From NCBI RefSeq assembly GCF_004010195.1, contig NC_057731.1:17946720-18010457 (forward strand): a stretch of DNA of 63,738 bases. Reading direction: 5' to 3'. Positions 1 through 63,738 of the stretch are shown piece after piece; position 1 is the first letter of the stretch, and every line of letters starts with the position of its first letter. The notes under the pieces are model-generated. The model ran no database searches. It saw only the letters and a program-made list of their open reading frames with translations, and was not told where the DNA came from. A program made the position numbers and the translations under genes. The DNA is from Chiloscyllium plagiosum (taxonomy: Eukaryota).

Positions 1-362
1 GTGGTGAAGAAAGTGTCCGGCATGTTTGCCTTCATTGGTCAGGACTTTGAATAGAGAAGTTGGCAAGTCACACTGCAGCTATATAAAATTTACTTTAGGC
101 CACATTTGGAATATTGTGTACAGTTCTGATCACCACACTGTTGGAGGATGTGGAGGCTTTGTAAAGGGTGCAAAACCAGGAGGTTGCCTGGGATGGAATG
201 CATTAGCTATCAGAAGAGGTTGGACAAAACTGGATTGTTTACAGTACAGCATCGGAGGCTGAGGGACGACCTGATAGAAATGTATAAAATTATGAGAGGC
301 ATGGCTAAGGTGGATAGTTGAAGATTTTTTTCCCAGGGTGAAAATTTAAAATGCTAGGGGGC
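1..362 (+). mobile_element. CR1 LINE 3' ORF2 fragment (degenerate)
   Basis: Degenerate RPHLEYCVQFW and RLRGDLIE.YKIMRG motifs, similar to other CR1 copies in the window. Confidence 0.75.
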
Positions 363-367
363 AGAGG

Positions 368-478
368 AGCCCCATTTATTTCTCCACCCCCGAGGCTCTC
401 AGCCTCATTCCTGATGAAGGGCTTTTTCCTGCACCTCAGATGCTGTCTGACCTGCTGTGCTTTTCTAGCACCCCACTG
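368..478 (+). mobile_element. Penelope-like short element, family A, with internal deletion
   Basis: cattcctgatgaagggctttt...gatgctgtctgacctgctgtgcttttctagcac matches family A copies at 24136, 58858 and 63003; the gcccgaaacgtcg half of the ribozyme is missing. Confidence 0.7.
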
Positions 479-1330
479 CAGAAAAAAATTAACCTGCTGC
501 TTTTTTTTGGTGAGAGTGTGTGGGGTCCAGTTATTGGGAGGAAACAGGAAGACTGAAGTACTTTTATTCTCAAATCCAGAGGAGAGGATATGGTCAGATC
601 CCAGAAGTGAGGAATCTTTGACTGTGGTCTGGGCGAGGTGTTATCTCAATGGTGGGGTTGGGGGTTCAGTGTTTGGCAAGTGGATAACTTGGTGAACTAT
701 GAGGATGCATCCCTACTCTTTCTGACCCAGAACATCACCCTGCCTCTCAAGCTGTAAGGAACTGAGATTTGGTAACCTCAAACTTATTGAGGTTGAATAC
801 ATAAGACAAGTTAAGTGTGAAACGTCTGAGCTCAATAAACTATTCAAGTGGGAATCTGCTTCCTGTAGCAGGCCTGCCACCTGTCCACAGATAGAAAGTT
901 TGGGATCTAGTTTGAAATTTTAAAAATGTATGTATTGTGTTCAGTCTAATCCACTTGTATATGCTTTTCAGCATTAGCCACGTTATGTAGCTATTAAGAC
1001 CAATACAGCATAAAGATGGATACATGCAAGCAAATCAGGAGGAGTTTAGCAATTAATATTTCGTATCACTGTGGTTAATTTATATGCAAAACAAAACTTT
1101 GGAATTTAGTTTAGAAAGTAGCGTGAACAGGGTTATAAGAGTTATTTATTTTAATTTAGTAAAACCTTATCAGATAAAAGTTGCATTTCTGTTTAAAGCT
1201 TTTTGTCTCCCTATAATGTTTTGATGTAATTGTTTAAAAATCACTGTCAAAGTGAAAGCAATGAATGTGTAGTACAATGATGATGCATGGCAGAGTATAT
1301 ATATCCAGCTAACCATTTATTTAATCGTAG

Positions 1331-1498
<168 letters not shown>

Positions 1499-3215
1499 TA
1501 ACTTCATGGTAAAAAAGTTATGCATAACTGTACTTCTAATTGCCTTTTATTTCTCAGGTATTTCCATGCTGTACATATGTGAAACTAAGAAGCAAAGGTA
1601 AAACTTGTGTCCAAACTGTATAGGACTGAATTCATATCATGATTTTCATTGGTTTTACTCACCGGTTGTGCTAGGCTTCCATGATCCTGCTCAAAATTAC
1701 CATCACCTGACTTCAATTTCCCTCCCCAAATTGGCAGGACCACTCCTGAACAATCCCCCATTCTTGCCCAGTAGATATACAGATTGGCTGAGCCTCAGTT
1801 CCAGGACTGTTTCTGTGCCAATGACTGTGGTTACTGTAGCTCTCCATGAATTCCTAGGTGCAAATGGCTCTGGGCTGGGCTGCTGGCTGGATAGCTCCAT
1901 GATTCTTCTGAAGAGAAGTGAGGGCCTTGTCCAGGCTTCCAGTAATTCTGTTTCTGTCCCAAACCTTTACCTGAGTTAAATCTTAGGATCAGCAGAGGCC
2001 TTCAAATAAATTTTCCATTTTGTCCGTCGGGCCCTTTTTTGGAAGTGATTCTGTATTGGAGGCACTGCAGTGTGTCATGACTTTTCTGGTTGACTTCTGT
2101 GTGGTGTTTCAAGTCATGTTTTTATAATGACCTCAACCTGGGAAATTGACTCGGGGGCTGCGGTGGGGTAGGAGATGTAAACAGAAGACTTACCTCACCA
2201 GAATATTGGGGAATCTTCTCTTTGTCTCTAAATTAACATGGTGGTTACATCTTCTCATTGTGGAATTTCTGTTTCAACCTGTAACATTTTGACGTAACTT
2301 GCAGCATAGCAATACATTAAATTATACTGATATTGCTAATTATGTTGAAATAGAGTAATTGTACAATTAAATCATCAAGGTGGTTAATTTGTTTGACTTT
2401 GATTGCTAGCTAAGACAATCTCATCAGGTTTCATCAATGAGCAAAAAGATTATTCACTATGAATGATCTTATTCTCTGATAAGTGGCAAAATGGTTATTA
2501 ACCACTGCTACACCAACTTAAACTGTATCTCATTTAAAAGCAAATGCCCATGCATTCGAGCACAATTAGGAAGAGGCAAGATTTACAGCTCTGTGGCAAT
2601 GATATGGGCGGCAAAAACAAACATAGACAAAATGGAAAAGTCCCGTGGATCAAGATTCCAAATCACAAGAGTGGAATAGGGGACGTTCTCCACAGTACTT
2701 GGTAGCTTTCTGCTGACTATGATCATGTTATTGCCCAGTAACCAATCAGTTAGACTCCAGGTCCTTACTGAGTTACCACTTCATCTTTCAGAATCTTTTC
2801 GAATGTTGTCCTTTACTCAGAGAGAGAGGTTGTTTCCTAGTTAACTTCTCCATCACTGTGAGGACTTTTTCCCCTGCCCCACGGCAGAGATGCGTCTTTG
2901 GTGTAGGTTTCTTTAGAGGCTCTCCTTTGACAACTAGTAGGTTTTTCTTTTTCAGGCTAAAGAGAGCTGTCTTTTGCTGCAGACTTCTTGGCAGTCTGTT
3001 TTCAAATGCCTCACTCACAGGTCTGTAGCAAACTGGAAGCAAAACCCAAAGCTGTTGCCAGGCAACTTTCAGCCCAAGGCTCTTTCCACAGGCTGAACCA
3101 ACAAAAGTGTCAAATCCACCTTACTTCTCATCACACTGCTTCAAGCAGTATGTACAATGAATAAACCTACTGCTGCTTCTTGTTGTGTAAGGAGAGCTGG
3201 AGAAAGACAGGGTAA

Positions 3216-3556
3216 GGGGCGGTATGGTGGCTCAGTGGTTAGCACAGCTGCTTCACACCACCAGGGATGCGAGTTCAATTCTAGCCTCGGGCGACTGTCT
3301 GTGTGGAATTTGCACATTCTCCCTGTGTCTGCGTGGGTTTCCTCCCACAGTCCAAAGGTGTGCATGTTAGGTGAATTGGCTAAGCTAAATTGCCCATAGT
3401 GTTGTCAGGGATGTGTGGGTTAAGTTCATTAGTCAGGGGTAAATGTAGAGTAGTAGGGTAATGGAATGTATCTGTGTGGGTTACTCTGCATAGAATTGGT
3501 GTGGACTTGTTGTGCCAAATGGCCTGTTTCCACATTGTAGGGTCTCTATGATTCTA
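3216..3556 (+). mobile_element. HE1-like tRNA-derived SINE
   Basis: A box (tggctcagtgg), B box (gagttcaattc), body gtgtggaatttgcacattctccctgtgtctgcgtgggtttcc and a CR1-like tail ending ctatgattcta. Confidence 0.85.
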
Positions 3557-3929
3557 GACCCCAAGTCCTGGTAACTCACCAGAGAAGGGGAGCTGACTGG
3601 GGCTGAGCTATGGAGCTCCCACAAGCTCACAATGATCCCCTATTTGTCTCTGGCAACATGCACTCTGAGGTTATTACAAAGTCCCAGGACACCAGTTTTG
3701 TTTGTACTATGCTTTTATTGAACAGGTTGTAAGATGACTCCTTACATTGAGTGCCTCCCGGCAGAGGTCATATGACTAGGAACCACATTAATGTGATCTC
3801 CACCCTTAAAAACCCTTCAAAAGAAATCAAATTTGCTTGCACTACCATTTACACTATGAGTTACCCAAATTATGCACTATGCAAACTGTTCACATGTATT
3901 TTCAAAATTGTTTGTTATTCTAGTTAGCC

Positions 3930-5440
3930 CCTCTTTTATCAGTCAAAAGGCTTTATTTTTTCTCCCGCTTCTGCTATTTGGAATAATTTGTTGTGGTTTT
4001 GCTTCAAAATCATCTGAGCTGAACCTGCAGATTTTCTCTGTTGTCTTTGACCCCTTTCCTTTAGTTATATTAGTTGTGTCCAGAAAGGCAATCCTTTTGA
4101 TTTTCTTGACTACAGCATCAAGGTTGCTTTGTTTCTCTGTCACATCGTTTATTTAACTATTCATCGGATAAATTGACCTGGTAGCAATAAATCTCGACTG
4201 GCATATTTGGGATTACTGGTCCAATTTTTTGACTAGCTTCTGCTGAAATGATTGGCTCTAGTTTTGTCTGGAATTCCAGATCATCAGTCTTGTAATTGTG
4301 TTGGGCTCGGAGACTAATTTGTCCTCTTGTGGTAAACTTCATTCCTTCACAGGGCCTCAGCTTCACCTTGCAGAGTTTCATTCTGGCTTGACATCTGGTG
4401 TAATTTTACACAGGTCTGTGAAGCTCATAATGTGTGGGACGCAACTTTGTCTCTCTGGCAATTCATTTCTTTTGTTCTACTATCCTCCAATGCAATTGTT
4501 ACAAACCAATTTTCTGACATCAAATTTGAAGTTGCTAACCTGCTTTAAGGTATATATTGAATTGTCCAAAATTGTTGTCTGACATTTCTATAATATCAAT
4601 ACTTGATTTGTCAGAATCTCTGGAGTAATCATCTTGATAGGCTTTACAGCTTTTGTTTACCTTCTTTGCAGTTCTGTGCAAAGTGATTTAGCTTCTTGCA
4701 GTTAAAATGCTGTTTTTCCTCATGTTGGACATTTGCTTTTGTTGAATGACCCTCACAAATAGCCACAACATATCTGTTAACCTTGATCTTTTATGCTGAC
4801 CTTTTCACAGATAATTCTTGTTGCTTTCCATATTTTTGTACTTGAAAGGTTTAGATTGCTTTTCAAGATTGTGAATAGATCTGCACTGCTTATCAATGTA
4901 GGGCACAGAATTGGACTGTTTTTACACATAATGGACAAGCTCATCTATTTTCATATATGTGTGTTAGCTGTTGATCACAAGCTCAGAGCTTTTGCATATG
5001 CTTATGTGTTCTTTGACAGCCCTACTCTCTTCTCTTAACAGCCATGCTGTTATTGCAGGATCACTTGGTCTAAAATAATTCTACCTTTAATACAATCACC
5101 TTTCAGGTGCCTGAATTCACAGGATTCTGTGAGCTATGTTAATGCAGTCACCTATCTATCAATCTGCTCTTTTTCGCCTTGCACTGTAAATTTGAACACA
5201 CATTTTTGTGCTATATTCAATTCAGTTTCAAAACTTGCCTTCAAGGCTTTTGAAATTTCTGCGCCGAGCTCTTGTGGTTCTTTCTTAACCTCGTGCTGCA
5301 TGGTTTTGCAACCTCTGGCTGTTCTGATCTCCAGTCTGTCCGTCAATACAGATGATCAGTTTTTTCAGGCTAACGAAATAACGCTGCCCACCACAATGAG
5401 AGTTTGCAAAATTCTAATGCAGTGTAAGCATATGTGTCAC
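3930..5440 (-). mobile_element. Degenerate Ty3/Gypsy LTR retrotransposon gag-protease relic
   Basis: Reading the minus strand through stops gives FKFTVQGEKEQIDR*VTALT*LTESCEF..LK.DCIKGRII (Gypsy gag core), then NCKKLNHFAQNCK (zinc knuckle, ~4660-4700) and a degenerate protease segment. Confidence 0.75.
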
Positions 5441-6045
5441 TCGTGGAAATAATAGGCAACAAAATGTAACCTTGTAATCAGAGTTTAGTGACTGCCATTT
5501 GGGTTGCTTCTACTGCGACTAATAAGGTACTCTAATCTATAGAAAACTACACTGAAATACTGCTGCTTTTTGACAAATCTATTCAATAATCAGAACTCTT
5601 TTTTTCATTCGCCACTTTGACATCGTAGGAACTGCACATACAGACATGGGAAGTGTGCCCTCTGCAGTTGCCATGTCACCAAACACAGCCAGGAAACTAT
5701 GGGTTGTACTAATTTGTATGGAATTGGAACTAGGATTTTGGAATTTAGTGAAATTCTTGGAATTAGTCCATCATATATTACATCTATTATTGACACAAGT
5801 GCAATCTCTTCCAAGGCTGACTGGCAATAATGAATTTTAACACATCTGGACATGAATTTCCAGATTTGTGCATTCAGCTTGGAATTTTTAGGATTCTTGT
5901 CTGAATGATAAACCAATATCGTCAAATTTATTCCTCAACTCTGTTTCCATAAGACCATAAGACCATAAGACATAGGAGTGGAAGTAAGGCCATTCGGCCC
6001 ATCGAGTCCACTCCGCCATTCAATCATGGCTGATGCGCATTTCAG

Positions 6046-6163
6046 CTCCACTTACCAGCGTTCACCCCGTAGCCCTTAATTCCTCTAGACAACAAGAATC
6101 TATCCTCCACTTACCAGCGTTCACCCCGTAGCCCTTAATTCCTCTAGACAACAAGAATCTATC
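6046..6163. repeat. 59-bp identical tandem duplication at the CR1 ORF2 C-terminus
   Basis: ctccacttaccagcgttcacc...caagaatctatc occurs at 6046-6104 and 6105-6163. Confidence 0.95.
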
Positions 6164-6607
6164 ATTCTTGGCCTTGAAGACATTTAGTGTCCCGGCTTCC
6201 ACTGCACTCCGTGGCAATGAATTCCACAGGCCCACCACTCTCTGGCTGAAGAAATGTCTCCGCATTTCTGTTCTGAAATGACCCCCTCTAATTCTAAGGC
6301 TGTGTCCACGGGTCCTAGTCTCCTCGTCTAACGGAAACAATTTCCTAGCATCCACCTTTTCCAAGCCATGTATTATTTTGTACGTCTCTATTAAGTCTCC
6401 CCTTAATCTTCTAAACTCCAACGAATACAATCCCAGTATCCTCAGCCGTTCCTCATATGTTAGACCTGTCATTCCAGGGATCATCCGTGTGAATCTCCGC
6501 TGGACACGTTCCAGTGCCAGTATGTCCTTCCTGAGGTGTGGGGACCAAAACTGGACACAGTACTCCAAATGGGGCCTAACCAGAGCTTTATAAAGTCTTA
6601 GTAGTAC

Positions 6608-6913
6608 ATCTCTGCTTTTATATTCCAACCCTCTTGAGATAAGAGACAACATTGCATTCGCTTTCTTAATCACAGACTCAACCTGCATGTTTACCTTTAG
6701 AGAATCCTCGACTAGCACTCCCAGATCCCTCTGTACTTTGGCTTTATGAATTTTCTCACCATCTCTGTTTTTATATTCCAACCCTCTTGAGATAAGAGAC
6801 AACATTGCATTCGCTTTCTTAATCACGGGCTCAACCTGCATGTTTACCTTTAGAGAATCCTGGACTAGCACTCCCAGATCCCTTTGTGCTTTGGCTTTAT
6901 TAATTTTCTCACC
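6608..6913. repeat. 153-bp in-frame tandem duplication inside CR1 ORF2
   Basis: 6608-6760 and 6761-6913 are direct copies with 7 differences. Confidence 0.95.
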
Positions 6914-9249
6914 ATTTAGAAAGTAGTCTATGTTTTTATTCTTTTTGCCAAAGTGCAAGACCTCGCACTTGCTCATGTTAAATTCCATCAGCCATTTCCT
7001 GGACCACTCTCCCCACCTGTCTAGATCCTTCTGTAGCCTCCCCACTTCCTCAGTACTACCTGCCTGTGCACCTAACTTCGTATCATCGGCAAACTTTGCT
7101 AGAATTCCCCCGGTTCCCTCATCCAAATCATTAATATATATTGCGAACAGCTGTGGCCCCAGCACCGAACCCTGCGGGGCACCGCTCGTCACCGGCTGCC
7201 ATTCTGATAAAGGACCTTTTATCCCACCTCTCTGCCTTCTGTTAGACAGCCAATCCTCAGTCCATCCCAGCAGCTCACCTCGAACACCATGGGCCCTCAC
7301 CTTGCTCAGCAGCCTCCCGTGTGGCACCTTATCAAAGGCCTTTTGAAAGTCTAGATAGACCCCATCCACTGGGTTTCCCTGGTCTAACCTACTTGTTACC
7401 TCTTCAAAAAATTCCAACAGGTTTGTCAGGCATGACCTCCCTTTACTAAATCCATGTTGACTTGTTCTAATCAGACTCTGCTCTTCCAAGAATTTAGAAA
7501 CCTCATCCTTAATGATAGATTCTAGTATTTTACAAGCAACCGAGGTTAAGCTGATTGGCCTATAATTTTCCATCTTTTGCCTTGATCCTTTCTTGAACAA
7601 GGGGGTTACAACAGCCATCTTCCAATTATCCGGGACCTTTCCTGACTCCAGTGACTCTTGAAAGATCTCAACCAATGCCTCTGCTATTTCCTCAGCCACC
7701 TCTCTCAGAAGTCTAGGGTGTATCCCATCGGGGCCAGGAGATTTATCAATTTTAAGACTTTTTAACTTTTCTAGCACTATCTCTTTCGTAATGGCAACCA
7801 TATTCAACTCAGCCCCGTGACACCCTTTAATTTTTGGGATATTACTCATGTCTTCCACTGTGAAAACTTATGCAAAGTACTTGTTAAGTTCTCCTGCTAT
7901 TTCCTTATCTCCCATCACTCGGCTTCCTGCATCAGTTTGAAGTGGCCCAATGTCTACTTTTGCCTGTCGTTTGTTTCTTATGTACTGAAAGAAACTTTTA
8001 CTATTATTTCTAATATTACTGGCTAGCCTACCTTCATATTTGATCCTCTCCTTTCTTATTACACTCTTTGTTATCCTCTGTTTGCTTTTGTATCCTTCCC
8101 AATCTTCTGATTTCCCACTGTTCTTTGCCACTTTATAGGATCTCTCTTTTTCTTTAATACATTTCCTGACTTCCTTTGTCAGCCAAGGTTGTCTAATCCC
8201 TTCCCGGTTAATCTTTCTTTTCTTGGGAATGAATCTCTGTACAGTGTCCTCAATTATACCTATAAACTCCTGCCATTTTTGCTCTACTGTCTTCCCGGTT
8301 AGCCTCTGCTTCCAGTCTATTTTAGTCAGTTCCTCTCTCATGCTCTCATAATTACCTTTATTCAACTGTAACACCATTACATCCGATTTTGCCTTCTCCC
8401 TTTCAAACTGCAGACTGAACTCTATCATATTATGGTCGCTACTTCCTAAGGGTTCCCTTACTTTTAAGATCTTTTATAGAGTCTGGTTCATTGCAAAGCA
8501 CTAGGTCCAGAATAGCCTGCTCTCTTGTGGGCTCCATGACAAGCTGTTCCAAAAAGCCATCCTGTAAGCATTCCATGAATTCCCTTTCTTTAGATCCACT
8601 AGCAACATTATTTACCCAGTCCACCTACATATTGAAGTCTCCCATGATCAATGTAACCTTGCCTTTCTGATATGCCTTCTCTATTTCCCGGTACATGTTG
8701 CGTCCCTGGTCCTGACCACTGTTAGGAGGTCTATACGCAACTCCAATTATGTTTTATTTGCCTTTGTGGTTCCTCAATTCCACCCACACAGACTCCACAT
8801 CATCCGACGCTATGTCATTCAATACCATAGATTTAATTTTGTTCTTAACTAACAAGGCAACCCCACCCCCTCTGCCCACCTCTCTGTCTTTTCGATAAGT
8901 TGAAAAACCATGGAGGTTTAACTGCCAGTCCTGACCCCCCTGTAACCAAGTCTCTGTGATGCCTACTACATCATAATCATTCACTATTATCTGTGCCATT
9001 AGTTCATCGGCTTTGTTATGAATGCTACGAGCATTCAGGTAAAGTGCCTTAATGCTAACTTCCTTATCATTATTTGTTTGTTTCCCTATGCATTCTAGTC
9101 TGCTTGAGGATGTCTTCTCCTATGATGATGTAAAATAAAACTACACAGAGTCTAAAACTTAAGGGTTGATGTTTTTGACTTTAACTATGGCTTAACTTTC
9201 CAGTTGCAGCCACACACTAAAGTGCTTAACAAAACTTTTCCCTCTTTAG

Positions 9250-9382
9250 GTTTTTTGTACTACGAAGACATCAATAATGCTGTAACAAGATCAGAGGCAG
9301 AAGCTGTAGCTCAAATTATAGAAACCACCATCCATAACTACAGACCTGATGTCAATGTGACTTTAACTGGAGGGTTTAGAAG
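9250..9382 (+). CDS. DNTT: DNTT internal coding exon, equivalent to mammalian exon 7
   Basis: Pyrimidine tract + AG at 9248-9249 and AG|GTAAGT donor at 9383. The 133 bp are phase-compatible with the previous exon and translate as GFLYYEDINNAVTRSEAEAVAQIIETTIHNYRPDVNVTLTGGFRR. GFLYYED is TdT-diagnostic versus Pol mu; TGGFRR is the Pol X motif. Confidence 0.95.
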
Positions 9383-10784
9383 GTAAGTAATATGGAGACA
9401 TGTTAACAAGTCCTAATCATATTATTTTTCTGTGTGATTCTGTTATGAACTTTATTTCTTTGCAACTGCAAAGTTACCTGAGCAATTTGATAGACTGATG
9501 TTGCATACATTAGTTTGTGAATCATAACTTTGATTGCTCAGATTTTACTGGATAGCGACTTGCTATCAGTTCATATTGTTTTGAAATGATATTTGATTGC
9601 CAGTTTAAGGACTGGGTATCTTGTTTTCAGCTAATCACTGATTTTCAATGTTCGGTTGTATGTTGCTTATAAGTGGGGTTGCTTTTCAAAGGCAAGCAAT
9701 AGCTGAACACTAGACAGAGTATTAATTATGTAGCAATGCTGGATTTTATATATTGTAAATATTTGTTTCAAATATTACCATCCATGCAAAACACAACTAA
9801 ATTATTTCCACTAATGCATTAGAAATCAATTGCTCTTGTAAAATTTACTGTATAGAACAAGATCACATTTCACATTGTGTAGGAGGAAAATGTATTCACA
9901 CTTTTAGATAATGTCCTGACACCAATTAAAATGTATCCATATTCAAGTTTTTTAAAACTTTATGAAATAAATAATTCTGTTTATCTGTGTAATTTTGAGC
10001 CTATTTCATGGGATTGCACTAATATTTTGATACTTTTGTGGGCTTAGCTTTTTTTTTGATGAACAAAATTTGCCATGGTTGTTGATCTAAGAAATCGGAT
10101 ATGCTGAATTCTTCAATGTGAATAATGCAACACTTAAGAGTCTGAGAAACTCAGTATTGAATCTTATGTTGCTAGTTTATATCTTTGTAAATTATTGAAA
10201 AGATGTATGCGAACCAACACAGTTTTGATTCAGCATTGAGCAGTATCATTATGTAAACTGACCAAGGCATTATTATTTAATGCATGTTATTGAATTTTTC
10301 ACTATTAATTATAGGTAATACAATGCTATAACTCTTAAGCAATGTAGTGAGAGAACCAACAATTGAAGCTGTTGCAGTGTTAAGCAAACATTCTAGGTAC
10401 CCTGCCAGGAATGGTGCCTTGCCAAAGGGAATTATTAACTGACAGCATTGAGTTAAATAACTTATTTCCGCCATTTGCTTGTGAGAACACTGAAGACCTA
10501 TGCCATTTATGTATGCTCAAGAGCAGTCAGAAAACTCACTTTCCCACTGCTGCCATTTTTAATGTATTGAAACTATTATGACAAGCTGAATAGAAGTTCC
10601 AACTTTATGTTTACTTTCATGACTTACAAACCTCATCCTCTTCTCTCCCCAAGGGCAGTATTCCCACCCCTAGGCTTATTCTAGAAAAGAAAATCATTCC
10701 TTTGGGAGAAGATGAGGCAAATAAAGACTGATGACTTATTTTAGCTCACAAACTTTGTACATAACCTCAGTTATTTTGTTACAT

Positions 10785-11330
10785 TGGGTGGAATCTTACC
10801 TTTTGTGGTATAGTTTGACCATTGGCGAGAGAAGTGAAAAAATCAGGAAAGAGTGAAAAAAATTAGATGTTAATGTTGAGGTTTAGCAGCTCCTCAACAC
10901 TTTAATGTAACTTTAGCATCATGCCCTTGAATGGTGTCTCACTTATTTCCATGCGGTTGCATCTCATTAAATCCCTAATGCACTTTATTGATATCCACAG
11001 AGTGGAGAAGATCATCGACATTTTTCCAAGACTGTTAGGCATTTCCCTACATTGTTGAGTCTCCGTTGACCTGGGTGGTAGCAAACTGGCAGGGTTCGAT
11101 GTCTTGGCATCCTCTGCTGGTGGGGGCGATTCCAACTGTGCTGGGCATCTTCGACTGCCAGTCCTTGATTAGGGGCAGAACAGCCTTTTAAACATAGCGT
11201 CGGCACCAGGAATCCTGGGATATCCTGGTAGTGGTGAGTACTATTCATATGCAGCCCACTTGCAGTGGTAAACATAGCAATTGGGAAAAAAACGAATCAC
11301 AAAAGGACCCACATCAGTCTCCTTGATTCA
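10785..11330 (-). mobile_element. Probable PIF/Harbinger-derived relic (Myb/SANT-like coding remnant)
   Basis: The minus strand (cagcagagga...ctgccag...gctaccacccaggtca...atgatcttctc) is homologous to 49250-49370; TIR-like end gggtggaatctt at ~10786. Confidence 0.5.
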
Positions 11331-11334
11331 GTCG

Positions 11335-11682
11335 TAGAATCATAAAACCCCTACAGTGACGAAAGAGACTATTCGGGCCATCAGGTTTGCACCAACCTTC
11401 CGACAAGCATCCCATTCAAATCCAGCCCGCCACCCTATACAGTAACCCTGCATTTCTCATGGCTGATCCATCTAGTCTACACATCCCTAGACACTATGCA
11501 ATTTAGCATGACCAATCCACCTAACATTTTTGGACTGCAGTAGGCAACTGGAGCACCTGGAGGAAACCCACAAAGATATAGAAAAACGTGCAAACTTCAC
11601 ACAGTCACCCAAGGCTGGAATTGAACCCTGGGCCCCTGGTGTTGTGAGGCAGTAATGCTAACCACTGAGCCATCATGCTGCC
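11335..11682 (-). mobile_element. HE1-like SINE
   Basis: Reverse complement of the tRNA head (gctaaccactgagccatcatgctgcc; ggaattgaaccc), body and tail. Confidence 0.8.
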
Positions 11683-12019
11683 AAAGAGTGAAAGGGGCCT
11701 GATGTGTGGTTGTCAGAGGCTGACAATGGATTTAGCTTATTAATGAATCAATTAACATCCATTGGCTCCTACCCAATAATTCAGTAGTACCTGAGGAATG
11801 AATAGTGTCCTCATGGCCTGTTGAATTTACTGTCCTATTTCTAGAGGTGTCCATTATGATCAGGCAATCTGCTGAAAATCACATCTGTATACCCTTGCTT
11901 GCAAATCCCCCATCCCACCCACAAGCCCCACTCTGCATTCCATCTTCACTCACCTTCTGAAGGGCCCTTCTATTTTGCCTTCTCCATAGAACTGAGGGGC
12001 TTCCTCACTGTGCATTGAA

Positions 12020-12519
12020 NNNNNNNNNNNNNNNNNNNNNNNNNNNNNNNNNNNNNNNNNNNNNNNNNNNNNNNNNNNNNNNNNNNNNNNNNNNNNNNNN
12101 NNNNNNNNNNNNNNNNNNNNNNNNNNNNNNNNNNNNNNNNNNNNNNNNNNNNNNNNNNNNNNNNNNNNNNNNNNNNNNNNNNNNNNNNNNNNNNNNNNNN
12201 NNNNNNNNNNNNNNNNNNNNNNNNNNNNNNNNNNNNNNNNNNNNNNNNNNNNNNNNNNNNNNNNNNNNNNNNNNNNNNNNNNNNNNNNNNNNNNNNNNNN
12301 NNNNNNNNNNNNNNNNNNNNNNNNNNNNNNNNNNNNNNNNNNNNNNNNNNNNNNNNNNNNNNNNNNNNNNNNNNNNNNNNNNNNNNNNNNNNNNNNNNNN
12401 NNNNNNNNNNNNNNNNNNNNNNNNNNNNNNNNNNNNNNNNNNNNNNNNNNNNNNNNNNNNNNNNNNNNNNNNNNNNNNNNNNNNNNNNNNNNNNNNNNNN
12501 NNNNNNNNNNNNNNNNNNN
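12020..12519. other. Assembly gap, exactly 500 N
   Basis: N run; the round length suggests a placeholder gap of unknown size. Confidence 0.98.
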
Positions 12520-15500
12520 ACGATAGAATGCAGGTCATCAGTTCTAGGGCATTGTCAGCCTTTAATTATAATAATTTCCCCAGTACTCATTCCTCAGTGA
12601 TTGCAACAGTTTAAATGACCGACCACTTGTCTTTCCCCTGCCCTTGCAATTGATCTCCCTTACAAACGATCCACTACATGCAGTCCCTGCCCCATCCAAT
12701 CTCCAGAGATTCCCTAATGTTTCGTAATGTCTCAGTGTATGACTGGCAGCACACACTAGCTCTGTAATGCTGCTGGTACTGGAGAGCTGCCAGCCTCTGA
12801 TTAGCTGCCAACTCTTGGAGCAAGATTTCCACTCGACTGGAGCTTTGATCATGTGGGAAGCCTGATGTTGCCTAGTTGAATGTCAATAACATCAGCCCAT
12901 TCCTGGGGAGAAACAAAATGGGGCTCCCACCATTTCCCCACTGGTGGCATGGGTGAGGTGTGGGGGGATTGTGGTTGAGGTGTAGCTGGTATTGGTAGAC
13001 AGACTCTCAATGAACAGAATAAGGTTCTACCCCTGCATTCAAGGCCAATGTTGGACATGGACAAGAGGCTTGCCAAGAGATGTAGCAATGCTTCACTCAT
13101 AAATGATTAATTAGCCTTACTTTTCAAAGAATCATAAGTAACCCAGAAAGAGTCTTAAAATACCTTCTGTGACATTTCTCACAACATCTCCTTAAATATC
13201 ATTAATATCTATAAATTGTTGCTTTTTCCACACCAAGTTCGAAAATGAGTGTTCATGAGATAAGTTACTAGGAGGCCATTAAAATAATAAATTACTATAA
13301 TTCTCTGAAAATTTCTCAATGGACTACAGTGGAAACTGTCACTTGTGCCAGGGTCATAATTTCTGTTCATTGTTACAAAGTGAACAAAAGAGTACTCCAG
13401 GATGGAACTCCCATCTGTTGAAACTTCCAATGTTTAATGATAAAGTGGCTTGTTGAAGCCAGGCCACTATTGTGGAGAACCATAAGAAGATGGCTCTTAT
13501 TAGTGATTGGAGATCACTGCAGTACCTCGAGGTCTCCAGGAAGAATGCCACCTGTTAAACTGGCCTCTGCCATCCTGCAGATTAAATGGAAAATCCCAAT
13601 TGGCTTTCATAACAAATCTTAAAGGGCTGTTGATCATTATGAGGCTGCATTTACACTACTACTCCCTCCCCCACATCTGGGATATGGCTGTGGGATGCCT
13701 ATTGTAGTGCCGATTGTAACAAGGTCAGCCAAGTGGACCTCATAAAATATGAGTTCCCTGATTAGGGCTTTTAATCTTGTCCAATCAGGGAGCACTGGCT
13801 GACTGATACAAAGCGGACTATCAGACATTCTGACACATTGAGAGCTGACTCTAAAGGATCTGGATCAGTTGAGTTGGACGGTATCCAATAGAGTGCACAC
13901 CCTGGAAAGTGCATCTATATCTGGTTTGGAACAGTTAAGTTGCTTAGCAACATTCAAACTGGAACTAATCAAAATAAACTCCTGGTTAAATGGTCATCCA
14001 GTTCTAATGGAGGTTAATACTGGTGTGGCTGATTCTGAGCTCGCAGAACAAGTCTTTTACAGAATTTGCTCTGGGCTCGAACATTTATGCAAGACCTCAA
14101 CTAGACTAAAAACCTACACCAGGGAACCTATACCCCTACAGATTAAGGGTAGAGCGTCAGTTCCAGTCTCATATGAGAAGCAGCTGGTTCAGTTACTACT
14201 GAAGGTTCGGGCCCAAGCCTGATGGGGCGAAATTAGTTGAGATTGACTCAATATTTTTCAATTAAAATGGCTGCCTGAATAAAGTCCTAATTAAATACTT
14301 TGAAGTTTTTCAGAAAGGTCTAGGTACTATTAAAGGAGCAAAGGCCACCTTGCATGTTGACCAGGAAACAATTCTATGATTCTGCAGTGCCATTTGCCTT
14401 AATCAGAAGTCTGGAAAACAAGGGATTCATCAAACCAATGCAGTTTGTGGAATGGGAAGCACCAGTCTTACTGATTGTGAAGTCTGAGGGGTCAGTTCGC
14501 CTTGTGGGGAATTTAAACAAGCAAGTAAGTATTTTTCACAGCTGGATAATTAACCAATCCCTCACATAGAAGATTTAAGCGCAAAGCTGCAGGGGAAGTG
14601 GGGTGGGTGGATGCCAGAAGGGTTGGGGCTGTCCTTCACAAAGTTGGATATGATAAGATTCCCAGAAGTATGCTATAATTAATACTCTCAAGGGTTTGTA
14701 CCAATATACAAGACTGCCACTTGGGATATTGTCAGCCTATGCAATGTTTCAGTGGATGGCGGAGAACATGAACAAGGTTTACCCCAGGTCATTATTTATC
14801 CAGATGATGTGCTAATAACAGGGAAGACCAATAAGGAGTACTTAGAGAACTTGGACATAGTCGTTAAACGGTTCTCCCAGGCAGGCATATACCTGAAGAA
14901 AGGGTGTGTGTTCCAAGTACTCTAAGTGACCTACCTGAGCTGCAGAATCGACAAGACCCAGTTACACCATTTGGAAGATAAGATGAAGGTGATCAAAGGT
15001 GCCCTGGCTCCCATATCTGTACCAAAGCTTACGTCTTTCCTTGGGCTGGTGAATTATTATGGAAAGTTCGTACATAACCTGGCCTCCATCCTGGCACCTT
15101 TGCATCAACTCTTAAACAAGAGTCAGCGTTGGAAATGATTATGTAGCTTTCAGGGAAGTGAAGAAACAGCTGTCATCTTCTATGGTGTTGGCACACCATG
15201 ATTCCAAGCAAGATATGATATTGACGTGTGATGCTTCCCCTTATGGCATTGGGGTAGTATTAACTCATAGGTTGCCCAATGGAAAGGAATGCTCAATAGC
15301 ATATGCATCCAGGACTTCAGATAAGGCAGAGTATAAATACACTCAGATCGAGAATGAAAATTTGGTGGTCAGGAAGTTCCACTAATACCTTTAAAGACAT
15401 ACATTTGTAATAATGGTGGACCACAAACCCTTGCTCGGTTTATTTTAAAAGGACAAGAAACTGTTGTCCATAACTTCAGGTGAAATTCAGCGGTAGGCTC

Positions 15501-15769
15501 GAATAGTAGTGCTTACAATTACAAGTTGGAACAACATCCGGGTAGCAAATACCAAATGCAGATTCGTTGAGCCACCTCCTGTTGGCAGATATACCACTAG
15601 TACTACCGCCACTCAAAGGGTCCGTAATGGTTTTGAATTTTCTGGACACATTTACACTCAGAGCCGACAAAATCAGACTTTTGACACTAAAGGCTCCTGT
15701 CCTGGCAAAACTGAAATGCCTGGTGGGGGTAGGGGAAACCAAAGAGTCATCACAACCAGAATTGAAACC

Positions 15770-16317
15770 ATGATTTGGAGATGCCGGTTTTGGACTGGGT
15801 TAAAAAAATCACACAACACCAGGTTATAGTCCAACAGGTTTATTTGGAAGCACTAGCTTTCGATGCATTGCTCCTTCATCAGGTGGTTGTGGAGGATAAG
15901 ATTGTAAGACACAGAATTTATAGCAAAAGTTTATAGTGTGATGTAACTGAAATTATACATTGAAAAAAACCTGGATTGTTAGCTGAGTCTCTCATCTTTT
16001 AGAATGAGCATATGGGTTTCAGTTCTTTCTTATGTAAATTGCAGAATATTTAAAACTTACATTCTCAAGTGAATGTAACTTTTAAATGTTCTGCGATTTA
16101 CATATAAAAGAATCGAAACCAACATGCTCATTCTAAGAGATGAGAGGCTTAAGCAATTCAGGTGTTTTTCAATATATAATTGAAAACTTTTGCTATAAAT
16201 TCTGTGTCTTACAATCTTATCCTCCACAACCACCTGATGAAGGAGCAGCGCATCGAAAGCTAGTACTTCCAAATAAACCTGTTGGACTATAATCTGGAGC
16301 TGTGTGATTTTTAACTT
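15770..16317. mobile_element. Penelope-like family B foldback element (~260-bp inverted arms) inside Gypsy pol
   Basis: TSD agaa(t/c)tgaaacc at 15758-15769 and 16318-16329; arms invert around ttacattc-tcaagt-gaatgtaa (~16057-16078); each arm holds a hammerhead core. Confidence 0.85.
16231..16265 (+). ncRNA. Minimal hammerhead ribozyme motif (family B, stem II weakened)
   Basis: cac CTGATGA a ggagc agc gcatc GAA AGCT A gta; the mirror copy is on the minus strand at 15851-15885. Confidence 0.6.
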
Positions 16318-16592
16318 AGAACTGAAACCTGTTCGGACCTGGATAGACTGGATCACTGTAGAGGATGGCATATTATTGTGGGGAAAAAGAGTGATTATCC
16401 TAAGCAAAGATAGCCAGCAGATACTGGTGAAACTCCGAAAGGGTCATCCAGGGGTTTCCAAAATGAAGATGTTGGCAAGAAGTTATGTCTGGTGGCTAGG
16501 ATTAGATATAGAGACAGCTGTATTGGTGGGGAGTGCCCAGAGTGCCCACAAGGACAATAATTACTGCCAGCAGCTCTTCCACATTCGTGAGA

Positions 16593-19500
16593 AGAGAGTC
16601 ATAGAGATATACGGCACAGAAACAGACTCTTTGGTCCAACTCTTCCATGCCGACTAGATATCCTAATCTAATCTAGTCCCATTTGCCAGCACTTGGCCCA
16701 TATCCCTCTAAACCCTTCATATTCATATACCCATCCAGATGCCTTTTAAATGTTGTAATTGTACCAGCCTCCACAACTTCCTCTGACAGCTCATTCCATA
16801 CACGCACCACCATCTGTGTGAAGAAGTTACCCCTTAGTTCCCTTTTATATCTTTCCCCTCTTACCCCCTAGACATCTGCCGTCTAGTTCTGGACTCCCCC
16901 ACCCCAGGGAAAAGAATTTGTCTATTTATCCTACCATACCCATCATGATTTTATAAACCTCTATAAGGTCACCCCTCAGCCTCCAACACTCCAGGGGAAA
17001 ACAGCCCCAGCCTGTTCAACCTCTCCCTATAGCACAAACCCTCCAACCTGGCAACATCCTTGTGACTCTTTTCTGAACTCCTTCAAATTTCACAACATCA
17101 TTCCAATAGGAAGAGACCAGAACTGCATGCAATATTCAAAAAGTGGCCTCACCAATGTCCTGTACAACCTCAACATGACCTCCCAATGCCTATACTCAAT
17201 GCTCTGATCAATAAAGGAAAGCATACCAAACGCCTTCTTCACTATTCAATCTACCTGTGACTCAACTTTCAAGGAGCTATGAACCTGCACTCCAAGGTCT
17301 CTTTGTTCAACAACACTCCCTAGGACCTTACCATTAAGTGTATAAGTCCTGCTCTGATTTGCTTTTCCAAAATGCAGCACTTTACATTATTCTAAATTAA
17401 TTTCCAGCTGCCACACCTCAGCCTATTGGCCCATTTAATCAAGATCCGTTGTATTCTGAGGTAGCCTTCTTCACTGTCCACTACACCTCCAATTTTGGTG
17501 TCATCTGCAGACTTACTAATGAAACCTCCTATGCTCACATCCAAATTATTTATATAAATGATGAAAAGCAGTGGATCCAGCACCAATCTAGTTTGTGAGA
17601 CATGATTTCCCATGCACAAAGCCACGCTGGCTATCCCTAATCAATTCTTGCCTTTCCAAATTCATGTAAATCCTGTCTTTCAGGATTCCCTCCAAAAACC
17701 TGCCCACCACCGACATCAGGCTCACTGGTCTATAGTTCCCTGGCTTGTCCTTACCACCTTCCTTAAATAGTGGCACCATGTTAGCCAATCTCCAGTCTTC
17801 CGGCACCTCACCTGTGACTATCAATGATACAAATATTTCAGAGAGGGGCCCAGTAATCACTTCCCTACCATCCCACAGAGTTCTAGGGTACACCTGATCA
17901 GGTCCTCGGGATTTATCCGCTTTTATGCATTTCAAGATATCCAGCATCTCCTCCAATGTAATATGGGCATTTTTAAAGATGTCACCATCTATTTCCCCAC
18001 ATTCTATATCTTCCATGTCCTTCTCCACAATAAACAATGATGTAAACTCCTTGTTTAGTATCTCCGCCATCTCCTACGGCTGCACACATAGGCTGCCTTC
18101 CTGATCTTTGAGGTGTTCTATTCTCTCCCTAGTTACCCTTTTATCCTTAATGTATGTATAAAATCCCTTTGGATTCTCCTTAACCCTATTTGCCAAAGCT
18201 ATCTCATTTCCCCTTTTGCCCTCCTGATTTCCCTCTTAAGTATACTCCGACTGCCTTTATACTCTTCTAAGGATTCACTCGATCTATCGTGTCCATACCT
18301 GACATATGCTTCCTTCTTTTTCTCAACCAAAACCTCAATTTCTCTAGTCATCCAGCATTCCCTAAAACTACCAGCCTTTCCTTTCAGTCTAACAGGAATA
18401 TACTGTCTCCGGACTCTCATTATCTCATTTCTGAAGGCTTCCCATTTTCCAGCCATCCCTTTACCTGAGAATGTCTGACCCAAGTCAGCGTTTGAAAGTT
18501 ATTGCATAATACCATCAAAATTACCATCCTCCAATTTAGAACTTCAACTTTTAGATCCGGTCTATCCTTTTCCATCACTATTTTAAAACTAATAGAATTA
18601 TGGTCGCTGGCCCAAAGTGCTTCCCCACTGAAACCTTAATCACCTGCCCTGTCTTATTTCCCAAGAGTAAGTCATGCTTTACACCTCTAGTCAGTACATG
18701 CACATACTGAATCAGACAATGTTCTTGTACACACTTAACAAATTCCTTGCCATCTAAACCCTTAACACTATGGTAGTTCCTGTCTATGTTTGGAAAGTTA
18801 AAATCCCCCACCATAACCACCTTATTATTCTTATAGATAACTGAGATCCCTTACAAATTTGTTTCTCAATTTCCCTCTGACTATTAGGAGGTCTATAATA
18901 CAGTCTAAGTAAGGTGATCATCCCTTTCTTATTTCTCAGTTCCACCCAAATTACTTCCCTGGATGTATTTCCGGGAATATCCTCCCTCAGTAAAGCTGTA
19001 ACGTCCTTCCCATAGCATTTGTATCCTGGAACATTATGCTGCCAGTCATAGAGATGTACAGCATGGAAACAGACCCTTCGGTCCAACCTGTCCATGCCGC
19101 CCAGATATCCCAACCTAATCTAGTCCCACCTGCCAGGACCTGGCCCATATCCATCCTGTCCATCTCTGAACCACATTTCTGGAATTGCTATGATATTCCA
19201 GTCCCATATTCCTAACCATGCCCTGATTTCATCTGCCTTCCCTGTTAGACCTCGTGCATTGAAATAAATGGCAGTTTAAATTATCAGTCCTACCTTGTTC
19301 TCTGCTTTATCCCTGCCTACCCTGACTGTTTGATTGGCTCCTTTTTCCAACCGTACCAGTCTCAGATTGATCTCTCTCCTCACTATCACCCTGGGTCCCA
19401 ACCCCTCCACTTTACTAGTTTAAATCCTCCCGAGCAGCTCTAGCAAATTTCCCTGCCAGTATAATCGACCCCTTCCAATTCCGGTGCAATTCCTCCTTCT

Positions 19501-20670
19501 TATACAGGTCATTTCTATCCCCGGAGAGATTTCAAAAATCCAGACGTGTGAACCCTTCTCCCCTGCACCAGCTCCTCAGCCATGCTTTCATCTGCTCTAT
19601 CCTCCTATTCCTACCCTCACTAGCTCGTAGCACCAGGAGTAATCCAGACATTACTACTGTCAAGGACCTCCTTTTTAAATTCCTGTCTAACTATCTATAT
19701 TCTCCCTTCAGAATCTCAACCTTTTCCCTTCCTATGTCGTTAGTTTCAATGTGTACAATAATCTCCTGGTGGTCCCTCTCCTCTCTGAGAATATTCTGCG
19801 CCCTCTCTGAGACATCCCTGATCCTGGCACCAGGGAGGCACCACACCATTCTGATTTTTTGTTGCCGGCCGCAGAAACGTCTGTCTATGCCTCTGACGAG
19901 AGAGTCCCCTATCACAATTGATTGCTTGGAACCCGACAAACCCCTCATTACATGAGAGCCTGTCTGGAAACCAGAAACTTGGCTGATCGTACTACATTCC
20001 CCCGAGAGTCCATCACCCCCTTCATTTTCCAAAACAGCATGCTTGTTTGAAATGGGGATAGCCACAAGAGACTCCCGCACTACCTGCCTACCCCCCTCCT
20101 ACCTTTCCTGGAGTTAACCCATCTACCTGACTGTATTTGCGGCTTTTCTCTCTTCCTATAACTGCCATCCATCACACCTCCTTGCTCTTGTAAATTCTTT
20201 ATTGGCTCTAACTGTCGCTCCAACCGATCCATGCGATATTATAGGATTCACAACAAAAGACACTTCCTGCAGACATAGCCAACAGTAATATGGAAACTCT
20301 CCATAAACTCCCACATCCGACAGGAAGAGCATATCACTCTTCTAAAGGCCATCTTTGCTCCTTCACAATCTACAGACCCAGAAAATAGCATCGTCTTTTT
20401 GCTCTAAAAACAGTGCTCCAGGCTAACTTAGTACTTATGGTTTATGGTTTTTTTAAAATTTAATCAAGGGACAGATCTCAATAAAACATATAATCAAGAA
20501 AGAACCCACTGTACTCACTACTGTAGACCTACAGTAAGGTTACACTTAAAAACTGTGCACTTACCTGTTCCTGTGCTATGAGCTCTCCCACACAGGTTCC
20601 TCCAAGGTCAGCTGTGAATGTTGCTGTTTGATAATTTTTCCTAGACACACTCCATTGTCTGGAGATACAT
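16593..20670 (-). mobile_element. Near full-length degenerate CR1 LINE inserted in the Gypsy integrase
   Basis: ORF1 from ~20352 has a zinc finger (CSSCRMWE...CRKC) and an SGNH-esterase domain (IVIGDSLVRG, CLPGA, ETNDIG). ORF2 fragments: YYRPP, VGDFN, GNYRPVSL, SADDTKIGG. 3' tail gtcatagag at ~16598. Confidence 0.9.
19045..19151 (-). mobile_element. Short CR1 3'-tail insertion nested in the older CR1
   Basis: gtcatagagatgtacagcatggaaacagacccttcggtccaac...ggcccatatc interrupts the endonuclease region. Confidence 0.75.
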
Positions 20671-21169
20671 GAATGCCTGGCAAATCCTGGACTTGGTTAC
20701 ATGTTGACTGTGCATGTATTTTCATAGGCTCAATGTTCTTTGTCATTCTGGAAACCCACTCAAAGAGACTGGCTTTGTATGGAGTTCATTCATCAAACAT
20801 GGGGACAACAATAGAAAGCTGTGTGTATCTTTTGCAGTACTCAGACTCCCAGACATGTTGCTTACAGATAATGAACCATTGTTTACTGGCAGGGAATTTG
20901 AGTATTTCCTGCAATCCAATGGGATTTATCATATAAGGACAGTTCCATACATCCATCATCCAATGGCCTGGCAGAAAGCGCAGTCCAAATGTTGAAGGCA
21001 GGTTCAAAGAAGTAGCCTACAGCTTTGCTGGAGACCAAACTGTCTCAGTTCCTATTTGATTTTGGTGCCATTCCCCAGGATGGCACCAGCAGAGTTGCTA
21101 ATGGGGAGAATATTCCACGCTAGGTTAAATTTGATCTTCCCTAACCTGGAGTGGAGAAGGGTAAACAGT

Positions 21170-21287
21170 GAAGGATGGATTGCACCTGAATTGTAAGGGG
21201 ACTGATATAGTGGCAGGGAGATTTGCTAGAGCTGCTCGGGAGCATTTAAACTAGTAAAGTAGAGGGATAGGACACAGGCAAATAGTG
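21170..21287 (+). mobile_element. Internal CR1 ORF1-end fragment inside the Gypsy 3' region
   Basis: Inverted homologue of 19381-19499; no 3' tail. Confidence 0.75.
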
Positions 21288-22379
21288 CCAAATGCCAGAC
21301 TCTGTGAAGTGAGATCGTTCATTACAGGGAATGATGTTTGGTGTAGGAATCACAGAAATGACCTTCCACGTGTAAGAGATACAGTCGCTGCAAGGTCAGA
21401 TAGTGACATATAAAGTTCGAATAGGCGTGATGATCCTGAACAAGCATGTGGACCATATGAAAGCCACAAACATGCAAACGGTGTTTGAGTAAAATGTGCC
21501 GTGCTCCTTGGAACAATTGGAAAGACGTTAGAAGCTGTGTGTTCTTCCTCTCCATCAAGCATTGATAAGACCCCTGAATTTGAAATGGATATAGCGGATC
21601 TCACTGCATCGATGCCTTTGCCATTGGAAGAAGAGGATGAATTTCTCCCAAGACACTCTGGATGCCTGAAGCGAACTCCCGTGTGTTACACACCACCCGT
21701 GTTTGGATGCTGAGTCAGAGGAAGCTGACCCGGTGTTAAAACATCGCAGGAGGTTCTTTGAGAAAAATGACTGGCCTATGTCTTTGGATGTAGAGGAGGA
21801 CAGATGTAGTGATAATAATGAAGTCAGTCAGGTGGATCTCATAGAAAATGAGTTCCCTGATTGGGGCTGTTAATCTGTTCGAATCAGGGAGACCTGGCTC
21901 TCAGATTTAAAATGAATATCAGACAATCTGACACTCTGAGAGCTGGCTCTGAGGGAGCTGGATCAATGTCAAGGACTCTCCATGTTAAATAATGGGTGGC
22001 TTGCTGAAGGGATGCCGGCCTCTGTGGAGTTATTTTACCTATGCTCCCAATCCCAGTGAGGTTGAGGAATCAGATCCATGAGGAAAAAAGAACTGATCAG
22101 GCTGTCAACACCCACACTTTCATCCGAACTCTACCATCTCTGTTAAAAGTGGAAGCAGGTCATAATTCAAGTGAACACCTCTGTGCACTCAATCCTGAAC
22201 TGCTGCTTTTTCCTGGACTCTCATTAAATATCCATGATGGGTTTACAGTGGTAAAACCTTTGCTCGTTACATTCTCACCACTGGGAGTGAAGAAAATTAA
22301 CTAATTAAAATTGCTGCAGCTGGATAAAAGAGCAATGCGTGTGTGTGGGCCACTGGAAACGTGCATCAGCCAGAATCTG

Positions 22380-22625
22380 TGAAGTAGTAGTCACCTCACT
22401 GGGGGAGGATTTCAGCAGTAGACAGGCTCCCAGGCTTTGTTTGGTATCTATGGAAGCGAGGGCTATGGAGAAAAATTACTCCCTGCGAACTGAGGATAGG
22501 AAGACCCCCAAGAAGGTGGTACAAACATGAAGGAGCTGGGCTGCCTAGGCAATAAGTACAATACCATCATGCTCTAGAGACCACCGCACAGTTTTTTAAT
22601 GCCTTATAATGCTGACCAAGGTAAG
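22380..22625 (+). mobile_element. Possible Harbinger Myb/SANT-like remnant
   Basis: RQAPRLCLVSMEA...EDRKTPK resembles the N-terminus of transposon Myb/SANT-like domains; very degenerate. Confidence 0.3.
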
Positions 22626-24135
22626 TGAGAACACTATTCCCCAATCGTAAGCTGTGAAAGTTATATTGGCACTTCCTTATCTCACAGATCACAGTAATCA
22701 GCTGACTAGTTCAGGTTGTGTGCAATCTGTAACTAATATTCACTGCTGACCACAAGGTGCAAACATTAGTGAAACATGGGAAGAAGCCCATCTCAAAAAA
22801 CACTTATTTTGCGTCATAACTTTCACCATAAAATAAATAAAACATTTATTTTTGCTTTTTAGAATCATAGAATTGTTTCCGCTCCTACCTGATCATTGTT
22901 ATTGTAAATGTGTATCTTGATTGTTTCAATATTGTGGCTCACTGAGTTAAGTTGAAAATTGTAACTCTCCAGATTCTCCTCTCTTTCACACACACATTCA
23001 ATTTATCTGCAGGTACTGGGGATCTCTTGTCCTTTTTACCTTGCCACATGACACAGGATATCTGATTTACTGCATGCGTGGCCGGCCCGGCCGTGCACAC
23101 AGAATTTGTCAACAGCAGTAAAAGCCTTCTAACAATTAAGGTCAAGTAAAAGATTTAACTCATAGCTTGCCTTTCAGCAGTAAGGCAGGCAACTACAGAC
23201 ATGACTATTTTTTTTAAAGTTATTTGTGGGCAATTTCATCATTTGATGAGAATTATACAGCTTTTTTTTTGTCAAAAATTTGTAATGATTTAGATGTTGT
23301 CCCGATTAAGTTTCAATTTTCAAGCAATTGAATAAAACAAAAAGTTCAGCACTTAATCAATTTAATCACTAAGAGTTTAATTACTCTTATCCATTGTTTG
23401 TCTATGTGTCTTGCAATGCCTACATTGTAGATTTTATTTGGAAGTTTTAGTATGCCATCCCAGCATTGTATTGTGAATGTGTTTTCTTTTAGAATGCCAC
23501 TGCATGTAAACATTGCATCAACATGAGTTGGTAGGAATCTTGGTGTGTTCTCTCATGCTGTGAGGAGTTGACTGCTTCCGTAGAGATTGAATTTTCAAGA
23601 GTTTTTTTATTTCAGGCAAATGATGAATTGATGGAAATGCATTACAATTTGCTTTTATAAACAACTACAAGAAATACTGAACAGTTATTATCATGAGAAA
23701 CATTACTGAGTAAATTTAGAGTGTTTTTGTTGATGCTTGGAAAGGAAAACACATACTGTTAATGGACACCAAATTTCACTTGTCACTTTTGATTGGATCA
23801 AGCTTTTAAATAATTCAAAACCCATCCATTGGCATAGAATCAAAACCAGATCCTATTTTTATTTCTTACTTTTTGATAGACTGTAGGAGTCTCTGACCAG
23901 GTCGTGCCTTTGTTACTCTCCCTAATTGCTCTTGAACTGAATGGCTCACTAAGTCATTTTAGAAAAACTGTTAAGAGTCAACCACGTTGCCATGGATATT
24001 GAGACCAGATGCAGAAAGAAAGATCAAATTGTTCCAAGGAAATAAAACTATCAATCAAACAAAGCTGGCAATTTCCATGGTAATTGTGTAGATAGTCCCA
24101 CAAAAAAACTGATTGAATCAATCATTCTTTGCATT

Positions 24136-24264
24136 GAGGAGAAAGTGAGGACTGCAGATGCTGGCGATCAGAGTTCCTGATGAAGGGCTTATGCCCAAAA
24201 TGTCGATTCTCCTGCTTCTCCAATGCTGCCTGACCTGCTGTGCTTTTCCAGCACTATACTCTCA
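24136..24264 (+). mobile_element. Penelope-like family A insertion with inverted 5' segment and mutated hammerhead
   Basis: TSD attctt(t/a)gcatt at 24124-24135 and 24265-24276; core ctgatgaagggcttatgcccAaaaTgtc (G12>A). Confidence 0.8.
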
Positions 24265-25514
24265 ATTCTTAGCATTCAGCCAAGCATTCATAATGAAGCA
24301 TCTCTGTAGAAATGGGCAGACTGAACTGAGGGCTAGACAGCTGTTCTCACAGTGGTCTTTTACAGTAACTTGCAATGGCTGTGTATTTATTTGGATCAGA
24401 TGGAAGCCTTCTTCAATGGGATCTTCACTTACTGTACTTGAATAACAGGTCTATAAGATTGCAAGGGACATCCCAAAGGAATGTCGAATGGTTGATTTAT
24501 TTTTAATTTGGTGTGTACTTTTAAGAGCTGCCAGTGTAATTACGAATTCTGTACCTAAGTGAGCATAGATGATGCATGGAGAGCATGGGTTATATAATGT
24601 GCCATGGAGAAAGCATGGGAAATCTGAGGAATAATGTGAGGTATGGGTGAGGGGGAAAGATAGAAGTTAGAGGGCCTAAAAACTATCACTAGAACCAGGT
24701 TAATAGCCCAGAAAATGCTGAAGTGCCTTTGAACCAACTGGTCTCATCTTCATTGTTATCTCAGACGTTCTTCTAAAGGTGGGAGGTCTGTCTGCAGCTC
24801 ATTTCACCTTCAGTATGATGAGGCAGATGGGCCCCTCTTGGTCAGAGATGTAGTTGTAGGATCTGGAAAATCCCTGATTCATATGGCCTGTTGTAACCCT
24901 GAAATTCTGGCCGTCAGACTTCAACTGATTTATGGTTTTATTACCAAAATCCAAATGCAGAATCAGTTCCAATAGCTGCTAGTAGGACAGTTTTTTAGAT
25001 TATCGCGAAACACAGACATTAATCCAGATGGTTTGCTAATGCAGAAAACTACTCACCATGGAATCATTAGGAACTGGTTATAATGTGTAAATGAACATCT
25101 GCCATAAAACTGACAAATAATCATAGCAGATGTCTTCACCGGATTTTTTAAAAATGAAACTTTTTTTATTAAATGTTTGACTTCACCATATCATTTATTT
25201 ACTCTTTCATGGGATGAGAATGTTGCCAGCAAGACTAGCCTTTGTTGTCCCTACCTAACTGCCCTTGAACTGAATGATTTGCTAGATCACCTCAGAAGGC
25301 AGATAAGAATTCACCATTGAGGGTCTGTATATCATATCAGGTAAAGACAACAGATTTCCTGCAGCCATACCTGACAATCCATTACAACTGTTGCCACATG
25401 AATGCAGAGAAAGACATTTTGTCCCTGTGTGTCCTGTGTGTTTATGGTACCACATTCTTAAACTGCAGCCAAATTGTGGTGATAGGCAAATCAATTTCAA
25501 CTAATTCAAATCCA

Positions 25515-25649
25515 GTTCTGCATAAGGGTCACGGGACCTGAAACGTTAAATCTGATTTCGCTCCATAGATGCTGCCAGATCTTCTCAGCTTTTCCAACAA
25601 TTTCTGTTTTGTTTCGGATTTCTAGCATCTGCAGATTGTTCGGTTTTTC
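25515..25649 (+). mobile_element. Penelope-like family C insertion with degenerate hammerhead
   Basis: TSD attcaaatcca at 25504-25514 and 25650-25660; ctgcataagggtcacgggacctgaaacgttaa. Confidence 0.75.
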
Positions 25650-28600
25650 ATTCAAATCCATGTTACTTCAATTTCACTTTAGGATTAAGTGTTCATCTCT
25701 GTGACTTATGTGAAAAAGACAATCAAGATCTGGAATATAATTAGAAAGAGCTGAAAAAGCCACAAAACCTCAGGCAGCATTAATGGCGAGATAAATAGTT
25801 ATTACTTTAGGTTGACCACATAACTGCATGACGGTTGAAGAACTGAAAGTCCACTGTATATTTTCCAGCTCTTACAAAAGATGATCGACCTGAAACATTA
25901 ACAGTTTCGCTGTCCATGGATGCTGCTTGACCTGCTGAGTATTACCCAGCATTTTCACCAGTTTGTTTCAGATTAACAGAATTGTCAAGATTAGTCATTT
26001 GCAATATTAGTGGAAGTTATTAAAACAATTGAGTTTAAATATTGCTCATAGGGTAAAAAGCTTCATTGTAAATTTTGAATACTATGATTTTCCAACAGGA
26101 AACACAATATTATCCTTTAAAGGTCAATAACAGTTGACCAAAAATGTTAGCATGCCTATAAACAAAACAACAACTGCAATAAGCATGTTGATATTACTTT
26201 GTATTAATGTAGTTGGGTGAGTTTTCAATTTAGTTTCCTAGATTATTGATAACAATCATGTGGAATGTTATGATGCCACTAAAGCAAAATCATGTTGAAG
26301 TGCATTACTACAGTGGGAAAACTTTAACATCATATAAGGACACTGGACATTTTATCATAGAAGTTACAGATAGAAGGTAAAAATGAATCATCTGTTGAAA
26401 CTGGTCATTTGTTAGCGTAAAATCAGAGACCTTCAATCTTGAAGAAAAACCCACAAGACCATAAGAAATACGAATGTGGAGAAGGCTATTCAGCATTATT
26501 CAATAAGATCATGGCCCTTGGCAAATGGATTGGGTTTTGAGTCTTTCATGCCACATTTAGAAATTAATTCAGTATTTTATTTCTGTTGCATGACAGCAAA
26601 AATAGAACTAATGCACGCAGCTAGTTGTCAGACTGTTCAAGTGGAGTGATGAGAAACACATAAGCTTCATTTGCAAGCACAGCATCAAAGACGTCAGCAT
26701 CAAATGCAATCTGAAGTATTTGTTACCTTCCTGGATTCATGAAAGAGACAGGAGGGGATATGTTATGCTGTGCAGGCAATAAAATCAGTGGTGATGTAAA
26801 CTACAGAATGTCTCTCTCCTTAAAAATGTGCTTGCTATGAGGAAACATCCTGAACTTTAGATTGCAATAGCATTTCATGAAATCTTTTTAAAACGTCTCA
26901 TGGCAGAAGGGCAGTCGAATTCAAGGTTGCTGGCTTGTATCTCTTACATGTGTAGGTCTGGTGTTGTATATAAGTCTGAAAGGATTAGCATTCATTTTGC
27001 ATTGGCTCCACCCATTCTATGATATCACATGGTGTAGAACTTTTTGTTTCCACTGACTCTAGTTTTTCAAGGGACTTGGTGTATAAACATATATTTAGAC
27101 ATATGAGACACTAGCTCTCTAAGATTCCAATAATTATACCTCACCAAATGTAATCTTATTTATTGTTATCATGCAATAAACCTTGTTGTTATCTAAGGAC
27201 AGTACCTCCTTTATGAATACTGTTAATTACTAGATATGCCAAGACAAAGTGAAGACAAAGGTGATTCAGTGCTAATGAACTATCCTAAACAATCCTTATC
27301 CAGATTTATAAGACTGAGTGACGGAGATAGGGTGAGGGCAAATACCACAAGGTACCAGGAGTGATCATCTGGAAAATACCATCTCAGGTTCTCAACATTG
27401 CAGCTGGATTAATTGGTTAATCAAGAGGCCATGCAGTCACTTTAGAGAAAGGAGAGAAAGTCACTCTAGTTTCAAGCCAATATTGATGGAGGCCTGAAAG
27501 TGTCTAATCTCCCTGGTGTCCCAGCTGGAAGGAGACATGGAATATTGAAAGAAGAAAGTAAAGAGAAGGCCTTATAAAATGGATTTTTCACCTCACAAAG
27601 GTAAATACTGAAAACATCAAAGTCTAATATTGTATTAGATCTATATCATGGTTTGAACTTTTACTGTGTTGTTATAACTTAAAATATTTAACTCAAAACT
27701 TGATAAGCTGATAATTAACCTATGTGGTTATCGAAGGTATTTGGAAAGGATATGCAGATCAATTATGCATATTGTGTTCAAGTGTTAATTGATTCACACT
27801 TTTTTTGGTTTTTTAATTTACTGCTGGCAGGAAGTTAATCTATTCCATAGGATATTACTTGGAATCATGCAAATTAAATGGATTATCAATCAAACATTAA
27901 CCATTTGATATTCAATAAGTCAAACTTAACTTCCACAGATTAAAACAGAAATGAACTGACATGAATAAACTCCAGTAAGTGCTGTTTCAGGGAGCGTGGT
28001 GAAATAATTTATTCAGAGAAAAAGGCAAACTATGACTGGAGAATGTGTTTTCTGAAAGTGGAAGTTTGAGAAAACATTATCCATAAAAGGAAGTAACACA
28101 ATGATCTTAAAGGGAAAAGGCATCTCATTATAAAACTCTGCAAAGCAAAGATTATGGTTTTGAAATAGGTTGTCCATGTTAGTGAGTTTTTTCACCAGAA
28201 TCCACAGTTTATACTTCTGATTGCTGGTATGATCCCATATTGACCTAGTCGAATTTTACTTGATGGCTCTGATTAAATATTTATGATGGTCCCCCATTGT
28301 TATTTATACTCTGTTGGGAACTCACTGTGGACTTGGGTGTGTCTTGTTGGGAGCAAAACATTTAATGCAATCTCTGAGTTCTGTAGTTCTTCAGGTCACT
28401 GAACCCTAATGTATTTACTCTTGATTTGAAATGCGGTCAAGATATCCAGCAAAGGAGCCCTTTCCCCTTGGCCCTGAGTAAACCAAACTCAAAAAAAGTC
28501 AGATCCAAATGGGAAATTGTGGCCTTAGTACTGAATGTGACCTCTACAAACGTTTGGTCAATGTTGACAATTGTTCAGTTAGCTCACAAGTCAGCCAAGG

Positions 28601-28889
28601 AAACATGAAGCAGACTTACCTTGTAATGGCGTGCTGTCTTAAGCATGTTTCCTGCTTCCTGTCACCTCTCCCTCAATCCATTGATTACTGTCTATAATTT
28701 AGCACCAATGCACTGGAGATGCTTTGGTACCCTTCAAACCCTCTTCCTTTGTCAGAAGGCATTTCTTTGGTCAAAGGTGTACGTTGCAAGGATGCAGTGC
28801 AAGCCTTACATGATGTTTTATATACTTTCATGAGAATGTGTTCATTATTGATAACTCCACCATTTGTCATCCCTAATAGTCTATAAGAA

Positions 28890-29225
28890 GGAGATGGTAA
28901 GTTGTCTTCTTGAACTACTGCAGTGTGTATGATTTAAGTGTGTTAGATAGGATGATTCAGGCTTTAAGACCTAGTACAGTGAAGAAATGATGATATTATT
29001 CCAAATAACATGTGTGGCTTGGTGAGGAACTTGCATATGCTGTTATTCCATTCTGTAAGCTGCTGTTGTCTTAGGTGGTCGAGGTCACATGTTTGGAAGA
29101 TGTTGCTGAAGGAGCTTTGTTGAAATGCTACAGCACAACTTGAAAATACTACATACTACTGCCATTGTGTGCCTGCAGTGGAGGGAATAAATGCTTAAGT
29201 TTCTGGATGGGGTGCCAATAAGTGG
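28890..29225 (-). mobile_element. Old LINE 3' fragment (CR1/L2 group)
   Basis: Inverted, degenerate similarity to 43600-44520 and 61970-62190. Confidence 0.5.
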
Positions 29226-29899
29226 GGCACTAGTATGTATTATCCTGTATTCTCCATCTGTCATTGTCCCATGAAGGAATGCTTTTTGACTTGAGTTATA
29301 TCCCCTATGAGAAGCAGATCACCTTTGATCCTATTCTTCTTGTGAAAGAGGAAATCAGAGCTCAAATTATGACACAACTTCCACATTACTCACCTTCAGG
29401 GCTCCTGCTGAAGCATTGGGCATTAGACTCCACTGTATTGGATAGAATATCAAGGAGAACAAGAAATTACGATTTTACCACAATTGTAGGCACCAAGGTG
29501 TGACAGACTGGTGAAAAGACAATAGGAAAGCCAACATGCTTATTTGCCTTGTAACTGTTTTTTAATTATTGATGACCTACATAGAGAATAATTTGGAAAG
29601 CAAAATGAGTGCATGCTTGTGGGCATAATTGTCAAAGCAGAACCATGACGGCCAAATCTTGGAGTGAGGTTTAGTCGCACGTTATGTCAGCTTTCCTTAC
29701 ACCCTTCAGCTCAAATATAATTTATGCACTCACTTCCTGGAAATGTAAGCTAATAATGGCGCGGGACTTTATTGTCTGATGGGACCAATATTCATCTTAA
29801 CCATTGAGTTTTGATGATTTAGAAAGAGATTTAAAAGAGAGATGAGCGAGTGAGAAATTGGGTTGGAGTCATTTGGATTGAGAGAGGAAAAGAAAAGTC

Positions 29900-31245
29900 A
29901 AAAGAACATAAAAAATAGGATCTGGTACAGTCTATTCAGCCCCTCAAGCCTGTCCTGCTCTTTAAAAAGATGATGGCTAATCTGCCTCAGGCTTCAACTC
30001 CTCTTTCATGTCAACTCAGTGTAGATGTTAACACCCTGATACTTCACAATACTTTCAATCAGCCACTAAAACTCTCTGGGGTAGAAAATTCCAGACATTC
30101 GCTGCCATCTGAGAAAATAAATTTTTCCCATCTCTGCTTTAAATGAGGTCCCCTTATTCTGTAACTATGTCCCCTAGCTCAGACTCCACCACAGGTGGAA
30201 ATATCTTCTCAATGTCTCCCCTTGTCAAGCCCCCTAAAATTCTTACATGTTCATATACAATCACTCCTCATTCTTCTAAGCTCTAATGAATAATGGCCTA
30301 ACATATTCAGTCATTCTGGATAAGTCAATCCCTTCATCCCAAAAATCAGCTTAGTGCATCTAATTTAAATAGTGCCCAATGCCAGTATAAACTTTTTTAA
30401 AAAATAAATGGATCAAAACTTTGCACAGTACCCCAGGTGCAGCCTCAAAAATGCCCAGGACAGTGATAATAAGACTTCCCTGTTTTAAACTCCAGCCCCC
30501 TATCAACAGAGGTCAAAATTCAATTTGTTGTCTTAATTACTTGCTGCACCTGCACATGAATATTTTATGATTCATGCACAAGAACATCCAGATCACTCTG
30601 CGCTGCACTTTCTTATAGTTCTCTCCATTTAAGTAGTGGTCTGCCTTTTTGTCTTCCTACCAAAGTGCAAGGTGTCACACTTTCCTACACAAATCTTCAT
30701 CTCCTAGGTTTTTGCCGCTCCATCACCCTATTTATATCCCTTACAGATTCCTTATGTCCTCCTTGTGTCCTCCAACTTAAATTTGGCACATCAGCACATT
30801 TGGATACAATACTCAGCCCGCCTCTTCCAAGATACTAATAAAGACAATAGCAACTTGAAGCCTTAGAACTAACCCTTGTGCGCACCACTAGTATTGTGCA
30901 CGCCACTAGTTGTGTCCTTCTAAAATTGAACAGACCCATTAATACCAACTCTTGGTGTCATTTGTGTCAACCAATCCTCAGTACATGCTAATGTGTCTTG
31001 TGCAATCGCCTTTCATGGGGCACCTTATTAAATGCCTTCTGGAAATTAAAACGCTCTACATTTACCAGTTCCCATTCATCAGTTCTGCTTATTATATCCT
31101 CAGATTTGTCACCATGATTTCCCTTTTTCAAAACCATGTTGATTCTATTTGATTACATAAACTTTCCTAAGTTCCCTGTTTCTTATTTTCCCAATGATTG
31201 ATATCTGGCTAAGAGGCCGGTAATTTCCAGCTTTCTGTCTGTCAC
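29900..31245 (-). mobile_element. Old CR1 LINE fragment
   Basis: Degenerate reverse-strand CR1 3' UTR and RT motifs (ggcaccttattaaatgccttctggaaat). Confidence 0.7.
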
Positions 31246-31249
31246 TCTT

Positions 31250-32415
31250 AGAGTTATAGAGTCATAGAGATGTACAGCATGGAAACAAAGCCTTCAGTCC
31301 AATCCGTCCATGCCGGCCAGATATCCCAACCCAATCTAGTTGCACCTGCCAGCAGCCGGCACATATCCCTCCAAACCCTTTCTATTCATATACCCATCCA
31401 AATGCCTCTTAAATGTTGCAATTGTACCAGCCTCCACCGCTTCCTCTGGCAGCTCATTCCGTAGACGTANNNNNNNNNNNNNNNNNNNNNNNNNNNNNNN
31501 NNNNNNNNNNNNNNNNNNNNNNNNNNNNNNNNNNNNNNNNNNNNNNNNNNNNNNNNNNNNNNNNNNNNNNNNNNNNNNNNNNNNNNNNNNNNNNNNNNNN
31601 NNNNNNNNNNNNNNNNNNNNNNNNNNNNNNNNNNNNNNNNNNNNNNNNNNNNNNNNNNNNNNNNNNNNNNNNNNNNNNNNNNNNNNNNNNNNNNNNNNNN
31701 NNNNNNNNNNNNNNNNNNNNNNNNNNNNNNNNNNNNNNNNNNNNNNNNNNNNNNNNNNNNNNNNNNNNNNNNNNNNNNNNNNNNNNNNNNNNNNNNNNNN
31801 NNNNNNNNNNNNNNNNNNNNNNNNNNNNNNNNNNNNNNNNNNNNNNNNNNNNNNNNNNNNNNNNNNNNNNNNNNNNNNNNNNNNNNNNNNNNNNNNNNNN
31901 NNNNNNNNNNNNNNNNNNNNNNNNNNNNNNNNNNNNNNNNNNNNNNNNNNNNNNNNNNNNNNNNNNNNNNNNNNNNNNNNNNNNNNNNNNNNNNNNNNNN
32001 NNNNNNNNNNNNNNNNNNNNNNNNNNNNNNNNNNNNNNNNNNNNNNNNNNNNNNNNNNNNNNNNNNNNNNNNNNNNNNNNNNNNNNNNNNNNNNNNNNNN
32101 NNNNNNNNNNNCCTGCTAACCAGTCTCCCATGGGGAACCTTGTCGAATGCCTTACTGACATCCATATAGATCACATCTACTGCTCTGCCCCTCATCAATC
32201 CTCTTTGTTACTTCCTCAAAAAGCTCAATCAAGTTTGTGAGACATGATTTCCCACGCACAAAGCCATGTTGACTATTCCTAATCAGTCCTTGCCTTTCCA
32301 AATACATGTACATTCCATCCCTCAGGATTCCGTCCAACAACTTGCCCACCGCTGGAGTCAGGCTCACTGGTCCATAGTTCCCTGGTTGTCCTTATCACCT
32401 TTCTTAAACAGTGGC
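31250..32415 (-). mobile_element. Younger CR1 fragment spanning a gap
   Basis: Tail gagtcatagagatgtacagc at ~31260; after the gap DVIYMDVSKAFDKVPHGRL and SQHGFVRGKSCLTNL. Confidence 0.85.
31470..32111. other. Assembly gap, 642 N, inside a CR1
   Basis: N run flanked by collinear CR1 sequence. Confidence 0.98.
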
Positions 32416-32753
32416 AAGGGTGTTTTAATAGCAGCTTTCCAAACCATTGGATCCCTGACAGAATCTAATCAGTACCTGAATATTTTGACTAATACCTCCA
32501 CCATCTCTGAAGCCACTTCCTTTAAAACCTCTGGTGTAGGCTATCAGTCAGAAAGAAAAAGTAAGAAATAACATTTCAAGTTGAAGCTTGTAAAATCTCC
32601 AAGAACAATTTACTACCTTCAGGAATGAATTTCAATAGATTACTTTCTGGGACACATACCTTCGATTGGCATTAAATTTGCAATTTTCAATTTGGTAGAA
32701 ATGTACTTGATTATTTTAAGAATGAGCCTTAACTATGCCGACTCTTTAAGGTA

Positions 32754-32963
32754 CAGGTTGTTCTGCTATAATGCATATTTAGTTAATGCAAATTCGCTTT
32801 AATGTGATTAATGAATTGGGCACACTGTTTTTAAAGTGCGAACATTAAAATGTATGTTGGCTCTACCGTGATTACATCGCCAGCACTTTAAGTGCTGCTT
32901 CTAAAGCGTGGTTTTTCTACAATGCACAAGAATGCAACCATCATGTTGTAGAAGAATTACCCG
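32754..32963. mobile_element. Tc1/mariner-pogo type MITE (degenerate)
   Basis: TA on both sides (32752-32753, 32964-32965); imperfect TIRs caggttgttctgctataa / rc cgggtaattcttctacaa (13/18). Confidence 0.55.
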
Positions 32964-34429
32964 TATGTACAGTAAATTTTGCAACTTAACAATCAGGTGA
33001 ATCTAACTTGTATGCAAATTCAATTGTGGTAGTTCGTGTGAATGCCATCAGGGCAACACAATGTTGCTGTGGAGATCTGCACTTCCATCAACAATTAGCC
33101 TGTCTACTCCATTTTTTCTTTCCCACCATTCTCCAAAGATCTGTCACAAAACTGGCAATAAATGGAAGGAGGATCCTTTGAGTCCAATCAATATCTACAC
33201 ATTACTTCCTATTATTGTGTTAAGCAATGATCACTGCCCAATTTACAGCTATCCTTTCATCTGTTTCTGCTGACTGGCACAGAATTTATTTTTGTCTCTG
33301 CCTTATGCTCTCTCCCACTCTACATGCTTTTCCTTGGTTTACAATTTATTTCTCCTATTATTGTCACTGTTTTAATGAATTGCTACTGAATGTCTTGAAG
33401 TCAATGCCATCCTTTTCACTGACATCTGTTTCTTGTATGTCTCTTGAGATAGAGCATTATTTGGCTTCTCTGCAACCTCCTTGTCAACTATAGAAATAAA
33501 GAGCCAAGTTTATTTTGAAATGTTACTGTAAGGTTACTTACTCAACCTGTCCCAAGTAATAACTGTCCCAAGTAATAACTGTTGATTTATAGATTCATTG
33601 AGATTCATATCCTCAATCTGATTGTACAAATATATAACAGATCACTGAAATCAATGAGTTTCAGTTACAGGAAAATAATTCCATTGTTTACAGATCAGAG
33701 CAAGTCTCAGGGCTGGATTTTAACTTCCAGATGCTTTCTGTAAAACTTTAAGACTCAAGACTCATCAAGTTTCACCAGACAGGAAAATTGAATGGCTGGA
33801 GGCCAGTCAGTGAAAATGGGTAGGTGACATAATCATTTTCTATACTTTTGAGAGCCCACGGCAGTGTTTGTTGCAAACTTCCTTCATATAGTGCGGGTAT
33901 TAGAAGCAATGTCTGAGTAATTCAACTGCTGGCTTTGTGATGCTCCATTTAATCACCCTTTCCCTCATGTGGCTCCTCAGTACAGCATTGCAGAGGCTGC
34001 CAACAGGAATCATGTACCAATGCATGGAAGGGAAACCTGGAGATTTAAAATCTATATATCAAATAAAAGAGCAGAGTAGCCCAACACATGTTGAGAGACT
34101 TGCGACTGCTACCAGTATAACAGACATAGATCTTCATAATGTACAGCCTGTCATCCTAAATCAGTTGTCCATTGAGGAAGTGGAATCCCTTGTGATGGAG
34201 AAATAGTCCAGTTTGCTGATGTGGAGTATGCAAGGCAATGTGCATTGTCATGAACCCTGAACTTACCTTGTTTTGGGCTCCAGCAAGGACTCCATTTCCT
34301 GCTAGAGTCCAATGTCTGCTGCATGCTCAGACCAGGAGCAGGAGAGGTTGTATCTGCTCAATGTCCTGTTTGTCATGTTCATTGCTTGAGATTTTTTTAG
34401 AAAAGGTTGGTCCAATAGAAGCAGCATGA

Positions 34430-34886
34430 AGGGGTGGGTGTGAAGCTCTCACAGAACCAGGATTTTATTTTAATTTTCAGAAGCTGTTGAGGTTTGGAAG
34501 CTGCTAAACATCTCTCCCTGCTACAGCAAAATGGTTGAATTCTCTCCATCTCTGTCTCCAAGTTTTCTCTTGATGCTCTTTCCTGTTGGACTGGAGCATT
34601 TCATAACAGACAATCTATTTTACTGAATTTGCCTTTGCCAAGGGTGTGTTTATAGGATGTTACTGTACTTGAACAGTAGTTCAATAATGTACTATTCTGT
34701 TAAGTTTTCCAGTAGAGTTGTTATTCCAATTTTTTCTTTTGCTTGTATTTTAACTATAGGGTAAAAATAAAGTGTGTTTTTCTTCAAGCCTTGTAGTTCT
34801 CCCAATTGCATTGCACCTAGAACACAACACCTTACATTTGCTATTTTTAAAATATATTTTGATAGGGTTTGGTCTGGTCCATAACA
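34430..34886 (+). mobile_element. Possible solo LTR
   Basis: AATAAA at ~34766 and an end in ...ccataaca, like a similar segment ending at ~36181; 5' boundary unclear. Confidence 0.35.
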
Positions 34887-35039
34887 GATTGTACTATGAG
34901 TATATGCTGGAGCATAGCCTGAGGATTCCAGGGTAACGCAGGTCCAATCATTCAGGCAGTCTATGATGGAGCAGCTCAAAAGTGAAGAATTAGAATCCCT
35001 TTTAAAATCAATAAAGATTTAATGTGATTTGGTGACCCA

Positions 35040-35972
35040 CAGACCATAAGATGTCGGAGCAGAATTAGATCTTTTTGCCCATTGAGCCTGCTCCACCATT
35101 CAATCATGGCTGATATGTTTCTCAACCTCGTTCTCCAACCTTCTCCCCATAACCTTCAATGCCCTTACTAATCAACAACTTACCTATCTCTATCCTAAAT
35201 ATATTCAAAGACTTGGCCTCCATTGTCTTCTGTGGCAATCTGTTCAATACCCTTAGTTTCTTTGTTCAGTCCATTAATGTACAATGTGAAGAGTTGTGGT
35301 CCCAACTCTGACACCTTCGGAACTCCACTGGTCACCTCCTGTCATGTTGAAAAGACCCCTTTATCCCGACTCTCTATCTTCTACCAGTTGGCCAATCCTT
35401 ATACATGCCACCACCTTGCCCTAAACCCATGGGCTCTTATTTTATTTGGTAGCTTCCTGTGTGGCACCTTGTCAAATGCCTTCTAGAAATAGATCACATC
35501 CACTGGCTCTGCTTTGGCTAACTTGCTCATTGCCTCCTCAAATAATTCTAACAAATTTGTCAGGCATACTCTCCCACTGATGAAGCCATGCTGACTCAGC
35601 CTCATTTTACCATGCACTTTCTAATATTCTGCCAATTCATTCCTAATAATGGACTCTAACTTCTTACCAATGACTGAGATCAGGCTAACTGACCTATAAT
35701 TTCCTGTCTTCTACCTCCCACCCTTCTTATACAGGGGCATTACATTAATCATCTTTCATTCTTCTGACCCACCTCTGACTGCAGTGATTCCTGAAAAATC
35801 ATCTCCATCCCTCTAACATCTCCTCAGCTGTCTCCTTCAGAACCCTGGAGTGTAGTCTGGGTGATTTATCCACTGTCAGACCTTTCAGCTTCCCCAGCAT
35901 TCTCCTTAGCGTTGGCCACTCTACTCACCTCTGACTATCTTGAAGTCCTCCTATGCTACTGGTGTCTTCCAC
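35040..35972 (-). mobile_element. CR1 LINE fragment with internal deletion
   Basis: Tail agaccataaga plus RT motifs homologous to 5947-7860. Confidence 0.8.
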
Positions 35973-37979
35973 AGTGTTACTAATGTCTAGAGAGTTGCTG
36001 AGAAATTCATGGGACTGTAATTTGTTTTACTGCTCTAACTTTGTTTATTTTTGTTTGTCTGAAAAGTTTATTTTTGTTTGTCTGAAGCTGTGGAATCTGG
36101 CAGCTTTATTCTTTTTAGTAAGTATCTTGAATCTCTAACTTTAAACAAAACATGTTATTGGCCCCTAGCCAAACCATAACACAAATGTGATAGTCAAGTC
36201 ATGAATCAAGCTTTCAATTGCAACCTGTAGAATAGGGTTGTCTCCCAAACTGTGAAGCCTCATGCTTTCTCATTCCTGATTCTCTCCTAAATATAGTAAG
36301 TGTTTCTCATGGTGTAGAGTGTTGTATGTGTACCTTCTCTTTAGGAGAGTGCACTTGGAGGACACCATGTGCTCTGTGTGTATGATTTTACAGTTCTGTT
36401 GGCATGCAGTCTTCTATGTGTCTGCAAGCTGCACAGACAGCAATCAGTTGGTTTGCTATAATATCTGCTTTAAAACCGGAATGAGTTTGCCTATGTTTAA
36501 TAAACGAATTCAGGGAGTTAATCAATTCCTGATTGATTATTAGCCCATTATCTTTAACATGGCATGGAGAGTCATGATGACTTCCTTGATACATCATTCT
36601 TGGGTTAACTGAGATACTGTTGATGTCACCCACTGAGCCTCCAAAGAACCTCTGCTTGGTTTGACAGTGACCATATCATTGTTTGAGGTGCCAGCTGTAC
36701 CCTATACTTCTGTTGGTGAAGTGAAGGACATCTTCAATTTCAAGCAGTCTCCTCCACACATCCACCCTTCAAATTTTTCCTTCCTATTTCCTTTCCCGAA
36801 AGTCACTTTACTTTCAAAATCCAACATTAGTACAAGTTAAAATGGGGAAACAACAGGTTTAATTTCGATATGTTTTCTAAATGTTTAAATTAGCATCTTT
36901 GTCTCATAGGTATAATCCATTAGAACAGATGTTACTGTCAATAAAGCACATGGCAGGTAATTAGTTGGCTTCAAATTTTAGTTGCTTGTTTGTGACAATT
37001 GAAGTAACGCCACATGAAGAAAAATGCTTTGCTCTCGTGTCTATTTGTTTGTGGCCCAACCCAACCACGACCTTCCTCTCTTTGCCCTTGATGCTAACCA
37101 CTCATTCATTTCTCTCAGTTTTTAACACACACAGTGAGGGTTCCAAGGACATGAAATCACTGACATTTTTTCCCTCTCACTCTGTCACACATAGGAAAAA
37201 GGTCTCTGTTGTTTTTATGCAAAGTAGTCACATTTTTTGAAATTTAGCCTTTAACATTTCTTTAAATAATTTTGAAAACCTTTTGAAGCTAAAGTCAATA
37301 AAGATTCCTTAGTATTGTTCATTGAACAAAAGTATTGGAATCTATACAGTTAGGCAGACCACACATACTTAAACTACATAACTGTATAGCCCCGAGCCAA
37401 AATATTGACCCAGTAGTCCTGTAGGAGCTTACCAATTTTCTGCCATTATGTCGATTTGAAGATGGATAGAAATCATTCAGGAATGCTGAAATTGGTTTTG
37501 CTTCAGTTTCTCATATTTTTTCCAGATTTCTGCACAAGTTTCACTCCTAACGCTTTGAAATTTCAAGACCACCGACTCCATGCCCAACCTTTTAGTGAAA
37601 CGGAGGCCATGAAATAACACGATTGAGGAACACAACAGATAATTTAATAGATAAGTTTAATTGTGTTATTGTAAAATATGTAGTTTTTGGTTTTGGTTAC
37701 GTGCTTATTTTAGACATCAGAAATTTCAGTTACTAATGGAAACATTTTTAGATTAAATCAAGTTTTGGGAAGTATTGTGAGAAAAGTGGGTTGCCCAAGG
37801 CCCTCAAGGCCAGAGATTTTAGTTTACATAGATGTTTTCACAATAAATATGGACACATAATTGAAAGAAAACATTATAAAAATGTGACAATTATAAGTAA
37901 AACACAATTAGTCTGTCATAATGAGATTGTTTTACATTATAGGTAAGTTTGTATCAATGGCTGGTATACCTTTGTATGC

Positions 37980-38210
37980 GGGGGTCAGTCAGATCAATAG
38001 ACTGGATGGTTCGTTTGCAATTCAGAGTCATGCCAACAGCATGGGTTTCATTCCCACATCAACTGAGGTCACCATGAAGGATTCTCCTTCCCGACCTCTC
38101 CCCTGGCATAAGGGGCGGTGACCCTTAGCTTTAACCACCACCAGTCATCTCTGTAACAAGAGAGCAGCTCAATGATCTGGGAATACTCTCAAGATTTTAC
38201 CTTTACCAAT
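37980..38210 (+). mobile_element. Degenerate tRNA-derived SINE (family unassigned)
   Basis: B-box-like gggtttcattccc at ~38043 in a short GC-richer block. Confidence 0.4.
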
Positions 38211-39172
38211 TTTATGTGTACATTTTCTTTTTGATCCTGTTCATCTTTTTAAACTACAGGCTGGATCCGTTTCTCACTATTTCAGCTTCCTTCTTTGCCT
38301 CTGTTATCTGTTTATTTTGATTTTAATTTGTTGCATTTATCATTTCTTGCCCATGTTTCTCTGCCTTCTGTTTTCTTCGAAGTTAACAATTTCTATTTTC
38401 AGTTTTTTTTTTCTTCTCACAAGGCTTGTTATCAGAAATTTGTTTGGAAGTATAAGCGATGGATTACAAATTCTCCTATTGCTACAAAAATGAACAGGCA
38501 AAAATGACCTTTTCACATTATGTAAAGTAATTGTCAATGCACCATTGCTTACATATTTGCTTCTTGTGTAAAGGTGTCTACTGTAGCAGATGGAGCACTT
38601 TCATCAGTGCATTATCTTTAACTGATCCATCTGCTATCATACAAACTTTTTAATTAGTGTGAATTATCTTATAAATAATGGTATTCTGAAAGTTTATGCT
38701 TGGAGGACGTGCCTGTTTCTGACATGATGAGTACTCACAAATTCTAAGAAGTAAAAACTGAAGCAATTAACTTGCTGAGCTTATTAATTATTCTGAAACT
38801 GGATATCTTGAACATTGCAAATCAACAACGATTTATTGCAGATTTCTTCCTTCAGTTAAAATAGAACCATGCCTGATTAAGCTTGTGATGATTATGAATG
38901 AAACAACAGATATTTACCATATTAATATGTGCTCTAAATCCTATCAGGCATCAGGACAGAGACAATTCCTATTATGAAATAGAGATTGAATTTTCTAGTC
39001 ATATTCTGCTCAATGCAAATTATGGATAATTCAAATATAAAAACAATATATATGGCAGTTTTCAAACATTACTTTAAGAACTGATGTGGACAAAAAAACA
39101 TACATATTGGCTTAAGGTTTATGCTGTTCACATGAGATTGGCTTACTAGCATTTTAAAACTAGGGATGGGCT

Positions 39173-39248
39173 CAAAGTTTGTGAGAAGATTTGTAGCTTG
39201 GGTGCTCGTTGTTGTTGTTCTGTTCGCCGAGCTGGAAGTTTTTGTTGC
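39173..39248 (-). mobile_element. 76-bp 3'-terminal retroelement insertion, probably another Penelope-like family (D)
   Basis: Perfect TSD agggatgggct at 39162-39172 and 39249-39259; family assignment is from recall only. Confidence 0.6.
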
Positions 39249-40324
39249 AGGGATGGGCTATTAAGTGCTGGCCAGCCAGCGACGCCCACATCCCACAAAT
39301 GAATAAATAGAAAAACTATGTTATTGTTGAATATATCAAGGTAAATCTTTCAGTGCAGGGGAAAATGTAAACAGTCAAGCTAGCTTGCAACCGGTGGGAT
39401 ATTTTTAGATTTGAGCCTAAACAAGTGAACAGTAACTTCACTTCTGAAAACTGTGAAAGACAATTGCATCTAGCTTACCAGTTGCAGCAAAAGCATAACC
39501 ACAATGCCTGGGAGTTTTATAATTAAACCTGGGATCTTTCTGCCTTTTAAAATTTCCTTCTGTTGCTTGAATTGTCCATGTACCTGGATTATTTTCCTTC
39601 ATTTCCTTCTAAATTTTGTTCATCCACCACACTTGGCAAGTATGATGAGGCGTATTGCTCAATGAGTTGGTTACTGAGAGACCTTGTGGGCAGAAGTTCC
39701 AGGTATAAAACTAACCTGTTGTTGAGGGTGGCTCAATATATTCGAACAATCTGAAATACAAAAATAATGGTTTGTCACAACATGATCCTTTTCCCAATTT
39801 GCTTCTGCATATTGCTTTGACTAAAAACTCCCATGAGTCAGCAAAATAAATTGAACCCCTAGGAAAGTCATTATTGTTGGCAGGATACAGGTGAGTGGAG
39901 GCTGGGAATTTGTAAGCAGAAATCAGGAGCTACTTATTGTTTCTAATCTACAGCAAAGAACCACTGCAGTCATATTAGAATTAGATTGTATACTGGTACC
40001 ATTTTCTCCCACTCCTTTTTGTGAGTCGATCTTATTAATGATGTAGCATGTACAGATCAGGTGCCAATAGGTCTTTTTCCGTGGTTATTTCATTAATTCC
40101 TTTTCTCCACAGATTTAAGGAAACCTGCTTGGTGTACAAATTTGTTTCTGCTCTGCCAGGATCGATGTGATAGGGCCAGCAAGATAATTCAGTTGTATCT
40201 CTCTCAACTGTTAATTGGAAAGTCAGATTAGCACTACTGACATTAAAGAGGCTGGGCAAACCTCTGGAGAACATCTAGTACATCACATCTCCTGCTCCTG
40301 GAAGAGGATGTAGGTTTATCTTTT

Positions 40325-40816
40325 CTAGAATCCTAGAATCCCTACAGTGTGGAAACAAGCACTTTGGCCCAACAAGTCCACACTGACCCTCTGAAGAGTA
40401 AGCCCTTCTTCAGGAATCAGGCTTATGCCCGAAACGTCGATTCTCCTGTTCCCCCTGGATGCTGCCTGACCTGCTGCGCTTTTCCAGCAACACATTCCAG
40501 CTCTGATCTCCAGCATCTGCAGACCTCACTTTCTCCTCTGAAGAGTAACCCACCCAAACCCATTCTCTAATACCCCTGACTAATGCACCTAACCTACTCA
40601 TCCCTGAACACTATGGGCAATTTAGCATGGCCAATTCACCGAACTTTGGACTAACAATTGTTGGATTGTGGGAGGAAACCAGAGCACCTGGAGGAAACCC
40701 ACGCAGACACGGTGGAATGTGCAAATCCACACAGACAGTCGCCCAAGGCTGGAATTGAATCCAGGTCCCTGGCACTGTGAGGCAGCAGTGCTAACCACTG
40801 AGCCACCGTGCTGCCC
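40325..40816 (-). mobile_element. HE1-like SINE interrupted by a Penelope-like insertion
   Basis: tRNA head rc (gctaaccactgagccaccgtgctgccc), HE1 body and (ctagaatc)n tail. Confidence 0.88.
40402..40534 (+). mobile_element. Penelope-like family A insertion with a short 5' inversion splitting the hammerhead
   Basis: TSD cctctgaagagtaa at 40388-40401 and 40535-40548; gcccttcttcaggaat (inverted CUGAAGA half) precedes ggcttatgcccgaaacgtcg. Confidence 0.85.
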
Positions 40817-42299
40817 ATGTTGTCATATGTTTGACACAAAAGTGTGGAGAGCATAAAGGCTGACAACTACAGGGTACCATGGAAACATCACCATTTGACT
40901 TGGGAAGGGACAAGTGGCCCTTTCCACCAGCATTGAAAGTACCAAAGGAATGGCTAGAGTAGTTGATATAATCGCATTCTGACTCATGTAATGGCTTTAC
41001 CACAGCCCTTTGAAACTGGATTGTCTTTTCCAAAATCATAGATTTCTATTTTTATAAAAATCAATAAACATTTAATGGTTTGGTCCTCCCATTATCAAAT
41101 GCAAACTCACCAGATGCAAAGCTAGGTCGACCTACTGGCCTCAAAGTCACCAAAAGAAAATTGCAGAGAGGAGGATATAAACTTGGCACACAATAAAGGC
41201 AAATAACTTAAGATATTTGATGCTCATATCCTAATTTCTATTTTAGAATTTTGTAGCTTCCAGTAATACTCTTTGCCTTCATTTTACCATCCAGTTGTCC
41301 TTGTTTCCAGAAAAGCTACTTTGAGAATAATTCCTGTAAATTCTGTTTGTTTTATTTCAACCCAGTTCCCTTTTCAGTTGTGTGGGTCCAGCAGTTCTGA
41401 CTTTATAAGTGAGTAATTTTCACTCCTTTTAATCATCATCTTGCTGTTCATAATATCAGCCACTAACAGTGAACCTCAAAACAGAGTCCACTATATTACT
41501 GACACAAATGGTGTTATCAGAATATCCACATGGCTTCTGTCAAATGGGCTAAGGCATTAATTTAACAAAGATGCATTTTTAGTACCAACAAACGTGTAGA
41601 CTGTAAGTTTATTTCTCATCTGTTTGAGGCAGAAATCGCTTTGATTTCACACAGTGTGGTCCTGTGAGATGGAACACTTTATTTTGCCTTCCAGCCTGAT
41701 GACAGAACAAATTCAATTGATTTTTTTTAAAAGAATGAAAGGTAGCTTCTATTAAATCAATTGAGGATAATGTTGTACACCATATGATTAATGAGTAATG
41801 GATTTAGAGTCTGAAAGTACTGTGGGCGCAATGGCTTTGTAGGGGCCACTGGTGGTGCAGGCAGAAGTTGTAAGTAGGGGCTGAATTTAATGGCTTTGGC
41901 AGTGACCCAGTTAACGACCAGAAAAACAGTGATAATCCCATTTCTGGGAACCACAGTGGAATTAAATTCCAATAAGCTGCTCTCAGCCTGTTACTGAGAT
42001 TCCTTGGCTTTTGGAAGCAAAGGTCCCACCTCCAAGTACTGCTCACCACTTTGGGGTTTGGAAGCTCATTAGTCACAGCAGCACCACCAATGGGAATGTG
42101 TCCATTACTGGAACTGTGCTGAACCCCTGGGACCATGAGCAGAAGCTAGAGGAGGGGTAAAAGGTGCAGATTTACCAAGGCCAGTCAGACACATCCTCCA
42201 AGGAAACAGATGGGGGAGGAGGGGTCCATTTGGAAACTAGAGTTGGGGCCTTTTAGTAAAAACTACTATGCACCTAGCTGGACTATGCCCATCCTAACG

Positions 42300-42319
42300 C
42301 CCCCCCCCCCCCCCCCCCC
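42300..42319. repeat. Poly-C run (C20)
   Basis: Direct observation. Confidence 0.9.
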
Positions 42320-42509
42320 AAAATTGACCTTCTAAAGACCTCCCTTGACCCTAGGATAGTTGGGAAGACCGACTTCAGACTTCTGAATTCATTGGGGGAT
42401 TGTCAGGAGGGTGAAGGTCATACCATCCATATCTTACAGCCCAATTTAAATGTCCTTCTGTCTGCTATCCAACTATTGGGTGGCACAGAGAATTAAGTTC
42501 CATCTGGCG

Positions 42510-43060
42510 TTTAGGCCACTTTTGGAATACTGTGTTCAGTTCTAGTCTCCTCACTATAGGAAAGATGTTATGAAACTCAAAAAGGTTCAGAAAAGATTTA
42601 TAAGGATGTTGTCAGGGTTGGAGAGTTTGTGTGATGGGGAGAGGCTAAGTAAGGTGGGGCTATTTTCCCTGGAGCATCCGAGGTTGAGTAGTGACTTTAC
42701 AGGTCATGAGGGGCATTGATGGGGTAAATAGTCATGTTTTTTCCCAAGGATAGGGGAATCCAAAACTAGAGGGCATAGGTTAAGGTGAGGGAAAAGATAT
42801 AAAAGGGACAAAGGGGCAACTTTTTCCACATAGAGGTTGGTGCATGTATGGAATGAACTGCCAGAGGAATTGGTGGAGGCTGGTACAGCTTCAACATTTA
42901 AAAAGTGTTTGAAAGAGTATGTGAATAGGACGGCTTTAGAGGGGTATGGGCCAAATGCTGACAGAAAGGACTAGATTAATTTAGGATACTGGGGCAGCAT
43001 GGACAAGTTGGACCGAAGGGTCTGTTTCTGTGCTGTACATCTCCATGACTCTGTGACTCT
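42510..43060 (+). mobile_element. CR1 3' fragment
   Basis: RPLLEYCVQF...KTRGHR remnants and a (catgactc)-type tail. Confidence 0.85.
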
Positions 43061-43855
43061 AGTGTGTTCTTTGTTCATCCCGTATTAAAGGATTAATTAG
43101 TTTTGCAAAAATATACTTTATTCAGAAAATTTGCAAATGAATTACAAAAAATATATAAATGTAAACATTACAGGACTTACAAGAAAACTTAACTCGTACA
43201 ATTGTAGTGGTCTTTCTATTTAACGTGCCAGGTATGTGCAAGGAAGAAAACACCAGACCCTTCCCCACTACAGCCAACCTTGAGGGGAATATGAAGAGGG
43301 GTGACACTTTAGGCATGTATGAAGGATCTGATGGGAAGGTCTTGCTCCAACAGTAGACAATATTAGGAATTTGTGCCTGGAATACTGCATAATGTTTGGA
43401 CTCCTTCCTTCAGGAGGAATACACTTCTGTTGGAAGCAGTTCACAAAAGTTTCACTCAGAAGGGTGAATATGGAAAAGGTTGAAAACATAGGCCTATATT
43501 CACTGGAGTTTAGAAATGAGAGGTGACCTTATTGAAACCAGAGGCTAAGAATTCCACAACAGGTAACTCGGATTCTGTCTCCCCATGCCCTGCCCACCAT
43601 CTAGAAGGTACATGTTAGGAGTGTGATGGAATACTCTGCACTTGCTTGGATGAGTGCAGCTTCACAACGCTCAAGAAGCTTGATATCACCCTGAAAAAAA
43701 AACAGCCTGCTTCATTGATATGACACTCATTCACCACCACCATCAACATTCACGCCCTTTACCATGATGCAGAATAGCAATGATGGGCACCATCTACAAG
43801 GTGGAGTGTGCACACTCACTCAGCATCTTCCAGTCATGGAACCTTAACCACTGGG

Positions 43856-44242
43856 TGAAATAACAGAGACGAGTATCTCTAGTCACCAAGGCACCCTTTA
43901 TTGACTTGTGGAGAGTCCTTGACACTGATCCAGCTTCCTCAGAGCCAGCTCCGAGTGAACAGAGCCTCTGACATAGGAGACAGTGAGGTCTGTAGTTACA
44001 GGAGATCAGAGTTGAGAACGTGTTGCTGGAAAAGCACAGCAGGTCAGGCAGCATCCGTGGAGCACAAAAATTGATGTTTTGGGCTGGAGTCCTTCATCAG
44101 GAATGAGGCTGGGAACCTCAGGGGTTGAGAGTCTCTGACATTCCTATATATCTGTCAGTCAGATTGGGGTAGTTAATCTCATTCAATCAGGGAATTTATA
44201 TTCAATGAGATCTACCTGGCTGACCTAGTTAAAATCACTACA
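43856..44242 (-). mobile_element. Solo LTR of the same Gypsy family as 13703-22037
   Basis: Inverted homology to 21805-22037, with termini tgaaataac...cactaca. Confidence 0.8.
43975..44127 (-). mobile_element. Penelope-like family A insertion inside the solo LTR
   Basis: TSD agag(c/t)ctctgacat at 43961-43974 and 44128-44141; degenerate hammerhead rc. Confidence 0.8.
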
Positions 44243-44849
44243 CCAAAAGGCATGAAGGCAGCAGATGATGGCAACAGCACCATTATCAAGTTCCCCTCTC
44301 CAATCCACTCACTATCCTGACTTAGAATTATATCATTGTTCCTTCACTATCATAAGGAGAACCTTGAGGAACATCCTTCCCAGAAGCACTGTGCGTCTCT
44401 TTATACCTCATGCAGCTGTTCAAGAAGGCAGTTCACAACCACCTTCTCTAATCTAGAATAGGCAATAAATGGTGGTCTAGAAAGTGACACTCACTCACAT
44501 CCCATGAATGTATTTAAAAAAGTTCCGATGGTGCTTGCCTGGGTGGATTCTGTGAGGGTGTTTCCTCTTATAAGGAACTCAGAATCTGAGCTGCTGAATC
44601 ATAATATTGGGTGTCCCCTTTAAGATGGATACATGGAGAAATTTTCTTCTGAGGGTTGTTAATCTTTGGAAATTCACCATTGCAGACTGGAGAGGATGCT
44701 GAGTCGTTGAATATACAAAAAGATCATGGGAAAGGGTTGGGGTGGAGTTAGGAAAGTGAAAGTAAGTCCACAATCAGTCCCACCTGAAGTTTATAGAATG
44801 GAGGAGTATATCCAATGGGCTAAATGGCAAACTCCTAATTCTTTTCTTT

Positions 44850-45120
44850 TAATTCATGAATGGGATGTGGGCTTTTCTAGTTAGGCCAGTATAACCCCAT
44901 TGCCAAGAGAACAGTTAAGAGTCAACCACATTACTAAGGGTCTCGAGTCACATGTAGAACTGCACTTTCATTCCCTAAAGGGCTTTAGTGAATCAGATCA
45001 GTGTTTCCTAACAATTGACAATGGTTTCATAGTCATCATTAGACTTTTAAGTCCAGGACTTGAGACCAGATCCCTAGAATACTTCCTTGGTTTCTGTATC
45101 AATAGTCTAATGATAATCCC
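44850..45120 (-). mobile_element. tRNA-derived SINE, same family as 59699-60050
   Basis: cagttaagagtcaaccacatt...gagtcacatgtag is the reverse complement of the 59699 body. Confidence 0.7.
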
Positions 45121-45977
45121 CTTATCCTAATCCGGTTTCTTACATTGTCCTTAGTCAATGTTCTTTGAAGTTTCGGTCCCGTTATTTCGATTTCTAAACT
45201 CCTGAGCCAAATATAGTTACTTATTTACTCTCATCAGAGTAATGTCGCTCACCACAGCTTCTAATCCCAATTCCTCTTACTCACCAGCATGTCACCCAGT
45301 AAATGCCATTCTAATTACTTGCGGCAAGTTGCCGCAATGCGTTGGGAAGTGACAGTGATTGAGGTCATGGATCTGGCAGCAGCTTCCCCAGTAGAAGTGC
45401 CAAGCCAGCCTTTTCCTGCATAGTAACCCATATAATGTGAAACACAGAGGAGGTCGCTTAGCTGGCTGTACAATAGCATCCAAGAATTAGATGCTGATTA
45501 TAATGACACTTCCATTCCTTGTGAAAGCAAACAAATCTGAAACTAGCAATAATCACTATTTTGTAGTTTCTTAAAATCAATCTTCTGCTCCCAGTTTCCT
45601 TTTAAACTTACAATGTCCCAGGAGTTTTTATGCATATCCTTCCTTTTTCTATGGACTTATGGATTAGAAGCACCATCTGTCCACTCCTAACTGCGTTTGG
45701 CTGCTGGTTGAAGGCAATATTTCGCATCACTCGCATACTACATGCTCCTAGAGTTATTTCTATTCTTGACAGAGAGCCCCCATTAAAGTGAGTGAGCAAT
45801 TGCCAATGGTGCAGCAGGGATATGACATTGAAATACCAGAACATCCTGTGAGGCAAAGGGGAACTTCCTAAATGTCAGAGAAAAAACTCTCACTGAATAT
45901 CAGCAAGTAAAGAGCTTGCAGATCCTGGACAAGCAGAAGAAGCATTAGTGCCACTGTCAATTTTTGGCATTCTTGTG

Positions 45978-46014
45978 TTTGTCCTGATGAGTGCAAGATG
46001 AAAAGCTTCAGCAA
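45978..46014 (+). ncRNA. Degenerate hammerhead-like motif, family E
   Basis: tgtc CTGATGA gt gcaag at GAA AAGCTT C agca; hexanucleotide palindrome, with stems I and II eroded. Confidence 0.4.
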
Positions 46015-46039
46015 AGTATTTTTTTTTTAGCAACATTTA

Positions 46040-47035
46040 AATTGTGTATGACTGCACCACTATTAATAAATGGATGATCCTGAATTGGTATTGGAATCAA
46101 TCAAGAATAATGAGACTTGGTGATGGTTTGTCAGACTACTTCACAATCAAAAGAGGACTTCACCAAGAATGTGATTTGTCCTCAAAACTGTTCATCATGT
46201 TCATTGGAGCTGTCTGCAGGCACATAGAGCATCAACTAGATTGCAATTTTGGGAAGATTGGATATCAACCACTTGAAATTCACAAATGGCACTGCAGTGA
46301 TATTTGAATCAGAACAGGATCTATTGGAAATTGTGAACTAAGTGGAAACAAGGAGTGTGGAACATATATTAAGAATAAATGTAAAGAAGACTGAGATAAT
46401 GACAAAAAACAGAGACCTAACTCTAGAAGGACAAATTGAAGTGCATTGCCAAGTCCTGGGATAAATGAAAAATTTTATGCATCTTTGGCAGATCATCACA
46501 GATGATTGGAGAAATGATTGCAAGATCCAAGAAGAGTTCAGAAGCCCAGTTTTTAGATGGAGGATATTCAAACATCAAAAATATCCAACCTGAATCTTAC
46601 AAAAAGATTGCTGAGGTTCTACACATTGTCATCTAGGTATAAGACCAGGAGGCATGAGCAGGAATCAAAGAGACAATTGATAAGACAAATTCAATTGAGA
46701 TGTTTCATCTTGGAGAATGTTCTGTTAATTTACATGGGAACACACACGAATAAAGAGATACTGTAAATGGCTAGAGAAAAGAGGAAATCAAGTGGAAAAC
46801 ATTTAAGAGTAAGATAATACATTTTGGTAATGTCATTAGACGAGGCTATTAACAGAAACAATTATGCAGCAAAAGATCAGTGGAAAATTTAGCAGAAGAA
46901 GGCAGAGATAAAAAATGGATGAGACATAAAATTAACTAGTTGTGGCTGAGTCACATTGATGGCAACACAGGACAGATAAAGATGGAGAACAATGGCAGTC
47001 AATCTTCTGGAAAAAGAAATGATACCAATGAATTA
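46040..47035 (+). mobile_element. Degenerate RTE-clade LINE RT and 3' fragment
   Basis: WYWNQ...LSDYFTIKRGLHQECDLSSKLF (cf. RTE GVRQGCxLSPxLF), INVKKTEIM. Confidence 0.75.
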
Positions 47036-47389
47036 AGCGATAGAATCACCAACAATTGGAACACCTAGGCCATTGAACTTCCAGAATGCACAACACAACT
47101 ATTACCTGTGGCATTTGACATTTGCACTACAAAACAGAACAAATATATGCAATAAAAGCTTGAGGAATAGGAGCAGGAATAGTCTCCTTAAACTTGTTCT
47201 ACCATTCAATATTATCATGGCTAATTCGATCTTGGCCATCCACCCCACTTTTCTGCCTGTTCTCATACACCAAACAATACAAGTCAAAACTATTGGAAAT
47301 TTCCTCCTAAAGATAACAATTTAATCTCAGCAATCAAGCTAGTGATCTTCTCCGAACAACCTCTCATATAATTACATCCTGCTTTAAGG

Positions 47390-47503
47390 TGGGTTCCTGT
47401 GGTGCAATGGTAGTGTCCCTTCACTCAGCTTGGAGGCCTGGGTTCAAGTCCCACCTTTCCCAGATTATGTACCGTAACATGTCTGAACAGACTGATTTAA
47501 AAA
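47390..47503 (+). mobile_element. Short tRNA-derived SINE
   Basis: A box tggtgcaatgg and B box gggttcaagtccc; no complete cloverleaf. Confidence 0.55.
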
Positions 47504-48134
47504 CAAGTATTCCCCTTTAAATAAGGAGACAATATCTGTCTACAGTACGCTAGATGCAGTCTCACCAACATCCTGTACACTTGCAACAAATCTTCTCTAC
47601 GTTTATACTCCATGCCCTTGCAATGCTACTTACTAATTACTTGCTGTACCTGTACGCTAATATTTTCTGTTTCATGTGAAACAGGGAGCATTTAATACTT
47701 AACGATCCATGTCACATTTTTATTTATGTACAAGTATCACAGAAGCTGTGGTCATGCAGCACAGCTTCAGTTCCTGCCTCAGTGACTTACAAAATATAAA
47801 TATTTGTTCTCAAGTCTTACTCAGTGCCAAGATTAGTTAATGTCAAATTTTAGTTTGTAATACCGCATTAAGGCACAGAAAACATTTTTGATGCTTTGCT
47901 TGTAATTTTAGCTCTGGCAGTGTCTCCAGGACGATAAATGTTTTCAATCTGACACTTTCTGCCTACCTTTATAGTTGACATACTTTACTGTGGAAAGTCT
48001 GCTTCTCAATCATAGAATTGTGGATAAAATCAATGGAAGGGAAAGTTGGGAATGATGTAAAATGGTTGGTTGAATCGTTATTATCCATTTCTTGCCAGCT
48101 AAAGTCAAGCTGACCCCATTCACTTAAGGTGAAG

Positions 48135-48290
48135 TAAAGAGGTTCTTGAGTATCAAGGGTATCAAGGGTAACAGGGAGAAAATGAGAGAATAGGGTTGAG
48201 AAACTTATCAGCCGTGATTGAATGGTGGAACAGACTCGATGGGCTGAACGGCCTAATTTCTGCTCCTATGTTTCATGGTCTTATGGTCTT
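48135..48290 (+). mobile_element. CR1 3'-tail fragment
   Basis: gatgggctgaacggcctaatttctgctcctatg plus a (tcttatgg)n tail like the 5947 element. Confidence 0.8.
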
Positions 48291-48437
48291 ACTTTTACAG
48301 TGCTCCCTTTTCCTTAGTGGGTGCATTCTGTTCAAAACTCGAGAGGACTTTGATGTGCAATTTCCTCATATATATTCAATACGAAGGATCTGCAACCATT
48401 TTTCATTTGTATCATGCAGTCGTGAATGGAAAAAGGT

Positions 48438-48584
48438 CATGATGTCGAGGTGCCGGTATTGGACTGGGGTTATTTGAAATCACGAACTGAAGTCACTTCA
48501 CCTGATGAAGGAGAAGCGCTCCAAAAGCTTGTGATTTCAAATAAACCTGTTAAGACTATAATCTAATGCTGTGTGACTTCTGAC
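48438..48584 (+). mobile_element. Penelope-like family B element with inverted 5' end and mutated hammerhead
   Basis: cacctgatgaaggagaagcgctccAaaagcttgtg at 48499-48533, preceded by the inverted family B end catgatgtcgaggtgccggtattggactgggg. Confidence 0.75.
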
Positions 48585-48834
48585 AGAAAAGAGTGAATAA
48601 CCCCCATGTTTCTTGTATCGGATAAGATAATGTATACCTCAGACCATTTGCTTTAATATTCACTAAAGAGCAAGCACAGGCCAGTTATCATTTCTGTATA
48701 TTTTACAAAACTACAGGTTTGTTCACAAAATATGCAAGAAGGTTAAACCTAATATGCTTGAAGTAAATTGTGGAACTATTTGGATATTGCATTGAATTTA
48801 GACTTAATAGCATGGTATTGACCCCAAACACTGT

Positions 48835-50624
48835 GAGCTGAATCTTATGACATTTTGGTTGTTGTTTTTGTTGAAATTCACAGAGGAGTCCTCTTCATGA
48901 AGCCTAATGCAAAAAAAACCTCATTATTATCCCAAACTTGCCTCATTAACTACCTACCCTGCCCCTTTGACACCCCTCTTATCTGATGCTATCCCAATTC
49001 ATCCACTCACAATAGCTGGAAGTATTTGCCACAGTTGGGATATTCTAGAATAGACTACTTTAAACAACCATTATGCACTTGCCACCATCTTTAAACAGCC
49101 ATTGTGCACCTGGTGAAGCACCATCAATCCAGAGCTGGCCTGTGTGACTTGTGACACTTGCAGGCAAGTCAAGGGGCAATTGGCACTCCACTTTGTGGGC
49201 AGGGATCTCAAGATCCTGGTGGACAGAGGAGGAATGTCCTCTTCCCACAAGACAGCAGAGGAGGCCACAATGCCAGATGCTGCCAGCCTGGTCAAAAGGC
49301 TACCACCCAGGTCAGATCCATGTCAGTCATCTGCCCAGCAGTGTATGAAGAAGCTCAATGATCTTCTCTATACCAGGGTAAGTGCCACTATCTTCTCCCT
49401 GCTACAATGCACTCACTCTGTCTCAATTACTGCACACATCTCCCAGGAAGCTCATGCTCTACCATTCTTACTATTGCCTGCAGCATCTCTCACTTGTTCT
49501 CACCCTCCCAATTGCCTCACACCACCAACCCTGTGTGATCATTGTGCTGCCTATGCACTCGCTCAGAACACCTCACAAGCTGGCTCCCACCTGCCCCAGC
49601 AGTAACAACTTGCATCTCACTACCTCTTTCCCTTTGTCTCACACCAGGAACAAACAAAACACAATCGGGTAGAAAAAGCTAGGACAGGTGGTCGACATTT
49701 GGTTCCTCACCCGCTGCATCAAGGTTATTCTAACCAAGACCCCTCTGATAACCAAGTGACTGTGCTCAAACCCCTTGACTTTCTGTGCTAGGTCCCTTCC
49801 TTGACTTGACCAAGGACTTCTCTCCTTAGACTTTGAGAATTAGCCATTTGTTTGAGGCACCTGCAGTCTGTTTGCTGCATGAGCTGCAGCCACGTGGTGA
49901 GATTACCTACAGCAACATTGTCACTCTCTGAACTGATGACTGCATACAACCATGTTGCGTCTTGGCTTTACCTCTGTGTTAAAAGGCAAATCCACACAGA
50001 TATATTGTGTACCTGTGAGTGCTGGCTGAGGGGTCAACGTGTTACACAGCAAGACATGACTGTAAGCATCCAGGTAGGTATAAAGTGAATGAGCACAAAG
50101 AAAATAAAACACGAAACCCTGAGATGCTCTCTGGACCAGTCTGAGAGCTTGGGTGCCTGTCCCTGCTCTCAGAGTACTCTTGTAGCAGCTTTGCACCAGA
50201 TTGTGTGCCATTAGGTGCATTCCATAATGCAGCACTGAAGTGCAGAAATGGACTGTAAGTGGATTTGAAGCGGTTGCTGGTCTGGAGCATGCCCTGAGGT
50301 GATTGTGCCAGGGTCCAGAGGAGCAAGTGGTGAGTTGTCAAGTCATCAAGTGCCTACTCTGACTTTGGTATTGAGAATTCACTGTATCTAGTTTCTCTCC
50401 ATCAGAGGATTTGATTACTGCTGTGGGTGATAATAAGTGATAATTCCTGTTAATAGGCATCATACCGCTTACTAGCATGAATCTCGTCTTGAAGTCTGGA
50501 GCTCAGTTGGAAAATGTGATTTGCTGCTCCCAATGTTGGGAAAGGCCTCAATTGACTTCTCATCTAATTCTTCCAGATTTCTTGTCATTGCCCACGTCAT
50601 TCAGGGGCCTAGAAGATTCCACCC
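48835..50624 (+). mobile_element. Probable PIF/Harbinger DNA transposon relic with a Myb/SANT-like domain
   Basis: Frameshifted pieces LHFVGRDLKILVD / RRNVLFPQD / PAWS / SAQQCMKKLNDLL fit the transposon Myb/SANT-like pattern; imperfect TIR-like ends gagctgaatctt (48836) and aagattccaccc (~50612). Confidence 0.55.
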
Positions 50625-51349
50625 GCTGAGACTATTCACTCTTGGAATCTTATGCAGTTTCTGCAGGAGTCAAATCAGGATCCTAATCTCGTGCAGTAAT
50701 GTCATTTTCACATCTCTGACAGTGCACTGTGTATTGAAGCTGAAGCTGCAGTATCAATGTATCAGAGAGGTTTCTCAGCCAGAACTGATATGATTTTCTC
50801 TAGACTTTAAATTTTGGCTGAAACTTTCTGCTTATCAATGTAAAGGATAACAGCTTTCATTTCCATTTCCCATGCTAGGCATCTTTGCATGCTTTCAGAA
50901 TAAGATGGCCAATTAGTACTGAAATATCAGCAGCTTTTTGAAGTGAATTCATGCCCGTTAAGAAATAGATGTGGACTTTCAAACTGATTTCACTTGGGGA
51001 CCTTTTACAGTTGTCAGAAAAAGGAGAATATTATTGCCTGAGTTCAGAGTAGATTGGAACACAGTTCCCAGGGGCATGAAAAGAATTATTTTATAGAGCA
51101 ATGGATGTTTTTCAGTATGGGAGCATTGGTACTGAAAAGTGTTTGTTTTTCCCAACCAGTAACATAGTTTACTGTGTATTAGCCAAACTGGCATATAAAA
51201 TGACAATTATTTAGTGCTAGAATTCATGTTTGTGTACATATGCAGCATTTAGTTCAATTAAACCTTTACAGCCATACTATACTATACTTATATTAAAAGC
51301 CAGCTTCGATTTTACACCCTGCAAATGGACATTTTATTTACTGGTACTT

Positions 51350-52630
51350 TATAGGGATTAGGGATAGTCAGCATGGTTTTGTGCAACTGAAATCATGTCT
51401 CACAAACTTGATTTGAGTTTTGTTTGAGGAAGTAACCAAGAAGATTGATGAGGGCAGAGGGATAGGTGTTGTTTACTTTGACTTTAGTAAAGTCTTTGAC
51501 AAGGTTCCATATGGTAGACTAATTAGTAATGTGAGATCACATGGGATTGAGGGTGATCTTGCCAATTGGATACAAAATTGGCTTATAGGCAGGAGACAGA
51601 GAGTAACAGTGGAGGGTTGTTTTTCGGACTGGAGTCCTGTTACCAGCGGTGTTCCACAGTGATCGGTACTGGGCCCACTTTTGTTTGTCATTTGAACAGA
51701 TGATTTAGATGAGAACATAGAAAGCATCATTAGTTGGTTTGCGAATGACACCAAAATTGGTGGGCAGTGAAGAAGGTCATCTAAGATTACAAAGAGATTT
51801 TGATCAATTGGGTCATTGGGCTATGGAGTGGTAAATGGAGTTTAATTTGGATAAATGCGAAGTATTGTATTCTGGAAAAGCAAACAAGGGCAAGACTTGG
51901 TCAGTTAAAAGTAGGGCCTTGTAGAACACAGAGACATAAGGGTTCAGGTACATAATTCTTTGAAGTTTGCGTCACATGTAGACAAGGTGGTTAAGAAGAT
52001 GTTTAGCGTGCTTGCCTTCATTTCCCAGACCTTTGACTGTATGTGTTGAGATGTCATATTGAGGTTGTACAGGATGTTAGCGAGGCCTCTTCTGGAACAC
52101 TGTGTCCAGTTCTAGTTGCCTTTATAGGAAGGATGTTATTAAGCTGGAGAGGGTTCAGAAAAGATCGACCAGGATGTTGCTGGGAATGGAGGGTTGATTA
52201 TAAGAAGATGCTGGATGAGCTGGGACATTTTTCTCCTGGACTGTGGGAGGTTGAGGGGTGACCCTTAGAGAGGCTTTTAAAATCATAGAAGCATAGATAA
52301 GGTGGATGGCAAATGTCTTTTCCTTAGGGTTGGGTGTTCAAGACAAGAGGGCATTGGATTAAGGTGAAAGGGAAAAGTTGTAAAAGAGGCAACCCGATAG
52401 ACAACTTTTCCACACAGACAGTGGTGCATACATGGAGTGAACTTCCAGAGGAAGTGGCAAACGCAAGTAGTCATAACATTTAAAAGACATTTGACTAAGT
52501 ACATAAATAAGAAACATTTGGAGTGGATCTGGGCCCAGCGCAGGCAGATGGGACTAGTTTATTTTTGGATAATGGTCAGTGTGGACTGTTTGGACCAAAG
52601 GGTCTGTTTCAGTCCTGTATGACACTATGG
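51350..52630 (+). mobile_element. CR1 LINE RT-3' fragment
   Basis: YFDFSKVFDKVPYGRL, WSPVTSGVPQ, FANDTKIG; 3' UTR. Confidence 0.9.
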
Positions 52631-53305
52631 TGCTCTTACTAGGTGCAAGAAATTAAACAAGCGATACATGCTGTGATGTGAATGTGTACAGGGGTTTAAG
52701 ATAAGCCCACACTTTACTTTGGCTGTTGAAGAGAAATCATAGTGGTGACCAATGTTACCTACAGCAACAATGTACACTTATACTCTGGTTATAGCTCAAA
52801 ACCATTTTTGAAGGATATTTTTGAGGCTTCAAACGTAATCCAATGCTATGGTAAATATGAGTTCTTTTCCCCCAAGTTTAAACTTTGGAATAATAGAGCC
52901 AATTCTTTCTATGTTATGCTCCAAATATAGCCTTGCATAAAATTGGACAGGTCTCCAAATAACTGTACTGTGTGATTCTTTAGTGTGTGTGCTTGGAAGA
53001 GACATTGCAATTCAAATTGAAGTTAGATGGATGTTGAATGGTGTCATCTGTTCTACTCAAATAGTTCTTCAGACGAACATCTCCTACTGCTTGTTGGTCT
53101 GTTGTATTTAAATTATGTTTGATCAGGAAATTTAGTCAATAATTTAACCTATCAGGTTCCTCATGTATAATGAGTTTTAGCAGCACTGATTGTGTTTTTG
53201 CAATTAATTAACTAGGCTATTGTACCAGTGGTGCAATGTGAGCGCAGATTGCGACATTAAAAATCATACAACACCAGATTATAGTGCAACAGGTTTATTT
53301 ATAAG

Positions 53306-53340
53306 CACTAGCTTTCGGAGCGCTGCTCCTTCATCAGGTG
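53306..53340 (-). ncRNA. Minimal hammerhead ribozyme (family B, intact)
   Basis: rc = CAC CUGAUGA A GGAGC AGC GCUCC GAA AGCU A GUG: stem I CAC/GUG, stem II 5 bp, palindromic AGCU in place of stem III, CUA cleavage triplet. Confidence 0.78.
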
Positions 53341-53349
53341 GTTGTCAAT

Positions 53350-53384
53350 CACCTGATGAAGGAGCAGCACTCCGAAAGCTAGTG
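53350..53384 (+). ncRNA. Minimal hammerhead ribozyme (family B, core intact)
   Basis: CAC CUGAUGA A GGAG CAGCA CUCC GAA AGCU A GUG. Confidence 0.75.
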
Positions 53385-54834
53385 CTTCCAAATAAACCTG
53401 TTGGACTATAATCTGGTGTTGTGTGATTTTTAACCTTGTGCACTCCAATCCAATATCGGCACCTCCAAATGCAGATTACGACATAAGTGGGTGTAATGGT
53501 GTGGAATTCTCAGTTTTCAGGAGCCAGGATAAAGTGAACTTTGATTTCAAACTCAGTCATTATAGTGTTAACAAACCAGAAGTTACTTGAGCTTCTTTAA
53601 TCTCTTTTTTTTCAGAGATAGAGTTTGCAGTTTCAGTTTGTTCAAGTGCAGTAATTGGTAATTGTTTTGTACTTGTGACTAACACTTAGATTTTATGTGA
53701 CCAAGAAATGTTTTGAACCTGTCCAACTTAACATTTAAGGTCTGAATCATACAATTTCAACTTTGACCAGTTTAGTCTTTGAAATTGATAAAACCTATCC
53801 TGAACATAAGAATTGTCATTACCATAGCTTTGTTGTGCCTGGGTTTTAAAAGAAGTAGAGGGAAAATATAGGAGATGCCCTAACTATAAGTTCCCAAATT
53901 TATCTTGATTTATGAATCTCGCTTCTGGATTTTAAAAAATGGAGCATGTTACTCTGTTATTGAAGAAAACAAAAACCCAGAGTTTATAGGCCAGATAGCT
54001 TGGCATCTGCCAGAGTGAAATTACAAAGATCTATAATTACAGATTGACTGACTGAACGTAATGAAAAGTTTGGAGAGCCAGCATGGATTTGAAAAAGATA
54101 GTTCACGCCTGATGAACCTGATTGAATCTTTTGGAGATGTGTAACATTTTTGGATTGCTTAATTCTATAATTATATATAGAAGAGCATGCACAGATACTT
54201 TATAAATAGATTTCCAGATCACTTAATATCCTTCATAAGGAACTGTTGGCTGTAGTTAAAATGTGTGGAAAAATATTGACCAGGTTAAGAATAAGTTCCT
54301 GGATTATCTGAAGGGACAGAAATTGTGTCAAAGGTTCATTATATATTAATTAACTGGAATGGAAAAGAAGAAACAGAATTGAGTGACAAACAAAACAATG
54401 ATACATTCAAGCTTTTAGGTTACTTCATTTCTCAATTCAATAAAGCAAGACAGTATCTTGCCCGAGGTCTGTGAATAGAAGTTCTGGTCTGATATTGAAA
54501 TTCAGAAATAGAGTCAATATTGCATCTGGGTCAATGTTTAAATGAGTGCATTTGCAACAGCATTGATTTTTTAACCTTTCTTGGTGAGCATATTTCCTGA
54601 CAAATTATTTTGCAATGTAGTTTTTGGTGTTATATGAAACAATTCGGTGTTGTTATTTGGATCTAAAAGGGTTAATAGTGAAGCATCGGGATGATGTCAA
54701 ATGTTCTTTGGGGTCGAACATCTGGGATCTCTGAGGAGTGGGATCTAACATCTGGCCCTCATCAAAATCTCTGACCATTTGTATTAAATCAATGTAACCT
54801 GTAACAATTTCCTAACATACAAAAACTATATCAC

Positions 54835-55843
54835 AGCAGGAGGGAGTGCAAGGATCAGTGCTGGGTCCACTGCTTTTTGTCTTTTATACAAATTATTTCG
54901 ATGTGAATATAGGAGGTATGGTTAGTAAGCTTGGAGATGACACAAATATTGGAGGTGTAGTGAACAGCGAAGAAGGTTATCTCAAAGTACAATGGACCTT
55001 GTTCAGATAGACCGAAGAGCCAAGGAGTGGGAGATGGAGTTTAATTCAGATAAATGTGAGGTGCTGAATGTTGGAAAGACAAATCAAAGCAGGACACATA
55101 TACTTCCTGGTAAGGTCCTGGGGAGTGTTGCTGAACAAAGAGACCTTAGAGTGAAGGTTCATAGTTCCTTGAAAATGGAGTTGCAGGTAGATAGGGTAGT
55201 GAAGAAGAGGTTTTGTATGCTCGCCTTTATTGATCGGAATATTGAGTATAGGAATTGGCAGATCATGTTGTGGCTGTACATGACATTGGTTAGGCCACTT
55301 TTGGAATACTGCATCCAATTCAGTCTCCCTGCTATAGAAAATATATTGTTAAACCTGTCAGGGTTCCAAAAAGATTTACAAGGATGTTGTCAGGGTTGGG
55401 GGGCTTGAGCTATAGGGACAGGTTGAATAGTCTGGACTTATTTTCCCTGAAGCGTCGGAGTCAGAAGGGTGATACTATGGAAGTTTATAAAATCATGAGG
55501 GAATGGATAGAATGAATAGTCAAGGTCTTTTCCCCAGGATAGGGGCGTCCTAAACTATAGGGCATAGATTAAGATGAGAGGGGAAATATTTAAAAAGGGC
55601 CTGAGAGGCAACTTTTTCACACAGAGGATGTTGCATTTATGGAATGAACCACCAGAGGAATTGGTGGAGGCTGGTTTAATTATAACATTTAAAAGGCATC
55701 TGGAAAGTTATATGAATAAGAAGAGCTCAGAGAGACATCGGCCCAATGATGGGAAGTTGGACTAGATTAATTTAGGATATCTGGTCAGCATGGACGAGTT
55801 GGACCAAAGGGTCTGTTTCCATGCTGTACATCTCTATGACTCT
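54835..55843 (+). mobile_element. CR1 LINE 3' fragment
   Basis: QGSVLGPLLF, GDDTNIGG, WEMEFNSDKCEVL, LVRPLLEYCIQF; 3' tail ctatgactc. Confidence 0.9.
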
Positions 55844-56312
55844 AAGTGAATTGAATAATCTTTACTATTGTCCTGTTCTGTCTATAATAGAAATTTTTCA
55901 CATTTTCTTTTACCTTCTTAAAATAGGCAGCGGCATGTTTCACCAAACTCTATTTGTCATGTACAATTTAAAAATAACGCACAACAAATCTCTCAGGGTG
56001 TAAACAAAGTAGGATTTAATAATTCATTCAAAGCCTGCTGAACACAGGTTCACATATATACAGCCAAGAATGGAAAGAAATCACAAAATTCTGAAATAAT
56101 TAGAAAACCAGAAGTATTGATATAAGTTCATGTGATTTTGTGTCCAGTAATTAATGTCAAATGGAGGTCCTTTTCTCACTTGGCAGTGTACAGATGTCCA
56201 TCTTAGTTCAAGGTGCAACCATTTAAAAGTTGGAATTTGCTGACAAAATACATGGTTCTTTCTAAAAATCAGACATGAAGCAGATTGAGATCAGAGGCAT
56301 GGAGTTAGCATA

Positions 56313-56498
56313 GTAGATAGGGTAGTGAGGAAGGGGTTTGGTATGCTCACCTTTATTGGTCAGAGCATTGAATATAGGAGTTGGCAGATCATTTTGTGGC
56401 TGTACATGACATTGGTTAGGCTACTTTGCAATACTGAATCCAATTCAGTCTCCCTGCTATAGGAAAGATGTTGTTAAACCTGTCGGGGTTCCAAAAAG
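56313..56498 (+). repeat. Local copy of CR1 segment 55187-55373
   Basis: Shares distinctive variants with 55187-55373 (ttggcagatcat, gtacatgac, caattcagtctcc, aaacctgtc). Confidence 0.8.
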
Positions 56499-57369
56499 CG
56501 TAGACTAAGTCTCATCTTGTGTAATAGTCAATGCTGTATAATTAAAGCTGTTCACAACCCAATCATTTCAATCACCTGATTGGAATTTCAGGTTGAGCCA
56601 CCTCAGTCAAAGGATTTCTTTGGCCCCTCGACAAAACCCATTGTATGTCGCAGAAGGAAATTGAGGGACTGTTAGTACCAAATCAAGCAAAAAGAGTTTT
56701 GATGTCTTTCTTTCAAAGCATTCTAGCAGGAAACACAGCTTATGGTGACACCAACAGCACCAAACTTAATTTGGTTGCCAGGTAATCCTAGAGTCTCCAT
56801 TACCCTTTTTACCTCAGTATCTAACAGCCCATGACCCAGGTAGTGACCATCATATTCAACTTTTCCTCCAAATGTCCTCCCTCGGTTCCAATATTACACT
56901 TCAATTTCACTCACCCCGTTCATTTCCGCTCCTTCTGTGGAAGCCATGGTAGTGGTCACTGCCAATAATCCCCTGTCACATGGTCCATTCGTCCTTCCAT
57001 GCTGTTCTTCTTAAACCCTCCTGACCCCCGCCATGGCCTTGTCCACACTTCAATGCATGCAACTGAGTACTGCCCCCAGCTTTGAATCTGCCCCACCCCT
57101 TGTAATAGGCGAGAACCCTCTCCCCCAGCAATCAGATGCCTAACTGTTGTAGTTGCAGATCCCCAGTTGATGATACACAATTGTCCTGATTGTTGCTGCT
57201 GCTGTTGGCCCTCCAGGACTGCCAGTTGGCCACCGTTCAGACTGTGGTGGGCTATATCCTCTGACCATGAGGGGTCCAAGCGGGTGAATGATCATGATGG
57301 AACAACTGGACTCTGTGTCCAAGACTGACATTATCAGGATCTTGTGACCCTCAGTGGCACCCCCTCTTG

Positions 57370-58335
57370 ACTGAACAGCACAGAAACATCTCCTTTGGCC
57401 CACCAAGACTAAACTAACAGATGATGTCTTTCTAAATCCGCTTTTGCCTCTATATAGTCTGATTCCCTCTATTCCCTGTGTATTCATGTATCTGTCAAGA
57501 TGCTTCTTAAACATTGTTGTTGCCTCCACTTCCATTACCGTTTCTGGCAGGGCATTCCAGGCACTTATCACTCTCTGTATAAAAAACCTTGTCTCACACA
57601 TCGCCTTTAAACTTATATCTTTTTACTTTAAACCTATGTTTCCAAGTAATTGACATTTCTACGCTGGAAAGAAGACTCCACTATCCATTCTATCCAAGCC
57701 TCTCATAATTCTGTAAACTTGCTTCCGGTCGACCCTCCACTCTATCCTTCGACATTCACGTGAAAACAATCCAAGTTTGTCCAATTTCTACTCATAGACA
57801 ACACCCTCCAAACCAAGCAGCATCTGCACCCTTTCCAAGTCCTCCACATCCTTCTGGTATTGTGACAATCAGAACTAGCTGCAATACTCCAAGTGTGGCC
57901 TAACTAAAGTTCTATACAGCTGCACATGACTTGCCTATTTTTGCACTCTGTGCCCTGACAGATGCTATATATCTTCTTGACCGCCTTATCCACTCGTGTT
58001 GCCACTTTCAGAGAACTGTAAACCTGTGCCCTTGTACTCCACTGTATGTTGATGTTACTAAGAGTACTGCCATCTACTGTATACTTCCACCCTGCATTAG
58101 ATCTTCCACAATGCATCACTTTGCATTTGTTGGAATCAAACTCCATTTGCCATTTTCCTGCCCAACCCTCCAGTTTATCTGTATCCTGTTGCATCCTTTG
58201 GCAATCCTCCTCACTAGATGCAGCTCCTCCAATCTTTATGCCATCCACAAACTTACTAATCAGATCACCTACATTCTCCTCCAAATCATTTAAAGATATC
58301 AAAAACACCAGAGCTGCTAGCACTGATGCCTGGAC
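57370..58335 (-). mobile_element. CR1 LINE 3' fragment
   Basis: ISKFVDGIKIGG, WQMEFDSNKCKVMH, FFIQRVISAWNALP. Confidence 0.85.
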
Positions 58336-58857
58336 TAGAGTGAGGCTTAGACCCCACCCAGTTTCTGGCATAGCAATTTGATTGAATGAACATGCAGCGA
58401 GCTTGCTGGCACATACTGTTAGTGTTAGTTTGAAGTCGTGGTATACTGTATATCAGACAGATTCCTGCTGACAAACACAACAAGCATCCTGTCTGTGTGT
58501 CTGTGCAAAAAAACATGTCACTATGACAGCACTTTATAACCTTTAGTCTCTGGCTAAAACATCCATGCTATAACAGCATAGCAAGGCATGGATGCTGTGA
58601 ACATGCAGGTAGGTGCTAAGTGAGCGAGTGCTAAGAGAGCAAATGAGCAGCCCTGATATAAAACCTGGTCCAATCCTTGAGCTGGATGCTTGCCCCTCAG
58701 TGCAAAGTGTTTTCATAGCAGCCTTGTCAGCACTGGTTGTCAGTACGTCCTGCCTGCAATTCAAGTCTATACTTCACGAACATCTTGCAGATGCATTTGG
58801 GAGGCGCTATGAGGATTCTGAGGGGTTGACAGGTTGTGCTGAGTAATGTGGAGGATG

Positions 58858-58947
58858 CTGAAAATGTGTTGCTGGTAAAGCACAGCAGGTCAGGCAGCAT
58901 CCAAGGAACAGGAGAATCGACGTTTCGGGCATAAGCCCTTCATCAGG
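58858..58947 (-). mobile_element. Penelope-like family A insertion
   Basis: TSD aatgtggaggatg at 58845-58857 and 58948-58960. Confidence 0.85.
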
Positions 58948-58950
58948 AAT
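58914..58950 (-). ncRNA. Minimal hammerhead ribozyme (family A, intact core)
   Basis: rc = AUUC CUGAUGA A GGGC UUAU GCCC GAA ACGU C GAUUC; palindrome ACGU, GUC cleavage triplet, short stem I. Confidence 0.7.
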
Positions 58951-59499
58951 GTGGAGGATGTTCACTGCTGAAGCTGCCAGGTACCTGTTCAGACTTCCAT
59001 ATTGAGAATTCTTAGCATCTAGGATTCTTGCAGAGGTGGTAGGATAGGAAACCATGTGTTGAAGAGATGAGCTGTGCAATTAATAATGTCAACAATCTGT
59101 ATCCCTTATTAGGCAACTCACTGCTCCCTAGGGAGAACCTCGCCTCAACATGTGGAACTTGCTTAAAGTTGCTGCTGACATTGACACAGAGTCCTGACCA
59201 GAGTCCTGGCTTGATTCTGCCCTATTTCCCACCATAGCCAATGCTGTTCAGGCCGTTGCAAGATTCCAGCCATTGTCTGAGTTTCCTTTGTTTCTGGCCT
59301 GACTAGATCTTCAAATGGGACATGTGGGACATTATTTGTTTGGTTCTAATCTGTTAATTGTTGAAAATTTCTAAAAGTAGCCGACTTGACCATACTGCTT
59401 TCAGTCCCAACTATTTTCGATTCAGCAATAATTCACTTTTAAAAACAGTGCATTTAAATAATATAATGTAGACTTCAAAAATTTAAGATCTTCCTCTTC

Positions 59500-60067
59500 T
59501 TTAAGATAAAACAAAGACGTATGGATGCTGAAAATCTGAATCAGAAGAAGAAATTGCTGGAGAAACTCAACAGGTGTGGCAGCATCTGTGGAGAGAAAAA
59601 CAGAATTATCATTTTGAGTCCAGTGACCCTTCTTCAGAAAAAGGTCTCAATGTTTCCTCTGCACAAATGCTGCCAGATTGCCGAGTTTCTCTAGTAAGTG
59701 GAGATGATGGCCCAGTGGTATCATTGCAAGACTATTAGTCCAGAGACCCAGATAATGTTTTGAGGACCCAGATTCGAATCCTGCCATGGTAGATGGTGGA
59801 GTTTAAATTCAATAAAACAAATAAGAGCCTAATGATGACCATGACTCCAATGTCAATTGTTGGGAAAAAACCATCTGATTCACTAATGCCCTTTTAGGGA
59901 AGGAAATCTGCCATACTTACCTGGTCTGGCCTACATGTGACTCCAGACCCACAGCGATGTAATTGACTCTCAACTGCCTCTGGGCAATTAGGCTTGGGCA
60001 ACAAATGCTGTTCTAGTCAGCGACGTCCCTGAATTGTGAATGAATAAAAAAATTCTGTTTTTGTTTC
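59500..60067. mobile_element. Penelope-like family C inverted element with a nested SINE
   Basis: TSD atctt(c/t)ctcttc at 59488-59499 and 60068-60079; degenerate core rc ctgaagaagggtcactggactcaaaa at ~59612-59637. Confidence 0.7.
59699..60050 (+). mobile_element. tRNA-derived SINE with LINE-derived 3' tail (family name uncertain)
   Basis: A box tggcccagtgg and B box gattcgaatcc; the tail gggcaacaaatgctg...gaatgaataaaaaa is similar to the LINE end at 44455-44520. Confidence 0.75.
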
Positions 60068-61183
60068 ATCTTTCTCTTCACGCCTTCTGGACAAAAAAAT
60101 TCACCTTGTTGTCCACAAGAGGCTCTTCTAGTTGGACTAGGAAATGGTTTCCTTGCATCAAATTAGATGAGGCAGGCCCTTTACTTTTCTACACTGAAGG
60201 AGGATGGTGGCAGCAACCTTCATCAAGAACAACAGCTCATACAGCGCAGTGAGCAAACCCTTCCCATGTAACAATCCCAATCATGAACGTCTCCTCAGTT
60301 CAGCCTTCGATTTGGAACAGGAAAGGTTCCACTTGCCTGTTCCATTGGTTCAGGCAGGCATTAACAATCCCATGGCACTTTTCTGTCAACAAGTACAGAT
60401 TTCTCCCTGTGTTCTGGATGGCATTTCTTCCTCAAGGAACAACAATAAAATCGTAAAGAACAGCACTTTTTCCACTTCAAAATTAATTAACTATATGAGA
60501 AGTGCTTTGCGATGTTTTTGAGCAATATGGTGAAGTACTTTACAGGTGGAATCCTTTCATTTCAAGCATTTACTCAGGGGGTTGAATGAACTCTACACTA
60601 CACTCCTTTCAGAATTAAGTGCTACAGTCTCTTATAAATTACAGCGGAATGTCCACTTTGCTGCAGATATTTCTAGACACATCTGTCTTACAATAGTTTC
60701 CACTCTATCTTTGGATTTTCAATTGAATAATCTTTTCATAGTGTTTTGGAAGGAAGTAAACAAGGTCATTAATCTACACTATGGATGAGGTGTCTCCTAC
60801 TACAATAAATTTTGCTCGGAAAGGGCACTAAGTATTCGAGAGCAAAGTTTATTTTATGTTTTGTTTTAACATTTTCAGTGCTGAATTTCTTTCTTTTTCT
60901 CAATGTTTTCATAAAGCCTAAAAAAAAGAGCTCTTTATGAAAGTTAGACACACATTTCACATAGACTGCATGTTATTTCAGATTTGGATGTTAACCATAA
61001 TATGATGGGGTACTGTAATAATTAGTGGACAATGCTAACAGGTCATTTGGAACCAGGACTTGAGTTTGCAGTTTCCAATATTGCCTCTCCTACCCTCTCT
61101 TGTGTTATGTTCAATAAAGCCATTTGATGTTCATTAATCTGAGTGTCAACCTTCCACATCCACCTGGACCTAATCTCACTGAT

Positions 61184-61297
61184 TCTGGATTAGCGGTGCT
61201 GGAACAGTACAGGCAATCGGATGCTGCCTGTACTGCTGTGCTCTTCCAGCACCATTAATCCAGAATCTGGTTCCCAGCATCTGCGGTCATTGTTTTT
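61184..61297. mobile_element. Penelope-like family A foldback fragment (no ribozyme core)
   Basis: 16-bp TSD acctaatctcactgat at 61168-61183 and 61298-61313; inverted arms gattctggattag.../...taatccagaatc. Confidence 0.8.
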
Positions 61298-62442
61298 ACC
61301 TAATCTCACTGATGACAATGGTTTACCTTCCCCCTTTTGGGAGAACTCCCAACCAGTTAAGTTACTTTACATAGAAAAACTTTGGGACATTTACGCAGTT
61401 AAATAGGTTTGGGTGTGTGAATGTGGAGATGGGGAACATGGTGAGGTAACTGGGCAAGGGATAAGGTGATAAATGGGTAGTGTGGTTGGGTGTATCTTTC
61501 AAAGTAAATGCATTCGAACCATCTGACTCAGAGTTGTGCACTTTTTTGGAGTGTCCTAGACAGCATAGGGATTGTCCACTGAAACTTCAGGTGTCCTGGT
61601 CAATTTCCACTGAGGCACTGCGATGGGACTTGAATGGGGACTGACATCCTTCTCTGATTATACTTCTGGTCTGTGACTTCTTGAGACCAGAGGATCTCTG
61701 GTCATTGTTTGAAGTTGGTGATCCTTCATCAGAGCAAGTAAATCTTAGTGGTGCAACCGACTTTAAAGCTTTTTTTAAAGGAGAAGAGGTAAGGAAACAA
61801 AGAGCAAAGAGGTGGATGGCAGGAGAAGTTAAATAACAAAAGGGGTGTGAGTAAACGGCAAAGACCTATTGTAATAGGACAAGTGAAGAAATAAAAATTA
61901 GAAGAGGCGTAAGCAAATCATCAATGACATCCAAACAGAAAAGGGGGAGCAGTTGTGACCTTGAACTTCCCAAGGCTTCTCTCTCAGCACCTTCTAAACC
62001 CATGACCAGTGTAACCTAGAAGGACAAGAGCAGCAGACACACGGCAAAACGATCACATGCAAGCTCCACTCCAAGTCCACACAACTAAGCCATCATTCCT
62101 TCTCTGTCCTTGGATCAAACTCCTGGAACTCCCTCCCTAATAGTATGATAGGCATCCCTACACTCAAAGCACTGCAGTGATTCAAGGAAGCTGGAATACT
62201 ATGAACAGTTTTGTGCCCTTTATCTAAGGAAAGTTTTATATTGACATTGGGGCAGTCCAGAAAAGATTCTCTGGGTCAGTACGAGGAATCAAGAGACTAC
62301 CTGTCTAATCATGAGCGGTTAAGTAGATTGAGCCTGTACTCATTGGAATATAGAAGAATGAGAGGCAACCTATTGAAACATACAAGATTCTGAAAGGACG
62401 TGGCAGTATGGGCGGCACCGTGTGGGCCGAAAGGACCGTGTT

Positions 62443-62747
62443 GGCGGCACGGTGGCACAGTGGTTAGCACTGCTGCCTCACAGCGCCAGAGACCAGGGTT
62501 CAATTCCCGCCTCAGGCAACTGACTGTGTGGAGTTTGCACGTTCTCCCCGTGTCTGCGTGGGTTTCCTCCGGGTGCTCCGGTTTCCTCCCACCATCCAAA
62601 GATGTGCAGGGTCAGGTGAATTGGCCATACTAAATTGCCTGTAGTGTTAGGTAAGGGGTATGGGTGGGTTTCGCTTCGGCGGGTCGGTGTGGACTTGTTG
62701 GGCCAAAGGGCCTGTTTCCACACTGTAATCTAATCTAATCTAAATCT
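62443..62747 (+). mobile_element. Young HE1-like SINE
   Basis: CpG-rich head ggcggcacggtggcacagtggttagcactgctgcctcacagcgcc...ggttcaattccc; (taatc)n tail. Confidence 0.9.
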
Positions 62748-63002
62748 ATTGATGAAGGTTGTTTCCTCTCGTGGGGAAGTCTAGGACAAAAGGGCATAAT
62801 CTCAGAAAAAAGGATCACACATGTAAGTCACAGATGAGGAAGAATTGTTTCTCTCAGAGGGTTGTGGAATTTGTTGCTGCAAATGGCTGTAGCAATCGGG
62901 TTATTAATTTTATTCAATGCTGAGATGGACAGATCTTTAGTCAGTGAGGGATCAAAAGTATGGACAAAAGCAGGAAAATGGAGTTGAGGGTTATCAGATT
63001 AG

Positions 63003-63133
63003 AGGTAAAAACAATGACTGCAGATGCTGGAAACCAGATTCTGGATTAGTGGTGCTGGAAGAGCACAGCAGTTCAGGCAGCATCCAAGGAGCTTCGAAAT
63101 CGACGTTTCGGGCAAAAACCCTTCATCAGGAAT
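63003..63133 (-). mobile_element. Penelope-like family A element with near-intact hammerhead (63098-63133)
   Basis: rc AUUC CUGAUGA A GGGU UUUU GCCC GAA ACGU C GAUU. Confidence 0.8.
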
Positions 63134-63530
63134 AGTCTTGATCTCATTGATGGTGGAGCAGACCTGATGGGCTGAATGGCTGTTCCTGTGTCTTAGAAAG
63201 CAGCTTGCCAGTAACTTATTTGGGGCAATTTGGGATGAGTAGTAAATGATGACCAGCGGTTGGAAAACTGCTGTGATTTCATGGAAGAGGCTGCAGATGG
63301 TCCAGCTCTGGATGTAGAACACCTGACTTGAGAATGCATTACGACCTTGACATGACGGCTGTGGTCTGGACTGGCTGGCTGGCTAACAGCAAGGACTCTT
63401 ATTGAGAGAGTGAACACTGCCATCCTCAGACAGCACTTCAGTATGTCTCCCGGGAATGACAGCAACAACCCCTCCACACCACCCCCACCATGTCCTCTTT
63501 ATGGCTGTACCTCTGCAGCTCTTGTAATGT

Positions 63531-63738
63531 AGGTAAAAATAATGACTGCAGATGCTGTAAACCAGATTCTGGATTAGTGGTGCTGGAAGAGCACAGCAGT
63601 TCAGGCAGCATCCGAGGAGCAGTAAAATCGACGTTTCGGGCAAAAGTCCTTCATCAGGAATATAGGCAGAGAGCCTGAAGGGTGGAGAGATACGTGAGAG
63701 AAGGGTGGGGGTGGGGAGAAAGTAGCATAGAGTACAAT
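63531..63738 (-). mobile_element. Longer Penelope-like family A element running off the window, with hammerhead at 63626-63661
   Basis: Highly similar to 63003-63133; rc CUGAUGA A GGAC UUUU GCCC GAA ACGU C. Confidence 0.8.

Follow-up and report, generated by a model that had tools for sequence, protein, structure and literature searches.

Structure of the insertion

A palindrome at 53244-53484 of the DNA analyzed here (the window, a 63,738-nt stretch of Chiloscyllium plagiosum contig NC_057731.1) carries a hammerhead motif on each strand. The locus raises the question of whether such a hairpin spreads as a unit in its own right or is left by the integration of a longer retroelement.

Two inverted arms of 88 nt (53257-53344 and 53346-53433) were complementary at 82 of 88 positions (93%, 6 mismatches), with 1 nt between them. 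Thus, the near-spacerless arms of about 87 bp noted in an earlier sequence-only reading are real. Within the surrounding 3 kb, the longest inverted repeat after this hairpin was 20 nt. The same reading described a 14-bp TSD and a unique tail of about 40 bp. The direct repeat is present, but its copies match at 13 of 14 positions, and the length is given as 13-14 bp because T53257 belongs to both the TSD and the element end. The tail measures 37 bp and is unique inside the palindromic copy, but it is the family's standard tail. The segment 53244-53484 is a single old insertion, in which two 5′-truncated pLTR ends of an EN+ Penelope-like retrotransposon (PLE) are placed head to head.

The features are listed below, with positions in the pLTR numbered from hammerhead C3 (= 0).

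53244-53257: left TSD copy (13 of 14 matching), its last T shared with the element end
53257-53345, minus strand: tail-less inverted pLTR arm, from the inner start site (family end GATTTTTAAC) to -8, the putative RNA +1
53294-53299, minus strand: AATAAA hexamer of the left arm
53306-53340, minus strand: minimal type I hammerhead (motif type of PMC4209133); C3 at 53337, cleavage base A at 53309, stem II of 5 bp
53345-53346: head-to-head junction, -8 joined to -7; C53346 would be the base shared with a cap-derived C
53346-53433, plus strand: pLTR arm in direct orientation, between -7 and the inner start site; with the tail, 91% identical to the 5′ pLTR of copy L188
53350-53384, plus strand: minimal type I hammerhead; C3 at 53353, cleavage base A at 53381, stem II of 4 bp via A53369
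53391-53411, plus strand: AATAAA (53391-53396) and poly(A) positions 53408 and 53411 from family-wide reads, followed by a GU/U-rich tract (53414-53431)
53434-53470, plus strand: PLE tail, 37 bp; in the parent, the tail end is the ATG of the RT-GIY-YIG ORF
53471-53484: right TSD copy
15771-16315, minus strand: second insertion of the same family, with the same outer ends and tail, arms of about 250 bp, a different inversion point and its own 12-bp TSD (11/12)

In a second organism, whose flanks are about 4% different, DNA contigs run into the element from both sides. Since these contigs enter the element from either flank, the hairpin insertion is probably older than the split from that organism.

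Parent element and family size

A 37-letter stretch across the arm end and the tail start had 14,688 exact matches in the genome. In 20 arbitrary 10-kb stretches (183,847 called bases), 9 related arm matches were found, in 6 of the stretches; the density is about 1 insertion per 30 kb, sister families counted in. Copies that extend beyond the tail gave 88 exact matches and lead into an ORF, the ATG of which forms the tail end. The near-full-length copy L188 consists of an inverted pLTR, a pLTR, the ORF in broken frames, a 3′ UTR and a second pLTR, and its ORF contains RT, a C-x4-C-x2-C linker and GIY-YIG. In L188, pLTRs thus flank the ORF and carry the hammerhead. The arm and tail of the window copy matched positions 868-992 of L188 (the 5′ pLTR) at the identity listed above and positions 3947-4067 at 84%.

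The motifs DKG, YTRYIDD and GIY-YIG were visible in L186, L188 and L147. Pfam gave RVT_1 in L186 (E=8.6e-5) and GIY-YIG in L147 (E=8e-4), with both scores below the curated cut-offs, so that the profile evidence is weak though consistent, and a PDB sequence search with the RT piece gave no match. The CX2-5CxxC linker between RT and EN is present in L188, and in L147 with one Cys replaced; Nematis likewise has a linker motif (PMC8557442). Judged by these motifs, the parent is an EN+ PLE with RT and, at the C terminus, GIY-YIG, and it may be called Neptune-type by the linker motif only. The window copy shows the marks of EN+ PLE insertions taken from PMC8557442, namely a 30-40 bp tail at one end, an adjacent inverted 5′-truncated copy and a TSD. 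The proposal, made from the sequence, that the palindrome derives from the 5′ ends of inverted PLE pLTRs is supported by the parent copy, its RT and GIY-YIG motifs and the pLTR identity.

Hammerhead motifs and predicted folding

Both hammerheads possess CUGAUGA, an extra A, a G-C pair closing stem II, GAAA, AGCU and the cleavage base A. The sequence features of the minimal type I motif (core, base after A9, G10.1-C11.1, palindromic 15.2-16.2) were found. Stem I is only 3 bp (CAC/GUG), and stem III is only the palindrome AGCU, i.e., of the dimer type. The suggestion that both cores are intact holds for the conserved cores at 53306-53340 and 53350-53384, but the plus-strand stem II is without its innermost pair (A53369) and stem I has those 3 bp. 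At the gathering threshold, Rfam had no match anywhere in the window. The nucleotide after A9, G10.1-C11.1 and the palindromic stem III region are shared with the minimal hammerheads of metazoan PLEs (PMC4209133). However, the helices, of 3 bp (helix I) and 4-5 bp (helix II), are shorter than those of the Schistosoma families (4-5 bp and 7-8 bp). In Schistosoma, hammerhead pairs on opposite strands lie 100-700 bp apart (PMC4209133), whereas the two cores of the window copy are only 16 nt apart.

The arm layout confirms that the transcript of each strand contains one ribozyme and its own antisense. Folding gave -144 (plus) and -141 (minus) kcal/mol for the full hairpin, compared with -8 and -11 for the isolated motifs, and the pair probability of stem II inside the folded hairpin was below 1e-16. 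With the arms joined 5′ end to 5′ end, transcription from either side produces the antisense arm before the ribozyme, so cleavage is predicted to be blocked in either of them. The anticipated competition between hairpin and cleavage was examined by this fold; the duplex is favored, and the outcome is predicted to be one-sided, not balanced. Inside the hairpin, a dimer-type hammerhead has no partner on the same strand. The ribozymes are predicted to be passengers, locked in an 88-bp duplex.

Ribozyme cleavage was ruled out as the cause of the junction, as the cleavage base is 36 nt downstream of it.

Diversity of the junctions

We analyzed 93 insertions of the family (98 anchors, recovered from 100 among the 3′-end matches listed). 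Inverted pairs with at most 30 nt between the arms accounted for 54 of them; 11 had a farther partner, and 28 had no partner within 1.5 kb. The proportion of short palindromes would be overestimated if long ones are under-assembled, as gaps in L112 and L186 suggest they may be. A TSD was present in 84 of 93 tailed hairpins, with a mode of 12-13 bp. Inverted pairs are the usual outcome of the family; the outer ends are fixed and the centers variable.

The sequence-only reading had suggested that the hairpin could be a propagating unit and that copies with the identical junction should be counted. Exact head-to-head core pairs within 30 nt numbered 1,705, and the geometry of the window copy was found in 90 of them (5%). 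It occurred in four arm variants (ACAAT, ACTAT, ACAAC and ACTAC) and in either orientation relative to the tail (of the tailed copies, 16 lay one way and 10 the other, with 5 more without a scored tail), and the arms were mismatched in 22 of the 90. Twenty-nine BLAST-ranked relatives all have the layout of the window copy, but these were chosen by similarity. L001-L030 were excluded from the discordance and orientation counts and included in the TSD count. The copies of a MITE, or of another hairpin unit of fixed structure, share a constant interior. Such an interior was not found: the 49 short pairs recovered from 50 among the matches listed had 41 different centers. Because the junction is rare, occurs in several variants and in either orientation and often has mismatched arms, there is little support for transposition of the hairpin as a unit, and the count speaks against the suggestion. 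The window hairpin is likely a dead-end by-product, not a self-spreading unit.

L194 and L195 (C1, 40.55 and 41.03 Mb) have one complex junction in common, with different TSDs and unrelated flanks. This junction has 2 copies genome-wide, separated by 474 kb, which lie in opposite orientation with respect to the tail. It is the only sign of hairpin copying that was found, and it may reflect copying or local conversion.

In four apparent monomers (L256, L289, L280 and L263), 10-25 nt of the tail end are present in inverted form, probably as a very short second cDNA. Some of the insertions without a partner may be twin-primed too. L091 and L161 are hairpins carrying the tail on both sides. In L156, L170, L171, L173, L179 and L185, part of a pLTR follows directly on the ORF 5′ end, at 60-100 nt past the ATG, which suggests further start or jump sites.

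Arm ends and the inferred RNA start

Among 147 arm ends, 55 were at -10 to -1 (5.5 per nt) and 6 at -20 to -11 (0.6 per nt); 26 were farther upstream, and the other 60 lay within the ribozyme or beyond it. These positions are blurred by 1-2 nt by microhomology. The majority of the arms intact across -12 to +12 (19,277 arms) continue upstream. Since most intact arms run on, the stop at -8 is one class and not a rule.

The parental base at -9 is C. Where another base was present, it was G in 3,013 cases and A or T in 1,325; this G share of 69% compares with 34-43% expected from the composition of the partner strand. At -8, non-parental bases totaled 2,930, and a hand count of 100 among the matches listed gave T 58, G 28 and C 14. 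The blunt -8/-8 joint occurred 0 times, against 90 for -8/-7 through C. In 40 sampled cases of G(-9), the G coincided with the base that comes next on the partner strand in 22, ended templated filler in 5 and was a C>G change of the parent in 2; only 11 were unexplained by element sequence. With 22 of 40 explained by the partner and 11 unexplained, the case for a cap is therefore made from a bias. The excess of G before -8 fits that expected from copying a cap, as with the cap-derived extra G at full-length L1 5′ junctions (PMC11702581), and terminal C addition by RT would look alike. On cDNAs reaching -8, such an additional C would either stay unpaired or serve as microhomology of 1 nt, which also agrees with the missing blunt joint.

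The context of -8, TCC-A-CA/CT, fits the BBCA+1BW initiator consensus (PMC5287114), and the Penelope of D. virilis has an internal promoter in its pLTR (PMC2377424). The RNA reads had no common start position; they come from a poly(A) single-cell library, in which such a start is not expected. Taken from the arm ends, capped element RNA probably starts at A(-8), and the junction would record the RNA start. The alternative of an intron boundary at this position, known from D. virilis, was rejected because -8 has no AG.

Number of templates for the two arms

Among the 90 pairs with the same geometry, 22, including the window copy, had arms that differed at -4 and/or -6 (hand count). The arms were discordant in 18 of 90 at -4 and in 5 of 90 at -6 (hand count), compared with 4.3% per ordinary site (non-CpG sites, 86 pairs; p=5e-8 for -4). 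A GT indel differed between the arms in 9 of 62 pairs, and 23 would be expected if the arms were independent. The AATAAA/ATTAAA variant was discordant in 0 of 69 pairs, the mean arm distance was 5.1 vs 6.3 for random pairs, and rare left-arm alleles were mirrored in the other arm in 14 of 139 cases. This similarity above random would be accounted for by a common source of the arms, by conversion, or by self-priming in some of the copies. From these variants, the arms appear to derive from co-active variants, often from one source, and a sizeable minority probably from different templates. Such a minority would not be expected from pure self-priming.

Origin of the hairpin

We consider it probable that the hairpin arose by joining, at the time of insertion, of two separately primed cDNAs, each run to the RNA 5′ end. 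A capped element RNA would begin at A(-8). The element protein would nick both target strands 12-13 bp apart and prime two cDNAs, the first at the tail end and the second at the inner site. Each would reach the RNA 5′ end after only about 90-130 nt, and a C would often be added there opposite the cap. The 3′ ends of the cDNAs would then be joined via 0-4 nt of microhomology, in the window copy through the cap-derived C. Poseidon_Ac (PAc) has two RT start sites bounding its tail in vitro, both target strands are cut and extended, and a dimer is predicted (PMC11167929); the two start sites match the two fixed outer ends of the family hairpins. PAc is of the Penelope/Poseidon clade with its ORF start inside the hammerhead, whereas the window family has its ATG after the tail and a Neptune-type linker. 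Hairpins, a cap G and pLTR-internal poly(A) are not dealt with in the sections of PMC11167929 covered here.

Head-to-head Penelope repeats of Adineta vaga were read as self-priming (PMC3846280), in which one template folds back and the second arm is copied from the first. Besides this published interpretation, the agreement of the arms in subfamily (hexamer and mean distance) and the mirrored rare alleles are in its favor. However, the arms of some same-junction pairs differ at variant sites, in the window copy too, and other pairs differ in the indel; loop-less centers (GGTGATCACC, GGTGATATCACC) recur; and self-priming alone leaves the stop of the second arm at a fixed inner site unexplained. 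We regard it as an unlikely explanation. The statistics favor two primers, and often two templates, over it. Copying of the unit, whereby a master hairpin would be transcribed and then reverse-transcribed through its center, would account for 90 occurrences of one geometry and for the junction common to L194 and L195. Against this, the 90 are 5% of the pairs and show four variants and both orientations, the other recurrent centers are short and fit microhomology joins, and the L194/L195 junction, flipped and with 2 copies only, also fits local conversion; unit copying is thus very improbable. Instead of marking the RNA 5′ end, ends near the hammerhead could also be due to stalled RT, to ribozyme cleavage or to the later loss of the center of longer palindromes. 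A minor cluster at +18 to +27, on the 3′ side of stem II (14/147), would agree with this, as would another set of 100 arm ends, of which about 11 fell on the cleavage site at +28/+29 (hand count; about 7 if uniform). Only 2 of the 147 unselected ends were at +28 to +30, however, and the main pile-up is 5′ of the ribozyme, past RT passage, with a sharp upstream edge and the G bias. This is the least probable of the explanations weighed.

RNA reads and polyadenylation

RNA reads were taken from one run (about 2% read, one sample); they are family-wide, with none on the unique flanks of the locus. A>G differences in these reads are no measure of editing, because many copies contribute to them. 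After positions equal to 53408 and 53411, 228 and 332 of 1,243 reads on the window continued as poly(A). The same positions of L121 (3693-3696) gave 369 and 461 of 3,374 reads. Poly(A) is added 12-15 nt past AATAAA (ATTAAA in the other variant), ahead of the GU-rich tract, and the DNA there is not A-rich. Both hexamer variants are canonical signals. Each hairpin holds the hexamer on both strands, predicted to be base-paired in the transcript.

These positions allow a tentative, LTR-like reading of the PLE layout, which we consider possible but doubtful. The pLTR would have a capped start at -8, a used poly(A) site at +55/+58 and, downstream of this site, both RT starts at about +81 and +120. 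Strong-stop cDNA would be made first, because in polyadenylated RNA the sites for priming would be confined to the region near the 5′ end. Hairpins would be cDNA pairs from two RNAs, and long copies would arise via strand transfer through the -8 to +55 redundancy or from read-through RNA. If so, the many thousands of hairpins in the genome would be a record of the strong-stop step. The order of start, poly(A) site and RT start sites makes this strong-stop/strand-transfer model directly testable.

Comparison with known systems

The head-to-head architecture is already published (PMC8557442), and the window copy is real but ordinary. Like the EN+ PLE insertions of PMC8557442, PMC3846280 and PMC2377424, it has a head-to-head pLTR, a 30-40 bp tail at one end, a TSD, a pLTR hammerhead and a pLTR/tail abutting the ORF start. 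Unlike the insertions described in the accessible parts of those papers, it has no ORF between the arms, and its family has a very high copy number, ends massed at one upstream edge, the G bias and evidence of two templates. The contribution of the present analysis is quantitative, namely the G bias, the absent blunt joint, the arm discordance and the pLTR-internal poly(A), which together suggest a strong-stop-like step. In the part of the literature searched, which did not include subscription journals or Repbase/Dfam, we found nothing on a cap G, pLTR poly(A) or strand transfer for PLEs. These counts across the family are relevant to how the inverted pLTRs and tails of PLEs originate.

L1 twin priming (PMC11702581) likewise uses a second primer from the other target end, keeps the TSD and shows microhomology at the joint and an extra 5′ G. 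However, L1 inverts adjacent parts of one RNA, whereas the arms of the window hairpin repeat one segment. Non-LTR retrozymes (bioRxiv 10.64898/2026.07.22.740005) are also non-coding and pLTR-related with a type I hammerhead. As described in the accessible text, they are head-to-tail tandems; in contrast, the window copy is one head-to-head pair with a TSD, and no tandem.

Other elements in the window

The window is rich in repeats and contains 1,142 N. In a check for a host gene, 26 of its 85 open frames with a length of at least 90 aa were scanned and gave LINE-type RT/endonuclease pieces only. Remnants of this type lie at 6062-9119, 17588-18073 and 57904-58452, all on the minus strand. At 48498-48579 (plus strand) there is a decayed single hammerhead-bearing end of a sister family, in which stem I and the 3′ end differ.
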